A stretch of 64,000 nucleotides of DNA from positions 10,664,001 through 10,728,000 of the forward strand of contig OU015567.1 in the NCBI GenBank assembly GCA_907165135.1. Reading direction: 5' to 3'. How positions within the stretch are numbered: position 1 is the stretch's first letter; each line of letters begins with the position of its first letter. A program made the position numbers and the translations under genes. Origin of the DNA: Oikopleura dioica (Eukaryota; Animalia; Chordata). The notes under the pieces were generated by a model that saw only the letters and a list, made by a program, of their open reading frames with translations, was not told the DNA's origin and ran no database searches. This document shows positions 1-64,000 of the stretch, piece after piece.

Positions 1-13
1 GGAGATTTTTTGT

Positions 14-382
14 AATGGAAGACAAACAGAGTGTTAGAGATTTTATCCTGAACGGATTGAAGTTTTCCTTCTTTTGCATCGTCATGTCGCTTTTTGTAAT
101 CAATTTCTGTAAGTTATGATTCTGGTTTTTCTTTAGTTACTCCTTATTGCTAGATGTTACCGTCAACCTGTGCCAGATGTACAAGAAGCAAATAGAGATG
201 AACGAGATTTTCGTGACTTCAATCAACGAAATTGGAAACGGACTTGAAGGTGATTTGATAGGACTTTTCTTTTTACTCACATTTTCATCTCAGACCAAGC
301 AAAGCATCTGCTCAGCGTCAACGACGTCGTCGCCAACTTTGTCAGCAAGTACAGTTCAGCACTTCAAATCTTAGAATACTGA
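14..382 (+). CDS. Last exons of an unidentified gene (probably 5'-partial)
   Basis: GT..AG introns at about 109-153 and 250-293 join open frames reading ...YVTVNLCQMYKKQIEMNEIF...NGLEDQAKHLLSVNDVVANFVSKYSSALQILEY* (stop 380-382). No recognisable domain. Confidence 0.35.
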
Positions 383-1051
383 GTATTCCAATGGGCCATT
401 GGCATTGGCAATCCACTGCATTCTTGTTAGCCTAGCTTTTTCTCGAAATTAGACTGTTTGTTAATTATAATAAAGTCTTCAAATGATTGCTCGTGAACTG
501 GTTATAAAAATTAAGATTATTGACGCGAGAAAGCCTAGCCCGACGGAGTTATCGTTACAAGGCTCCTGCGCTTATTAATTTGCTCCTTGAGGAGAGATCT
601 AGAGTATGGAAGGGGTTCGCGCGAACGCAGAACCCCACTATCAGAAATTGTGACGGACACTCCACCGATTTGGCAAAGAGATACAGGTCAGCCGCGCCGG
701 TGTGCAATGGTACGGCCTCGCCATAAGGGAACCCCCTACGTGATCGAGGTTACCCTCCGCCCAGGTAAGTATGAGTTGCATGGCGCGCACTGAAAAATCC
801 ATTTCGACGAGCGCGCCGACTCGTTATGGTGCTTCGATCTTGGGCTTCTATCTCCGCGCGCGCCTCCGAGAGTCGTGGAAAACTTGATTTTTTGTCGTAA
901 GTTATTAATCCATTTTTCTGCATAGAACTTGATAAAATACGTTTGAATGTTCAGTAATTGTCTACTGAAATAATGGTAGAATATCCGTTTATTTTAAAAT
1001 GTATCTGTCAGAACTTCTTTCAATATATACATTTGTAAATAGATAGGAGCT

Positions 1052-3004
1052 TTACACCTCTGATCCGTGTAGTAAAGCGCGTAATCTGGCAATTTCGGCA
1101 TCTTTGTCAGCAAGTTGCTGGGCGTTTTCGCGCTCTTTCACGGCGAGCTGCTCTTTCAGAAGTTGGTTTTCTTTGTCGAGCTCGGATATAAGCGCGTTGC
1201 GCTCGTTTAGGAGCTTCTGGAAGTCAATAGGGTCTGATTGTCGGAAACAGTTTTCGAGGAGAATTCGTTGTGCTACAATTTAAGATGTGACAGTAGTTAG
1301 GCGCTCTAGAACTTACCAGTTGGACGCAAAAGTGGATCGTAATTTATCATTGCTTCGATCGTCTCAGTCACTCTACTGGCTTTTTCCTTCTCGCAGTAGA
1401 CTGCCAAATGAGGTTGAAAATCGAGAGGCAGTTTTTCTTTTTTCCTGATAAGTTCGAAATGGCGAATTCGGTCTCCTAGCTCGCCAAGAGGATAGAAGGC
1501 TTCGAAGATTACGAATCCGGCCGAGTAAATGTCTACCAGACAGTTGTAGTCCTTTTTGTAGCGTTGTTCTGGAGCGGCGTACTGAAGAGTGCCAATTCCG
1601 CTTGATAAGGCTCGATTGGGAATCGCTACAGTCATGTCACTAAAAATAAAAATCAGGAATCAGTCTTCAAGTCAATTTTACCTGTGGTCGACTTTAGGCG
1701 GGTCGGATTGCGTTGCCAGTCCGAAATCACAGATCTGCCAGAGCTTTCTACTGTCATTCCATAAAATGTTCTCTGGTTTGATGTCGCGATGAATACAGCC
1801 TTTTTGGTGCAAATACTCAATTCCTTGAATTATATGAGTGGCGATTTCGAACGACTCCATCACGTATGCTTCTGTCTTTTGGTGAGCCTCTTCATCGGAC
1901 AAGCTAGCGATATAATTCCCGGTGATGTACTGGTTTCTAAGACAACCTTGAAGCCAAGTAAAAGAGTTTCAATCGTACCTGTCGACAAGATATCGTCGTA
2001 AACTCAGTGTACAGAATTCCATTTGAATACAAAGCGTGTAACGAACTTCAATTTCAGAAGTGGTTCTATGAATTCCAGATGACAGCCTCGAAGACCTCAT
2101 TGAACTAGAAAATAATGTAAGTTTCAAAAAGATAGATTTTTTGACAAACTTGTATCCAAATTGAACAAGCTGTGCAGAATTCTCACTATCGGGAATACAC
2201 TCGACATAAGGACTAGCACTGTTGATCAAATTTTCTTCCGGGGAATCCTCCTCTTCGTCGTCATCAGACATTGTCGAAGCCCAACTATCTTCCCCTCCCC
2301 ATTCAATCGCGTTTCCCGAGTTCATGACCACGTCAAGATGATTCAAGCTTCTCATAGACACCTAAATGATATGAAAAAGAATGGACAGAATTGACAGTTT
2401 ACCTGTTGAAACCGATCAGTAAAAACATCTTCCTCTTTTGAATCCGAAGATAGCTCGACGATGTCGGGCTTTTTTTCGATTTCTTCTGTATCAACCCAAG
2501 AGGTTATGTATTTGACAACATTGGGGTGAGTGAAGGCCGATGCTAGGGTCACTTCTTTGCGCATTTTTGCAAAAGAACTGTCTTTTTGTGGACTCGAAAT
2601 TTATTCCTGTGAGAAACTCTCATATAAAAATTGCATGTGTCACAATTTCAGTCCGCCCCTAATGGATCAATCTCAATCTTCTTCACGGCAAAAATCTTTT
2701 CATCAAGCAAATGTCTGCATTTGTAAACCTTCCCGAAGCCACCTTTGCCCAGTTCACCAATAATTTCAAACTCATTGTTCAGCCGCTGTTTCGCACGAAA
2801 GCCACTTCTCAGCCCCGCCTGTGGAATGGTATTGTTTTGAAGAACTTTGGCCAATGCAGTTTGGAAGTACTTGTTGTCGTATGATAGCTTAATTGGTTGA
2901 AAGTCGATGTTCAGTTGAATGCAGTAGTTTTCGAGTTGTTTTAGGATTTCCTCTTCGTTTAGTGTTCCATTTTCAGGCACCTGATTAGGGGTTCCGTTTT
3001 GCAT
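1052..3004 (-). CDS. EIF2AK1: eIF2-alpha kinase, HRI/EIF2AK1-like (multi-exon)
   Basis: Exons encode [48 protein letters not shown], an acidic kinase insert, [23 protein letters not shown] and [14 protein letters not shown]-terminal coiled coil ends [16 protein letters not shown] (stop 1052-1054). The split kinase domain plus C-terminal coiled coil and no TM or RWD domain favour HRI. Confidence 0.8.
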
Positions 3005-3009
3005 TCAAA

Positions 3010-3440
3010 TCAATGGAAGTGCGAGAATCTATTTCGATAATATTGTATGTGAAGTAAAAAGACCCCTTCCTTGCAGTTGTTTCTGAGAAAATAAGCAATT
3101 ATCTTGTACAAGTGATCCTGCTTGTCACGGTCCGTTCTTCTGACAATTTCATTGCCCGCACTTTGCACCAGATCTCTCGCATTTGACTGAAAAAGTATCA
3201 TTTTGCTAGGAGCTTTGAAGATGAAGTAGTCTTTTGTGCTCCCAAATGTTTGAAGACTGCATTGAAAAAAAGGAAAAATGGAAGGAACACAAATATACCC
3301 GTAGGCGTGATATCGTTTATGTTTATTAGCATGATCGATTTTTGTAAACTTACGGAATTTTCACACTCATTACGGACGTATGGGCAAACCGCGAAGGGAT
3401 TTTCCTCGATGGGTGATTCAAAACGACCCCTCTTCGTCAT
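3010..3440 (-). CDS. Two short ORFs upstream of the kinase (small operon genes or uORFs)
   Basis: ORFs 3198-3440 and 3010-3201 overlap at AAAATGA. No recognisable domain. Confidence 0.25.
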
Positions 3441-3706
3441 AATTCGACGGTTTTAATCACTTCAAATCTTCTCTTTCGCATCTTCTCATCGATTCCCGAT
3501 CATTTTCGAAAATTCTAGACCAGATGAGTTTTCGAAATCAAGGAAGAGAATTTTTTAGAATATTCGAGAATATGCCAGAGCCAATTTTTGGCGATCGAAA
3601 CAGTTTCGAAGAGCGAAAGTAAAGTTGGGTATGTACAGTAGTAAAAGGCTTCAAAATTTTGTATAAGGTTATAAGATTAAGGTTGATGAATGAAGTGAAT
3701 AACAAG

Positions 3707-3904
3707 TTATACAAAGTATTGTTCTGCAGGTCGTTCTTCTGCCGATTTTCTTCGTGATCCTTTTTCCTCTGCTGATTTCCAGGGCTTTTTAGAAAAAATC
3801 TTTGGGAATTTCTTTTTGCAGCCAGGTGATTTTGAGTCAGACATCGACGCGTATTTCTTCAGGATTGGATTATCTGAAGGGGGTATTTGAGTCGCGTCGA
3901 CCAT
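3707..3904 (-). CDS. Small basic hypothetical protein
   Basis: 65-aa ATG-initiated ORF, Lys/Ser-rich, no homology recognised. Confidence 0.3.
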   Translation of the reverse strand: MVDATQIPPSDNPILKKYASMSDSKSPGCKKKFPKIFSKKPWKSAEEKGSRRKSAEERPAEQYFV

Positions 3905-4048
3905 TTCCCAGCTTTGAATGGGATTATAAATGTCAATTTTTAGAAAGCTAAAAGAAAGATCACCGATTGTGAGAGTGAAAGCTTTTCTATCGAGAAAAGA
4001 GACACTCTATAAAACATTATATTAATTGATTTCTACGTTATAATCGCT

Positions 4049-4485
4049 TCAAAACGCCTTACTATCTCCAGATGATGCTGGAGAGCCTTCGCTTCTACGA
4101 GTTGGTTTTGGAACGTCGGTTTCGCTAGGAGAACGAAGAATATTGCTGAGAATGTCAATTTCTTCACGAGAAGCGGCGTTAATTTTCAGAAGCTCATCAA
4201 GTGGCATTTCGTAGATATCAGCGTCTGATGATCATTTTAGAGATTATTCCTTATTTTTATGAACAACGTACCAACAGTTTCTCGTAGTCGCTTTAGCTTC
4301 TCTCTGTTTGTATTTATCTTACAATCGATGTCAGCGATTTCAGTCTCTTTCTGCGTAATTTGCACGTTTATACTCTCGTTCATAATTTTCATCGTGTTGA
4401 TAAAGTCCTGTTGTTCTCTGATTATCCTGTTTGTGCGCGCTGGATCTACACGATGCGCTTGACAACCACATGATTGCATCGACAT
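4049..4485 (-). CDS. Hypothetical coiled-coil protein (probably two exons)
   Basis: ORF 4237-4485 has a heptad pattern (QKETEIADIDCKINTNREKLKRL). A second open frame reads SDADIYEMPLDELLKINAASREEIDILSNIL...SKAF* to 4049. Confidence 0.45.
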
Positions 4486-4709
4486 TCTTATGAGAAAACT
4501 AACTAGAACTTGAATTTGAATATTTATGCAATAAAAAGCTTTTCTGAACCATGGGCATTAGAGTACGATTTCGGAAGAACTTAGATTTTTTGTGAAGAAA
4601 TTAATGCGTTATAAGTTGAATCAGAACATGTGAAATTGTTTATATAACTGTTCATAATGATTTCTATACATATTTACAAATAAATAAAGTTTTTGAACAG
4701 GGGGTCTTG

Positions 4710-7700
4710 TTATACAGGTGAAGAGAAACTGCCGTTCTTTTCGTTTTTAAATTCTTGGGAGTCGATCGTTGGCGCGGCTGTAGAAGAAGATTTTGATGCA
4801 TTATTGGTGCTGGAGCTGGCTGGAAATATGAGTCGATGGAGGGCAGATACGAGCGAACTGGAGGAAATTGAAGAGCCACTTTGGTCAACATGAGTCGAAT
4901 GTTCTGCGGGAGAAGAAGGAGGCGTATCAGTCTCACTCAGAATTTCTTCTGGAAAGAGCTGTTTGCAAAAATCGGTGTTTTCGTGATCTGAACAGCTTGT
5001 TGAACAAGCAAAAGGTGGTGATTACTTACCAAGTCTCAAGGGATTGTTCTTGACCACTGGGCTTTGATCAGGACTATTTGACGGGATTCTTGGACGGCCA
5101 GATGTTGGTGAACTTGATCTATGTTGGCAATAAAGAGCTTCAGATCCTATTGGGTCTGGACGTTTTGGAAACGAGAACTTGTGTCTTTCTGTAGGACTAT
5201 TTTGGTGTTTGATCTGAATATGAATTATTCAGAATTTAATTGCAAATCGATTGGTGGTTACCTCAGATACAGCAGCGTCAAGGTCAACTTGTGACATTTG
5301 CCTCCATTGAGCCATTACTGGACTGCCTTCCATCGTCTTTATTAGCTTGTATTTTTCTGGGCGTCGGGGTTTCTGATGATGGTAGCTTCGAAAAAACATT
5401 AAATAATCTGTAAAGCTGAGTATATTTACCTGTGAAAAGAGTCGTCATTGACCAAAGAGTCTTTATAAAGTTTCGATCTGTTTCGTCGTTCCTGGGCTCT
5501 TGCGGTCTCGGCTCTCCTCCGACTTGCTAATCTATTGAGCGCTTTGGCCAGATCACTTGACCCTGGCACTCCAGCTTTTCCGATAACTGGAGTGTTGAAC
5601 CCAGAGCTCATCATAGACGAATATGCTGACTTGACTGAAGTGAATGATGTTGAAAGCGCAGGACTTAATTTGTAAAGTGACTCTATTATGAGACGAAAAG
5701 CTACCTCAGAAGTCCAGAATCGATTGGAGGTTTAGGTGGAGTACAGATTGGATCGGGCAGCACTCTAGTTGGGGTCTCGTACGGACGTCCACAATGGACT
5801 TCAGCAAGAGAGTTGTGGGACATGTTATGCGTTAGGTTTTTAGTCTCCGCATCCAGTGCTAACAGCGTGGAACTTAGGAGTTCCAAGCCCGAATCGCCCA
5901 TTTTATTCTGATCATTACTCTCCGGCTCGAGCTTTTCTATATTCTTCTCTTTTTGTTTGGCTGATTTGCCGCCATCAGATGCTCCTTTAGGTGTCTTTCT
6001 TCCAGGAAGGGAAAATGGCGTTTGAATTTCCATTATTTCTTGTTGCAAATTTCTTTCATGGCAGTTGCACGCTTCGCTTGGGCTCCTCGATTCTTCCAAC
6101 AGTCTGACAGTCTCCAAATACTTTTGCTCTAGTTCATGGAACTCGGCGATGATCTGAGCTTGAGACCTTTGAGATTCTTCGAAGGCGTTTAGATTTTCTT
6201 CAGCTTCTTGTTCTTTCAGTTTTTTTAGTCGCTGAGCATCAACAAGTTGAGTCAAGAGCTTCGTGACTTGTTCTTGTTGTTCGAAACACTCGTTGGTTTT
6301 CTTTGTTAGTTCCTGTCTGAAGTACGCCAGTCGTTTGCTGTGGAAAAGAATAATGTTAGCACCCGTTTTCACCGCAACAGTAAATAAGAAAAATGTATGG
6401 TAGTCATCTATGATTTCAGTTTCTCATTAGCGGGATAAATCGATTTGTCAAATCAATCAATATTAGAGAAATCAAAGAGGAGTAATCCTTCTGGCTAATC
6501 ACCACTATATCTATTTTGTCTAATTGGATACCTGACACTGTCTAAATCTTTGACGGAGCCATCGACTAAATGGCAGTATTCCTCCTCTTTCGTTTCTAAT
6601 TTTCCGACAGTTTCATTGATGTCCTTTCTGAGCTCATTATTTTCGCGTTGCAGACGCTGTATTCTCTCTTCTAATTGATTGATGTGTTCTTGCACAGTAT
6701 AACCGCCTCGGAAAATCCTTCCAGAAATACTAGGGGTTGATTCACCGGAGCAAACGCCATCATCGAAGCCTTTTAGCAGCTCATCTTTTAGGTATATTGA
6801 ATGCTTGAGCTGAGAGTTCTGCTCGGTTGTATCATCAAGTGCTTCTTCGAGCTCATTTATCTTGACATAATATATTTTTCGCTTTTACGAAACGCATACC
6901 TGATCTACAAGCTGGCGATTTTTCTCGAGCAAGGTCTGGCCAATTCGTGCCGCAAGTTCCAAGTCTCTTTCTCTCTCTTCCAACAGGCTTTCCAATGCCT
7001 CAACGTCATAGAATGCTTGGGACATTGAAATGGTACGAAGCGAGGTATCCAAAAGGAACTGGAGCGTTGCTTTCGCCTTGAAAAATATAATTAAAAGAGG
7101 TTTAAATTGGGTTTCTGGAGTCCCCTGGGTAGACGTTTATCTGTAACTGAGGGTTGAGCCGCTACCCGAGGTGCTTGGATGGATGCCAAGGTTGATAAAA
7201 AAAGTCTGAACTGTCTGAAAGGGTTGAAGCCTCGGGCTGTTGGAAACTGACGTGCAATTTGCACAACACAGCTTAGGATCAATTGAGTTCAATAATATTT
7301 ATCAAGTTAATTTTGAAACAAGAAAATGCAAATTTACCTTACAAAATCGACTCAAAAAAGTCAAAAAATGCTTGCTCTATCTGTTTTTCTCTACTCTAGT
7401 GTGCTTGCTTTAAAAGATTCTACTAATCAAATTTGGTCGCTGAGAAGCAAACAAAAAAGAATAAAGACCATAAAGAAGCACGCTCAGCGCAATATTGGTG
7501 GTTGTGTCCGCAAGTTCAACGCTATTGGAAGAAACAGCTACCGGAGTGTGAATATTTTATGCAATTGCCCAAAGAAGGGATGCATATTTCATTAATTGGG
7601 AAGAAATGCTGGACGGTGGTTTGTTTTATAAATGTGTATTGAGAACGGTATATTAAGACAACATATAAATATTTGGGAAAAGAAATTGAGTTATAAATAT

Positions 7701-8350
7701 GACGCTCACATAATTCTGCCTCATTTTGGCCTAAAATGATTTTCCAGAGTATCAAAATGAATCTATTGTCGACTGCCCGTTTGAGCATCCGGACATAACG
7801 ACTAAAGTAATTCTACATTAGCATCACGAAACATAATATACTTTTGAAAATAAATGAAAAGAGAATCTATTTGTGTCTTTAAAATGTGTCAAATCATCAT
7901 TAACACACAAGTAATCTTTGTAAGTAAGCATTGGGCATATGTCAACTAGCGATGCGTTGAATATGACGCACACGGTCAGCACGATGCATGGAAATCGATG
8001 GTGGCAATTTACAGTTTTATTGATGCTATCCCCCTAGATCTACTTCTTAATTAAACCCAAGCCCCTCACTCTAAGAGAAGATTAGATTAGGTACATCCTT
8101 TATGAAATCATTTCGCATTTCCGTAAATAAAAATTGACATTGGAAGCTACACTAATCGACCAGAGCCATTGACACAACCAACTGCAATAATCAGTACCTG
8201 TTCCGGAGTAAGTGGGTCGTTATCGTGGTGCAAGTAGTTCCGTCTTGCCGGTTGAAAATGAAGAGTTGAAGTTTTTTTCTCGGAAAAAGCTCTAAGTTTG
8301 TATCTTTTCGGCTCTATATCAGTCGCTTCTTCGCCTTCCTCTGCCATCAC
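4710..8350 (-). CDS. TRAK: Trafficking kinesin-binding protein (TRAK1/2, Milton)
   Basis: HAP1_N motifs: YKLRA...LTPEQ spliced to AKATLQFLL...FYDVEALESLLEERKRDLELAARIGQTLLEKN, and ELTKKTNECFEQQEQVTKLLTQLVD. Milton-domain motifs: GVPGSSDLAKALNRLASRR and PEKYKLIKTMEGSPVMAQWRQM. First intron about 1.1 kb; stop 4710-4712. Confidence 0.88.
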
Positions 8351-9024
8351 GTGGACATTCCATAAAATCTACTCACTCTTCTGTACCCTTCTTATCTCTC
8401 CAAAATGCATTGAAAAAATATTACTAGTTAGTAATTTACAGATTGGTCAACAACAAACTCCAACAACAATCTCAGCTACGCCGGGTGCGATCTATTTCCC
8501 AGGAGGGATGATTGCATCCTTCGTTTTCCTAAAATTAGCGCCATCTAGAGTAGTGCAGACTTTTTCTCGCTTTTTCCCGTCATTGATTATATTATTTATG
8601 TACTGTACTCACTCTTGCGTAAGAGAATATACGGCTGCTGATAATTTTCGATGCGATTATATAAAAATCTGAGAGTATCCTCTGAAAGTTAAATAAAATT
8701 ACAGTCTTTAGTAAGGACTCCTTATATTAAAGTTAGTTGCTGATCAGCTGAGACAAAATTTCACCGTACGTAACATGTAAGTACTCAGCATTTCTACCGT
8801 CAATTATATCCTCTGAAGAACTTACTTGGGATGAACAGTAAGCCTAACACTGGAAAATCTTTACATAAGACCTTCAGGAAGATTCCTTCCTTCTTCGGTC
8901 GGTAAATTATCTATTCATCTACTCCCAATGGCAACAGTGCCTGGTCAGACTTGTACGTGATCCCCATCTCTTATTAAGGATATACCCGATAAAATTGAAC
9001 TTTCATAGCGTCGAAATGGGGCAC

Positions 9025-9302
9025 CGGGGACTCCCAGTACCAATTGGTACTGCCAGTACCAATTTGGTACTCCCAGTACCAATCTTGGCAAGGCAAAATT
9101 TTAGTCAGCAAAAAACGCCCGCTCCGCGGGTTCTGTGATAAGAAACTTACTGATTCGGACTGGATACACTTCTATTTACCCGCCTACTATTGTTCCGACT
9201 GAAATATTTCTTAAAAATATCACTCGAAAAGCCGAAATTGGTACTCCCAGTGCCAAAATTGGTACTGGCAGTACCAAAAAGCTTTGGTACTGCGAGTCCC
9301 CG
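9025..9302. repeat. Internal inverted repeat built from CAGTACCAA/TTGGTACTG motifs
   Basis: Left arm CGGGGACTCCCAGTACCAATTGGTACTGCCAGTACCAATTTGGTACT mirrors right arm TTGGTACTGGCAGTACCAAAAAGCTTTGGTACTGCGAGTCCCCG, with about 170 bp between them. Confidence 0.75.
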
Positions 9303-9680
9303 ACCCCCTCGAAATGCGACGTAGGATCATTTTTATTTCAAAAGCAATTCTACGTAAGAATGCACGTAGAACTCAGATTTGGTACTTATTTATATTTTCT
9401 CATTTGAATTTTTCTCTTTAGAGCGATTTCAAATCATACTCTCTCGATTACTCAAAATTTTTGGACTAAATCGGTCGAGATTTTTCGATAGATAAGTTCT
9501 TTAGACCTTTATCTACAATTTTGATGGTTTACTTTTCGTTAATTCCGAAGGAAACCGATTCTAGAGCCATTTCATTGAGGGCTACTCAGCGCGTAAAAGC
9601 TCTACAAAGCGGCGCGCTGGGAGCTCGCTCACTCGAGTCCTCTTTTCCGAGAGAAAGTGCGTGGTTGAGCGCACGGCTCT

Positions 9681-9731
9681 GATTGGTAGCACGCGAAAAA
9701 ACCCGCAGAGAAGAAAAACAAGGGTATAAAA
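9681..9731 (+). promoter_or_regulatory. CCAAT (GATTGG) plus TATA box inside the TIR element
   Basis: GATTGG at 9681-9686 and TATAAAA at 9725-9731 at the end of a GC-rich patch (about 9590-9710). Confidence 0.3.
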
Positions 9732-10034
9732 GAAGAGAACACTAGAATGAAAATTCGATCGAGTTTAAGAATTTGATCCCATAAATTTTGTAGCTTAGCA
9801 TCATTACAATACAGAATACGGTTCAGTTTTAGCGATTTAGTGGAAAAATTTCGAGAAATCGAGAGAGTTCGTTTTCAAATCGCTATAGAGAGGAAAATTC
9901 TTATGAAAATTTCTAAAAAAGTACCAGAATTTAATTTAACGCACAATTTTAAGTAGGATTGCTTTTGAAATAAAAATGATCCGACTTCGTATTTAGGCGC
10001 TATGAAAGTTCAATTTTATCGGGTATATCCTTAA

Positions 10035-10566
10035 CCGCATGGGACAGAAGGTGCATTCCACTGTCATTTAAGACTTTGAAGGTCAATATCTCAAAGACTA
10101 CAAATCCAATTGAGCTAAAAATTAAAATAGGATTTCCTATGCCATTTGTCGCCCTAAATTCTGAATTTCGAGAAATTATCGCTCACCAGCTGAGCTCAAC
10201 ACCGGATTAAGTACAGCGCTTTATCCCTCCCGCCGAGTGTTTACACAGGGGAACCGAACCAAATGTAGGATTTTTGTGATTTTGGAAGGGTTTTCATATG
10301 TTTTTGATCATGGAGATTTCGAATATAAGGTTTACTTTGCTTAAAAAGCATCGAAAAAATATTTTTTTGGAATCAGGCCTAGACTAATTTCTATTTTTTA
10401 TCAATAATAAAATTTTCTACGCTATTTTTGCCAACAGATTTGAAATCTACGGCCCAGAATTAGTATTGACTGAAATTTTCAAGTCGATCCGACCAGTAGT
10501 TTTCTTAAGTGCAGTCGAATGCACCTTTTGTCCCAGCGCCTCTATCCCCCGATCTGGCCCATGCGG
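10035..10566. mobile_element. Non-autonomous piggyBac-like element (TTAA, CC..GG termini, asymmetric spacer)
   Basis: TTAA|CCGCATGGG at the left and CCCATGCGG|TTAA at the right (TTAA 10567-10570). The inner inverted repeat ACAGAAGGTGCATTCCACTG / ACAAAAGGTGCATTCGACTG abuts the left TIR but is separated by 26 nt at the right end. Confidence 0.8.
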
Positions 10567-11057
10567 TTAAAAGCCCGTGCGCAAAGTTAGAGCCTCTCCT
10601 GATCTTCAGCGAAGATTGATTTGTTCCCAACTGAGTCTGAAAAAGTAACAATCGAATTATTAAATATTCACTTATTCATGAGGCAAGATTGAAAGATGCT
10701 TCAATCACGTTCTGACTTTTTACGAGGTCAACAAGGACGTCGATCAATTGAAATTCGTTCAAATGATGAAATCGCGATTCGAAAGTAAAAGTAGTAAAAC
10801 TAATAATAAATAAAAAATATGTATCGAAGCAATTTTTAGGAATCTCTAAAGGCAGGCCAAATCTGGCGAAAAGGAATCGGAAATTCGGAATAATAAATGA
10901 AGGCACAAGCGGTGGGTGAATTTGAAAGACAGCAGACGGTATCACCCGCTGAAATGATAACAAAGGAAGATGATTGGTACAAAACTTCACAGCAAAATAA
11001 ATGAAACTTTAGCTTTCTGGGGAAAAATAATGAAGAAACATAAGCACTCAAAACACA

Positions 11058-11756
11058 TTAAATACAGACATTAGGCATGCAGCCTTTGGGGCCAATTTCG
11101 AACTCGACTGTGTTTTTCTGAAATAGCTCTCTTAATTTTTCCGTCGATTGAGATCGATGATACTTACATGGAAGATAATCTCTTCATACTTGATCAGCTG
11201 CTTCCAAAATCCGATATTTGGATTCACGCACGATCTCTTGCTTCGGACAAGCTCAAACGCCCGCCTTAGCGGCATTCCCCAATACTAATTAGAAACTTAG
11301 TCAATTACCTTACTTTTGCGTGTGGGCTTAACGCTTCTACTGTAATGCTAGTTACCTTCATTAGAAATGCGAGAATTACAGATGTTGATCTTGAAACTCC
11401 CATATTGCAGTGAACCAAAACTGCACCTCCAATTTTTAGCTCTTCGTTGATGACTCTTGTTATTGTATCAAAAGCGTTCTTTATAGGTTCTGATGGACGA
11501 TCCCTGTAGTTGACTGTAAGGAGGTCGCTTTCGCTCGGAAGGCTTGGAATCAAGTCCGTGATAAACGACCCAACCTGACTCTACAGAGCTTGATGTCCCG
11601 TCTTCTTTCAGTCCAGTCAGCATTTGGCAAATTATGCGTGCAATTGACAATGCACGAAATTTTGTATTTCTCTGCATTCATCTCGTTGCACGCTGCATTT
11701 CCCGAAGAGAGATACAATCCTGGAATTATTTCGTTGTATCCATACAGATAAGCCAT
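11058..11756 (-). CDS. Atypical dual-specificity phosphatase (DUSP14/18/21-like)
   Basis: YNEIIPGLYLSSG...SCIVNCT, intact catalytic loop VHCNMGVSRSTSVILAFLMK spliced to YWGMPLRRAFELVRSKRSCVNPNIGFWKQLIKYE. The ATG is preceded by tttcag. Confidence 0.85.
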
Positions 11757-11888
11757 TTTATCTGAAATTTCAGCGATCAAAGACGATAATTTTATAAAAA
11801 TAGGTAAACAGCTGGGAAATTGAAGATGGAAAAGTTAGTTCGCACAAAATGAAGAAATTTCAATACATAGTTAGCATCACACAAAGAC

Positions 11889-12235
11889 TCAAAAGGGGAT
11901 TTCGACTAGTTTTTCTTGATGAAAGCAAGGAAGAATTCTCCATTTCCAGCGACAACTGGAGGCTTTTCTATTTCAACCTCTTCATTTTTCATCGTCAGTT
12001 CTTCCGATTTTTCTACATCAACAAGTGGCTCTGGTTGTTTTATATCTTTTTCAGGGCCCTTCTGCCCAGCGATTCTATCCAAGAACGCTTTATATTTTTT
12101 CGGCCTCGCGCTGGCTAGCTCAAAAATCGTATTTTCATCCGGCACTTCAAATATTTTCGTATTCGTCTCTGAATGGATAAACGCTTTTTGACCAAGACGC
12201 GATTTTTTCAACGACCACCCCTCTGGAAGCTCCAT
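11889..12235 (-). CDS. Small protein with a degenerate N-terminal WW-like motif
   Basis: MELPEGWSLKKSRLGQKAFIHSETN resembles the start of a WW domain. The last residues (VEIPF*) probably need a short GA-AG intron. Confidence 0.45.
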
Positions 12236-12582
12236 TCTATTATCAAAAGATCAACTGTCTCATCTCCCAAACAAATAATTCCGTGATATGTATCTGTCTA
12301 AAAGTGCAGTACTGTAGGTCAACGCCCGGTTTATTTCGCACTTCGAAATTTGATGACAAACATGATAAATTGATAATTCTCAATAAACAAAGCCTGCTTT
12401 GAGTAAAAAGAAAAGCGCTCAATATTTGTAAACGAGAAATATTGAGGATTCAAGAGGTAAGTTAAATAAGTGCCCTTTATTGCATATTGTGCTAGTGAGG
12501 TAATGTCGTGTTTTTACAGTGATTAGGTAATATAAAAATAGAGTTCCTTTCTTACAAAAATATCGATTTTTTCCAAAAAATC

Positions 12583-14515
12583 TTAAGTTTTTCTTGATGA
12601 CTTCATGCTTGATAATGTTGTAATTGACTGACGAGATTCTTAAGAAAATAGTTGTTAGCAAAAATTAAAGCCTGAAACTCTTACCAGATCCTTTTAAAGT
12701 GCTCTCTTTTTTGGCTCTTCTTGGCGGCGCAAGAAGTCCCTTCAGCGCTGCCTTTCTAGCAGCATGTTTTGGATCGAGAATATTTCTTGAAATACAGCCC
12801 AAGAAACAGCCAGACCCAGTTTCAGAAGCAGGAAGTCTCAAATATTTTCCAGCCGAGCCTTTTTCAATGACATCGATCGGCAACTTGAGTGGTACAGGCG
12901 CTAGTTTGTAATCGGACTTTCCAGGTAGTTGCGAGATTCCGTACTGGATGACTTCCTCGTTTTCTTTTGGGATAGAGCTTCGCGTCAGGTAAAGCGTGGC
13001 AGCAGAGCGAGGGAGAAGGAGAGAAGCAGCGAGAATGACCTTCAACCCTTCTTGGGGCTGAGAAACACCCTTGGCTAGAGCGTGGAGACGAGGGTCGTTG
13101 TCATCAAGTCCTTCCATAAGCATAAACCTGCGAAGAAATGGTAAATATACGCTCGGTTAATTCTCTTGTACCTGAGAGGATCAGCTGCAGCTGAAAGCGA
13201 GCATCGAGGCTCAATCAGCACGACTTTTACATGCATCAATCTCGGATCTGTCGGCTGCATCGTCGACAATGGTGGCACTATTTCAAAGACATCTTCATTT
13301 ATTCCGTATTCTGTCATCATATCCCGCACTTCTTGGTGTTTTTTCGTCGCCATACAAACTAGAAAATAATGATGAATGAAAGCGACAATAAATGCTTTTT
13401 ACCGATCAGTTTTGGCTTTCTCGCTTGAGATGTGTTTGGTTCGTCCCCACTTGAGAATAAAAATCGTGACTGATTGAGCTCCTCGTCCAGTAATTTCCCT
13501 GCTTTGACAACAACTTCAGCTAGCATCGGCAAGCTACTTGTGCAACCACCGCACAGTAAAATATCTTCGGATTCTTCACCGTTCAACAAGTTTGCCACTG
13601 CCTGTGGTCCGACCAACGTCGTAGAGTCAACAATCAGCATCTTCTTTTCTCGCACTGCCTCGCTCATTTCAACAGTAGTCAGGAACTCATGAGAAAAGAT
13701 AAAAAGGCCATCTTGAAGGCCAGTTCCAGGTTCGAATTCGATTCCAGCGCCCTCGAACTCGTCCGTGATTTCTTTAACACTGGCTTTGCGAGGGTTGACC
13801 CATCCGTAGATGGGCAGTTGCGAGCGGATTCTTTCCTTATTTCGGAGTTCTTCAGATAGAGTGTCGCCGAGTGTGAGAGCTGACTCACGAATTCTCATGC
13901 GCGCCAGAGAGGCGGCCAGTTTAATCGCATACTAAAATTTGCTCTTGATTTTGAAATTTGTTAGTAACTTACATTTCCGAGCTGTGTTTCGACTTCTTCG
14001 ACTTCCTCGATTCTCTGGCCAAGTTGAAGCTTGCTCCTTGTTCCTCTGGAGACAAACTTTCTCTGGACGAAATCCCAGAGCATGACAATAACGAGGGTAT
14101 TGAGGTCATCTCCCAACGGTGCTCCGCCCAAAAATCCCGATTCGATGAGCAACTCCTCCAAATGCGTTCGATATCTCAGACAAGAGAATGCCAAATCAAA
14201 CGCAATTCGCATTTCGCGGCTTTCAAATGAGCTTTGTGACGTCAAAGAAGTACTGTAAAAGCGATGTCAAGCTCCTGTATGCAATGTACGGAAGTTTGTT
14301 TACCTGGATTTTAAGTATTTGATGGGCTCGGATTCTGTTGTTTCTTCGCGGTGCGCCAAATTTGCGAATTTTTCTGACGCGATGACGAGAATTTCATCTG
14401 ACAATAAGGGCGTGCCCAAGAATTCCTGAAAAGTTGAAAGGTCTTGAACGGTCTATTTAAATCTCTAAAATACCTTGGACATTGCCGTAGAAACTTCAAT
14501 ACTGGTTGTGCTCAT
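12583..14515 (-). CDS. NSUN7: NSUN7-like RNA methyltransferase family protein
   Basis: MRIAFDLAFSCLRYRTHLEELLIESG...LVIVMLWDFVQRKF, KLAASLARMRIR...LPIYGWVNPRK, VVLIEPRCS and LYLTRSSIPKENEEVI occur in the order seen in NSUN7. Confidence 0.85.
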
Positions 14516-15506
14516 AATTTCATTTATCTCTGCTTGTAGTGTCTGTACTTTCGATTTAACGACTCTGAAAATGTTAGAATGGAGATAATTGCATTCTGCC
14601 AAAACAATCAAATCGATTTAAGCAACGACCATTGAATGGCTATGACAGTTTGAGCAGGAACAAGAGAAATCTTTCTTTGGTGAACCGGTTTTTCGTTTTC
14701 TCACCAAGATAGAGAGAGAGAATAAAAAAACGCACAGCGGGCAATAAAAATATAAGATGGGGGTAAAACGGGATCGTAGAGATGTTTTTTGAGATTTTTA
14801 ATTTTTTCTGCGAATTGGTAAGTATTCGGAACGGTCGGTGCGGCTCGCCTCGGGTCAAAAGATGCGCTGCCTCAGGCGTGAGCTGAGCGGATGTAGTTGT
14901 TTATGTGTGTGCTGTTTGAATTAGGTATTGGATGTAATGCAAGGAAAGAGAAAGAAAATTTGAACTTTTCAGGTACCAGAGGATGGCTAGAGTAGTGGCA
15001 GCGCACAGGCCTTGAGGCAACGCTACTGCGAAGCTGGGCACACCGACCGGCCGCTTCAGATTGTGGCAGTAAAGAGTGAATAGTGAGCATGTGGCGGCGG
15101 CCGATTGAAGAAAAGTTGTGTTAATCATTTTTAACAGCCGCTCACTCTACGCAACTACGCAAAATCATATCACGAGTTCTTGAGTTATACAGACTAGGAA
15201 AGGTGCACATTTAGTAGAAAAGCGTTTTTAAAACCTGTTTTTGTCTGAACAACTAAAATGAAAACCGGCGATACTTGAGCTAGCTCGAAGGCTAGCCCGA
15301 GTTATTGATTATTTTTTATGAAAATTTAAGATTTCAGAAAACCCGTTTCAGGCTGATACAAGGACAGTGAGTCATACAAAGTAGATGTTGCCGTTGATTT
15401 TTCTCTCGAATTGGATGCCCCCACAATCGGGTTAAGTTTAGGAGGCGATTGTGGGGGCATGGGTGTATGTTTTTTGGGGAAACAAAAAATACTCGCACAA
15501 ATATAC

Positions 15507-18500
15507 TCAGTTGATCGGCAAGTCGCGATCTTCCAAATAACGGTACTCGAATGTGAAGCCGTCTTTCCTTCTCTGTGCCCAGCGCTCGTAGTCGAAGTAA
15601 ATATACGTACCCTGAACAAACATTTTAAAGAAATCGTTGCTCTAGAAAAGTGGCTATCTATAAGCATGGCCGAATTCGTTTAAGCTAACTCTGACGCCTG
15701 TTCTCTTTACCTGTTCAAATTCTTCATTAATCTGCTTTGGCTCTTCATGTCGCTGAAACCACATCATATACTTTGTATGGAATCGCCAAGATTGCTTCTT
15801 TAGCGTGACGGCGGCCAGGTACTGGGCGCGCGTGCCTTCCATATAGTAGAAAATGTAGAATAGCGTCTCGACGGAGAGCTTGAGGAAGAACTCAGGAGTG
15901 TGCATGTCATCGATGCACCTGCTAGGGTAGAACTTGGGCGTTTCGACGGGATAGCGGGGCAGATACTGTCGTGGCTTTTCCGAGTCCGATAGTTGTGGCA
16001 TATGGCGATATGCAGCTTCTACCTGTGCGCGTTGGTTGTCAAACTCCCTCTGCGCCTAAACAAATTTTAATACTAACTTTTTTGATCCTAAACCGACCTC
16101 AGGAGAAACCTGCACCGGACTAATGAGATCAACAAGCGTACACTCTTTGAATAGCATCTCAGAGCTTGACCTTGAAACGTTGTTTTCCGAAGGAATCTGA
16201 ATCCAAAACACAGTAAATACAAAGATAAAAAACGATACTGTCTTGAATCAAGACTCTTGTATTTGAAATCAAGAAAGAGAACACTCACGTTATCGCTGGA
16301 ATTCAAGGACGCGTTATTGTGAACTTCTCCGTTTTGTCCATTACTATGTTGAGAATCTAAAAGTAACCGAAAATAAGTACGAAATCAAGGGGTTTTCCAT
16401 GCCTTGGGTGTATTGATGGTTCGCAATAGGCTCTCTTTTAGGCATCACAGGAGTGAAAACAGCTTCCGCAGGCGGACTTGTTCGCTCAGCTTCGTCGTTG
16501 TTAATATCAAGCTAGAGATTGTTTAGGAATAATCTTCACCGAAAATGATATGTTGAAAATTATCGTCGCTCTACTGAGCTAATCCGAAAATATCTTGATT
16601 GCTCTGCTCGCAAGGTGCTTTCAAGCCAATAAAGAGATTATTTGAAAATGGTGCAAACACCAGAGGAAATTCTTGAGTCATCTTTTCGACTAAACGTTAA
16701 CGAGAAAAACTATAAAACAAAAGTCTTTCCCGAAGAAGAAGATGTCATGTGCATGCACTTTGACATAGGCATCAGCATCAAGTACATCCGAAACTGGTTT
16801 CGCGCTCGGAAGAAAGAATTCATAAAAGAAGTTGAGAAGGCTAAAGCAAGAGAGGCACGTTTAGAAAAATTCCGAGCCCCGATTGAGGCTGCTTCTCTCA
16901 AAGAATTGAAAATATCACTGCGACCTATACCAGAGCATATCATAAGAGGCCATCAACAGGGAAAGAAAAGAATTCATGCATCTTCCGATGAGCTTGCGAT
17001 ACTGAAGGCTGCGTTTAAGGGACCCGGGCGAGTGACGCGGAGCTGAAGTTCACGCGCTCGCCGTTACTCTCAAACATGATATTTTTTGAAATTTTTTTTT
17101 GCAAACAATATCTTCAAGTATTCATCTTTCATTTGCGACTCTTAGTTTTTCTCTATCATTACTTGCTGATGAGCTAGAGTGAATTAAAGAATCGCAACTT
17201 CAAAAGGATTCAACTCCTGCAAACTTCATTCGATTTTCCTGAAACGGGTACCATTGAAAAGCCCATTAAATTCTGAACAGATACCACGTAATGCGCTAGC
17301 TAAAACTGTACCGATTGCCATTCGCGCGCTGATATACAAAAGAACTTAGCGCTCTAAGCACGGCAGGACGCTCCGATCGGGCTATTTTGGGGTCCCGGGA
17401 CATGATTCCCGCTGAGCGCGCGCTAAGTTATCTTGTTTATCTAACCTTTATCGCCAATTGGTACAGTTTCAGCCTAGCGCATTACGTGGAATCTGTTCAG
17501 AATTTAATGGGCTTTTCAATGGTACCGGTTTTAGGAAAATAAAATGAAGATTGCAGGAGTTGAATCCTTTTGAAGTTGCGCTTCTTTAATTCACTCTAGC
17601 TCATCAGCCAGTAATGATAGAGAAAAATTAAGAGTCGGAGATGAAAGATGAAGACTTGAAGATATTCTTTGCAAAAAGAAATATCAAAAAATGTTATGTT
17701 TGAGAGTAACGGCGAGCGCGTGAACTTCAGCTCCGCGTCACTCGCTCGGGTCCCTTAAGATCAATCCACACCCAACAAATGCTGATATCGAACAAATGAT
17801 GGTAGAGAATTTGCCGGGCCGGACTTTTCGATACATTAGAAAATGGTTTTACTCCGAGCGATGCAAGAATAAGAAGAGCGAAGTCATAGTAATAGAATAG
17901 ATAAAAAAAATAACTGAAGAATATTATCCTGAATTTGCATGCTACCTTTATTATAAGAGAATAAATTGACAATTGAAAAAAATATGTCACTAAACTTACT
18001 TGGTTCATATCTCTCGCTAATGAGTTCTGGTTCGAAGTCGCCGACTGATTGCTAGGCCATGCTGAGGTATTGCTTGGACTTTCTGACAGTCGTTCGCTGA
18101 CGTTGCTTTTTCGTAAAAGATTTGCCATGTTCGTAACTTGATTCGGATGAGCGGGCTGTTTCGGCGTTTGTGCAGGAGTGCCAGGGAAGGCGGCTGAATT
18201 GACGCTGCTTTTTGATGGCTTCCGCGGCGATAACGATTCTTCTTTCAGTGATTCACTCGCCGACGGCGGTCGATCAGGCGCTCCCGAGGATTTATGCCTC
18301 GTCCTGAATTGTTCGTTATGAAATACGAAGAGCTTTACTACCTGTCCGACTTTTCAGAGTTTTCAGAAAGTTTTCTATCGCGTTTGGACATTGGACTACT
18401 AGGCGACTCCTCCTCCTTTTCATCGGATTTCGTCGAAGAGTTCTCATGCACGTTATTCGTCGTGTACTCATCATTTTTCGCCATTTCTGGCACGAACTCC

Positions 18501-19678
18501 TCGTCAAACTCGAAATCGTCAAAGATCACCGCATCATCGAGATATAAGTTTTCATCTAAAAGGATATCCGTATTACTGCTCTTGTTTTGACGCCACTCGA
18601 GATCGTACCGTCTTCGTAGTTTTCCACATAGTATTCGACGTCTTCTCGGATATTGTTTATTTCGGCGGCATCGATTTTGTCGTTGTATAACAACCTCATC
18701 AAAGTTTCGATATTTTTCGTGTAGAGCATATGTCGGTCCAGTTTGCATTGAAGGTCGGCGCGTTGATCTTGACACAAGAGTTAAACTCACAGGAAATGAA
18801 CCAGCAAAACTAACCTTGGTCGGACTTTGAGAGTCGTTTTTTGTTCTCAAGACACTCGATTTCAGCCTCGTTTTGCTCAATGTGCCTGCTGAGCGCGTCG
18901 AGACTATCCTGCATCCATTTGTTGCATTCATCTTTCTCTTTTTGCGCAGGGTCCTTTGTCACTGGTCCGACTAGGCCTTCGCGACTGAAATCGAAAACAT
19001 TAGTTTTACCCACAGATAAAAGCTTTCCAAAGGAAAAATGGAAAGGTAAATTTACACTGTACCTGTAGGGCTTTGTCTTCGTTTCCCTTTCGACAACTTT
19101 GAATCTCTCCATTTGTCTTTCGATTATATGGCGATATTCTATCAGTTGCGCCTCATCGTTCGTCGCTTTGCTTGCTTGCCAGGCCTGAAACACACATGTT
19201 ATACTTCGACAGAAAAATAATTTCGCGAGGCAAGTGTAACTTTCACGCGCCCTGTCTACCAGACGGCATTTATGCTTTCACAGAAAAACAACATGCCTCA
19301 GTTGCCAAACATCATCAGTTGGCTACCAGCCTCAGACATAGGCCAAATTTAAATAACGTTTTCTCTTTGAAATTATAAAAAAGAATTTTTGATAAGACAA
19401 GAGATTATCAGTTCAAACCAGATTTCGAAGAAGAGAATACGTTGTTTTTCTGCTTGAAAATAGCGTATAAAATGTAAGTGTAAAAGTACCTTGATCTGGT
19501 CGCGCAGCCTCTGGAGCTTTTTGATGCATTTTTTCAGCTCTTCCTCCTTCTTCTCCTTTTGATTCGAGTTGGAGGAGGATTGGAGTTTATCCCAGACTTC
19601 GTTAAACTCCCTCACGCCTTCGTCGACTTTTTTATAACAATTTTCTATGTCTTTTTTCAACTTCCGAGCCGTTGCCAT
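15507..19678 (-). CDS. CNOT3: CCR4-NOT subunit CNOT3
   Basis: N-terminal Not3 domain [32 protein letters not shown]...[12 protein letters not shown]-terminal NOT box [48 protein letters not shown]...[12 protein letters not shown] 1488-nt intron at 16512-17999. Confidence 0.95.
16648..17900 (+). CDS. Divergent double-homeodomain protein, nested antisense in the CNOT3 intron and interrupted by a transposon
   Basis: HD1: [41 protein letters not shown]2: [19 protein letters not shown], then after the element [38 protein letters not shown] (17760-17900, stop 17898-17900). Removing the element gives one continuous frame. Confidence 0.75.
17019..17754. mobile_element. Foldback MITE with TTAA TSD and GGG..CCC termini (Kolobok-like)
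   Basis: TTAA at 17015-17018 and 17755-17758. Arms of about 330 bp starting GGGACCCGGGCGAGTGACGCGGAGCTGAAGTTCACGCGCTCGCCGTTACTCTCAAACAT are near-perfect reverse complements around a short spacer. Non-coding. Confidence 0.92.
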
Positions 19679-19914
19679 GTGGAATCAAAATGTTTCTTAA
19701 TTCTAAACAAGAATTACTACAGAGATGCATATCTTTTCAATCATTTTAGTAAGGCAGTTTTTCAGTTCTCGTTTTTTGTGGGTATTTACCGGTTTTTTCG
19801 TTTTTTTCCCTTTTTTGATAGATTTCAGTAGTTTCTTTCAATAAAAGTTCAGTTTTTCCAATGGCAAAATGAATGTTCAAGTAAAAATGGGTCTAAGTTC
19901 TTTATCATAATTGT

Positions 19915-21908
19915 TTATCGGTTTACTGGAAGAAATGAAGGTTTCACCCCGTTGAGAATCATTTTTTCTTGAAGCATCGGACAGAAAACTTCCTTTTCCG
20001 TCAGAAATTGAAAATCAAGCAATGTCTTCTCGCTTTTTATCGCATTCAAGACCTCTTTTGCCTCATTCGAGTCGCCTTCCATCTGCACTCCTGCCAAGAT
20101 GACATTTTGCGCTTGCCGCTCGACAACTTTAAATTCCTTGGGAAGGATGTAGCAGTTTTTGTGCTTGACATTCATCGAAAATCCGTGGTCAATCGCTTCC
20201 ACAGAAAAGTACGTCTCTGTTCGTTCTTGAATTTCACCACGCATCGCCCGTGGTCTGCCATTCGCCGATTTTGCGATGAAAAGGCAGACATCTCCTTCTT
20301 CGAGCTTCTCCGAGCTAAAATAAAACTTATCATCCCTTTTTTCGTGCAAACTACCTCTCGAGAAACTCCTTTCCATATGTAATGTTGACTTGCAGCTCAT
20401 CCGTGAGTCGCTTTAATATTTTCGGCTCATCTGTTTGAATATAAATAGATTTTATATCACTCGCATCGATGTGAACAATACGGCCAGATATAATGTCCCC
20501 AGGGGAGAAGCCAGCCTGGTTGAAGATCGCGAACTGTTCTTCTCGATAAACTCCATCCAGCTTGTCCGCACACGGCTCAAGAACGTCTTAGACTCGGTTG
20601 TCATTCGTTTTCCATTTTCTGATAATTTCGTACTACTGACGACATATAAGAATTTATTTGTTTTCGTGGCCAAAAATATTTATTATCTTGATATCATTTA
20701 GCATTTGAAGGCGCTCATAAAGAGTAACTAACCAGTTCCTGAAGCATTTTCAACGACCTCCAACAATCCCCTCTTGACAAGTCCTTGCAATAAAAGACTA
20801 CCATCTTTGAGCTCAAAGTCAACGTGTAGCAATCCATCCTTATCAACCCCATAGCAGAGCATTTTCAACACCCTGTTTTCAATCTTCTTAAACTCCTGAT
20901 CGAGCGCGCGCTTATCAGCCGAGAAAGATTTTTCAACTCCGAATAATTTCACCTTCGCGCCCGTTGGTACAACTTTATCCCGATACCAGTACTCGTATTT
21001 CGCCCATTTTCGAAGAGGATACTTGTCGCCACGATAGTTTTCGATATTGTGTTCGTATCCAGAGTCCAGGTCTCGGAAAATTACGTGTTTCGGGGTCGAT
21101 TTAACGCATTTCACACGAACAACGATGTTGGTTAATTCAGGTCCAAGGGGTCCAACACCGGTGAAATCATTCAATAGATAGAGCTCATCCTCTTCTGGTC
21201 GTTTCTTATCGAACTTTACAATGCCATCATAAACATAAGGCGCATCATAAGCCCAGTCCCAAACTTCTATGCTTGGGTTAGCTTTCCATTTGGTCAATTC
21301 AGGAAGAACAGTGAATCCAAGGTTACCATCGTAGCCCCCGACAACGACTTTGACAGCTTCTACGGTCGCGTTGTCGACTTTGAATTCAACAGAACCAAAT
21401 TGAATTTGCTTTCCTTTGCTGTTCTTCGTTCGTGTTTTCGCGATGGATAGCTTCAGTTGGACTTCGTTGACAGTAGGAGCATTGACGTTGAATTTTTCAC
21501 AGGCTTCATAGGCAAATTGCCCTCCTTTGAAAACTATATTTAAAGTTAGAGTACACGGACTCACCTCTGAGCGTGATAAAAGCATATTGACTTCCATTAT
21601 CTCTTTGCTTTACGTAAAGCTTCGCAAACTGAATGTCCCGAGCTTTTAAGAGCGCACGGATTTCGTTAGTCGTAGTGTCTTTGTGAATTTTATGGATCAT
21701 CACGTGGCGGTTCAGTTCGTTTTGCTCGGCTGAATGGAACTCATTCAACAACACTTTCTTCTCGCCATCAAACTAAACAACATGTAAATATTTAAAATGG
21801 TCATATACTCACCAGTTTATTCTCATCATTCTCTGTCTCCATCATTTCCGCAGCTGAACCCTTATCAGAGGAAATAAGATTGTTCTTAGCTGAACGAGTA
21901 CGTTTCAT
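19915..21908 (-). CDS. RRM plus two extended-Tudor-like domains (one gene, or two adjacent genes)
   Basis: RRM-like HVMIHKIHKDTTTNEIRALL...SQYAFITLR. Tudor/SN-like segments FRDLDSGYEH...KVKLFGV and EEGDVCLFIAK...RAMRGEI..YFSVEAIDHG...LPKEFKVVERQAQNVILAGV. The junction near 20600-20700 is unresolved. Confidence 0.6.
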
Positions 21909-22026
21909 TCTTCAATTTCAACTTGATCATAAAATGAAGTAAAAGTGATATTTGAAAAGCGAACAACTTTGAACATGTGGTATGCAGCTGGCAGGAATGT
22001 AAATGAATTTGAGAAAAAACAACAAA

Positions 22027-24498
22027 CTAGCTTGTCGGTAGTGCAGTTACAGTATAAAAATCGCTGTAGTTGAGTGACCACGAGAGCGTTGATAGTGTTT
22101 GGTTGCTTTGAGTTTTGATAATGTCCAGGAAGGATCGGACCATTTGCTGATAAACATGACGGATATTTCCCAATGTGATGGTGTGTTTGATCAGGTTTGT
22201 CGGGAAGGCGGCATTTTGATCAGGGAAGGAGCAAAATGCTTCCGTCTCGGAGAAGACCTTCTTGGCGAGTGTTTCGAAACGCACGATTTGGTCAAAAACA
22301 GACCTAAAAAGACTTATGTTTAAAAAAACAAAAGCTTACTCACCTTATAGTTTGAACTTTCTGCCAATGCTCCTGGCTCAAGAGACAACCGTCCTCAATT
22401 TTCCTCAAAAACTTGAGATGCGCCTCAAAAAGATCATCAACATTCTTTGCACTTTCTATGTTTTCTTCTAGCCTCGACCAAGCGACGCCAACGACTTCGA
22501 TATTGATAAAGTACTGTAATTTATTGACGAAAAAGAGCATTTCTTGCAGTAAGCGGCTTATTGAGGTGAAAATGTCGGTAACGTTTGGCAGTGCGCGTGG
22601 GTAGTGCTTCAAACACATTGACTGACCCCAAACGTAATTGAGATTGTGCTCCATTCTCTTTGCTCGGAGCAAGAAGTTGAAAATCCTGAAAAAAACGATG
22701 ACTCTGATTTGCTAAAAACCAATCGATATGTTACCGTATATATCGGCGCATAACAGTAACCGGAAAAATCGCTACAAGTGGTCCTTCAACAGAATAGTTC
22801 AAGCTGAAGACATCCCATCCAGTATCTCCTGGATTTATATCGTGCAGTCTGACGCTCACGCATTTTTTCACATATTCCTTGTCATTATCAGCTGTTGATG
22901 TATCGATCGCAAACGAAAGTGGTTCTTTAAAGTTGTGGCGGAAGATAACTTCGGCTGGCTGGTCAAGATCGCTAATAAAAAATTCGTTATGAAGTAGGTA
23001 ATATAGATAAATACCTTCTCAATTTGTCAAAAAGAGCTTGAATGAAATCGCCGTGCCCTAATAACATGTATTGCCTGAGCCCGACAAAATGATCTTTTAG
23101 ATGGTATTCTTCCAGCAGAACTTTGACTACTTTTTCTGATGTTGTTCGGGAGCAAACTAGAATTGATTACGAATGCTAATCAATCAGAAACTCACATTTG
23201 ACAAAATGCTCAAGCCTATCTTTATATTTCATCTCTTCCGGAAGCGCGTTATAATCCGCCACGGCTTCTTGCTGAAGATTTCGAACCACTTGTCCACACT
23301 CACTTCTCAAGAAACTAATGTTCTTGCCACAGAGAAGAATTGCATCAGCAAACGAGGTTTTAATATAACTAGGCATGTGGGTTTTTCGGAGGTAGTACTT
23401 GTTTGACCAGAATTCTTCTGGCTTAGCGTTTCGTCTTTCATCTATCATAAACTCATCGCAGGAGTCTTTGATCTGTCCTTCAAAAATCCACCGGTAGATC
23501 ATCTGTTCGTAGGTTTTCTGTAAAACTGCTAGAATTCTATGGACCATTTCTGAAATTTCCGCTCCTCCATGAACAGAAAAATGATGCACCACGGATAAGA
23601 TCGGTGCACCTCGCTTCTCCCGAATATTCCATGTGATCAAATACAACAATTCCAATTTTTGAAGCCAGATATTCCCTGCTGCAATGATACTCATGAATGT
23701 GACGTTTTTCTGCGTTTTGAAATTGGCTACAAACTGCTTGTATTCATTCATTATTTCGTGGAGTATAGTCAAAAATGTGCGGCAAACTACGCTGTTGTCA
23801 TTCTTTTTTATTTCAAAGAGTTTTTCAATTTCGATAACGTAGAAGCCGAATTCGCCGAGGCACTCGCTCATCGAAGCGTGTCTCGGGTCAACTCGAACAC
23901 CAGGGTCGACGATAAATGGGCGCACAGAGCCATTTGCCGGGTCGATTTTTACATAATGTCCGTGAGCTCCAATCATGACAAGGAGGCAATCTCGGACGAG
24001 CCTCGTTTCTGGAATAAGCTTGCCCGTTGCTCGGCCGACTAGAGTGAGGTTGTCTGCTTCGCGAGGCTTCCAAGTCGAGCTGAGCGAGCTATCGAGATAA
24101 TCGAACGAAGGAAAATCAGAATTCTTTAGTTGCGTAAACAGCTCATTATCACCATCGTTTCTGACGGAAAAGGAGGAGTTCCAAGCGGCCGGGCGAGAAA
24201 GAGCCTCGAAGAATTCAAAAACTTTGTTGGTTTTGGATAGGACTCCATTTGATTCAAGCCTGCTTGATAGTTTCAAATATTTTTGATAATCCAGTGGTGT
24301 CAATCGAAGAGATAAAAGATTTTTTACATCAAGGACAGGCAACTCTCCTTTTTCGCCATAAATGTCACCAATCAGTTCCAATTTGCTCGAGCTCGATTCA
24401 TAAGTAGCACCAAGCACGGTAAGTAATTTTGATATAACGTCAGTGCGTTCGGAGTCGACATGCTCTCCTGCTTCTGAGTTGCCGATTTCTGTCTCCAT
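22027..24498 (-). CDS. TUBGCP3: Gamma-tubulin complex component 3 (GCP3/Spc98)
   Basis: ETRLVRDCLLVMIG, RGAPILSVVHHFSVHG, MIYRWIFEGQIKDSCDEFMI, FWSNKYYLRKTHMPSYI...ILLCGKNISFLR and LQYFINIEVVGVAWSRLEENIESAKNVDDLFEAHLKFL are GRIP1/GRIP2 motifs. Confidence 0.88.
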
Positions 24499-24716
24499 TT
24501 CTTGAAAAAGGGGTTTATCAAACAGGTTTGAAGAAGAAAGGTGAATTCACCGGAATGTGAACAGGCATTAAAATCATTTCAAATAGCAGAATAAAAACAG
24601 ATAGAATAAGTAAAAGTTCAATGTCGGAAGAAATTTGCATGCTGGTTCAGTGCGAGATTGGTAGGTTAGATTGGTGGAATATTCAACTTGGCAATTCAAA
24701 CTTTGCAGTGAGGAGT

Positions 24717-25994
24717 TTAGGATCTGATGCTAAATTTTTGGAAGATGGAGTAGATCACTCGCATGATGGACTTAACGTCGCCGGAAACTATATCCCTGAA
24801 TTCGAGATTTATCGAAGTCTTTTTGAGAATAGATCAAACCTTGCTCGGACTTTTGTTGAACAGCCAGCTTCTACAACAAGATCCAACGCAAGCTCGACAT
24901 TTTGGAGTCTTTTATCATCCGTGTCCGCTAGAAAAAGAATCAGTGAAAGAAGATCCACTGAATACTTACCAGGAATATTGTAAGAATGCTGCGAAACAAA
25001 GTATCCATCAAGTTGTCCAATCAGCATGATAAGATTGATTCCGTCCCTGAAAGCAACACCAACGTCTTCGAGCATTTCTTCCTCAACTCCAAGGCAGTTG
25101 AGGTTATTGGCAACGTAGCGGACAAGAGTTCCCTTGAGCTTATCAAATTTCTCGCGGCTATCTCGATAGAGCTTTTCGAAATTGTCCCTAAATAATGATT
25201 TTTAAGTGTAAAAGAGAATAGAATTTACTCATTTTTTCGGTGTGTTGGGTATCCATTCTCATAAACGCTCGTAAACATAGGTTCGCTTCGAGTCTGACGG
25301 GTGATCGTGCCATCAGGATTTTTACGCAGAAAAACCATCTTGAACTCTATCTTTTCTGGAAGTCGGACATTGCATTTATCGTCGTAAAACTTGGTCAGAA
25401 TGACGAGAAGATAGCAAATAGCGAAGTAATTTTTCGTGTAAATACTAATCACACACCCTCTCTATAAAAATGATAAATGAGATGCTTTTAATTTCATTCA
25501 ACCTTTCTTCGTCATCGTCTCCAAAAAGCTCTCGATGATAGCCCTCACATCTGTCTTGAATCCGCTTCAGAACATAATTGAGCTTGTCGAGCTGGCCTTG
25601 TTTCGTGCAAACGATGTCAGGCTTGTCTATTTTCTCCTTTCCACCCTCAAGGTGCTCGAAAAGTCGCTGAAGAACTTGACCGTCGAAAAGATCTTCTTGT
25701 AAATCTTTAACAATGATTCGTTGTCCAGCTAGGCACTCGTTGATCCATTGTTTCAAGCATCGGTAAAGTTCTAGGACTTTTTCCGAGTTTCTGGAGCTAT
25801 TGCAGCGTTAATTTTGACTGTTTGAATAACGCTTACCTTGGAAGAACGAATGAATATGTCATGCGAGGGTCGACAGAGTTTTGAAGCTCTCGCTCTTTCT
25901 CCAGAATGAATTCTTCATCCTCATCTTTTTCAACTTGCGTGACATCTGGGTTCTTTACAGAAAGATTTCGAAGAGTTCGAAAAAGCGTCGTCAT
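24717..25994 (-). CDS. PARV: Parvin (two calponin-homology domains)
   Basis: CH1 QWINECLAGQRIIVKDLQEDLFDGQVLQRLFEHL; CH2 LEDVGVAFRDGINLIMLIGQLDGYFV; ends DVKSIMRVIYSIFQKFSIRS*. Confidence 0.9.
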
Positions 25995-26148
25995 TTTTTA
26001 CTAAATATAAGTTTTACGCTTGTATTTTTGATTGAATTAGTCATTAAATATTTCGGAAGAACTAATTAGACATTGAAGAATAAGACGGAATAGGGTATGA
26101 ATTGACAGGGAAAGATCAGTAAAAATAAGCTAGTAGACAACTTTGAAT

Positions 26149-28780
26149 TTAATCGTTAGGAAGAAAGGCATTCATCATCCGGTCGCCGTTGATTATTGCA
26201 GTTGCGGCAAAGATGAGTTTGAAGCGGTTCTTTTGCGCCCAGAAACGCAAGGCAGAAATTTCAGAATAAGTGATTCCTGAAATAAAAAATTGAATGAACA
26301 AAAATCAAATCAAACAGCTCAACAGGTTTTTCACACCTACCTCCGATAAAATAAACCAAGGCAACGTGCTCAGGCGAAGACGATCTATCATCTGGCCCTG
26401 TTTTTCTGGCCGTCTGTTTGACACTACCTCCCTTTACTCTGCAAAAATACTCGCCAGTAATATGCTTCTGAAGATCTTCATTGCCTAAGTCGACCTTTGT
26501 CAGCGCCAATTCAACAAGTTTACAACTCAATGGAATGTAACAACCGCCGAAGACGTAGCCCATTGTTCGAGGGAATTTTAAATCTTCGCGGTCGCTGGGG
26601 ATGAGGTGAAGGCGTTTGCGAAGTTGCTAAAGGAAAAATAAACGTTTTCATAAATACAAAATTTATTGCCACGGCAAGTCGACTATTGATGCAGTAGGAA
26701 GTTAAGTATTCATTTTAATTTCAATCATGGTAAGGGAGAAATTTACGGTACACATAGGATAGTTTCATTTTAAAACATAATTCAATCAGAATTACTGAAA
26801 TATGCCACGGGAAAGCTTTAGTCGATGGTGCTCATACAGAAGTTGCATTTTAAAAACAATTATTTTTGTCCATACATTTTATTTTTGTGAATGCATAAAC
26901 CACCCTTTTATACCTCAGAAAACGATAAGATCTCGGAGGATTACAATCAATCAAACCATTTTTATGGATCAAACCAATTTGTTACGTACCTTGAACATAT
27001 CCCGCTTGTTGATAAAGGCAAGAGCCGTTGATGCAATCGCGTTCTGGGCATAGTTCTGACCCGCCGAGTCTTCAAGTAGCAAACCAGCTCTCTGCAAATT
27101 GAACCAAGTGAGAATGTGATCATAGCCATAAGTATGGGCGTAGAGCCGTTTTAATTCTTTGTACTGAGTAGTTGGAATGCCGGAGTAAGTTGAGGATAGC
27201 AGGCAGAGAAGACGAAGGGTTACGTTGGGGCTGTAGCGGCGGCAGATGCATTCTTTTATGTATTCTTAGTTTGGTTCAGAAGTTATCAACAACTTAGTTA
27301 ACAACTTTATTTTATTTTGATTGAGAACCTTATTCTATGGCACGGTTAACATCCGACCCGTCCAACAAAATCTCTTCTACCTCAAGCTTTTTATTCAATG
27401 GCGGATCACCTCCGAGTGTATCTGGAAAATGATTCGAGTTTTCAGTATCCAGCATTTTGAAAATATATTCACACGCCATCCAATGGATTCTGATGTTTTT
27501 CTGGTCCTGCTTATGCTGTGGAATAGCCTAAGAAAAGCATACTATCATGAATCGTGTAAAAAAAATCGTGTAAATACTTTGACGAACGTCTTCATATTTT
27601 TAGCATCGAGCTTTTCAAGTTGTGTTTCATTTGTTGAGTTGATTTCATTCAATTTGGTGCGGAGCTTTTGAGTTGTTACTTGAATATGCTCGTCGCGGAC
27701 AAATTTGAATATTTTATCATCCGAGTTTAGAATATACTTGAACGGCTTTGTGACATCTTCGTTGATCCCGACTTCGCCAGGGAACGTAATTTTGCCGCAT
27801 TCTGAGTTGAACCAATCATCAAGAATACCAGTATAAGTTTGTTGGGTGCATAGAGGGGTAATAAAGTCAACGTTTCTGTCGATGAGAATGAAATTGCCAA
27901 TAAGCGGTTTTGTTTTAGGCGGTTCTCTTATCATTTTGTTCAATTATACCATCATTTCAAAGCTGTTGGAAATGAAATTCGAACAATTTCCTATTAGACA
28001 TATTCTGCACGAGCTTATCGACAATTTTCGCGGCGGAACCCTGTCCATAAATATTCGTCGGATGGCCGAATTGAGCGATGAGCTTGTTTATACTGCGAGC
28101 AACACAATGAAGGGAGGTATAATCTCTATGAAGAAAAACTGAACGAAGAAGCTCCGGCTGCTCAAGGGAAAGAATATCGTGGTCAAGTAAGACGAGGTCT
28201 ATGTCGAGTGATTGGGTTTCCACGTGACCCATGATTCTTTCGACAGGTTTTTCAGAGGCTCTCATGAAACTTACAGTAGATCACCTGTCTGGCCTATTTC
28301 AACCCGTTTCCATACTGCTCCAGAGTAAATTCAATAACCGGCGTCCGACGAGGAATAAAAACCAAATGCCGTTTTCTCGGGTATGTTCCCTTCGCCTGTC
28401 TCACGCGAACATCGTGAGCTATCTGCGCACAAACAGTTTTCACGTTTTTAAGAGAATTTCTCATGAGATAGAGATGCTTGTCGATCTCTGATGGTATCTC
28501 GAGCTTCTTGGGATCTATCCGATGTACGGATTGGACGCCGTTTTCGCGCAGGAATGCCATTCCGGCGATTCTATCTTAAATTTCTGATGAATGTGTTTCG
28601 AGTCCCGGTGCAACAACAACTGAGAGCGCAGAACATTTATTACACCCATAACAACTCACCAAGGATAGGAATAATGTCTGGATCAAGAATAAGGTCCTTC
28701 GGCCCATGGCACTCCTGAAGTACACGCCTCAGCTCTTGCCTTTGCAACTCCTTAATTTCTAACAACTCTGACGATTCCAT
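26149..28780 (-). CDS. VPS33B: Sec1/Munc18 family protein VPS33B-like
   Basis: HLVFIPRRTPVIEFTLEQYG, DLVLLDHDILSLE, LIDRNVDFITPLCTQQTYTGILDDWF, MGYVFGGCYIPLSCKLVE and LVYFIGG-ITYSEISALRF. Confidence 0.85.
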
Positions 28781-29039
28781 TGTCACTGAAATAACATCTT
28801 CTTATATAAGTGCATTATGTTGGCACATATTAATTTTTGACCGAATAAAGAACGAAGATTTAGGCAATATTGAATGCATTTATTTTTCCGTCGCTTATGA
28901 ACAGTAAAGGGGTAATTGGCTGTGAAATACGTTAATTTTTCTTTTTCAATGTGAGCATAATGGTCTTGACAAAATTTGATAATTCTGTCGAAAAATAGAT
29001 AAGTGACTTCTCATAATAAAATATCGAAGTAAGTGAAAG

Positions 29040-32000
29040 TTATTTTTTGATCGACAGATCGGCGCCTTTGACAAAGGTCTTTTTTGAAACTGTGACTTGT
29101 CGATGTTTATGCAGATTATCGACTACGACCAGATCTTCACATTCCAAAGTGGAGGAGGATGGCCTTTATAAATGTAAGTTAAATGATCAACAATGAAATT
29201 ATCTTACTTATCATCTGCATTTGTGAAGGTAATTTTTACCTCTCCTGGCCTCTGAGTGAAGTTTACGTTTCTTGCAGAGTCTACCGAAAAGCTCTTTCTT
29301 CTTTCCGGGTCTTTTTCAAGATTTACTTCACGAGTGATGTTGACAGAGCCGAGAGATTTCGAACGGGACTCTTTTCTTACTGGTGGGACTATTGCTGGAG
29401 AAAGAGGAGAAATGCTCATATCCACGGTAACCCGCGAAGTTTGAGGAGTTTGAGGATTGTTGAATGTAACTTTCGCTCGTATTTTATTGTCATCGGGCTT
29501 GTCGTCTTCGTCACTTGAAAATCCTGGCGGATCTTCGTCTTTGATGTCATCTTTTTTCTTCTCAGCTCCCTCGTTTGTAGCTGGTGGCAAGGGGTTTTCA
29601 ACTGGCTTTGACGCACTCCTCAGCAAAACCCCTGGATCATATGATGGCTCTGGAAACATCTGGTCGAATTTTTCCTTCAGGTCGTTTTTCTTCCAGCTAA
29701 TTAGCTGACTGATTTTGCTGTTAATCGTGGAGTATGATGAAGTCATCAAATTCGTATGCCCATCCTCGATCTCGTTTCCTCTAAGGAATCCGTTAAACTA
29801 TTATCGGAGTTAGAATTTCTACCTTTGGCAATGACGTCTGCCAGCAGCGATGGATTTGGCCGGCTCCCATAGTTTCGAATCTCGTTCGATTTCCATTTTA
29901 CGCGGTTTATACTTGCCGCTCTCATCTTTGCGCCACTGCTGATAGTGTGCCTTCTTCACCTCGTTGTTGTCATATCTGTACGGAGCCATGAAGGGAACCG
30001 TTTTTCGCATCATGAACTAATAAATTTCAGCTTGAATCAAAGGATTTATCTTACCAAATTATCGTCTGTTTCTTTGCATGCCTCCAGCTGTAAATCCTTG
30101 ATCACTGGTGGCCCATTGAGTTCAGCATCAAGTGAAGCGTATTTTTGGTCGATTTCAATGAAAGCATCTCTAGCTTTTTTCCTAAAAGGCATTGAAACTC
30201 TAAAAGTGTATGCAGGGCTCACATTTCTTTTTCATCTGCGGATCCTGGTTGGAAGTTACGATCCTCGTAATAGCCAAACTTCTCTTTCCGCTTATTCCGC
30301 TCAACTTCGACCACGTCGAATTCTTTCTGCAGCTTTGCTCGTAGCACCGGATCATGCTTCTCATTCGGCATTTCTATTGAGTAATCTTCACCCTTATAGA
30401 AGCTCTCAGTTGCCTTGTGTTCCGGGAGAAGTTGTGGATTAGCAACCAGATCATCAAAGTATTTCTTGTCCTTTTTCGTGCTTTTGCAAGCAGGAATGTC
30501 CCCCTTTTGAAACATCGGGAGGAAGCCCGGCGTTTCACTTTCACTTCTTGCGTCAAACTTTCCTCCGAAATCGTCAACTTTTTGTTGTAGTTCTTTAAAG
30601 GCTTTATCATCCCCAGAATTTGATGGATCTGGCTTGAAACCAGAAGTATCAGAATTAGAAGCAGCTGGATCTGATGTAGGTCCTCCTTGATTCGATGAGG
30701 ATTCTCCGATTGCCGCCCGAGTTCGCTCGATATCCTGTGAGAAGCTCAAACCCTTCTCTTGCTTAATTTTTATAAACATTTCCGTCATCCTTTTAGATTC
30801 TTCTAGTTCTCTCTCCTCGTCTGAGTCTAATATAGTCCCTGCATTTACAACTTCCGTTTGCGGTCTTCCAGAAGGAGCACTCTTTTGAGGAGTCTTTGCT
30901 AGTCCATTCTTCGGAGTTGTAGTGGACCGTCGCTTTTCTTTCTTTCTCGTCTTATTTTCTCCATCTGACTTTTGTTTTTTAGGTTTTGATGGTAGCGTTT
31001 TCGCTACCGAGGTCTTTGTCGCTGGAGTTTTCGCTGACAGATTTTTTGACTTTTCATTCGATTTACTCACGTTGTTTTCCACAACAACTTTACTAGCGTT
31101 CGTTTTCTTAATACCCCGGTTCTCTTTATCGTCCGACTGGGTATTTTTCTTTCTCTGTTTATTTTCTCCTGGCACCGACAATTTCTTCTTCGCTTGTTCT
31201 TTGTTATCTCTTTTCTCCACAAAGACTTCCAAAGGCAGATCGTCATCGATTGAGTCTGGCTCTTTATACTCCTCCTCTTCTTCTGCAATTTGCTGAACTC
31301 TCAAATTGATTGGCTTTTCCTTCACTTTTTCCGCCTGTGTCCTTGGCCCTGCTGGTGTCACTAGTGTGGGAGTTGCTGGTGGCTTATTTTGTGAAGAAGG
31401 GCTTTGCGACTGTACTGTTGCTATTGGTACTTCGGATGCTTTGACCTGTATCTGCGGCTCTTTGGATAGGCTTGATCCAAAGTCTATCGGCGCCGACTCG
31501 ACGTCATCTTCCTCAAGCTCATCAAGAACAGAGGTGAAAATTGGTTCGTCAGGGTTTTTATTTTTCGCTTCTTTCTCGGAAGACTTTTGAAGAACACCTC
31601 TTTTGGAGTCAAAGATGGTTCCGACGAAGACAATGTTGACTTTTGAGGGGTAGTGGGAGGAATTACAGTCGAGGAACACCCTTTATCGATGGGTTTTTCT
31701 TTTTGCTTTCCTTGAGATTTTCTGGCCGCGCTAGACGCACCTCTTGAAACTAATTCACCCTCTGGTGAAGTCGATAAGATGAGCTTTGGACGCTTATTAG
31801 ATTTGATCACTTCCTGATTTGAAGAAGTCGAGGCAGACATAGACTTTTCGTTCGCATTATCTGCAATCTTATCCGCTTGTGCTTTTGGTGGAGAAGACTT
31901 TGATTCGGCAGAAGATGCAGAGGTAGTCTTCGGTGGAATGACCACATCTTTTTTTGGGCTGCTCAAAAGATCCACTACTGGAGTTGGGTGGCTTTGTCTA

Positions 32001-33968
32001 TAAGCTGCTGTTTGTAGCTCTACTCTTGGGCGGCTTTTCTTTTTAGGGGGATCCTCTTGATCATCATTATTTGCGGCTCTTGGGGATTTGAGAGAAACTG
32101 AATCTTCACTCATATCAAGACTCCTGGATGCTCCTTTGCTTCTTCTTTTGATTTTCGCATTATTTATCTTTTCACTTGATTCGTTGTTGAGATTCGGCTT
32201 AGCTTTTATGGGCGATGTTTCGACTAATTCAGCGGTTTTTCCGCTGTCAGTAGTCCGTGTAACCGCATTTCCTTGAGCCGAAATAGAAGCGTCTATTGCC
32301 TTTTGCACGGGTGACTTTTTCGGTCGTTTTAGACAAGAAAGATTATTCAAACTTGATTTGGCAGAAGCAGAAGTCGAAGTTGCTTGGGCTTTCTTTCGTG
32401 GAGATCTTCGTGGTGCAGGTAAATTAGCAGCGTCTTTTTGGGTTGCTTTCTCACCTTTTTTCTCATCTTGTCTACTCGATTTTCTTCGTCGGTCTTTTCC
32501 GGAAGTCGCATCCCCGTTGATCTGAGCTGGCAAGTCTTTCTTTTCGACTAGATTTGCGACTGGGACTTCGGAAGCTTTGGGCACAATGGGGGTAAAAGGT
32601 TGGGGTTCTGTAGGAATTTTATAGGAGTTGTAGTTCCTGAAGTGGTCTATGGCACTTTTAGGAGGAGAATCTTTCTTGGCAGTTTTTGATGATGATGTTG
32701 GAGTCTCCAAATCATCATCTGTCTCATAAAAACTGGGCATCTTATCTATGGTTTCAGCTGTTTTGGCGGGCAACGAGTTTGTTCCTGGATTTTTACTGGA
32801 ATTTTTTTGCGAGGTGCCTTTATTCTTTGCTTTGTATTCATCTAATGAAATTTTTCTCTTCTTCTTTGTTTCTGGCAGAGAGAATTCTGGTAAACCCGGG
32901 ATCGAACAGGTCATGGTTTTACGTTGTTCTCCTGGTCTCTTCAAGGCCGATCTCAGCGGTATATTTTCGGTTTTCTTTGGGGACTCGACATATTTTCTCG
33001 TCTTTGATTCTGGAGTCTTTTTCTGGGCAGTGGTGGAACCTGGAGTAGAGTCACTCTCTGGGGAAGACAATAGACCGATTGGAGATCCTTCGGGTGAGTT
33101 TGTGATGGTAATTGGTCGTCTCTGTGGCTTAGAAGGAGTGGAAGATGAATCCGGCAGTGTTGATTTTTTTGAAAGAGGAAGAGGAGACATAGTGGATACA
33201 TTAGAAGCCATTGGGTTGGAAGACGACTTTGATTTGGCATCACTCACGGGGGATGTGTAGTGATCAGACGGATGAAATGTTAGCGACTCTTTTGTCGGCG
33301 GGTATTTTTCATTGAATATGCTCTCGAACATCATATCAGATACATCTCCGGAATCTGAGCAAAGCGAGGACGAAACAATATCTTGAACGTCGTCATCTGC
33401 AAACAATTTCGCGTATTCGCTCGGTTTGTCATTTTCTTCTGTGTTTTCATTCTCTGTGCTTGAGACAGAGGCTCCAGAAGTGCCAAAATCAGTCATGTCC
33501 TTAAGCATAGAGCGTGACCTTATTGTCGGTGCTTTTGGCTTTCTCACTTTGACAGCAGATCGCAGGGGTGATTCTCTCTTTTGTGCAGCGGAAAGGGCTT
33601 CAAATTGCTTCAAAATCCCGTCTTTATCTTCAATCAAGGGCTTTTTAGCTGGAGAGGCAGGAAACGGGACCGTTTTTATCAGCGTTTTACTATTTCCGAG
33701 ATCGTTATGCTTCAGTTGCTCCGCTTTTTCGTCTGTTTTTCCTGTAGCAGATTTGGAGGAAAGGTTTTTCGCCTAGAGAAACCATACTTCCTTTTCAATA
33801 ATTAAAAAAACCTACATTCTTTGTTTTCTTTCCCGGGGCTCTCTTCTTCCGAGTAATCTTTTTCTTTGGCTTATCCTTTGAGCTTGAAGCTTGTGGCTTC
33901 GAAGGTCCAGCATCATCATCTGATGAAAGAAGACTTATGACAGCAGGAATAGTGTCCGATTGCGACAT
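29040..33968 (-). CDS. Large low-complexity (S/K/E/P-rich) probable nuclear protein
   Basis: Long ORFs 31484-33637, 30219-31679, 29819-30013 and 29204-29749 are linked by short introns. Many S/T-P sites and basic clusters; no folded domain recognised. Confidence 0.65.
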
Positions 33969-34084
33969 GTCTTTAATAAAATGAAAGCATGAGTTGAAGT
34001 TTTTTTATCTATCTTTTGGTATAAGAATTCGGAAGTAGTTGCACATGTAGCGTTCAGGGATGGAAAGAAAGAAACAGTGAAATT

Positions 34085-35192
34085 CTACTCGCGCTCGCCA
34101 ACTTCTCCAGAAACGCGCTTGAACTCGTTCATGTTCGTGGCAGACATAGGCAAACCGATCAGCTGCAATTTGGACAAAGAAGTCACTTCTTTATCGCCTT
34201 GGTTATCCTAAATAGCGAATATTCATTGGGTCACATGAGCATGATGTTACCTTGAAAAATATGGTCAAATTATTGACATTTTGAAACTTGACAAAACGGA
34301 GAACGATTGGTTTCGCAAGTTCAGCGAATTCTAGCTCAAATTCTTGCGTTGCTGGGCGAGTCTCTGCATCATCAAAAGAAAGTGGGTTTGTTTCGTTTGC
34401 AAAAAGTCGAACTGTCTAAATGAAAAAAATGAAGTGATTTGATGGGTAAGTATGGAGTCTTGTTGTCTCAAAACTTGTTTTCGACTTTTTCTCACCTTTG
34501 GAGCTTGTTCCGCGTCGGCGCCTGGGGAAATCAAGATAGAATGCAGCTTGACGGGCTGTGAAAATTCAGTGCGAAGAATGAGCTGCTCATCGCAATCTGA
34601 AGTTTTTAGAAAATGCGTGATAATGTTGCCATACCAGATTTAAGTTCCCCTTGAATATTTTCGTCGATGATATTTTGCCAGGTGAAATCGTCGTCTTCAT
34701 TTAAGCACTCAGATTTCGACTGAAACGTTTCATAAAGGTTTTGAACCTCCTTCAACTCCTACCTTATCAATAATAGCAGTAAGATCTGTCATTCCTTCAG
34801 GAACGCCTTCGATGGGCTTGGCCCCAGCTTGGTTAGCGAGTTCTTTGACCTTGGACTCGAGGACTTCTTTATTTCCTCCTTTTATTGTTGCCAAAGTCTG
34901 GCCACCTTTGATAAACGCAAATGTTGGAACAGCTCGGACACCAAATCTTTAATGACGAAATAGATATCTATGCTAATGAAAGAATTTACTACCTCATGGC
35001 GGTTTCTTCGCATTTCTCAATGTCTACTTTGAGGTATTCTAGTGAAGGGTATCTCTTTGAGAGATCAGTGAAAAAAGGCGCAATGACTTTACAGGGTCCA
35101 CACCATTCGGCGAAGAAGTCAATCGCATAAATTTTGTTCCTATCGCTCGTTTTAGCGGCGAAATCGGCGTCTGATGTACAGCTGTAGACCAT
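34085..35192 (-). CDS. TXNL1: Thioredoxin-like protein 1 (Trx plus PITH domain)
   Basis: DFFAEWCGPCKVIAP active site; PITH domain SDCDEQLILRTEFSQPVKLHSI; C-terminus GLPMSATNMNEFKRVSGEVGERE*. Confidence 0.92.
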
Positions 35193-35650
35193 TCTAGGAA
35201 CCTCTATTTTGTATTTTTATAAGTGCGAAGAAAAAGGGTTAGAAGAGACGCTACTGTAAATAATGTCTGCAGAAGCGAGACTGTATCTAGAATAATAAAC
35301 AGTCGATGCTTGATAATTGAACTTTTATTTTTCCGTTGTTTGTTTTGGACAGCAAAATTTCGAACGAAATTTTGTCAATTGAAGGTAACATTGAGAAAAC
35401 CAAAAATTAATATAATTGCACATAAAGGAAGAGCATTTTTTCGCCAGCCCATTACTGTAAGGGCGTTAAGCTGTGAAGTTGGTTATATAAATTATGTTTA
35501 TAAATACGTAATATGTGTATCGAGTAAAAAAGGACAACTTTGAGCTATTTTACAAAGGGCGAGTTGAACACATGTCGACGCGATTTAGCTATTTTCACCG
35601 TGGCATATGATAAATGAAGGTAAAGCTTTTACAAGTGTAACTAAAGTGGT

Positions 35651-38323
<2,673 letters not shown>

Positions 38324-38477
38324 TTCGCTGAAAGCCGATTCGACTTCCACTGTCTACAAAATGCCCTTCATTTACTGATCATTTTTGCAGATTAACGACA
38401 ATAATAGTTCCCAGTTTCAACGTTTATTAAAACAGAATCAACAAAGGACCAGCATTTTCCCAAAAAATTTAGGAAAA

Positions 38478-39617
38478 TTACTTGGCCTTGGCAGCTTTCT
38501 CGGCAGCGTTCTTGGCGGCCTTGTTGAAAGCGGCTCGCTTCTGAACAGCGGCGTAAGGGTTGAGCTTGAGCATGGTCTTGATGTTCTTGAGTGGGTTCTT
38601 CTTGACGGTGGATCGCTTGGTGGCAGATCGTCGGGGCTTGAGGGCAGCCTAAAAAGAGTTTAGTCTCTGATTACTTCACTGGAATAGTTTACCTTGATTT
38701 CATCGGCCTGGAGGATTCGCTGGAGATCAGCGTTGGCGAGGATGGGTCGTGGCATGGAGAAGCCCTTCTTGTTGGCAGAAGAGTAGACGGTGTCAAGAGC
38801 CTTGAAAGCGTTGGCGGTGTAGATGGTGAATCGTCCAACGTGGCCACCTGGGGCGAGCTTGAGGAGGTTGAGCTGGTCGACGGGGAGGAGGGTAACGCCG
38901 GGGATGTTTCGCATAGCCTGGACGATACCGTCGTCGTTCTGGTAAACGACAAGTGGACCTCGCTTCTGGACTCGTCGTCGGTTTCGCATCTTTCCTCGGC
39001 CGGCTCGGAATCGTCGGGTTTCCTTGACTCGGTAGATGTCGTCGATGGCGCCGACCTTCTTGAGGACGGAGACGGCGGCCTTGGTCTTCTTCAAACCTTC
39101 GACGGAAGAGTCGAGAACGAGTGGGAACTCAGGGACGTTGTTGACAACGTGTCCCTTGGCCATGGCGAGGGATGGGATACCGGTGGCGGCGATGGCAGAG
39201 ACGGTGGCATATCGTCGCTGGGTGACGTTGACACGTCGGTGCCAGTTTCGCCAGGTCTTGTTGGGGTTGAACATTCGACCGCCTCGGCACATGTTACCGA
39301 AAGCAGCGGCACCAGATCGGGAGGTACCACCACCTCGGACACGGGGGATACGAGCAACAGCTCGGCCAGTACCCCAGGACTCGGCAGAAGTCTGTTCACC
39401 AGCGGTGGCAGAGACAGCGTATGGCTGTCGAGCGTTCTTGGCGATGTTGGAGTGGACGAACTGGACGACATCAGTTCGGATGGGAGCCTAAACTTGGTGA
39501 TGACGAATGTTTTAGAAAATTTAATTCTACCTTGAAGACGGCTGGGAGGTTGATCTGTTCAGCGGTGGCAGAGCCATCAGCGCCGTAAACGGAAACTACT
39601 GGTCGAGCAGCAGCCAT
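38478..39617 (-). CDS. RPL4: 60S ribosomal protein L4
   Basis: [10 protein letters not shown]...[45 protein letters not shown]...[17 protein letters not shown]. Strong codon bias of a highly expressed gene; two short introns. Confidence 0.97.
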
Positions 39618-39743
39618 TGGTCCGGATTCAGTCTAAGATAGAGGTTCATGTTGATGAAAGTGAAATATCTAGAACTATTTGAATCATTCTATTATATCGT
39701 CGTTATCTGGGTTAACAGTAAATATGAAAAGATATTTTGGAGG

Positions 39744-41866
39744 CTAGTTGTTCGGAGCAGGAGTTGATTGCTTGAAGAAAATGTAATATGAAGAGTATAA
39801 AATGATAAAGGGCGGGAGGCCGAAGATAGGCGAGCAGCCGGCCAAGTTTCCATAGGACCAGACGATCTGGTAAAGAGAGAAGACACGCAGACCAAAAGTA
39901 ATCTTTGAAAGGGTTTAAATTTGCTTCCAGAAATGGCTGTTAACATAAATATGTTCAAAATTTAAGACCCTTTCCGGAATGAGTAAAAAGAACAAAAGGT
40001 TGAAAACGGACTTGAATGGATTAACTGTCTTCTCAGCCCATTTTCTTTCGGCAAAATACGATGTGTAGAAAAGATATGGAATGACGAATGAAATCATACT
40101 CCAGAAGCCTTCTGCGTACATTTCATGTCTTGTGTGCATTTCACCTCTGTAGAAGATGCCGAAGGAGAAGATTACACCAATTTCATCGCCAATGACGTAG
40201 CCAAGGGACCAAGGAAGGAAGGCAAACCAGATTAGCCATGCAAGAAGAGGATACGAAAGGTGAACACAGAAGGGCTCTTTGCCAAGAAGAATTTGAATCC
40301 GGAGAAGGAATCTCCAGCGTAAAACGAGAGGCTTTTGGTTAGGTTCTTGATATGCCCTCTCCTTAAACTTTTTATTACTTTTGCAAGTCGAAGCAAATAA
40401 TAATTAGTTGTCGAATGTAAAGAACCGGACCTGGCGACGGACAAATTTCCTGATGAGAGGAGACATAGAAAACATGATCCCAATTGATAGCAGCGTACCC
40501 ACCCAGAAGAAGAAAGTAAAATAAACACAGAAGTCGACGGTAAGAAGAAAATTGCCAAGAGCAGAGTATCGATGGGGTCGGATAGAAGTGTAGTTGGGAA
40601 TGAAATCGCGAGTGATGCTGTAAGTCTGGCCATTGTAGTCGACGCTGATTTCAACTTCACCAGCTTCGGCTGGTTTCCAAGGTGCCACCCACAGATCTGA
40701 ATTGTCGACACGGGAGAGTGATGTCGTTTCGCCGAGATAGGTCATCGTTGGAGCAAGGTTTTCACCGCCATAAATAAGGACACGAATATGAGTAGACTTG
40801 GCGATTCTGCCGACTGGTTGACGATCCGGATTCGTCAGTTGCCAGACGGGAAGGTTAGTGATGTGGAGGTACACTCCATCTTTCGACCATTTCATATCTG
40901 TCCAAGAGAGCAAATCATGGTCAAAAGAGAGAATTCGGAAAACACGATTTTTCTTCCAATCGGCAAGTTCAAGCTCTGCCAAGCCGCTGGAATGGAGCTT
41001 TTGCATTCGAGGAACAGAATCGTGCAAATGCCCAGAAAGATAAGCAGTTGCATAAGTGCCGATGAAATCGCGGTAATAATACGATCGGTGAAGCGCTGAA
41101 ATTAAAATTAGAATTTGAACAATTCAAAGTGAGATTAACTTACTCGGAGTTGGATAGTGGCCGAACCAAATTGAATGATTGGAAGTGCGAGTTCTCTCTC
41201 CAATTTCTTGAAGATTGATCCTCTGCTCTTCGGAAATGTAACCAATAAAATTGTACGGACGTCTCATTCCTGGCTCAGGAGCAGCGTTGATTCCGACAAT
41301 GGTATAGTTTCCGAACTCCTTCGAAAGCGTGATTTCTCGATTTTGTTTGAAGGCACGATCTTTGGTGAATATCTGGTAAGAGGACTTTTCGTAAGTAAGG
41401 ACGTCGAAAGCATCGTGATTGCCTCGCAAATCGACGACTGGAAACTGAATCTTGTCAACAATCGCGGAATAAGCTTCCCATTCTTCGGTGTACTGATAAG
41501 AACCGTATTTATTCGCGGTTTTGGCGTCTGTTAAATCTCCAGAGATTAGGACAACTTCTGGTTTTATTGAACTCAAGGTTTTTTCACTAGAGCAATTGAT
41601 AACGGAGAAGTAAGATAATGGATAGCTCACCTAAAGATTTTAAATTCGGCTATTCTTTCTGGATCGTGGAATTTTGACACGTGGATGTCTGATATTTGAA
41701 CAAAATGCAGCAAATTCTTATTTTCATCGTTTGGGAAAGGCCTTGAATCTTCTACAGACGAATTTTCGAACGTTATTTCTTGTGTGTAAATTCTGTATAA
41801 TAAACCAATCGGGATAATTGCCAAAAGGCTAAAAATCGCAGCGAATAAAACTCTTCCGAAGGCCAT
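39744..41866 (-). CDS. TMEM62: Transmembrane protein 62 (metallophosphoesterase plus C-terminal TMs)
   Basis: FVQISDIHVSKF, VVLISGDLTDAK, DLRGNHDAF, IWFGHYPT, LELELADWKKNRVFRILSFDHDLLSW, and a hydrophobic C-terminal region. Confidence 0.88.
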
Positions 41867-42244
41867 TTTCGTTTCTTCACACTCTCTTTCGCCGAAAATT
41901 CGTCAACTCATTGTTATTTTCTTCATTATCACGGGGAGAGAAGCACTTCTTTCTCGGACAAACTCTCTTGATGACGCACCACGTGAAGTGAGTAACCACA
42001 AGCAGCGCCCAATCAATGAGCGCCAAATGAATTTCTACTTTCGAACGCGTAAATTTCCCATCGTTGTCATTAGAATCATCAGCAAAATCTCTATTATCGG
42101 ATGTCCATTGGCAAAACTTTGGTTACTCCTTTCATAGGTGCCTAATCAATTTACATAAAAGAAGAACTTAAAACAATAAGCTTTATAAGAAAGTTTTTTT
42201 TTTATTGCAAAGAAAATTGTACACACAGAAAAGCATTTTTCTGA

Positions 42245-43169
42245 TTAACACTCGCCAAGGGACAGAATTTCGCCTCCACTGCAGCAGTTTCTGTTCGTGT
42301 TGTAGGTAGCACCCTCACAGCAGGCGAATCGACCGCCTTTGTCGGAAAATGGAAATCTAAAAATCTCAGGCCGAAGGAATCGACAGGATCTTACCTGTTC
42401 GGATACTCTCCGCAGCATTTCATCTCAGGTGGGTTGACAGAGCCGCCGCCGTTTCCGCCATTTCCAGATCCAGGTTGTCGAGTAGTTGTTGTCATTGGAG
42501 ATTCTGTCGTCATCGATGGACATTCAGAGGCAAAGTCTGTTCTGGGATTTTACATTTTTCTTGGTTATTTAAAAAAGGCTTTTGAGCAATTTCAAATCCG
42601 GTGGCAAAATTTCCCTCTTGCAGAAATTGAGGGTTCAAGCTTTCTCCTGCTTTCAACAGTTCTGTCAGTCCAAATGCAAGTTCTTCATCGCACTAAAAAC
42701 AAGATAGCACTGATTTCTTTTTTCACTTCTACCTTGCAAGGATTAACTCGGCATTCGTCGGTGGAAATGCACTGGATTCGGATTCCATTGAATCCAACTT
42801 CATATGCGATTCCGGAGTCCCAGTCACAGCCGTCGAGCTTGATGCATTGAATGCACTGTTGGTACTTTCGGCCGAGCTCATCTAAAGGAAGAGGTCAAAC
42901 TGATGGTTCAAAAAAAGAAACTTACCAAATGGATCGACTGGTTCGCCAACTCCAGGGACCATTCCGTCCTGTCCCGCGTTTCTAATCTGAAGCCAGCAGC
43001 CGTAGTTCAGCAGCTCGTCTCGAAGGTTCAAATCTAAGCCCGCAAACTGGAGGTAGATCGACAAGATGTTGTGGTACAGCGATTCGGTCGAAGCAAGACT
43101 CCTGCTGATTTTGAGACCAAAGACGGAGACGAGCGAAGAAATCGCAACAAGTCGTGTGAACACTTTCAT
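42245..43169 (-). CDS. Secreted cysteine-rich protein with a phospholipase A2-like fold and C-terminal CC motifs
   Basis: Signal peptide; NYGCWLQ...GVGEPVDPFDELGRKYQQCIQC...CKCDEELAF; Thr/Gly linker; KCCGEYPNRFPF..ACCEGATYNTNRNCCSGGEILSLGEC*. Confidence 0.65.
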
Positions 43170-44725
43170 TTTCGCGTTTCTTCCAAAAGTTGCTTTTCGC
43201 TTTCTTTTTGTTGAAAAAAGTAGTATTTACTTTTTTCTTTTTACCGTTTTTTGGTGATGTTACCGCATCATTGGTTGGTTTTTAAAGAAAGTGCGGCGGC
43301 GCTGTTGCGCTGAAAATTTACATAAACTGTCACGATAATAATAACCAAGTAAGGCGAGCAAAAACCACATAGGTCGATGTATTAGTCAGGCATCCAGGCA
43401 TATTGTGACAGTAATCAAATTGATGAACTTAGAATGGGGGACCGCGCGGTATAGAACTGGGGATGACCACGTGTCAATTCGAGATGTCAATTAGAGTAAC
43501 CGATGTTAAGAAAACGAGATACTTGGCGGGAAACAATTCTAATTTCATGCCAAGTCAGAATATTGAGACGTAATATGCTTTCTAAGATAGCTTCTTATTA
43601 AGGAAATAATATTATCAAATGCATGTGTCGTTGAAAATTTTGAGCTTGCTGAACTAAGTGAGCTGCAGCTCGACTCAGCTGATCTCAAATAAAACTGATT
43701 ATTATTTTGAGAATTGCTTTGCGAAAACACGATCAACAGTCGAGAAACTAACAATAAATTTTCCGAGCTTTCCTTATTATAGGGACCTAATATGAAATTT
43801 GTCCTTTTGGTCATGAGCGTATCGAATCGTATTGAAAAGCTCTTTCAACTTTAGAAAACTCTTTTGAAAATTAAAGTCAGAGCCTTCCGTCTCTGGAATT
43901 GACTGATCCAAGAGTTCAGGGAATGTGCTTCGCCATGGTCATTTTTAGTCGAACTGTTAGGTTCCGGACTCTAGTTTGTTAGGTAAACCATTTAGGAAAC
44001 CAATTTACATGACGACTGGCGCGATGAGGTTTACGTAGAAAAAGGGCGCGAGTTTATTCTTCCTATTAAGCCAAGTTTGCCAAGCAAGTCTGGCGATGTT
44101 TTAAATTAGGTCTCCCGCCTTGGAAGCCCTGTTATTTTATACAACCAAATGCTTTGCTGGCAGAATGCTTTTCAAAGAGTAAGGAAACGTGGGATAAAGG
44201 TAAAACGACCGTGAGTTTCGTTTCTTGAATACGTGCATAACACATTTCAACGTTATTTTTTCTCAGGGTTTGAGAAGCTGGCATATTGTGCGAAACTTCC
44301 AAGTTCATTATTTTTTATCTAAATAAAACTGTTGATAAACTCAAACGCCTTCCTCGTTCACCCAAGTTCTACAAGTACTTTTTGCGTCACCAGTTTTAGA
44401 TAAGCAAAATTCTCAATTACCTCCTTTCCCAGGTTCCTTCTCTTATCCTTTGTTGATCGCTGTAAATCCGATTTCTCAAGTTCTATTTAAAAAAATGAAA
44501 TTTTATATTTCGAAATGAAGATTTTTTATGACAAACTGAATGAAGACCGCGCCGTCTGAAGGTGAAACTAAATTTGCTTCATCAAACCCTGTGACGCCGG
44601 TTTGTGGTTTGCGACTTTCCGGGTTTCACGAAATTTTTAAAGAGAAATTTAACTTGAAGATGATTTTTATAATTGCTAGAATTCTTTGAATTATCATTCA
44701 GAAAGTGTCAATTTTGAATATTTTT

Positions 44726-47288
44726 TTATTTTGCAAAGATTAGGCAAATAAGATGAACAAAAGTAAGAACATATTTTATCAGTGCTTCTTGTTGATCTTC
44801 GAGTGTAAAAGCCAACCAGCAAAAAATGACTACTCCTAGAAATAGCCTCGATTTCTCAAATTTTCGATCTTTTCCTGAGCAAGATTGGCAGATATTAATT
44901 GTTGAGTGAAACTGAACAGGGGATTTCATTAGCTAGAGATTATAATTTATAAACATACCAAGAATATAATTACTGGAACGCATGAAAGTGCTGAAAATTT
45001 CTGCTCGTCATCGAATTCAGAATAGGCAGATTGGCGCTCAAGAAAATAGCTCATCAAGTATGACGCAGAAAGCATTTGAATAAGCGTATAGAAGCTTTGC
45101 TTTGTTGACATGTAGGGGTCGTAGATTCTAAAGAGGTAAATTTTCGAATAATTACTTTTATTGCATCTTACTTGTAATTAGGGTATCCTCTTGGATAGTC
45201 CTCAATATCTCCAAGTCGCATGTTTGGCTTCTCTTCACTGTAACCCGGTCCTTTTGCCATGAAAATATAGACTTGCCGGAATTTGTCCTTCAATGATGAA
45301 TGTTTTTTGATCTCATCAACCATGAATCGGTAATATCGAAGTTGAATATACGAAAATGAAAACGACTCCGACCCATGAAGTAGTCCATAAGCAATTTTCT
45401 CATCTTTGTGATCATTCTTTTCCACAAACGTTCCATAAATTCGGTCCCAGATGATCAAAACGCCGGCGTAGTTTTTGTCGATGCAGAATTTGTTTGTTCC
45501 ATGGTGCACTTGATGATGCTTGGGCACGTTGAAGAAAAAGTTGTAAACGGGTCCGAATCCATCGATTAGTTCAGTGTGGATCCAAAACTGGTAAATCAAA
45601 CTTATACCTAGAACGAATTGAAGACTAGATTTCTGTTTGTCTGACCTAGGTGAATCATGAACATTTGTGGAGGGATTCCAAGAAGAGCCATTGGAATATA
45701 AAACGGAGCAGAGAAAAATTTTTGGAAAAGACTCTGGCGAATCCCAGTTGACAAGTTGAAGTCTTGACTCGAATGATGGACTAAAAAACAAATATTCTCT
45801 AGTTGACCGTTGGCATTTTCTGGTTTATTTGTGAGCTACCGGTTTCGGATATTAATCCTTCATCAGGCTAACAAGTACAATAAACATATATTCCGTTGAA
45901 AAGTAAGTTACCGTGAGGCGAGCGAAAGCACGACTGAGGTGAAAGCGAGAAAACAACAAAGATCATATCGTAACAGAAATGGCAAAAGGGGCGCCAAGAA
46001 TGGATTGATTGATTGGCCAGGTGTGACTCAATCGGCAAAAAGATCCAAAAGATTATTAAAGAAGTGACACCGTCATTTCGAGTAGTCATGGCCTGGAAAA
46101 CAGTTCGGTTAGAATCAGTTATTTACCCTAAGTTGAAAAGAGAAATCCCTTTCCGAAAGAAATCTTGTGTAGTCTACGAGTACAAATGCTTCTGTGGCAC
46201 TAGATATCATGGAGAAACTATGAGACCTTTAGAGAAAAGATTCCACGAGCATTTCGATCTACCCTCAGCTAATTTGCCTGTTAGGTCACACTCGTTAAGT
46301 TGTAAGAAATTTATGGACAGATTTAACAACTTTAAAAGTGATCCAAGCACTTTGACTAAATTCAAACGAAAAAACACTTCTCTTGCTACACTTCTATGTG
46401 AATTCGCTTTTCAATCTGATCTTATTTCCATAACTGAAACTTGTCTTGATAACTATCATGAACGAAAAACTTCAGAAGCTTTCCATATTAAACTCACAGA
46501 TCCAATCTTAAACCGTCAAATCAAGAGTAAAAGTGTCAATTTTCTGTAAAAGGGGCATACATCAATCCATTCTTGGCGCCCCTTTTGCCATTTCTGTTAC
46601 GATATGATCTTTGTTGTTTTCTCGCTTTCACCTCAGTCGTGCTTTCGCTCGCCTCACGGTAACTTACTTTTCAACGGAATATATGTTTATTGTACTTGTT
46701 AGCCTGATGAAGGATTAATATCCGAAACCGGTAGCTCACAAATAAACCAGAAAATAAAAAACAAATGATTTACTTTAGCAGAACTCCTACGACCTTGATG
46801 AGCAGCCCAACCGACCATTGTTTCGTGCAGAAAACGATGTTCCCAGTAATAGCCGTGGTCGTTCATGAAAAAAGCAAGCCACCAGGCGGTTCGTGAATCC
46901 CAAGAAAACGTATAAAAACGGTGGTAGGTGAAGAAATATGTATACACAAGGAATGGAAGATGTTTTTCGCCGATAAACTCAAACACGCGGAGCAGATTTG
47001 AATTACCAAGGGAGACGAGTGCATCATTGAACCGGAATCGGCCTCTACAACTGTTTAAACTCAAATGTAATCATTTAAAAAAAAGGATGATAAATGTTAC
47101 CTGAACTGGCAAATCAATGCTTCAATAAAAATTAAAACTACGAAGACTGGAATAATTTGAGAAATAACATCTGGTACATCTTCGGGTTTTTCATAAAGAG
47201 TCTCTCCTGGAGTTACAAAGTACCAAAAACATCGCAGCGGAAAAGAAACTTTCCAAAGATTCTCTGAAAATAATTCAGAGGAGTTCAT
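44726..47288 (-). CDS. AGMO: Alkylglycerol monooxygenase (fatty acid hydroxylase family)
   Basis: DHGYYWEHRFLHE, WAAHQ spliced to VHHSSQDFNLSTGIRQS, YQFWIHTE, and HHQVHHGTNKFCIDKNYAGVLIIWDRIYGTF. The 3' end is approximate. Confidence 0.9.
45834..45869 (-). ncRNA. Minimal hammerhead ribozyme motif, inverted copy (sense in AGMO pre-mRNA)
   Basis: Exact reverse complement of 46701-46736. Confidence 0.8.
46701..46736 (+). ncRNA. Minimal type-I hammerhead ribozyme motif in the pLTR
   Basis: AGC-CTGATGA-A-GGAT(TAAT)ATCC-GAAA-CCG-GTA-GCT: conserved core, stem II GGAT/ATCC, stem I AGC/GCT, palindromic ACCGGT in place of stem III, and a GUA cleavage triplet. Confidence 0.8.
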
Positions 47289-47328
47289 TAAGTAAATACA
47301 TAAGTATACTGGTACAAAAAAGAACTGG

Positions 47329-47766
47329 TTAGTATTTTTCGGAACGTACAGAATGCGCCACGCCTTCTTTTGATGTTTGTTCAGTTGATAGTATCAACTT
47401 GATACTGATTCTGAGCAAAAAATGACTTAGCACGAATTTCATTGAAAGAAAATCAGTTATTCTCAAAATAATTTTTTTTGCAGTTGGTTTATTAATGTAC
47501 GTGCTACGTTGCAAAAGGACTGGTTCATTCACAAGAAAATCAAACGTATCAATCCTCATAAAATGAACCTTTTCCCAAGCCGGTGCCAAGTGCACACTTT
47601 TCATCAATTTTCTTCTTTGATCCGCATAAGTCCTCCGCTCTGATTTGCGTGTAATCATCCAACACTCAATTACGGAGCAAGGAGTTCTGGCGAAGTAGAA
47701 CAGTAAGATTGATGACCATATGGACATGAAGAGAAAATCATCAATTGACGGCGCAAGAGAGCCCAT
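47329..47766 (-). CDS. Hypothetical protein
   Basis: 145-aa ATG ORF directly upstream of AGMO on the same strand, with a hydrophobic N-terminus. No homology recognised. Confidence 0.3.
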   Translation of the reverse strand: MGSLAPSIDDFLFMSIWSSILLFYFARTPCSVIECWMITRKSERRTYADQRRKLMKSVHLAPAWEKVHFMRIDTFDFLVNEPVLLQRSTYINKPTAKKIILRITDFLSMKFVLSHFLLRISIKLILSTEQTSKEGVAHSVRSEKY

Positions 47767-47865
47767 GTGCCGCGCGCCGCCGCCTTCCGGAGATCCTCCC
47801 TTGGCAAGGTTGATTAGTCTGTCATTATACAGTAATTAAATAACACGTTTTATATTCAATAAGAG

Positions 47866-52345
<4,480 letters not shown>

Positions 52346-53357
52346 TAAAATGTCTCTAAAGATCTTCCTTCAAAATGTAAAATTTACATTGTAAATAGTA
52401 AAATAAATAAAGAAGAAAACAGAAAGCATTTAAATTTATTATCGTGAAATAGAAGGCGATTCTCATGAGCGACAGTAATCAACAGGAGTGACAAAAAGGA
52501 GTGGAAAAATACTACCATGTCCTTGGTCTGCAACAATATCAGTCGTTACCAAATTTTCAGCATCATCTTATTCGAGGCTTCGAAGACTGTGTGAACATAT
52601 TATTATAAATCGTTTAAAAAATATATAAAAGCCGTGACCTAGATTTATTCGAAGGATTGGAAATTCGTTTCCAAGCCCAGGAAATCCAAAGATGCTTTTG
52701 TCGATCAGGATAGCTGACAAACTTGAAATACCAGAGGACCTCCCTTTAATTTTTGATAAAACGTATGAATTTTCTGCTCTTAATTTTTTAGAAACCATAC
52801 CACGTTCTGTTCGTAATAGATTTTCGAAGAAGCGCCCGTTCGTGCGTCAGTAACAGCGGTCAATGGGATTATTCTAAACTGCTCTCGTACTCAAACACAT
52901 TTCAAACTAATAAGTTAAACCTGACGAGATTATTTTTGGCCTTTTGTAATGTTGAAGAATATGTGTTGAAAAATGCGATGCGTCTGTTTTACCAATGTCA
53001 CAAGTGGTTGCCAATATCATATTGGCAATATGGTTATTTCGTACAGTTAAAGTAAGAAAATTAACTGACTCTTTGACTTCGCAGATCAAAATCTCTTCCG
53101 GTTATAGCTTTAGACAACAGAGTCAGAGACCAATTTGAATGTCAGAATGCAATAAAACGATTCTGCCGAAACAATTAACTATCCCGAAACCGGTAAATGG
53201 GTCATCCACGGAAAATACCTAGGGCTCGTAAAATCTAAAGAAATGAAATCGTAAAGTCTGATTTTTATCGGATTTATTACTGGGTACTTTTCCTATATAA
53301 CCTCTGAGAGAAAAACGTCTTTTCAAATTGAGCCCACAGAGAGATTCTACAATTATA

Positions 53358-55949
53358 ATGGTGATGAATGCGGCAAAACGAAAACGCGTCTTGACAAAAT
53401 TTCGAAAAGTCGTCCACGAAATCGGACGTCAACGACTTGGTACAGATTTTGACGTCAGTGTGGAACACCCCCTCAGTCTTGCCGATATGAAGCCCCGTGA
53501 TTCGACAGGGGAATCGTAAGTAACGTTTATAGTAAATATATATATACGTAAATAAGGGAGTAATTAGAGCTCAGATTTCAAAAGAGAGGAGAGTGCTTAG
53601 AGTGTCAGAGATAGGAAATGGGATTTTTGGACTGGTCAAATGGGACGAGGTGAGCTTCAGTCAAGAAATGAGTAGAGAACTTCAGAGACGAATTTTTAAG
53701 CAGTTCCAGCAAGCTCATCTCGATTAGGGTTTTTTTCTTTTAGATTAAAATATTTCGTTTAACTCTTAAAACCTTATCAGATTGCAACTGTAGCATTCAA
53801 TATTCTCTCTATCTCCAAGCCAGGTACTGTCAATTCAGTATTGGTGCCCTGGAAAATCAATTTTCCTTTGCCAAAATCAGCTAATTTTGTTTTTGTATGA
53901 TTATGTTTACGTCACATTTGATAAAAACTTGTAGCATTTCTACCGGCGAAGATGTGCTCGAAGAGTTCCGAGAGATTGGCCGAGCAAGCACAGGCGATGA
54001 AGAACTGGAAATGGCGATCTTCGACAGGTCGAAAACTCCCCAGGGAAACCTGGATCGTCAACGCTTTATACGGGTGATAAGACGAACTGGCCTCCAACTT
54101 GATGATCCGAGACTTGATCAAATTCGGTAGATATAATTTGTAGGACAATTGATTAATTTTTTTTTGTAGACGGAACATCGATGAGTGTCACAATTTCATC
54201 ATGGATAACATCGATGACGACGAGGTCCACCATGGAATCGATTTTCTCTGCTTCCGAGGCATCATCAACAACAATCAAGAGATCCTCTATCAAGCTTTTA
54301 ACAACCAGTTTGTCATCTCGGACTTTCCAACATTCCTGACTGACATTCGAGAAATGTACATTGACGCCTCGAATATTCAAGAGGGTCACTTTACTGAGTA
54401 CACGAGATATCTGAAAGAGTACCACAGTACTGATGAGTGGGGAGTTTCTTTTTGTTCTGTTGATGGCCAGCGCGCTGGATTCGGATCGAACAAGCAGATG
54501 TTCACACTGCAGTCACTCATGAACCCTTTTCTTTATGCAATGAGTTTGGATGACATGGGACCGGAAAAAATTCATTCAATCGTTGGCCAAGAAACGTCTG
54601 GCGGTCAATACAACGTTATTAAACTCGATGATAAAGGTATGAACCCACTGAATGCATATAAAACTGATATGTCAAAGGTCGTCCGCACAACCCAATGGCT
54701 AACGCAGGGGCTATTCTTTTGTCGTCACTATACAAGCAGTCCCTCAATAAGTCCGAACGACACGGAACATTTCTCGCGGCACTTCGAAAAGTCGGCGGAC
54801 TAAAGGCATCCGCAGAATCTTCCCTGAGTTTTGACTATGCAGCATTCATGTCCGAACGCGAGGATTGCCATCGAAATTCTTCAATTTGCTATTATCTAAG
54901 GTAGTCCTTACATCAAGTGTTTGAATCAAGTTTTTTAGAGAGAAAAAATGCATCGATACAAACATGGATGTAGAACAAGTTCTCGACGTTTACACACAAA
55001 TGTGCAATGTCACTGTCAACACTGACTCGCTCTCTGTCCTCGCTGCCACTCTTGGTGAGCTCAAGATTTAAAAAAAATGATTGCTAAATATTTTAGCTAA
55101 TGGTGGAATCTGTCCAATTACTGGAGAGCAATGTTTCTCCAACGATGCTGTCAAATCTACACTGTCGTGCATGCTTGCTGCTGGTATGAACGATCATTCC
55201 GGAATCTGGGCGTTCACGATCGGACTCCCCGCCAAATCAGGAATTTCAGGCGGAACGATGATCATTATTCCCAATGTTATGGGCATCGCGCTATACTCGC
55301 CAAAAATTGACAAGTCAGCGAACTCAGCCAGGGCAGCTCATTTCGCTTCAGTCTTGAATGCGAAATTTCATTTCCATGAGTACGATCCTGTAAGACTCAA
55401 GTCGACCAATTTCTCGAACAACACAGAATCTGGTTAGGATTTTTCTGCTCGAAGCAAAATAATAATTATATTTCAAGACACTGCTCAGCTCATCAAACTA
55501 ATGATAGCTGCAGAAAACAATGATGTGAATCGACTCATATTCGCTCTCATTAATGGATTCGACCTCTCGAAGCCCGGCTATCTTGAGATGACGCTCCTAC
55601 ATATTGCTGCATCAAAAGGACACCTCAAGACGATCCAGTTTTTGATCAATAAGGCGAAAGTACCCCAAGAGCCTCTTGATCAAAACAGCCGTACGCCTTT
55701 GGACTACGCAATTATGCATGATCACCAAGGTAATTTATCACTTCTCTCTATTTTTATTATCAACTTATGTTTTTAGATGTCATCGAGTTTCTGAGAAAAT
55801 CAATCAAAGTCCCAAGCCGGGACCACACAATCATCAACGAAGATGATCTCGGAACTGGTCGTATACCCGATGATCTCAAGAAAAAGATGAAGACGCTTTC
55901 AATGACTTCAGCTTCCGAAGAAGAAGATCACTATGTTCTCGAATACTAG
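53358..55949 (+). CDS. GLS: Glutaminase-family protein with C-terminal ankyrin repeats (probably catalytically impaired)
   Basis: WGVSFCSVDGQR, NPMANAGAI, SERE..RN..ICYYLREKK, LANGGICPITGE, GLPAKSGISGG and ankyrin TLLHIAASKGHLKTIQFL. Confidence 0.9.
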
Positions 55950-56997
55950 ACTTCATCCGCATTAAATTTAGCATATTTTTATTATTTAACGTACTGTATC
56001 GTTATTTGAATAAACTTTTGGCACTGGAAGGCTTCTCTGTAATTAAAAAACAAAAGCTAACGAGATAAAAGGCTGGCATTCCTTTCTTGAGCGCGGCCCA
56101 ATGTTAAGCTTGTTTACTTGGTGCTTGACGGGTGCTAGGGCGCATTAGGGAGCGGGTGGTGGTGGTGGTGCAGTGTCGGTGTAGTGCCGTCATGTCTGGC
56201 GGCGGTGTTGAGATGCAAATGTCGTGCTTGTTGCACTTCACCGGTGAGTTTTCTTATTTCTACTTTGCCCAAGCTCGGAGCCAGTCGCGCCCGCAAGCCA
56301 GAGAAGGTGACCCGTAGAGATAGTCGTTCCGGTCATAGAACCCACGAAGAAAGAAAATCATACTCACGGACAATCGGGGAAGACGGTGAGGACACCCTCC
56401 GACAACGCTCGGTTCGGATCTGCCAGGTCCACTGGGTCGAAGGAACGGAACAAATCGCATGACGGGAAGCCACGCGTGCGCTCTTACTCTCCTTGTACCG
56501 GAATAAGTACACTGTGTTGGCTCTCTTGTCAAAAAACTATTTATCTTACTCAAAGTATCAATTTTTATCTCGGCGAAAATATGAAAAGCACAGAAAGGAG
56601 ATTCATCAAAAAGTAGATGAAAAACAAAAATATGTTTCGCTATTTCGGGAGCGCAAAATAATGAAATTATTATTCTGATTTCGTAACATAAAATAACAAC
56701 ATCATAAATATAATTTATGCACTCTTGAATAATGAGTTATAAAGAAAAAATGACGTATATTGACAAATCGAGCGTCACCCAAGCGTATGCTTAGGCATTT
56801 AAAATCTCCATCGATATTTTTCCCAGTCCCAAGAAGCTGTAACGACCGAAAATCTTCTATAATTAGAAATCCAGATAATTACAACACCATGCGTTTTTTA
56901 TGACTACCAGATCGATCCTAGATCGGCTTCTCTTCTTTTGTGATGTTCCTGTGCGTAGAGAAAGTAAAACAAGTAAGGTTTAACCGAGGGACTTGAA

Positions 56998-59900
56998 ATG
57001 GAAGATCCAAAGCCGCTTGTCAATCCAGTGGCGGCCACGGTCCAGTCTATCTCTCCACCGCAGGGGCAGGATGTGGCCTCGGTACCAGTGCCAGTTGCCC
57101 CTGCACCCGAAACATCACCACAAAGTAGCAACACGACAACGCAATCTGAAAACACGCCGCCGATTCAAGTGCCAATCAAGCCAAAAGTACTGCCAGCCAT
57201 TCAGCCCCAGCAAGAAAAGAAAAACAGATAAGGTCCGGGTCAACCATAATCTTCAACAAAAGTTCTTTAATTATCATCCGTTGTTGGAATTCCGGGAATT
57301 CCAAGTTGTCTCTCGTCTCATGCACCAGCGGAAGCGCAAGTGCTCGTTCGCGCGTAAAATTACTGAAGTGCGCCCATTGAGATTATACTTTTCAAATCCA
57401 TATCATGATATTAGCTTTCCCTCGGAGCGTGTCCGTACTTAATCTTGGTGACCCTTGAAAACCAGAATTGCCACAACTACCTCAGCTTCTTCAAATAATG
57501 GCAACGCGATTTCCAGAGGCACTGCAGTTTCGGTGCAGCAAAATCAGCAACACCAAACACAGTCGAATCTCGTTCAAATTCCCTCAAATCAACAGTTAAT
57601 CCCTCTCGATGGTTTACAAATGGTCGATGGGCAGCAAGTTAGAATCATCCAACAACCTCAAAATAAGCTCGAAGGCATCACGACTATTTTTAATCGACAG
57701 AATAACCAGGTAACGAGCCCTCACTCTAAATTCGCCTGCATCTCAAAAATATGCTGAAGATTAAGGATTATGGAAAAGCTAGGATCGTGAAGTTTATTTA
57801 TAATTTAGGAGAGCGCGGAAGCTGTGCAAATAGACCGCAACCAAATGGTGGGAATCCAACAACCAGACGGGCAAATCGTGATGGTGATTCCGAACGGACA
57901 ATCGCCCACAAAAACTGCCTCGTTCCAACCACGACTGATCAGCTTATCGGAGGGCCAGATGCTGCCCATTCAGGAAAAAGTCAAAACGACAATTTGCTTC
58001 TTGCACTATAGATAAGCTTATCTAAGGAGCACTTCTGTAGCGCCCTGTCAAATCAGGCAAATGTCAAAATGCCCCGTCGAAAGTGCCACCCGCGACGGCT
58101 AAGATTACAACTTGTTCGCATTAGTCTCGCCAAATCCATCTTCCACAAATTTCGGAGTCGCTCTTTTTATCGATTCCTTGTGGAGATTAAGGTCACCTTT
58201 CTTGTTTTCAAAGCAAATGATCTTTCCAGTGGCCTTCGAGTTTGTGCTAGCGTCAATTCTTTATTTATGAAAGATCATCGTACAGTTTCGGTGCTGAAAA
58301 AATCTTGAAAGTTCGATTTTTGTCTTTTTGGTTCAATCTCTTGGAGACGTGGTATCTATTTATTTTGATAGCTGCGGTGCGCGGCCTTCTTATTATTTTG
58401 GCTCGCCCGGTCGAACAAGAGCCAAACTCTTTCTGCCTGCTTGCATTTCATCCCCTTCGAAATTTCTCCCAAAGGCGGGAAACATGTTTGGGTCCGATGA
58501 ATTCCAAAAAATAGCCTCGAAGCCTTGGCGAGCTTGTTGGCGGCGGGTTTGTTCCGTTCCATGCGAGTGCGCGCAAACCGAGAGGCAGATTAGTTGTAGT
58601 TTAGGGGAGATTCTACCCTCTAGTCAAGTTTCAAGAGTTTTTTTTCGCCCAGTGAAATAGAGAAAGGAAAGGATTATTTTCCTTTTGAATGTAATGGAAG
58701 AACAGTATTGACTTTCAAAAAAAGACGCAATCAATGACGACATCCGCTAGTTTTGGAGAGTCTATAAATCAGGTCAGCATTTTATAACTGCAAATATCTG
58801 AAAGCAAACTGGCATTAAAAATATATTTAACTAAGTTTTAATTCTTAGAAATCTTCGCAGTCGACAATTACACCCAAAAAAGAAGAGAAGATGGAGACAC
58901 AGATGGTAAAATTTCAATATTTTTGCTTTCGATTCAAACGCTTCATAGCAAACTCAACATATCGACTTCGGAAACCAGCAGATTCAACAGATTCCTCTTC
59001 AAATTGTCGATTCGAATGGAAACCAGTTCATGGTCGCGGCTGGAGAAATGATCCAAGGACAACCGATTCAGGCCATCGACGGTAAGTTACCTTGAAATTT
59101 TCTTTTTGGTCGCGATAAAGAAGCTCGGAATTGTTCACCTTGTTAGAAACATAATTACCTAAAGATAAAAAAAAAACTTTGAAGCTAGCGTTATTATTTT
59201 TCTTCTTCAGAAACCTAGTCAGGTGAGACTGATGACGGGCAAGCTAAATTGGGCTAAAATTAACTAAATTGTCGAGTAGTAAATTGGCTCCAAGGCAGTG
59301 TGTCTTTCAATCGTATTCCGCGCTTTGTGTTGCCGTTAGGGGCAAGAGCAATCTCTGCTTCTGAAATAAAAATACGATCTTTCGAGACTCTGCCATAGGC
59401 TCGATTTTTACGAGCCCGAGTCGAGAGACCCCAAGGGCAGCGACATACACCGCCCGATTTGAGAGAAAAAATCAAGTTTTACGAATAATTTTTTATTAAA
59501 GAAGATAAGAGAATATGAAAGTGATTGAGAAATGTTAGAAAATATTGAAAAAAATCAAGAGTTTAGAATAGCCGCACAATTTTTGATTTTGAAGTGACTA
59601 AAATCCAGTAACTGTAAAAAAATAGGAACACCTTTCTAACACCACAAAAGCTTCCTAATGACACTGAGAAAATTATGATACAGTCGGAGTCCTCAGAGTC
59701 AGAACCTGAAAAAGCAGTGCTCCCCCGGAAAAGATTTAATCGCTTTGCTCCCGTTTTTGCGGCTCCCAAAGTCGTTAGAGCGCTGAAAACGTCACAGCAT
59801 GACAAAAGCAAAATGATAAAAACGTCTTCAGGTAATGGTCAGCAGATCATTATGAATCAGCAGGGTCACCAAATGATCCCAGTGCAAATCAACCCGCAGC

Positions 59901-61675
59901 AGATCCAGCCGAGCTCCTACCAATACAGTGAGGAAAATGGCAACCAAGTTCTTGTGACCAGCTCTGACAATCAAATGTACATTGAGGTTCCTCGAGAATC
60001 CTAGAAATGAAATTCTAACCAAGCCCTAGAGACCAAACGAAAGTCAAAAACACAACGATGAAAAGCAATTCGTCAGCCTCTCTACTGTTATGTCCGAGCC
60101 ATCTAAAGTTTCGAATACAACAGTATCGATGAAGACCGAACCTGGCTCTGCATCGTCTACCAGACAGCTTCAGCAAATACAGCCCCAAACAGCGGCGCAA
60201 ATCATCACTGTCCAGGACGAAAAAGGAAACCAACAACAGGTTCTTTACCAGGTAGAGAATCAAGATTGCCTTGATTTTTTCTATCAACTGGTTAAGGTTC
60301 CGCAGCAACAGATTCAGCCCTCACAGCAAATTCTTGTCCAAAATCAGTACGGATACCAGCTACAGGCGGTGCCAATTCAGCTGGTGAACCAACAACAGCA
60401 TCAGCAACAACAGATTGTTATTGTTGAACAAGGAGGTACACGACAGCAGCTCATTCAGGTTCAACCTGATCAGCGAGATCAACCTCCTGCAAAGAAACTA
60501 AGACAAGAGAGGACAATCGATAGAGGTAAAAATATCGGATCACTTCGTGTGAGCAGCATTTTCGTTTAGATATTCCAGCAAAGTCCTCTGCTGTGTTCTT
60601 AGAAATGGCAAAATATTCAGCTGATGATTTTAAAATGTGTACTACACAGGTAAGCATTAGCTCTTTCGGAAACGCTTTTCAGCGATTCGAAAGGGTGATT
60701 AATTGGGTGTCATCGTATTTCAACTAATTATTTCAGTTTTCCAACAAAAAGAACGATGTAAGTACCATCAATTAGAAGTTCGAATTTAGAACTTAGAATA
60801 TTTCTTAGTATGATTCACAAAGTATAACTATACTTATATTTATCTCCTCTTTCACATTTTGATAATGCCATCTTCCATGTTTTATCACAGTCAGTAGTTG
60901 GTTTCTGAGGCACTATTGTCGAAAAAAACCATATGATATGGTCCATATCAAATCATCATCTATCGAACTAATTTGATTATTCTCTTATGATATTTTTAGA
61001 GCTTTGGCACGACTCAACCTGCATCAAGCCACCCTGCCCAAGAAACCAATTACGGTGGCTTTGGAGAGGGTGTTTGCGCAGTCTGTGGCGATCGCGCACG
61101 ATGGCAACATTATGGGGTCCTTGCTTGCGAAGGGTGCAAAGGATTTTTCAAGGTATAATCTAGTACTTTCCGGCAGTAGAATGAATCCATGTCATTCAGC
61201 GATCGGTACAGAAAAACGCCCAGTACGTGTGTTTGGGTAACAAGCAGTGCAATGTTGATAAGAAGACACGCACACACTGCCCTTATTGCCGGTATCAGAA
61301 GTGTATCCGCGTCGGCATGATTAAAAATGGTAAGAAACGAGATTGCTCTACCGTAATTATGGGAGTTTGTTATTATCTGGAGGCCCTTAGCTCTAGCTCT
61401 AGACAAAATTGTTTGCTTCTTGATCATCTTGGTGTCATCTGGTGTCATTTCATATTACTGTTATTTTCGTTCTCATCCTTCATCACATAACATCATTTTA
61501 CAGTAGTCCGGTCAGATAAATCTAAAGGGCAAGGCAAGGGCACAGTGACACTCACCAAGGTACTACCATTTAACTCATGGTAACCGAATGGAATTTAACT
61601 CTCGCGTGTTCAGACGTCACCGCCTCGGGTGGCCGAAATAAACGACAAGTGAAGACTGAAGTGGAGGAAAGCTAG
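56998..61675 (+). CDS. NR4A-like C4 zinc-finger protein with a long Gln-rich N-terminus and no ligand-binding domain
   Basis: [74 protein letters not shown]. All downstream splice options stop by 61675. Upstream Q-rich exons at 56998, 57455, 57824, about 58861, 59675 and 60090; their linkage into one gene is inferred. Confidence 0.75.
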
Positions 61676-62163
61676 TAGCGGAACAACTCGTTCTCCTTGT
61701 ATTAAATACTTACGCTTTATTTAACTGTATAGTTTCATTTTATCATTCGATCTCAAATTTCACTCTACCAGATTGATTAAAAGCGCCTATAAGTGAATGA
61801 ATTAGCAAATAAATTTGCTGTTAAAAGTTCCCCCGCCGCAAAAAAGTTCATCTTCATCGTTTTCTCGGAAACAATCTCAACTGTACCTACTGTACTTTCT
61901 CTGATTTATTGTATCTATCCTAATATCCTGATGTCATTCATTTCTCACACTTGTGCACTATGCAGAACTCATTCAGGAATTTCAATATTTCAAAGTTTTT
62001 AAGCCCAACTGCCATCAAAACCAATTGAATAAATAATATTTTATTGAAGGCCTTTGCAAGGCATATTTTTATCTTCTCTCCAGTATTATTTGGCCAATCC
62101 AGAATCTTTAGTTTTCACTCTTTACCTGATGATTAAACTCTCTTTGAGCGATTTAAAATGAAA

Positions 62164-64000
62164 TCAACGAAGAGATTCATTTTCTTTGACCGAAAAATAA
62201 TTATTCTTACCTGGATGGAAATAATATCTTTGATGAGGCTCCCAGTTAGGCTCGATTTGCATCGTATTTGAATCGACATCGATAAGAATAATGACCTCTC
62301 GCATTCCAAGATCTTGTGAGGTGACATTGAGGACACCATTGTTAATCTGTTTTATCTCGCAGGCAACATAATAATTTAGATCATTCATTTCCCAGTTGTT
62401 TGATCGAATGACAAATCCATTTGATGATGTCGTTGAAATGTTAAGATGCCCGAGTTGACCGGACCATTGACCGACAATGTGTTCGTATGAGTTAGGAATT
62501 GGCCATTGATTTGAAACGAAGTTAGATTTGAACATCATTAAACCATCAAAATCCGAAGAACTGCCATGAATTGTTCCAAGGGTATCACCATGGCTAAAAG
62601 TAACAAGCTGCAGTCCATTTTCTGGATCGCTCCACATGACACGTTTTCTTCCTTTCGTATCGACAGCAGCAGCACCATAACGAGTGATTGATCCTCTGAT
62701 TGTAAGTCGAACAGTATTGATGCCACTAGGATATTATCAAACAGAAATTTCGAATAAAATACTGTACATGAGTGAGATTTGAACTTTGTGGCCAGCAAGT
62801 GTAGTGTATGATCCAGTTATTGAGCTGAAATCTGGCAGTGTGGTCGTGGTTGTAGTCGTGGTCGTGGTTGTGGTCGTGGTCGCTGTCGTTGTCGTTGTGG
62901 TCGTTGTTGTTGTGGTCGTTGTCTTTGTTGTCGTTGTTCTCGTTGTGGTGGTAGTCGTAGTGGTGGTAGTTGTTGTAGTCGTAGTCCTTGTTGTTGTTGA
63001 GGTATCATGTGTGATTATTGTTGTAGTTGTAGTTATTGTAGGAGTTGTAGTTTTTCTTGTTGTTGATGTATCATGTGTGATTCTCACTGTAGTTGTAGTA
63101 AATGAAGTTGTTGTCAAATCGTCAGTAGTTGTAGTCTCTATTCTTTTCGCTATATTTACTGATAAGCCATTTTCTGTGAAGCTTGCAGATGTTCCCAAAC
63201 TGTTTCCAACGAAGCTCCAGCTTTTATTCGTTAATGAGTTCGTGCCAATAATAGTTATGCTGGTGGCGCCAAACGTAACAGATGCATCCTGGATAAGCCC
63301 AGTGAGTGACCCAGCAGTGAATACAAAAATATTCACACCGTCCCTTGCATCATTCTCGTTTATAGAAAGATGGCCGTTTCCGTTGTCAAAATCCCATATC
63401 CCATTAATGATGGCAAATTCAGAGATTGGGAAAAGTGTGGTAGTCTCTGGCTCGACGGTCGTTGTCTCTTGGGCTAAACATAACGAAATTAAAAGGATTA
63501 ATATCATTTTATATATAGTGACAATTGGACTAGTTCAATCATTCAAAGAACGCTTGACCTTTTCGTAGTGAATTAAAGAATTTCGGAACCCGAAAGTTGT
63601 CCAGGCCAGTTCAACCCGGATCATTAGTATGATTTGATTAATTTGCGAAATTTAAGATACATATGATATGTTCTCCCTTTCAGATTTTACCGAAAGTTGT
63701 TGTTCTTGCACTAGTAGTCGTTTTAGTTATAGTCGTTTTAGTCGTTGTCGTCGTTGTCGAAGTTGTAGTTGTTGTCGTAGTTGATGTTGTTGTCAAAGTT
63801 GTTGACGTAGTTCTAGTCGTTGTCGTAGTTGTAGTCGTAGTCGTAGTCGTAGTTGTTGTAGTAGTTGTAGTCGTTGTTGTAGTTGTAGTTGTTGTCGTTG
63901 TGGTAGTTGTTTTCGTTGTCGTCGTAGTCGTAGTTGTTGTAGTCGTTGTTGTAGTTGAAGTCGTAGGCGTAGTCGTAGTTGTTGTCGTAGTTGAAGTTGT
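62164..64000 (-). CDS. Mucin-like secreted protein: beta-rich modules separated by poly-Thr tracts (may extend beyond the window)
   Basis: ORFs 62737-63507 and 62164-62637 plus a Thr-rich frame at 63690-64000. The 3' end is approximate. Confidence 0.7.
62820..63140. repeat. Degenerate (GTN)n trinucleotide array encoding poly-Thr on the minus strand
   Basis: GTT/GTC/GTG/GTA repeats. Confidence 0.9.
63710..64000. repeat. Degenerate (GTN)n trinucleotide array encoding poly-Thr on the minus strand
   Basis: GTT/GTC/GTA repeats running to the window edge. Confidence 0.9.

Follow-up and report, generated by a model that had tools for sequence, protein, structure and literature searches.

Can a transposon that has landed in the coding exon of an animal gene be neutralised by splicing when the spliceosome of that animal is permissive? 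The locus analysed here, which lies in a 64-kb stretch of Oikopleura dioica DNA (hereafter the window), bears on this question for a fresh MITE insertion. The first-pass annotation had described a 736-bp foldback element with arms of about 330 bp and a TTAA duplication, inserted in the second homeodomain of a double-homeobox gene that is itself nested in another gene, and had proposed that the element may act as an intron, with two possible donors that keep the reading frame and an AG acceptor supplied by the duplicated target. It had also placed a stop codon shortly inside the element. We examined the element, the gene that it interrupts, the alleles that lack it and the candidate splice sites.

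The element is a non-coding foldback MITE of 736 bp at 17019-17754, which begins with GGGACCC and ends with GGGTCCC. It is bounded by two copies of its TTAA target-site duplication, the left one at 17015-17018 and the right one at 17755-17758, where the empty-site contigs described below contain a single TTAA. Its inverted arms, at about 17019-17352 and 17420-17754, enclose a central loop of about 70 nt. Over 285 nt the arms are 94% complementary, and two extra paired segments extend the pairing to about 330 nt, so that size, target duplication and arm length all agree with the initial description. The outer 45 nt of the element are inversely repeated with one mismatch. Within the 64-kb window there are exactly two occurrences of this 45-nt terminal repeat, oppositely oriented, compared with an expectation of zero from shuffled sequences. 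Folding of the region 16990-17790 as RNA yielded a single near-perfect hairpin of -544.5 kcal/mol, as against -204 kcal/mol for shuffles (z = -39.8), and the stem of this hairpin begins at both TTAA copies. The longest ORF wholly within the element is 51 aa. An assembly artefact was ruled out, since a clean target duplication together with matching empty sites is the signature of real transposition.

BLAST revealed no further copies of the MITE within the 64-kb window, and a scan of JGI metagenomes for the terminal repeat gave as its sole match a chance 22-mer in a bacterial contig of 71% GC. In the DNA run X25, which carries the same species label, the summed contig depth over the centre of the MITE reached up to 317, compared with 16-20 in the flanks, i.e. 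about 15-20 times, and loose ends from the MITE contigs run into other, unrelated flanks. Taken together, the summed depth and the loose ends suggest that the family is probably multi-copy. By its terminal inverted repeats, target-site duplication, size and, probably, copy number, the element is classed as a MITE. TTAA-specific DNA transposons are found in the superfamilies piggyBac, Kolobok and some Sola. The element resembles them in its 4-bp duplication of TTAA and in leaving no scar at the empty site. Canonical piggyBac termini read CCC...GGG. Hence, whereas the TTAA target fits piggyBac, the GGGACCC...GGGTCCC ends do not, as the MITE here ends in GGG...CCC.

The gene that the MITE interrupts does reside in a host gene, as both the sequence and the comparison with a related contig indicate. 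A minus-strand CNOT3 intron extends over 16512-17999 (1488 nt, boundaries from sequence), and the whole homeobox gene lies inside it in antisense orientation. The CNOT3 exon just upstream of this intron runs from 18000, and the exon downstream occupies 16403-16511 on the minus strand. The contig L004 is collinear with the window, with nucleotide identities of 81% to 15312-16513 and 80% to 17994-18555; its similarity ends at 16513 and restarts at 17994, and the matching L004 stretch measures 746 nt, where the host intron without the MITE and one TTAA would measure 748 nt. A fragment of a NOT2_3_5_C gene lies antisense beside the orthologous ORF on L004 (P0002), and NOT2_3_5_C or Not3 Pfam matches were obtained for neighbouring minus-strand genes in L004, L006 and L007. 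On L007, Not3 exons, a Tudor gene and a GCP gene come after the orthologous ORF P0005, which is the order of the window. Introns of 42-99 nt were also seen at the locus.

Three raw oligo-dT RNA runs (X7-X9) represent a divergent lineage with 90-95% identity in the CNOT3 exons. In these runs, CNOT3 exons and small introns are visible as joints, including a GC-AG intron of CNOT3 at 16357-16402 on the minus strand (joint 16356->16403, with CT..GC ends on the plus strand). Their depth is zero at 16508-18235, a region that includes a CNOT3 exon which must be expressed, so the runs are blind here. They are uninformative on the expression or splicing of the homeobox gene, because the 92% likeness filter hides orthologous reads.

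What, then, does the insertion interrupt? The MITE splits a plus-strand ORF of 170 codons after codon 124. The 5' part (16648-17019, 124 codons) encodes a divergent homeodomain-like domain 1, a linker and helix 1 of homeodomain 2. The 3' part (17760-17900) is intact, with 46 codons (17760-17897) for helices 2 and 3 of homeodomain 2 and a stop at 17898-17900. Searching with the first 124 codons retrieved an intact and 98% identical protein cluster, P0001, whose length of 170 aa is exactly that of 124 plus 46 codons; the 5' part is 98% identical to its residues 1-124, and the 3' part aligns with residues 125-170. P0001 matched the Pfam Homeodomain family PF00046 over residues 106-163 with 33.7 bits (cut-off 22.9). 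The break comes where helix 1 ends, after residue 124, and thus falls inside homeodomain 2. In a straight translation, the unspliced reading adds GPGRVTRS and reaches a TGA on the plus strand at 17044-17046, giving a 132-aa product without helices 2 and 3 of homeodomain 2. Nesting, insertion point and in-element stop were accordingly placed correctly in the first-pass annotation.

The label double homeobox held up for one domain better than for the other. Domain 2 lies above the Pfam Homeodomain threshold, and P0001 also matches the solved homeodomains of ISL1, PITX2, Engrailed and ATBF1/ZFHX3; its best distant matches are proteins with several homeodomains. The match of domain 1 is weak. It resembles domain 2 (BLASTP E 6e-5) and is weakly homeodomain-like as a second Pfam stretch in P0001, in residues 22-57 of P0002 and against PDB profiles (E 0.07-0.5). 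P0002 scored 21.1 bits against PF00046, just under the 22.9 cut-off. Within the helix-3 WFxNRR motif the W and F are invariant and position 51 is S, R or C (WFYSER, WFYRER, WFYCER). The corresponding motif of domain 1 is WFRARK, and Asn at position 51 is absent from both domains and from the orthologues. A single-sequence AlphaFold model of P0001 was too poor to use (pLDDT 42). The protein therefore looks like a divergent homeodomain protein for which the double-homeobox designation is partly supported. Like ZFHX3/ATBF1, ZHX and ISL1-type homeodomain proteins, it has in domain 2 a Pfam Homeodomain match; in contrast to them, it has 170 aa without zinc fingers or LIM domains, its position 51 is not Asn, and its gene is lineage-restricted and nested in CNOT3.

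A search of the full library recovered 59 relatives, the nearest being P0002 (175 aa, 46% identity) on L004 and P0005 (153 aa) at the start of L007, an NCBI assembly contig. The orthologues in L004 and L007 are intronless and sit within the same CNOT3 intron. An ORF of 153-175 codons is kept in this intron in three lineages, while the surrounding intron DNA no longer aligns. The dN/dS values of 0.36/1.25 (L004 vs L007) and 0.51/2.3 (L001 vs L007) amount to about 0.2-0.3, and the motifs LxxAF, PGR and WFYxER are invariant. The Pfam match of the intact protein, the orthologues in the same intron and the dN/dS of about 0.2-0.3 argue that the gene is real and constrained, and that what is nested here is a small, fast-evolving but constrained homeobox gene under purifying selection. 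A by-product of the analysis is a putative two-homeodomain gene, conserved and unannotated, that lies antisense within CNOT3.

These data also bear on the reading that the ORF is non-functional and the insertion a neutral transposon in a CNOT3 intron. Several observations fit it: neither ORF piece alone gave a Pfam match, domain 1 is weakly homeodomain-like, position 51 (N in canonical WFQNRR) is S, R or C in the family, and the protein searches found no transcript-derived protein of the homeobox gene. Yet the intact allele exceeds the Pfam threshold, and the long ORF was retained in all three lineages despite unalignable intron DNA. With the low dN/dS and the invariant motifs in addition, we regard a non-functional ORF as very unlikely.

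The comparison with other isolates, which the first-pass annotation had proposed as a check, uncovered the allele without the MITE. P0001 is encoded on two marine metagenome contigs, L001 and L002, one of which is a Tara METAG scaffold, and P0060, a longer call of the same gene, is encoded on a third Tara contig, L006 (4.2 kb). In each of the three contigs, the alignment covers 16260-17019 and continues immediately from 17755, with 95-98% identity. The two aligned segments overlap by the 5 nt TTAAG, which corresponds to a single TTAA and no MITE. In the DNA run X25, a 375-nt contig likewise joins 17014->17755 with a single TTAA, at a depth of 12.1 as compared with 16-20 for neighbouring single-copy contigs, and short contigs identical to parts of the MITE have depths of 5-6. 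Judging from these depths, the X25 sample possibly holds both alleles. Since the empty site is present in three metagenome contigs and one DNA run, the insertion is a presence/absence polymorphism and not a fixed intron. The MITE is missing from every independent conspecific contig recovered and also from the orthologues of relatives. The alignments hence indicate that the insertion is not fixed, and its absence from relatives is what a gain would predict. The filled allele turned up in no independent record: none of the ORFs called in the protein collection comes from it, and two ORFs that only this allele contains had no exact match.

The filled and the empty haplotypes also differ outside the insertion. 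About 20 flanking positions separate the empty haplotypes from the filled one, and the empty haplotypes agree with one another across samples; A at 17768 and G at 16959 tag the filled haplotype. In the coding sequence we counted four non-synonymous and four synonymous changes, and the stop codon has also changed silently. Two of the four replacements, N152K and residue 12, set the window apart from both P0001 and P0002. N152K adjoins the invariant WF, and residue 12 is a polar S in the window versus Y or I in P0001 and P0002. These two replacements hint weakly that constraint on the filled haplotype is relaxed.

Excision of the piggyBac type leaves a seamless single TTAA, and the seamless empty site with its single TTAA would be compatible with rescue at the DNA level, whereby precise TTAA excision would make the empty alleles revertants and the insertion a reversible switch. 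However, the roughly 20 flanking differences and the mutual match of the empty haplotypes mark these as separate and widespread rather than as fresh revertants. As the orthologues are also devoid of the MITE, we consider such a switch extremely improbable.

Could the filled allele still yield the intact protein through splicing of its transcript? Two candidate donors and one candidate acceptor are found on the plus strand. The first donor is a non-canonical GG at 17020-17021 (AAG/GGACCC, the slash marking the exon-intron border), which together with the AG at 17758-17759 would remove 740 nt. Deletion of 17020-17759 produces ...AAFK/INPHP..., a join identical to that of the natural empty-site allele. 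The second is a GT at 17032-17033 (CGA/GTGACG), which is in phase and would leave a 12-nt remnant that adds GPGR. The candidate acceptor (CCCTTAAG/ATC) at 17758-17759 is made up of the last A of the TTAA and the next G. Both donor-acceptor pairs keep the reading frame. In all three respects, namely the exact restoration of ...AFK-INPHP... by the GG, the in-phase remnant left by the GT and the acceptor formed by the TTAA plus the following G, what had been read at first pass is present in the DNA.

How much this geometry means is another matter. Exact GG-AG removal needs only a G after the TTAA, because the MITE itself starts with G, and we estimate that the TTAAG geometry is roughly a 1-in-5 coincidence; for the single GT ahead of the stop, the chance of falling in phase is 1 in 3. 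The transposon itself far exceeds anything expected by chance, but the splice-ready geometry does not. The candidate sites are also weaker than the sites of six neighbouring CNOT3 introns. The donors of these six introns comprise five GT and one GC (four AG/GT, one AC/GT and one AG/GC), and their acceptors are T-rich YAG (CAG or TAG). By comparison, the candidate acceptor has a short pyrimidine tract and an A at -3, and both candidate donors fit the local donor pattern poorly. All three candidate sites sit within the stem of the MITE.

It is possible, if only tentatively so, that the insertion is a nascent transposon-derived intron, removed either exactly from GG 17020 to AG 17759 or from GT 17032 with a 12-nt in-frame remnant. 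The gene would then stay functional and the insertion would be nearly neutral, with pairing of the arms bringing the candidate sites together. The preservation of the frame by both site pairs speaks for a nascent intron. So does purifying selection on the homeobox gene, and therefore a null allele would be costly. The adjacent GC-AG intron, visible as a joint in the RNA runs, illustrates how permissive splicing is in this lineage. In O. dioica, about 10-12% of introns are non-canonical; among the non-canonical introns of Oikopleura, GA-AG is common and donors show an exonic AG and an A at +3 (PMC8008620, PMC7072748). The candidate GG donor has both the exonic AG and the +3 A reported near such donors (PMC7072748), and O. 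dioica annotation accepts GGAG as one of its allowed or hinted splice types (bioRxiv 10.1101/2023.05.09.539028). In PMC3443670, which cites Denoeud 2010, Oikopleura is listed among the species with indirect evidence for intron gain via transposon insertion. PMC11282704, summarising Henriet et al. 2019, describes MITE-derived non-canonical introns with TIRs and TSDs in Fritillaria borealis.

Several results weigh against a nascent intron. In each of the independent DNA samples, the empty allele is the predominant one. The candidate sites are weak, all of them are sequestered in the stem of -544 kcal/mol, and their arrangement around TTAAG is about the 1-in-5 coincidence estimated above. An intron of 740 nt would moreover be unusual for O. 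dioica, whose intron sizes peak at 47 nt with 2.4% above 1 kb (PMC5240408). The broader proposition is that a TTAA-targeting foldback MITE that starts with G constitutes, at a TTAAG site, an exactly removable intron with a G at its start and AG at its end, and that the present insertion is such a nascent intron with both alleles segregating in the wild. We deem this proposition unlikely.

Given these considerations, we favour, with a probability of roughly 60%, the reading that the window carries a young, segregating and probably disruptive or hypomorphic insertion allele, not an established intron. The sequence evidence leans against an established intron in three ways, through the empty alleles, the intronless orthologues and the weak, base-paired candidate sites. 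The MITE, its target duplication, the empty allele elsewhere, the conservation of the gene and the possible splice-site geometry are direct observations, and from them we infer the consequence for the mRNA. A non-autonomous, TTAA-specific foldback MITE would recently have entered the coding sequence of a constrained, putative two-homeodomain gene. In CNOT3, the event would fall within an intron and do no harm. The transcript of the homeobox gene would by default run into the MITE and stop eight codons later. Domain 1 and helix 1 of homeodomain 2 would remain in the predicted product, and helices 2 and 3, including the recognition helix, would be lost. Such a loss-of-function or hypomorphic allele may be tolerated because of its youth, a possible heterozygous state or a gene function that is dispensable. 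The fully intact 3' part of the ORF counts against disruption, but the insertion is too young for this intactness to be informative.

Transposons inserted in exons have been shown experimentally to be removed via cryptic splicing, as for Tc1 in C. elegans and Ds/dSpm in maize. In those cases removal may be precise or imprecise, the cryptic sites used lie in or near the terminal repeats, gene function is partial, and the scars are usually small and in frame. The MITE described here is likewise an exon-inserted TIR element, whereas its splicing is one possibility among others. It also resembles the introners of Micromonas, Aureococcus and many other eukaryotes (Huff et al. 2016; Gozashti et al. 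2022, PMC9860276) in being a DNA transposon with TIRs and a TSD and, as far as the candidate sites go, in having one splice site supplied by the element and one by the target duplication. Introners, for their part, display good splice signals, hundreds of intronic copies enriched in genes, and efficient splicing.

With the MITE introns of Fritillaria borealis, the present case has in common a larvacean host with a permissive spliceosome, short non-autonomous TIR/TSD elements in coding sequence and a splice boundary that derives partly from the target site. In contrast, the Fritillaria introns are numerous, fixed and short, mostly AG-AC or AG-AT, and their splicing is shown by RNA, whereas here there is a single polymorphic copy of 736 bp with a candidate GG-AG or GT-AG boundary.

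There is good support for the gain of introns through transposon insertion in algae, dinoflagellates and the larvacean Fritillaria, where it is almost always inferred from fixed introns. At the present locus both alleles are available, the filled one in the assembly and the empty one in metagenomes from the wild and a DNA run of the same species label, and SNPs tag the haplotypes. If the MITE is spliced, it would add another case to the transposon-to-intron route of introners (PMC9860276) and Fritillaria, the newness lying in the polymorphic stage in an animal. A nascent intron of this kind would allow the birth of an intron to be followed in an animal, in a natural system that can be genotyped. 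If the MITE is not spliced, it would represent an ordinary segregating loss-of-function insertion.

The window contains a second TTAA foldback, at 8978-10030, in which the base following the duplication is C. We rejected it as a second splice-ready case, given that with a C after the duplication an exact removal ending in AG is impossible. The flanks of this second foldback form an open frame of about 95 codons.

Comparison of window positions 15500-19800 with three RNA runs (X7-X9) and with L004 and L007, two contigs carrying orthologues of the nested homeobox gene, revealed that the locus is common to at least three divergent lineages. The first comprises the window itself and the Tara metagenome contigs, which share about 98% identity, while the second, represented by the RNA runs, is 90-95% identical to the window in exons, and the third, represented by L004 and L007, is only about 80% identical to it. 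Cryptic-species structure has been described in O. dioica (10.1101/2023.05.09.539028), and the sequence divergence of at least three lineages at the CNOT3 locus fits this structure. Within the locus, evolution is much faster in the homeobox gene than in the surrounding CNOT3 exons. On the minus strand, CNOT3 contains an intron with a GC donor (GC-AG, 16357-16402), and the corresponding RNA joint was present in all three of the sister-lineage runs.

Three independent metagenome contigs share an end point at 16260, and of two successive contigs in the DNA run X25, the first stops at 16262 and the second starts at 16275. These breaks adjoin a small palindrome, GTCTTGAATCAAGAC, in a CNOT3 intron, and this region (16240-16275) may be either a hairpin that breaks assembly or a variable site.

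We also found a second TTAA-flanked foldback element in the window (8974-10034, about 1053 bp), which is unrelated to the 736-bp MITE. Its TIR is GGATATACCCGATAAAATTG, and its inner arms span 9312-9473 and 9833-9994. When the flanks are joined without the element, a plus-strand open frame of about 95 codons is retained. Since the base following the TTAA duplication is C, exact removal with an AG end is impossible here.

Downstream of the homeobox gene, an AATAAA at 17960-17965 lies about 60 nt 3' of the stop codon, still within the CNOT3 intron, and is a possible polyadenylation signal of the nested gene. Outside the window, a 2559-aa hypothetical protein of Candidatus Phytoplasma luffae annotated as 'ELK domain-containing' (P0003) aligns with the homeobox protein over 26 separate stretches, the best covering residues 78-141 (E 6e-28); this bacterial protein appears to consist of repeated homeobox/ELK-like units.

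What the first reader, a model, noticed from the sequence alone, without database searches (positions are those of the whole stretch)
45781..46793. Penelope insertion puts a hammerhead ribozyme into an AGMO intron, masked by its own antisense copy
Seen: removing the element and one copy of the 12-bp TSD leaves a 40-nt intron (GTCGTAGG...TTTGTTTTTTAG); the insertion duplicated its pyrimidine tract. On the AGMO strand the copy at 45869-45834 reads as a sense hammerhead core, cutting about 55 nt before the 3' splice site. Its perfect 195-nt complement (46755-46561) is transcribed first. Established: Penelope-like elements carry minimal hammerheads in their pLTRs, often acting as dimers through a palindromic stem III, and 5'-truncated copies often have inverted pLTRs. 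Inference: the inverted architecture neutralises an otherwise transcript-cutting ribozyme, or gives a folding-dependent cleavage switch on a host gene.
Basis: partly seen in the sequence, partly recalled or inferred. Interest (0 to 1): 0.75.

Follow-up and report, generated by a model that had tools for sequence, protein, structure and literature searches.

The report
Young Penelope retroelement stub in AGMO intron
A recently jumped, truncated Penelope-like retrotransposon sits in a tiny intron of an Oikopleura dioica lipid-enzyme gene. Its weak hammerhead ribozyme motif is real, but the way it is "masked" by an antisense copy is the ordinary by-product of how these elements insert, so the finding is ordinary.

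Summary
Every sequence observation holds. A 961-bp insert (45794-46754) with a 12-bp target-site duplication sits in what was a 40-nt GT-AG intron of an AGMO paralogue on the minus strand. It has two perfect 195-nt inverted arms, each carrying a minimal hammerhead motif. One motif is sense to the host and would cut 56 nt before the acceptor.

The genome is Oikopleura dioica OKI2018_I69. The insert is a 5'-truncated copy, differing by 1 base in 739, of an intact 833-aa element with a reverse transcriptase and a GIY-YIG endonuclease. The motif meets all four published criteria for Penelope-type minimal hammerheads and keeps them across four diverged families. Rfam models do not detect it.

The "masking or switch" reading is not supported as an adaptation:
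- All nine inverted pairs among the 28 ends found genome-wide have the same outward geometry, so the antisense arm is always transcribed first on either strand.
- A tested schistosome single minimal hammerhead showed no cleavage in vitro.
- Slow hammerhead cleavage of an intron does not block splicing in vivo.

Most likely this is a young, idle insertion. The scan has already reported the same kind of element elsewhere in this genome.

The parts
45781..46793 (-). Present intron of the AGMO paralogue, 1013 nt. Donor GT at 46793-46792, acceptor AG at 45782-45781. It was 40 nt before the insertion.
   Evidence: Reading of the sequence; exon matches to paralogue P0019 on either side; sequence of the folded intron.
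46794..47058 (-). Upstream AGMO exon, ending ...HETMVGWAAHQ plus the first base of the Val codon.
   Evidence: tblastn with P0019; six-frame match.
45650..45780 (-). Downstream AGMO exon, (V)HHSSQDFNLSTGIRQS...MIH.
   Evidence: tblastn with P0019, 82% identity.
45171..45608 (-). Next AGMO exon, carrying the fatty-acid hydroxylase domain.
   Evidence: Pfam PF04116, E 2.3e-10; tblastn; animal AGMO proteins are the named relatives.
45782..45793 (.). Target-site duplication, left copy. On the minus strand this is the functional pyrimidine tract just before the acceptor AG.
   Evidence: the repeat finder family D3, 12/12 identical.
46755..46766 (.). Target-site duplication, right copy. On the minus strand this is the upstream, duplicated pyrimidine tract.
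   Evidence: the repeat finder family D3.
45794..46754 (+). The inserted 5'-truncated Penelope-like element, 961 bp, with the element's sense on the plus strand.
   Evidence: blastn against the full-length copy L020; target-site duplication.
45794..45814 (-). 21-nt 'tail' that follows the pseudo-LTR in the inverted copy only. It equals the first bases after the 5' pseudo-LTR of the full-length unit.
   Evidence: The same 21 nt follow the pseudo-LTR in L004, L005 and L007, and variants of it do in L010, L012 and L018; it is absent from the other end. A tail at one end is described in PMC8557442.
45815..46009 (-). Inverted pseudo-LTR arm. It is sense on the host's strand.
   Evidence: the repeat finder pair I1, 195 nt, 100%; 100% identical to the L020 pseudo-LTR.
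45834..45869 (-). Minimal hammerhead motif, sense in the AGMO pre-mRNA. Predicted cut between 45837 and 45836.
   Evidence: Motif parse; strict descriptor; covariance-model hit at 82.8 bits.
46010..46016 (.). About 7 nt at the junction between the inverted arm and the truncated body. It matches neither.
   Evidence: Gap between the blastn segments 45815-46009 and 46017-46755.
46017..46560 (+). The 3' part of the element's ORF (ORF 46013-46549, the C-terminal 177 aa with the GIY-YIG/CCHH endonuclease motifs) and a short 3' spacer.
   Evidence: 176/177 residues identical to residues 657-833 of the 833-aa ORF of L020; family consensus VY..C..C...YIG.T...R...H...H...EA.I...N.
46561..46755 (+). Direct (3') pseudo-LTR arm. 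It is antisense in the host transcript and is transcribed first.
   Evidence: the repeat finder pair I1; blastn.
46701..46736 (+). Minimal hammerhead motif, sense to the element. The host pre-mRNA carries its complement.

Best explanation
This is a very recent, 5'-truncated insertion of an active Penelope-like retrotransposon (PLE) into a 40-nt intron of one of at least five AGMO paralogues of Oikopleura dioica (Okinawa assembly OKI2018_I69, chr2).

The element's endonuclease cut the intron's T-rich tract, and target-primed reverse transcription left a 12-bp duplication. It also left the usual PLE product: a 3' fragment of the element (end of the GIY-YIG domain plus pseudo-LTR) joined head-to-head to an inverted pseudo-LTR with a 21-nt tail. 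Each pseudo-LTR carries the family's dimer-type minimal hammerhead, which belongs to the element's own biology.

In the AGMO pre-mRNA the two arms should zip into a 195-bp hairpin before the sense hammerhead has even been transcribed. Only one sense copy is present, so no dimer can form in cis. The ribozyme is therefore expected to be idle.

The masking is an automatic consequence of the head-to-head geometry, not a host or element adaptation. The net effect on the host is a 25-fold longer intron with a long double-stranded stem that pulls the splice sites back to roughly 75 nt apart. It is probably neutral or mildly harmful.

Shown here: the anatomy, the identity of the element, its youth, the conservation of the motif, and the genome-wide geometry. 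Inferred: co-transcriptional zippering, lack of cleavage, and the effect on splicing.
For: Organism:
- The assembly size, 64,281,565 bases in 19 pieces, matches the 64.3 Mbp in 19 scaffolds given in the genome paper.
- The 16,158,756-base contig is shared with an annotated O. dioica OKI2018_I69 chr2 protein.

Element:
- 46017-46755 matches the 3' end of full-length copy L020 with 1 mismatch in 739. The inverted part is 100% identical.
- L020 has an intact 833-aa ORF with an RVT_1 domain.
- A profile of the protein family finds telomerase reverse transcriptases among the best solved structures, E 2e-7.
- The C-terminal consensus is GIY-YIG with a CCHH motif. One relative hits Pfam GIY-YIG.
- L020 has 192-nt direct pseudo-LTRs plus an inverted upstream copy.
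- Four insertions have duplications of 9-14 bp and a tail at one end only.

Hammerhead (16 distinct copies from four families):
- The only core position that varies other than in evidently decayed copies (single changes in L013 and L014) is N7 (U/C/A/G).
- The extra A after A9 is invariant.
- The G10.1-C11.1 pair is kept in all but one evidently decayed copy (A_L006p, G-U).
- The fourth pair of helix II is U-A, A-U or G-C.
- The helix III palindrome changes from ACCGGU to ACUAGU and stays a palindrome in 13 of 16 copies.
- The cleavage triplet is GUA or GUC.
- The given structure is 87.5% paired, against 9-52% when partners are slid.
- The predicted homodimer uses the palindrome.

Geometry: all 9 inverted pairs in the genome have the minus copy on the left and the plus copy on the right.

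Masking: the minimum-energy fold of the intron is one long stem over both arms. The duplex is about -140 kcal/mol and the hammerhead fold about -8 kcal/mol.

Literature:
- Opposite-strand pairs of minimal hammerheads 100-700 bp apart and an inactive tested monomer (PMC4209133).
- Inverted 5'-truncated copies and tails as typical (PMC8557442).
- Splicing survives slow hammerhead cleavage of an intron (PMC2995048).
Against: - No RNA data were available, so neither splicing of the 1013-nt intron nor the absence of cleavage has been shown.
- Rfam's hammerhead models do not score the motif, and the Pfam GIY-YIG model misses this protein.
- The in-vitro inactivity of single motifs was measured on a schistosome element, not this one.
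- A 2026 preprint found one of nine dimer constructs to be highly active, so activity varies between families.
Polymorphism is therefore inferred only from sequence identity.
- The gene's own annotated protein was not found, so there is no gene-model evidence that the intron is removed correctly.
Confidence: 0.8

Rival explanations
1. One reading: the inverted arm is a functional mask, or a folding-dependent switch, for a ribozyme that would otherwise cut the AGMO transcript. Conditions that open the hairpin would then trigger cleavage 56 nt before the acceptor and lower AGMO output.
For: - The sense motif has an intact core and sits between the donor and the acceptor.
- The hairpin would bury it.
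- An intronic ribozyme tuned against splicing is a real mechanism in mammals: for the Cpeb3 ribozyme, antisense inhibition raises expression (PMC10919898, abstract seen).
Against: - The same geometry is found in all 9 inverted pairs in the genome regardless of context, and it is a known product of insertion.
- A tested single minimal hammerhead (from a schistosome element) was inactive in vitro, and there is no second sense copy in the transcript.
- Slow hammerhead cleavage of an intron did not impair splicing in vivo.
- The copy is almost identical to other copies, so no selection on it can be read.
- 140 nt of the arm are transcribed before the motif, so there is no obvious window in which it could fold alone.
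Confidence: 0.05
2. The main consequence is the double-stranded RNA rather than the ribozyme. The 195-bp perfect intronic hairpin, transcribed from the AGMO promoter, is processed into small RNAs that silence this Penelope family, as inverted transposon copies do in other organisms. It might also dampen AGMO.
For: - A perfect 195-bp stem dominates the predicted fold.
- The family is young and has an intact coding copy, so a silencing trigger would have a target.
- From general knowledge, not tested here: inverted transposon duplications such as maize Mu killer and Drosophila hairpin-RNA loci make silencing small RNAs.
Against: - No small-RNA data were available.
- Spliced-out intron hairpins are often degraded quickly.
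- Nothing in the sequence separates this from a neutral insertion.
- The presence of the required enzymes in O. dioica was not checked here.
Confidence: 0.1
3. The insertion damages splicing. The duplicated pyrimidine tract (46766-46755, minus strand) is followed by new AG dinucleotides at 46736/46735 (GAG) and 46705/46704 (CAG, the complement of the CUGAUGA box). These are transcribed long before the true acceptor and would give introns of 59 or 90 nt, a size typical for this genome, followed by stop codons. The allele would then be a hypomorph, tolerated because AGMO has at least four other paralogues.
For: - With either site the frame runs into a stop at once or within 7 codons (own reading).
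- There are five AGMO loci in the genome.
- No annotated full-length protein for this copy was found among relatives.
Against: - The first site has G at position -3, which is a poor acceptor.
- Both sites end up inside the stem once the second arm has been made.
- All exons examined are still open and conserved.
- The absence of the annotated protein from a word-based search is weak evidence.
Confidence: 0.15
4. The perfect inverted repeat is an assembly artefact, for example a foldback nanopore read, rather than a real structure.
For: - The assembly is based on nanopore reads with haplotype merging.
- Perfect inverted repeats are hard to assemble (remark in PMC8557442).
Against: - A clean 12-bp target-site duplication flanks the whole unit.
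- Eight other loci on four contigs show the same architecture, each with its own flanks, duplication and spacing.
- The tail is present at one end only, as described for real insertions.
Confidence: 0.03

Closest known systems
Canonical endonuclease-bearing Penelope-like elements (Penelope/Poseidon, Neptune, Nematis), as described by Evgen'ev & Arkhipova and by Craig et al. 2021 (PMC8557442)
   Same: [quoted passage not shown]
- Pseudo-LTRs formed by partial tandem copies.
- Frequent 5' truncation.
- An inverted 5'-truncated copy abutting the unit.
- A short tail at one end.
- Target-site duplications of variable length.
- A hammerhead motif in the pseudo-LTR.
   Different: - The clade within the PLEs was not determined.
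- The tail is 21 nt rather than the 30-40 nt quoted.
- The OKI2018_I69 genome paper states that PLEs are almost absent from this assembly (PMC8008620). A young, intact family here is therefore a small addition to the record.
Minimal hammerheads of metazoan PLEs (Cervera & de la Pena 2014, PMC4209133)
   Same: - A type I motif with CUGANGA and GAAA boxes.
[quoted passage not shown]
- A G10.1-C11.1 pair.
- A very short helix III whose sequence is palindromic, so that two copies can form a dimer.
- Pairs of motifs on opposite strands 100-700 bp apart are already reported there.
   Different: - Helix II is 4-5 bp here, against 7-8 bp in the schistosome families.
- Helix III has 2 bp and a 2-nt loop, like the Drosophila, rotifer and shrimp variants.
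- Activity is untested for this family.
Intronic self-cleaving ribozymes of vertebrate genes (Cpeb3 HDV-like ribozyme, PMC10919898; the amniote intronic hammerheads HH9 and HH10, from my own knowledge)
   Same: A self-cleaving motif lies sense in an intron of a protein-coding gene. In principle, cleavage competes with splicing, and antisense masking of the Cpeb3 ribozyme raises expression.
   Different: - Those ribozymes are single-copy, conserved at orthologous positions over long times, and active as monomers.
- This one is a days-old-looking transposon end, it is dimer-dependent, and it comes with its own complement by construction.
Animal non-LTR retrozymes derived from PLE pseudo-LTRs (bioRxiv 10.64898/2026.07.22.740005)
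   Same: - They are pseudo-LTR-derived sequences that carry a hammerhead.
- About 44% of the Xenopus copies overlap introns.
- Most tested dimers do not cleave in vitro.
   Different: Retrozymes are tandem head-to-tail repeats without coding sequence. Here there is a head-to-head pair that includes part of the ORF.

Membership tests
Penelope-like element, endonuclease-bearing | Reverse transcriptase domain whose closest cellular relatives are telomerase reverse transcriptases | tested here: met
   RVT_1 at E 8e-11 in the 833-aa ORF of the full-length copy. A profile of the family hits human TERT at E 2e-7, second only to a short bacterial reverse transcriptase. The PLE-typical motifs DK, K.HK...P.RPI.S and YVDD are in the family consensus.
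Penelope-like element, endonuclease-bearing | C-terminal GIY-YIG endonuclease with a CCHH zinc-finger, the two Cys lying between GIY and YIG | tested here: met
   The window ORF reads VVYEYKCFCGTRYHGET...RFHEH...SEAFHI. The family consensus is VY...C..C...YIG.T...R...H...H...EA.I...N. Pfam GIY-YIG hits one relative at E 7e-4 but not this protein. Atlas neighbour clusters carry GIY-YIG.
Penelope-like element, endonuclease-bearing | Pseudo-LTRs from partial tandem copies, often with an inverted 5'-truncated copy and a tail at one end | tested here: met
   L020 has 192-nt direct repeats 2764 bp apart plus a 200-nt inverted copy. The window has 195-nt inverted arms and a 21-nt tail at one end. There are 9 inverted pairs genome-wide.
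Penelope-like element, endonuclease-bearing | Target-site duplication of variable length | tested here: met
   Duplications of 12, about 9, 11 and 14 bp at four independent insertions.
Minimal hammerhead of PLEs (criteria of PMC4209133) | Conserved core boxes CUGANGA and GAAA and a UH cleavage site | tested here: met
   Intact in the window copies. Across 16 distinct copies, variation is concentrated at N7 (U/C/A/G), with single core changes in two decayed copies (L013, L014), and N17 is A or C. The strict descriptor gives 2 hits against 0 in 100 shuffles.
Minimal hammerhead of PLEs (criteria of PMC4209133) | [quoted passage not shown] | tested here: met
   The extra A is present in all 16 copies. 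G-C closes helix II in 15 of 16.
Minimal hammerhead of PLEs (criteria of PMC4209133) | Palindromic 15.2-16.2 and loop 3, which allows a dimer | tested here: met
   ACCGGU in families A and B and ACUAGU in families C and D; palindromic in 13 of 16 copies. The predicted homodimer pairs the two palindromes, at -28.1 against 2 x -12.3 kcal/mol.
Minimal hammerhead of PLEs (criteria of PMC4209133) | Helices kept through compensatory changes | tested here: met
   The fourth pair of helix II is U-A, A-U or G-C. Pair 23-57 of helix I is G-C, G-U or A-U, and pair 20-60 is U-A or G-C. Covariation on the fixed alignment is modest (33 of 500 shuffles reach it), so this support is moderate.
Hammerhead ribozyme, Rfam families (Hammerhead_1, _3, HH9, HH10, II) | Score against the curated covariance models | tested here: not met
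   No hammerhead family reported even at E<=10, on 2 kb or on 91 nt. This is expected for motifs without a real helix III, but it means that membership rests on the published descriptor criteria only.
Hammerhead ribozyme (any) | Site-specific self-cleavage | not testable with these tools
   This needs in vitro transcription or RNA end mapping. A published related single motif was inactive.
Host-domesticated intronic regulatory ribozyme (Cpeb3 or HH9/HH10 type) | Single-copy motif conserved at an orthologous intron position | tested here: not met
   The motif is one of at least 28 transposon ends. The arms are 100% identical to copies on another chromosome. Paralogue g4835 has no intron at this position at all. 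Orthologous sites in other lineages could not be fetched.

The most novel reading that the evidence does not exclude
The hairpin is not inert. By pinching a 1013-nt intron back to an effective length of about 75 nt, it lets a genome tuned to introns of about 40-50 nt tolerate Penelope insertions. The same stem acts as a conditional gate: when helicase or editing activity opens it, the sense hammerhead or the cryptic acceptors are exposed and AGMO output changes. Head-to-head Penelope insertions would then be selectively retained in introns over solo ones.
Probability: 0.04. Interest if true: 0.6.

Novelty: new member of a known kind. Interest (0 to 1): 0.15.

Why it matters
This matters little beyond annotation. 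It documents a young and probably still mobile Penelope-like family in the Okinawa Oikopleura dioica assembly, which the genome paper described as almost free of such elements. It also gives a clean, datable example of the head-to-head insertion product inside a 40-nt intron.

It could be a convenient natural test case, by comparing filled and empty alleles, for three questions:
- How a genome with miniature introns copes with a 25-fold intron expansion.
- Whether intronic transposon hairpins feed small-RNA silencing.
- Whether minimal hammerheads ever cut in vivo.

The specific idea of a self-masked ribozyme acting on the host gene adds nothing that the insertion geometry does not already explain.

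Tried and rejected
- Rfam scans of 2 kb and of 91 nt around the motif found no hammerhead. I did not take this as evidence against the motif, because minimal hammerheads were defined with descriptors rather than with these models.
- Pfam found no GIY-YIG domain in the window ORF or in the 833-aa protein. This was resolved through the family consensus and one relative.
- I looked for the annotated protein of this AGMO copy, to see whether the gene model splices across the insert. It was not among the hits, so nothing can be concluded.
- I tried to decide whether solo, unmasked hammerhead ends lie sense in host introns by running Pfam on flanking ORFs of L014 and L012.
- The bare core boxes are too common to mean anything (about 15 in 64 kb). 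I rejected them as evidence and replaced them with the strict descriptor and the family comparison.
Full report
**What is there**

The window is G000:C5:10664001-10728000. The assembly has 64,281,565 bases in 19 pieces. This matches the Okinawa Oikopleura dioica assembly OKI2018_I69, described as 64.3 Mbp in 19 scaffolds (PMC8008620). A protein annotated as Oidioi.mRNA.OKI2018_I69.chr2.g4835 lies on a contig of 16,158,756 bases, which is the length of C5. I therefore take the organism as settled.

**Checking the observation**

- The repeat finder gives a 12-nt direct repeat, TAAAAAACAAAT, at 45782-45793 and 46755-46766.
- It also gives a 195-nt, 100% complementary inverted pair at 45815-46009 and 46561-46755.
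- On the minus strand the flanking exons read ...HETMVGWAAHQ and (V)HHSSQDFNLSTGIRQS..., which is the histidine box of alkylglycerol monooxygenase.
- The flanking exons match the O. dioica paralogue P0019 ("Transmembrane protein 195") exon by exon. The next exon carries the fatty-acid hydroxylase domain. Named relatives across animals are AGMO.
- The intron runs from GT at 46793 to AG at 45781 and is 1013 nt long.
- The duplicated 12 nt are its pyrimidine tract.
- I searched exons one at a time by reference. I did not build or search a joined spliced protein.

**What the insert is**

- 46017-46755 matches the 3' end of a full-length element on another chromosome (L020, C4:12375700-12381000) with one mismatch in 739. 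45793-46006 matches the inverted pseudo-LTR plus tail at 100%.
- The ORF at 46013-46549 is the last 177 residues of that element's intact 833-aa ORF, with 176 of 177 identical.
- The 833-aa protein has an RVT_1 domain.
- Its relatives are 800-900-aa eukaryotic proteins carrying RVT_1, HTH_animal and DUF8422, and sometimes GIY-YIG.
- A profile of the family finds telomerase reverse transcriptases among the best solved structures.
- The consensus C-terminus is a GIY-YIG nuclease with two cysteines between GIY and YIG and two histidines after it. This is the signature that Craig et al. give for Penelope-like endonucleases. Pfam's GIY-YIG model reaches only one relative.
- L020 has 192-nt direct pseudo-LTRs and a further inverted copy upstream.
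- Four independent insertions have their own duplications of 9-14 bp.
- The 21 nt at 45794-45814 recur after the pseudo-LTR in several copies, at one end only. In the full-length copy they are simply the bases that follow the 5' pseudo-LTR. This corresponds to the published "tail".

All tested defining features of an endonuclease-bearing Penelope-like element are met.

**The hammerhead**

The bare boxes CTGANGA...GAAA occur about 15 times in the window and mean nothing alone. A descriptor that adds the extra base, the GG/CC of helix II and GAAAC finds only the two arm copies, and none in 100 shuffles. I aligned 16 distinct copies from four diverged pseudo-LTR families in this genome and found the following.

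- Core variation is concentrated at N7, which is U, C, A or G; two evidently decayed copies (L013, L014) carry one other core change each.
- The unpaired A between positions 9 and 10.1 is invariant.
- G10.1-C11.1 is kept.
- The fourth pair of helix II is U-A, A-U or G-C.
- The six bases of helix III are ACCGGU or ACUAGU, and they form a palindrome in 13 of 16 copies.
- The cleaved triplet is GUA or GUC.
- On the fixed alignment the structure is 87.5% paired, against 9-52% when partners are slid. Formal covariation is modest.
- The predicted homodimer pairs the two palindromes.

These are exactly the four non-descriptor features that Cervera and de la Pena list for minimal hammerheads of metazoan Penelope-like elements. 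Rfam's hammerhead models do not score the motif, and I record this as a failed test of that particular kind of membership. Catalysis cannot be tested here.

**How it most likely works in the host transcript**

The minimum-energy fold of the intron is one uninterrupted stem over both arms. For the 81 nt around the motif, the duplex with the upstream arm is about -140 kcal/mol and the hammerhead fold is about -8 kcal/mol. On the host strand the motif occupies positions 141-176 of the second arm. This means 140 nt that can nucleate the stem emerge before it does (inference).

The step from there to a function is not supported, for four reasons.

1. My covariance model of the pseudo-LTR end finds at least 28 ends in the genome, nine of them as inverted pairs. 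All nine have the minus copy on the left and the plus copy on the right. With the 3' ends pointing outward, transcription from either side meets the antisense arm first and the sense arm second. The order is geometry, and the literature describes this head-to-head product as typical.
2. The tested single minimal hammerhead, from Schistosoma mansoni, showed no detectable cleavage. Dimers cleaved poorly, and eight of nine dimer constructs in a 2026 preprint did not cleave. The AGMO transcript has one sense copy only.
3. An intron cut in vivo by a slow hammerhead was spliced as well as an intact one. Only a fast ribozyme blocked splicing.
4. The copy is practically identical to others, so it has had no time to be shaped by the host.

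**Alternatives kept open**

- The hairpin may feed small-RNA silencing of the family.
- The duplicated pyrimidine tract is followed by AGs at 46736/35 and 46705/04, which may act as premature acceptors giving 59- or 90-nt introns and early stops. This could be tolerated because AGMO has five loci.
- The stem may help splicing by bringing the true sites to about 75 nt apart.

None of these can be tested without RNA data.

An assembly artefact is unlikely. The insert has a clean duplication, and eight other loci show the same architecture.

**Limits**

- The gene's own annotated protein did not turn up.
- My attempt to place solo ends relative to host genes failed.

**Verdict**

The proposed masking or switch function is an over-reading of a standard insertion product.

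The scan has already reported the same kind of element on other DNA of this genome (notes s1-346167, s1-406159, s1-371407, s1-539238).

The only mildly new point is that OKI2018_I69, which was said to be almost free of Penelope-like elements, holds a young family with an intact coding copy.

Noticed in passing
L020 (G000:C4:12375700-12381000), ORF 1226-3727 minus strand: A full-length copy of the same Penelope-like family, with an intact 833-aa ORF, 192-nt direct pseudo-LTRs, an inverted upstream copy and its own target-site duplication. Its pseudo-LTRs are 100% identical to those in the window. The genome paper says such elements are almost absent from this assembly.
   Followed up: partly
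window 46735-46766 and 46704-46710, minus strand: The upstream copy of the duplicated pyrimidine tract is followed by AG at 46736/35 (GAG) and 46705/04 (CAG, the complement of the hammerhead CUGAUGA box). If used as acceptors, they would give 59- or 90-nt introns and a stop immediately (90-nt intron) or at the 7th codon (59-nt intron).
   Followed up: no
G000:C5:3461361-3462488 (L023/L024): The AGMO paralogue g4835 reads straight through ...GWSAHQVHHSSQDF..., with no intron at the position where the window's copy has one. The 40-nt intron is therefore specific to this paralogue. AGMO has at least five loci in the genome (C5 twice, C4, C2, C1).
   Followed up: partly
G000, 28 sites listed: All nine inverted pairs of hammerhead-bearing ends have their 3' ends outward (minus copy left, plus copy right). 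The spacing between the two motifs of a pair runs from about 240 bp to about 1.3 kb. Three pairs lie within 25 kb on C4 (5913278-5938114).
   Followed up: partly
G000:C4:13431915-13431991 (L014): A 77-nt insert that consists of little more than the hammerhead end of a pseudo-LTR (family B). Its core carries one substitution (CTGATGT).
   Followed up: no
I did not examine it.
   Followed up: no
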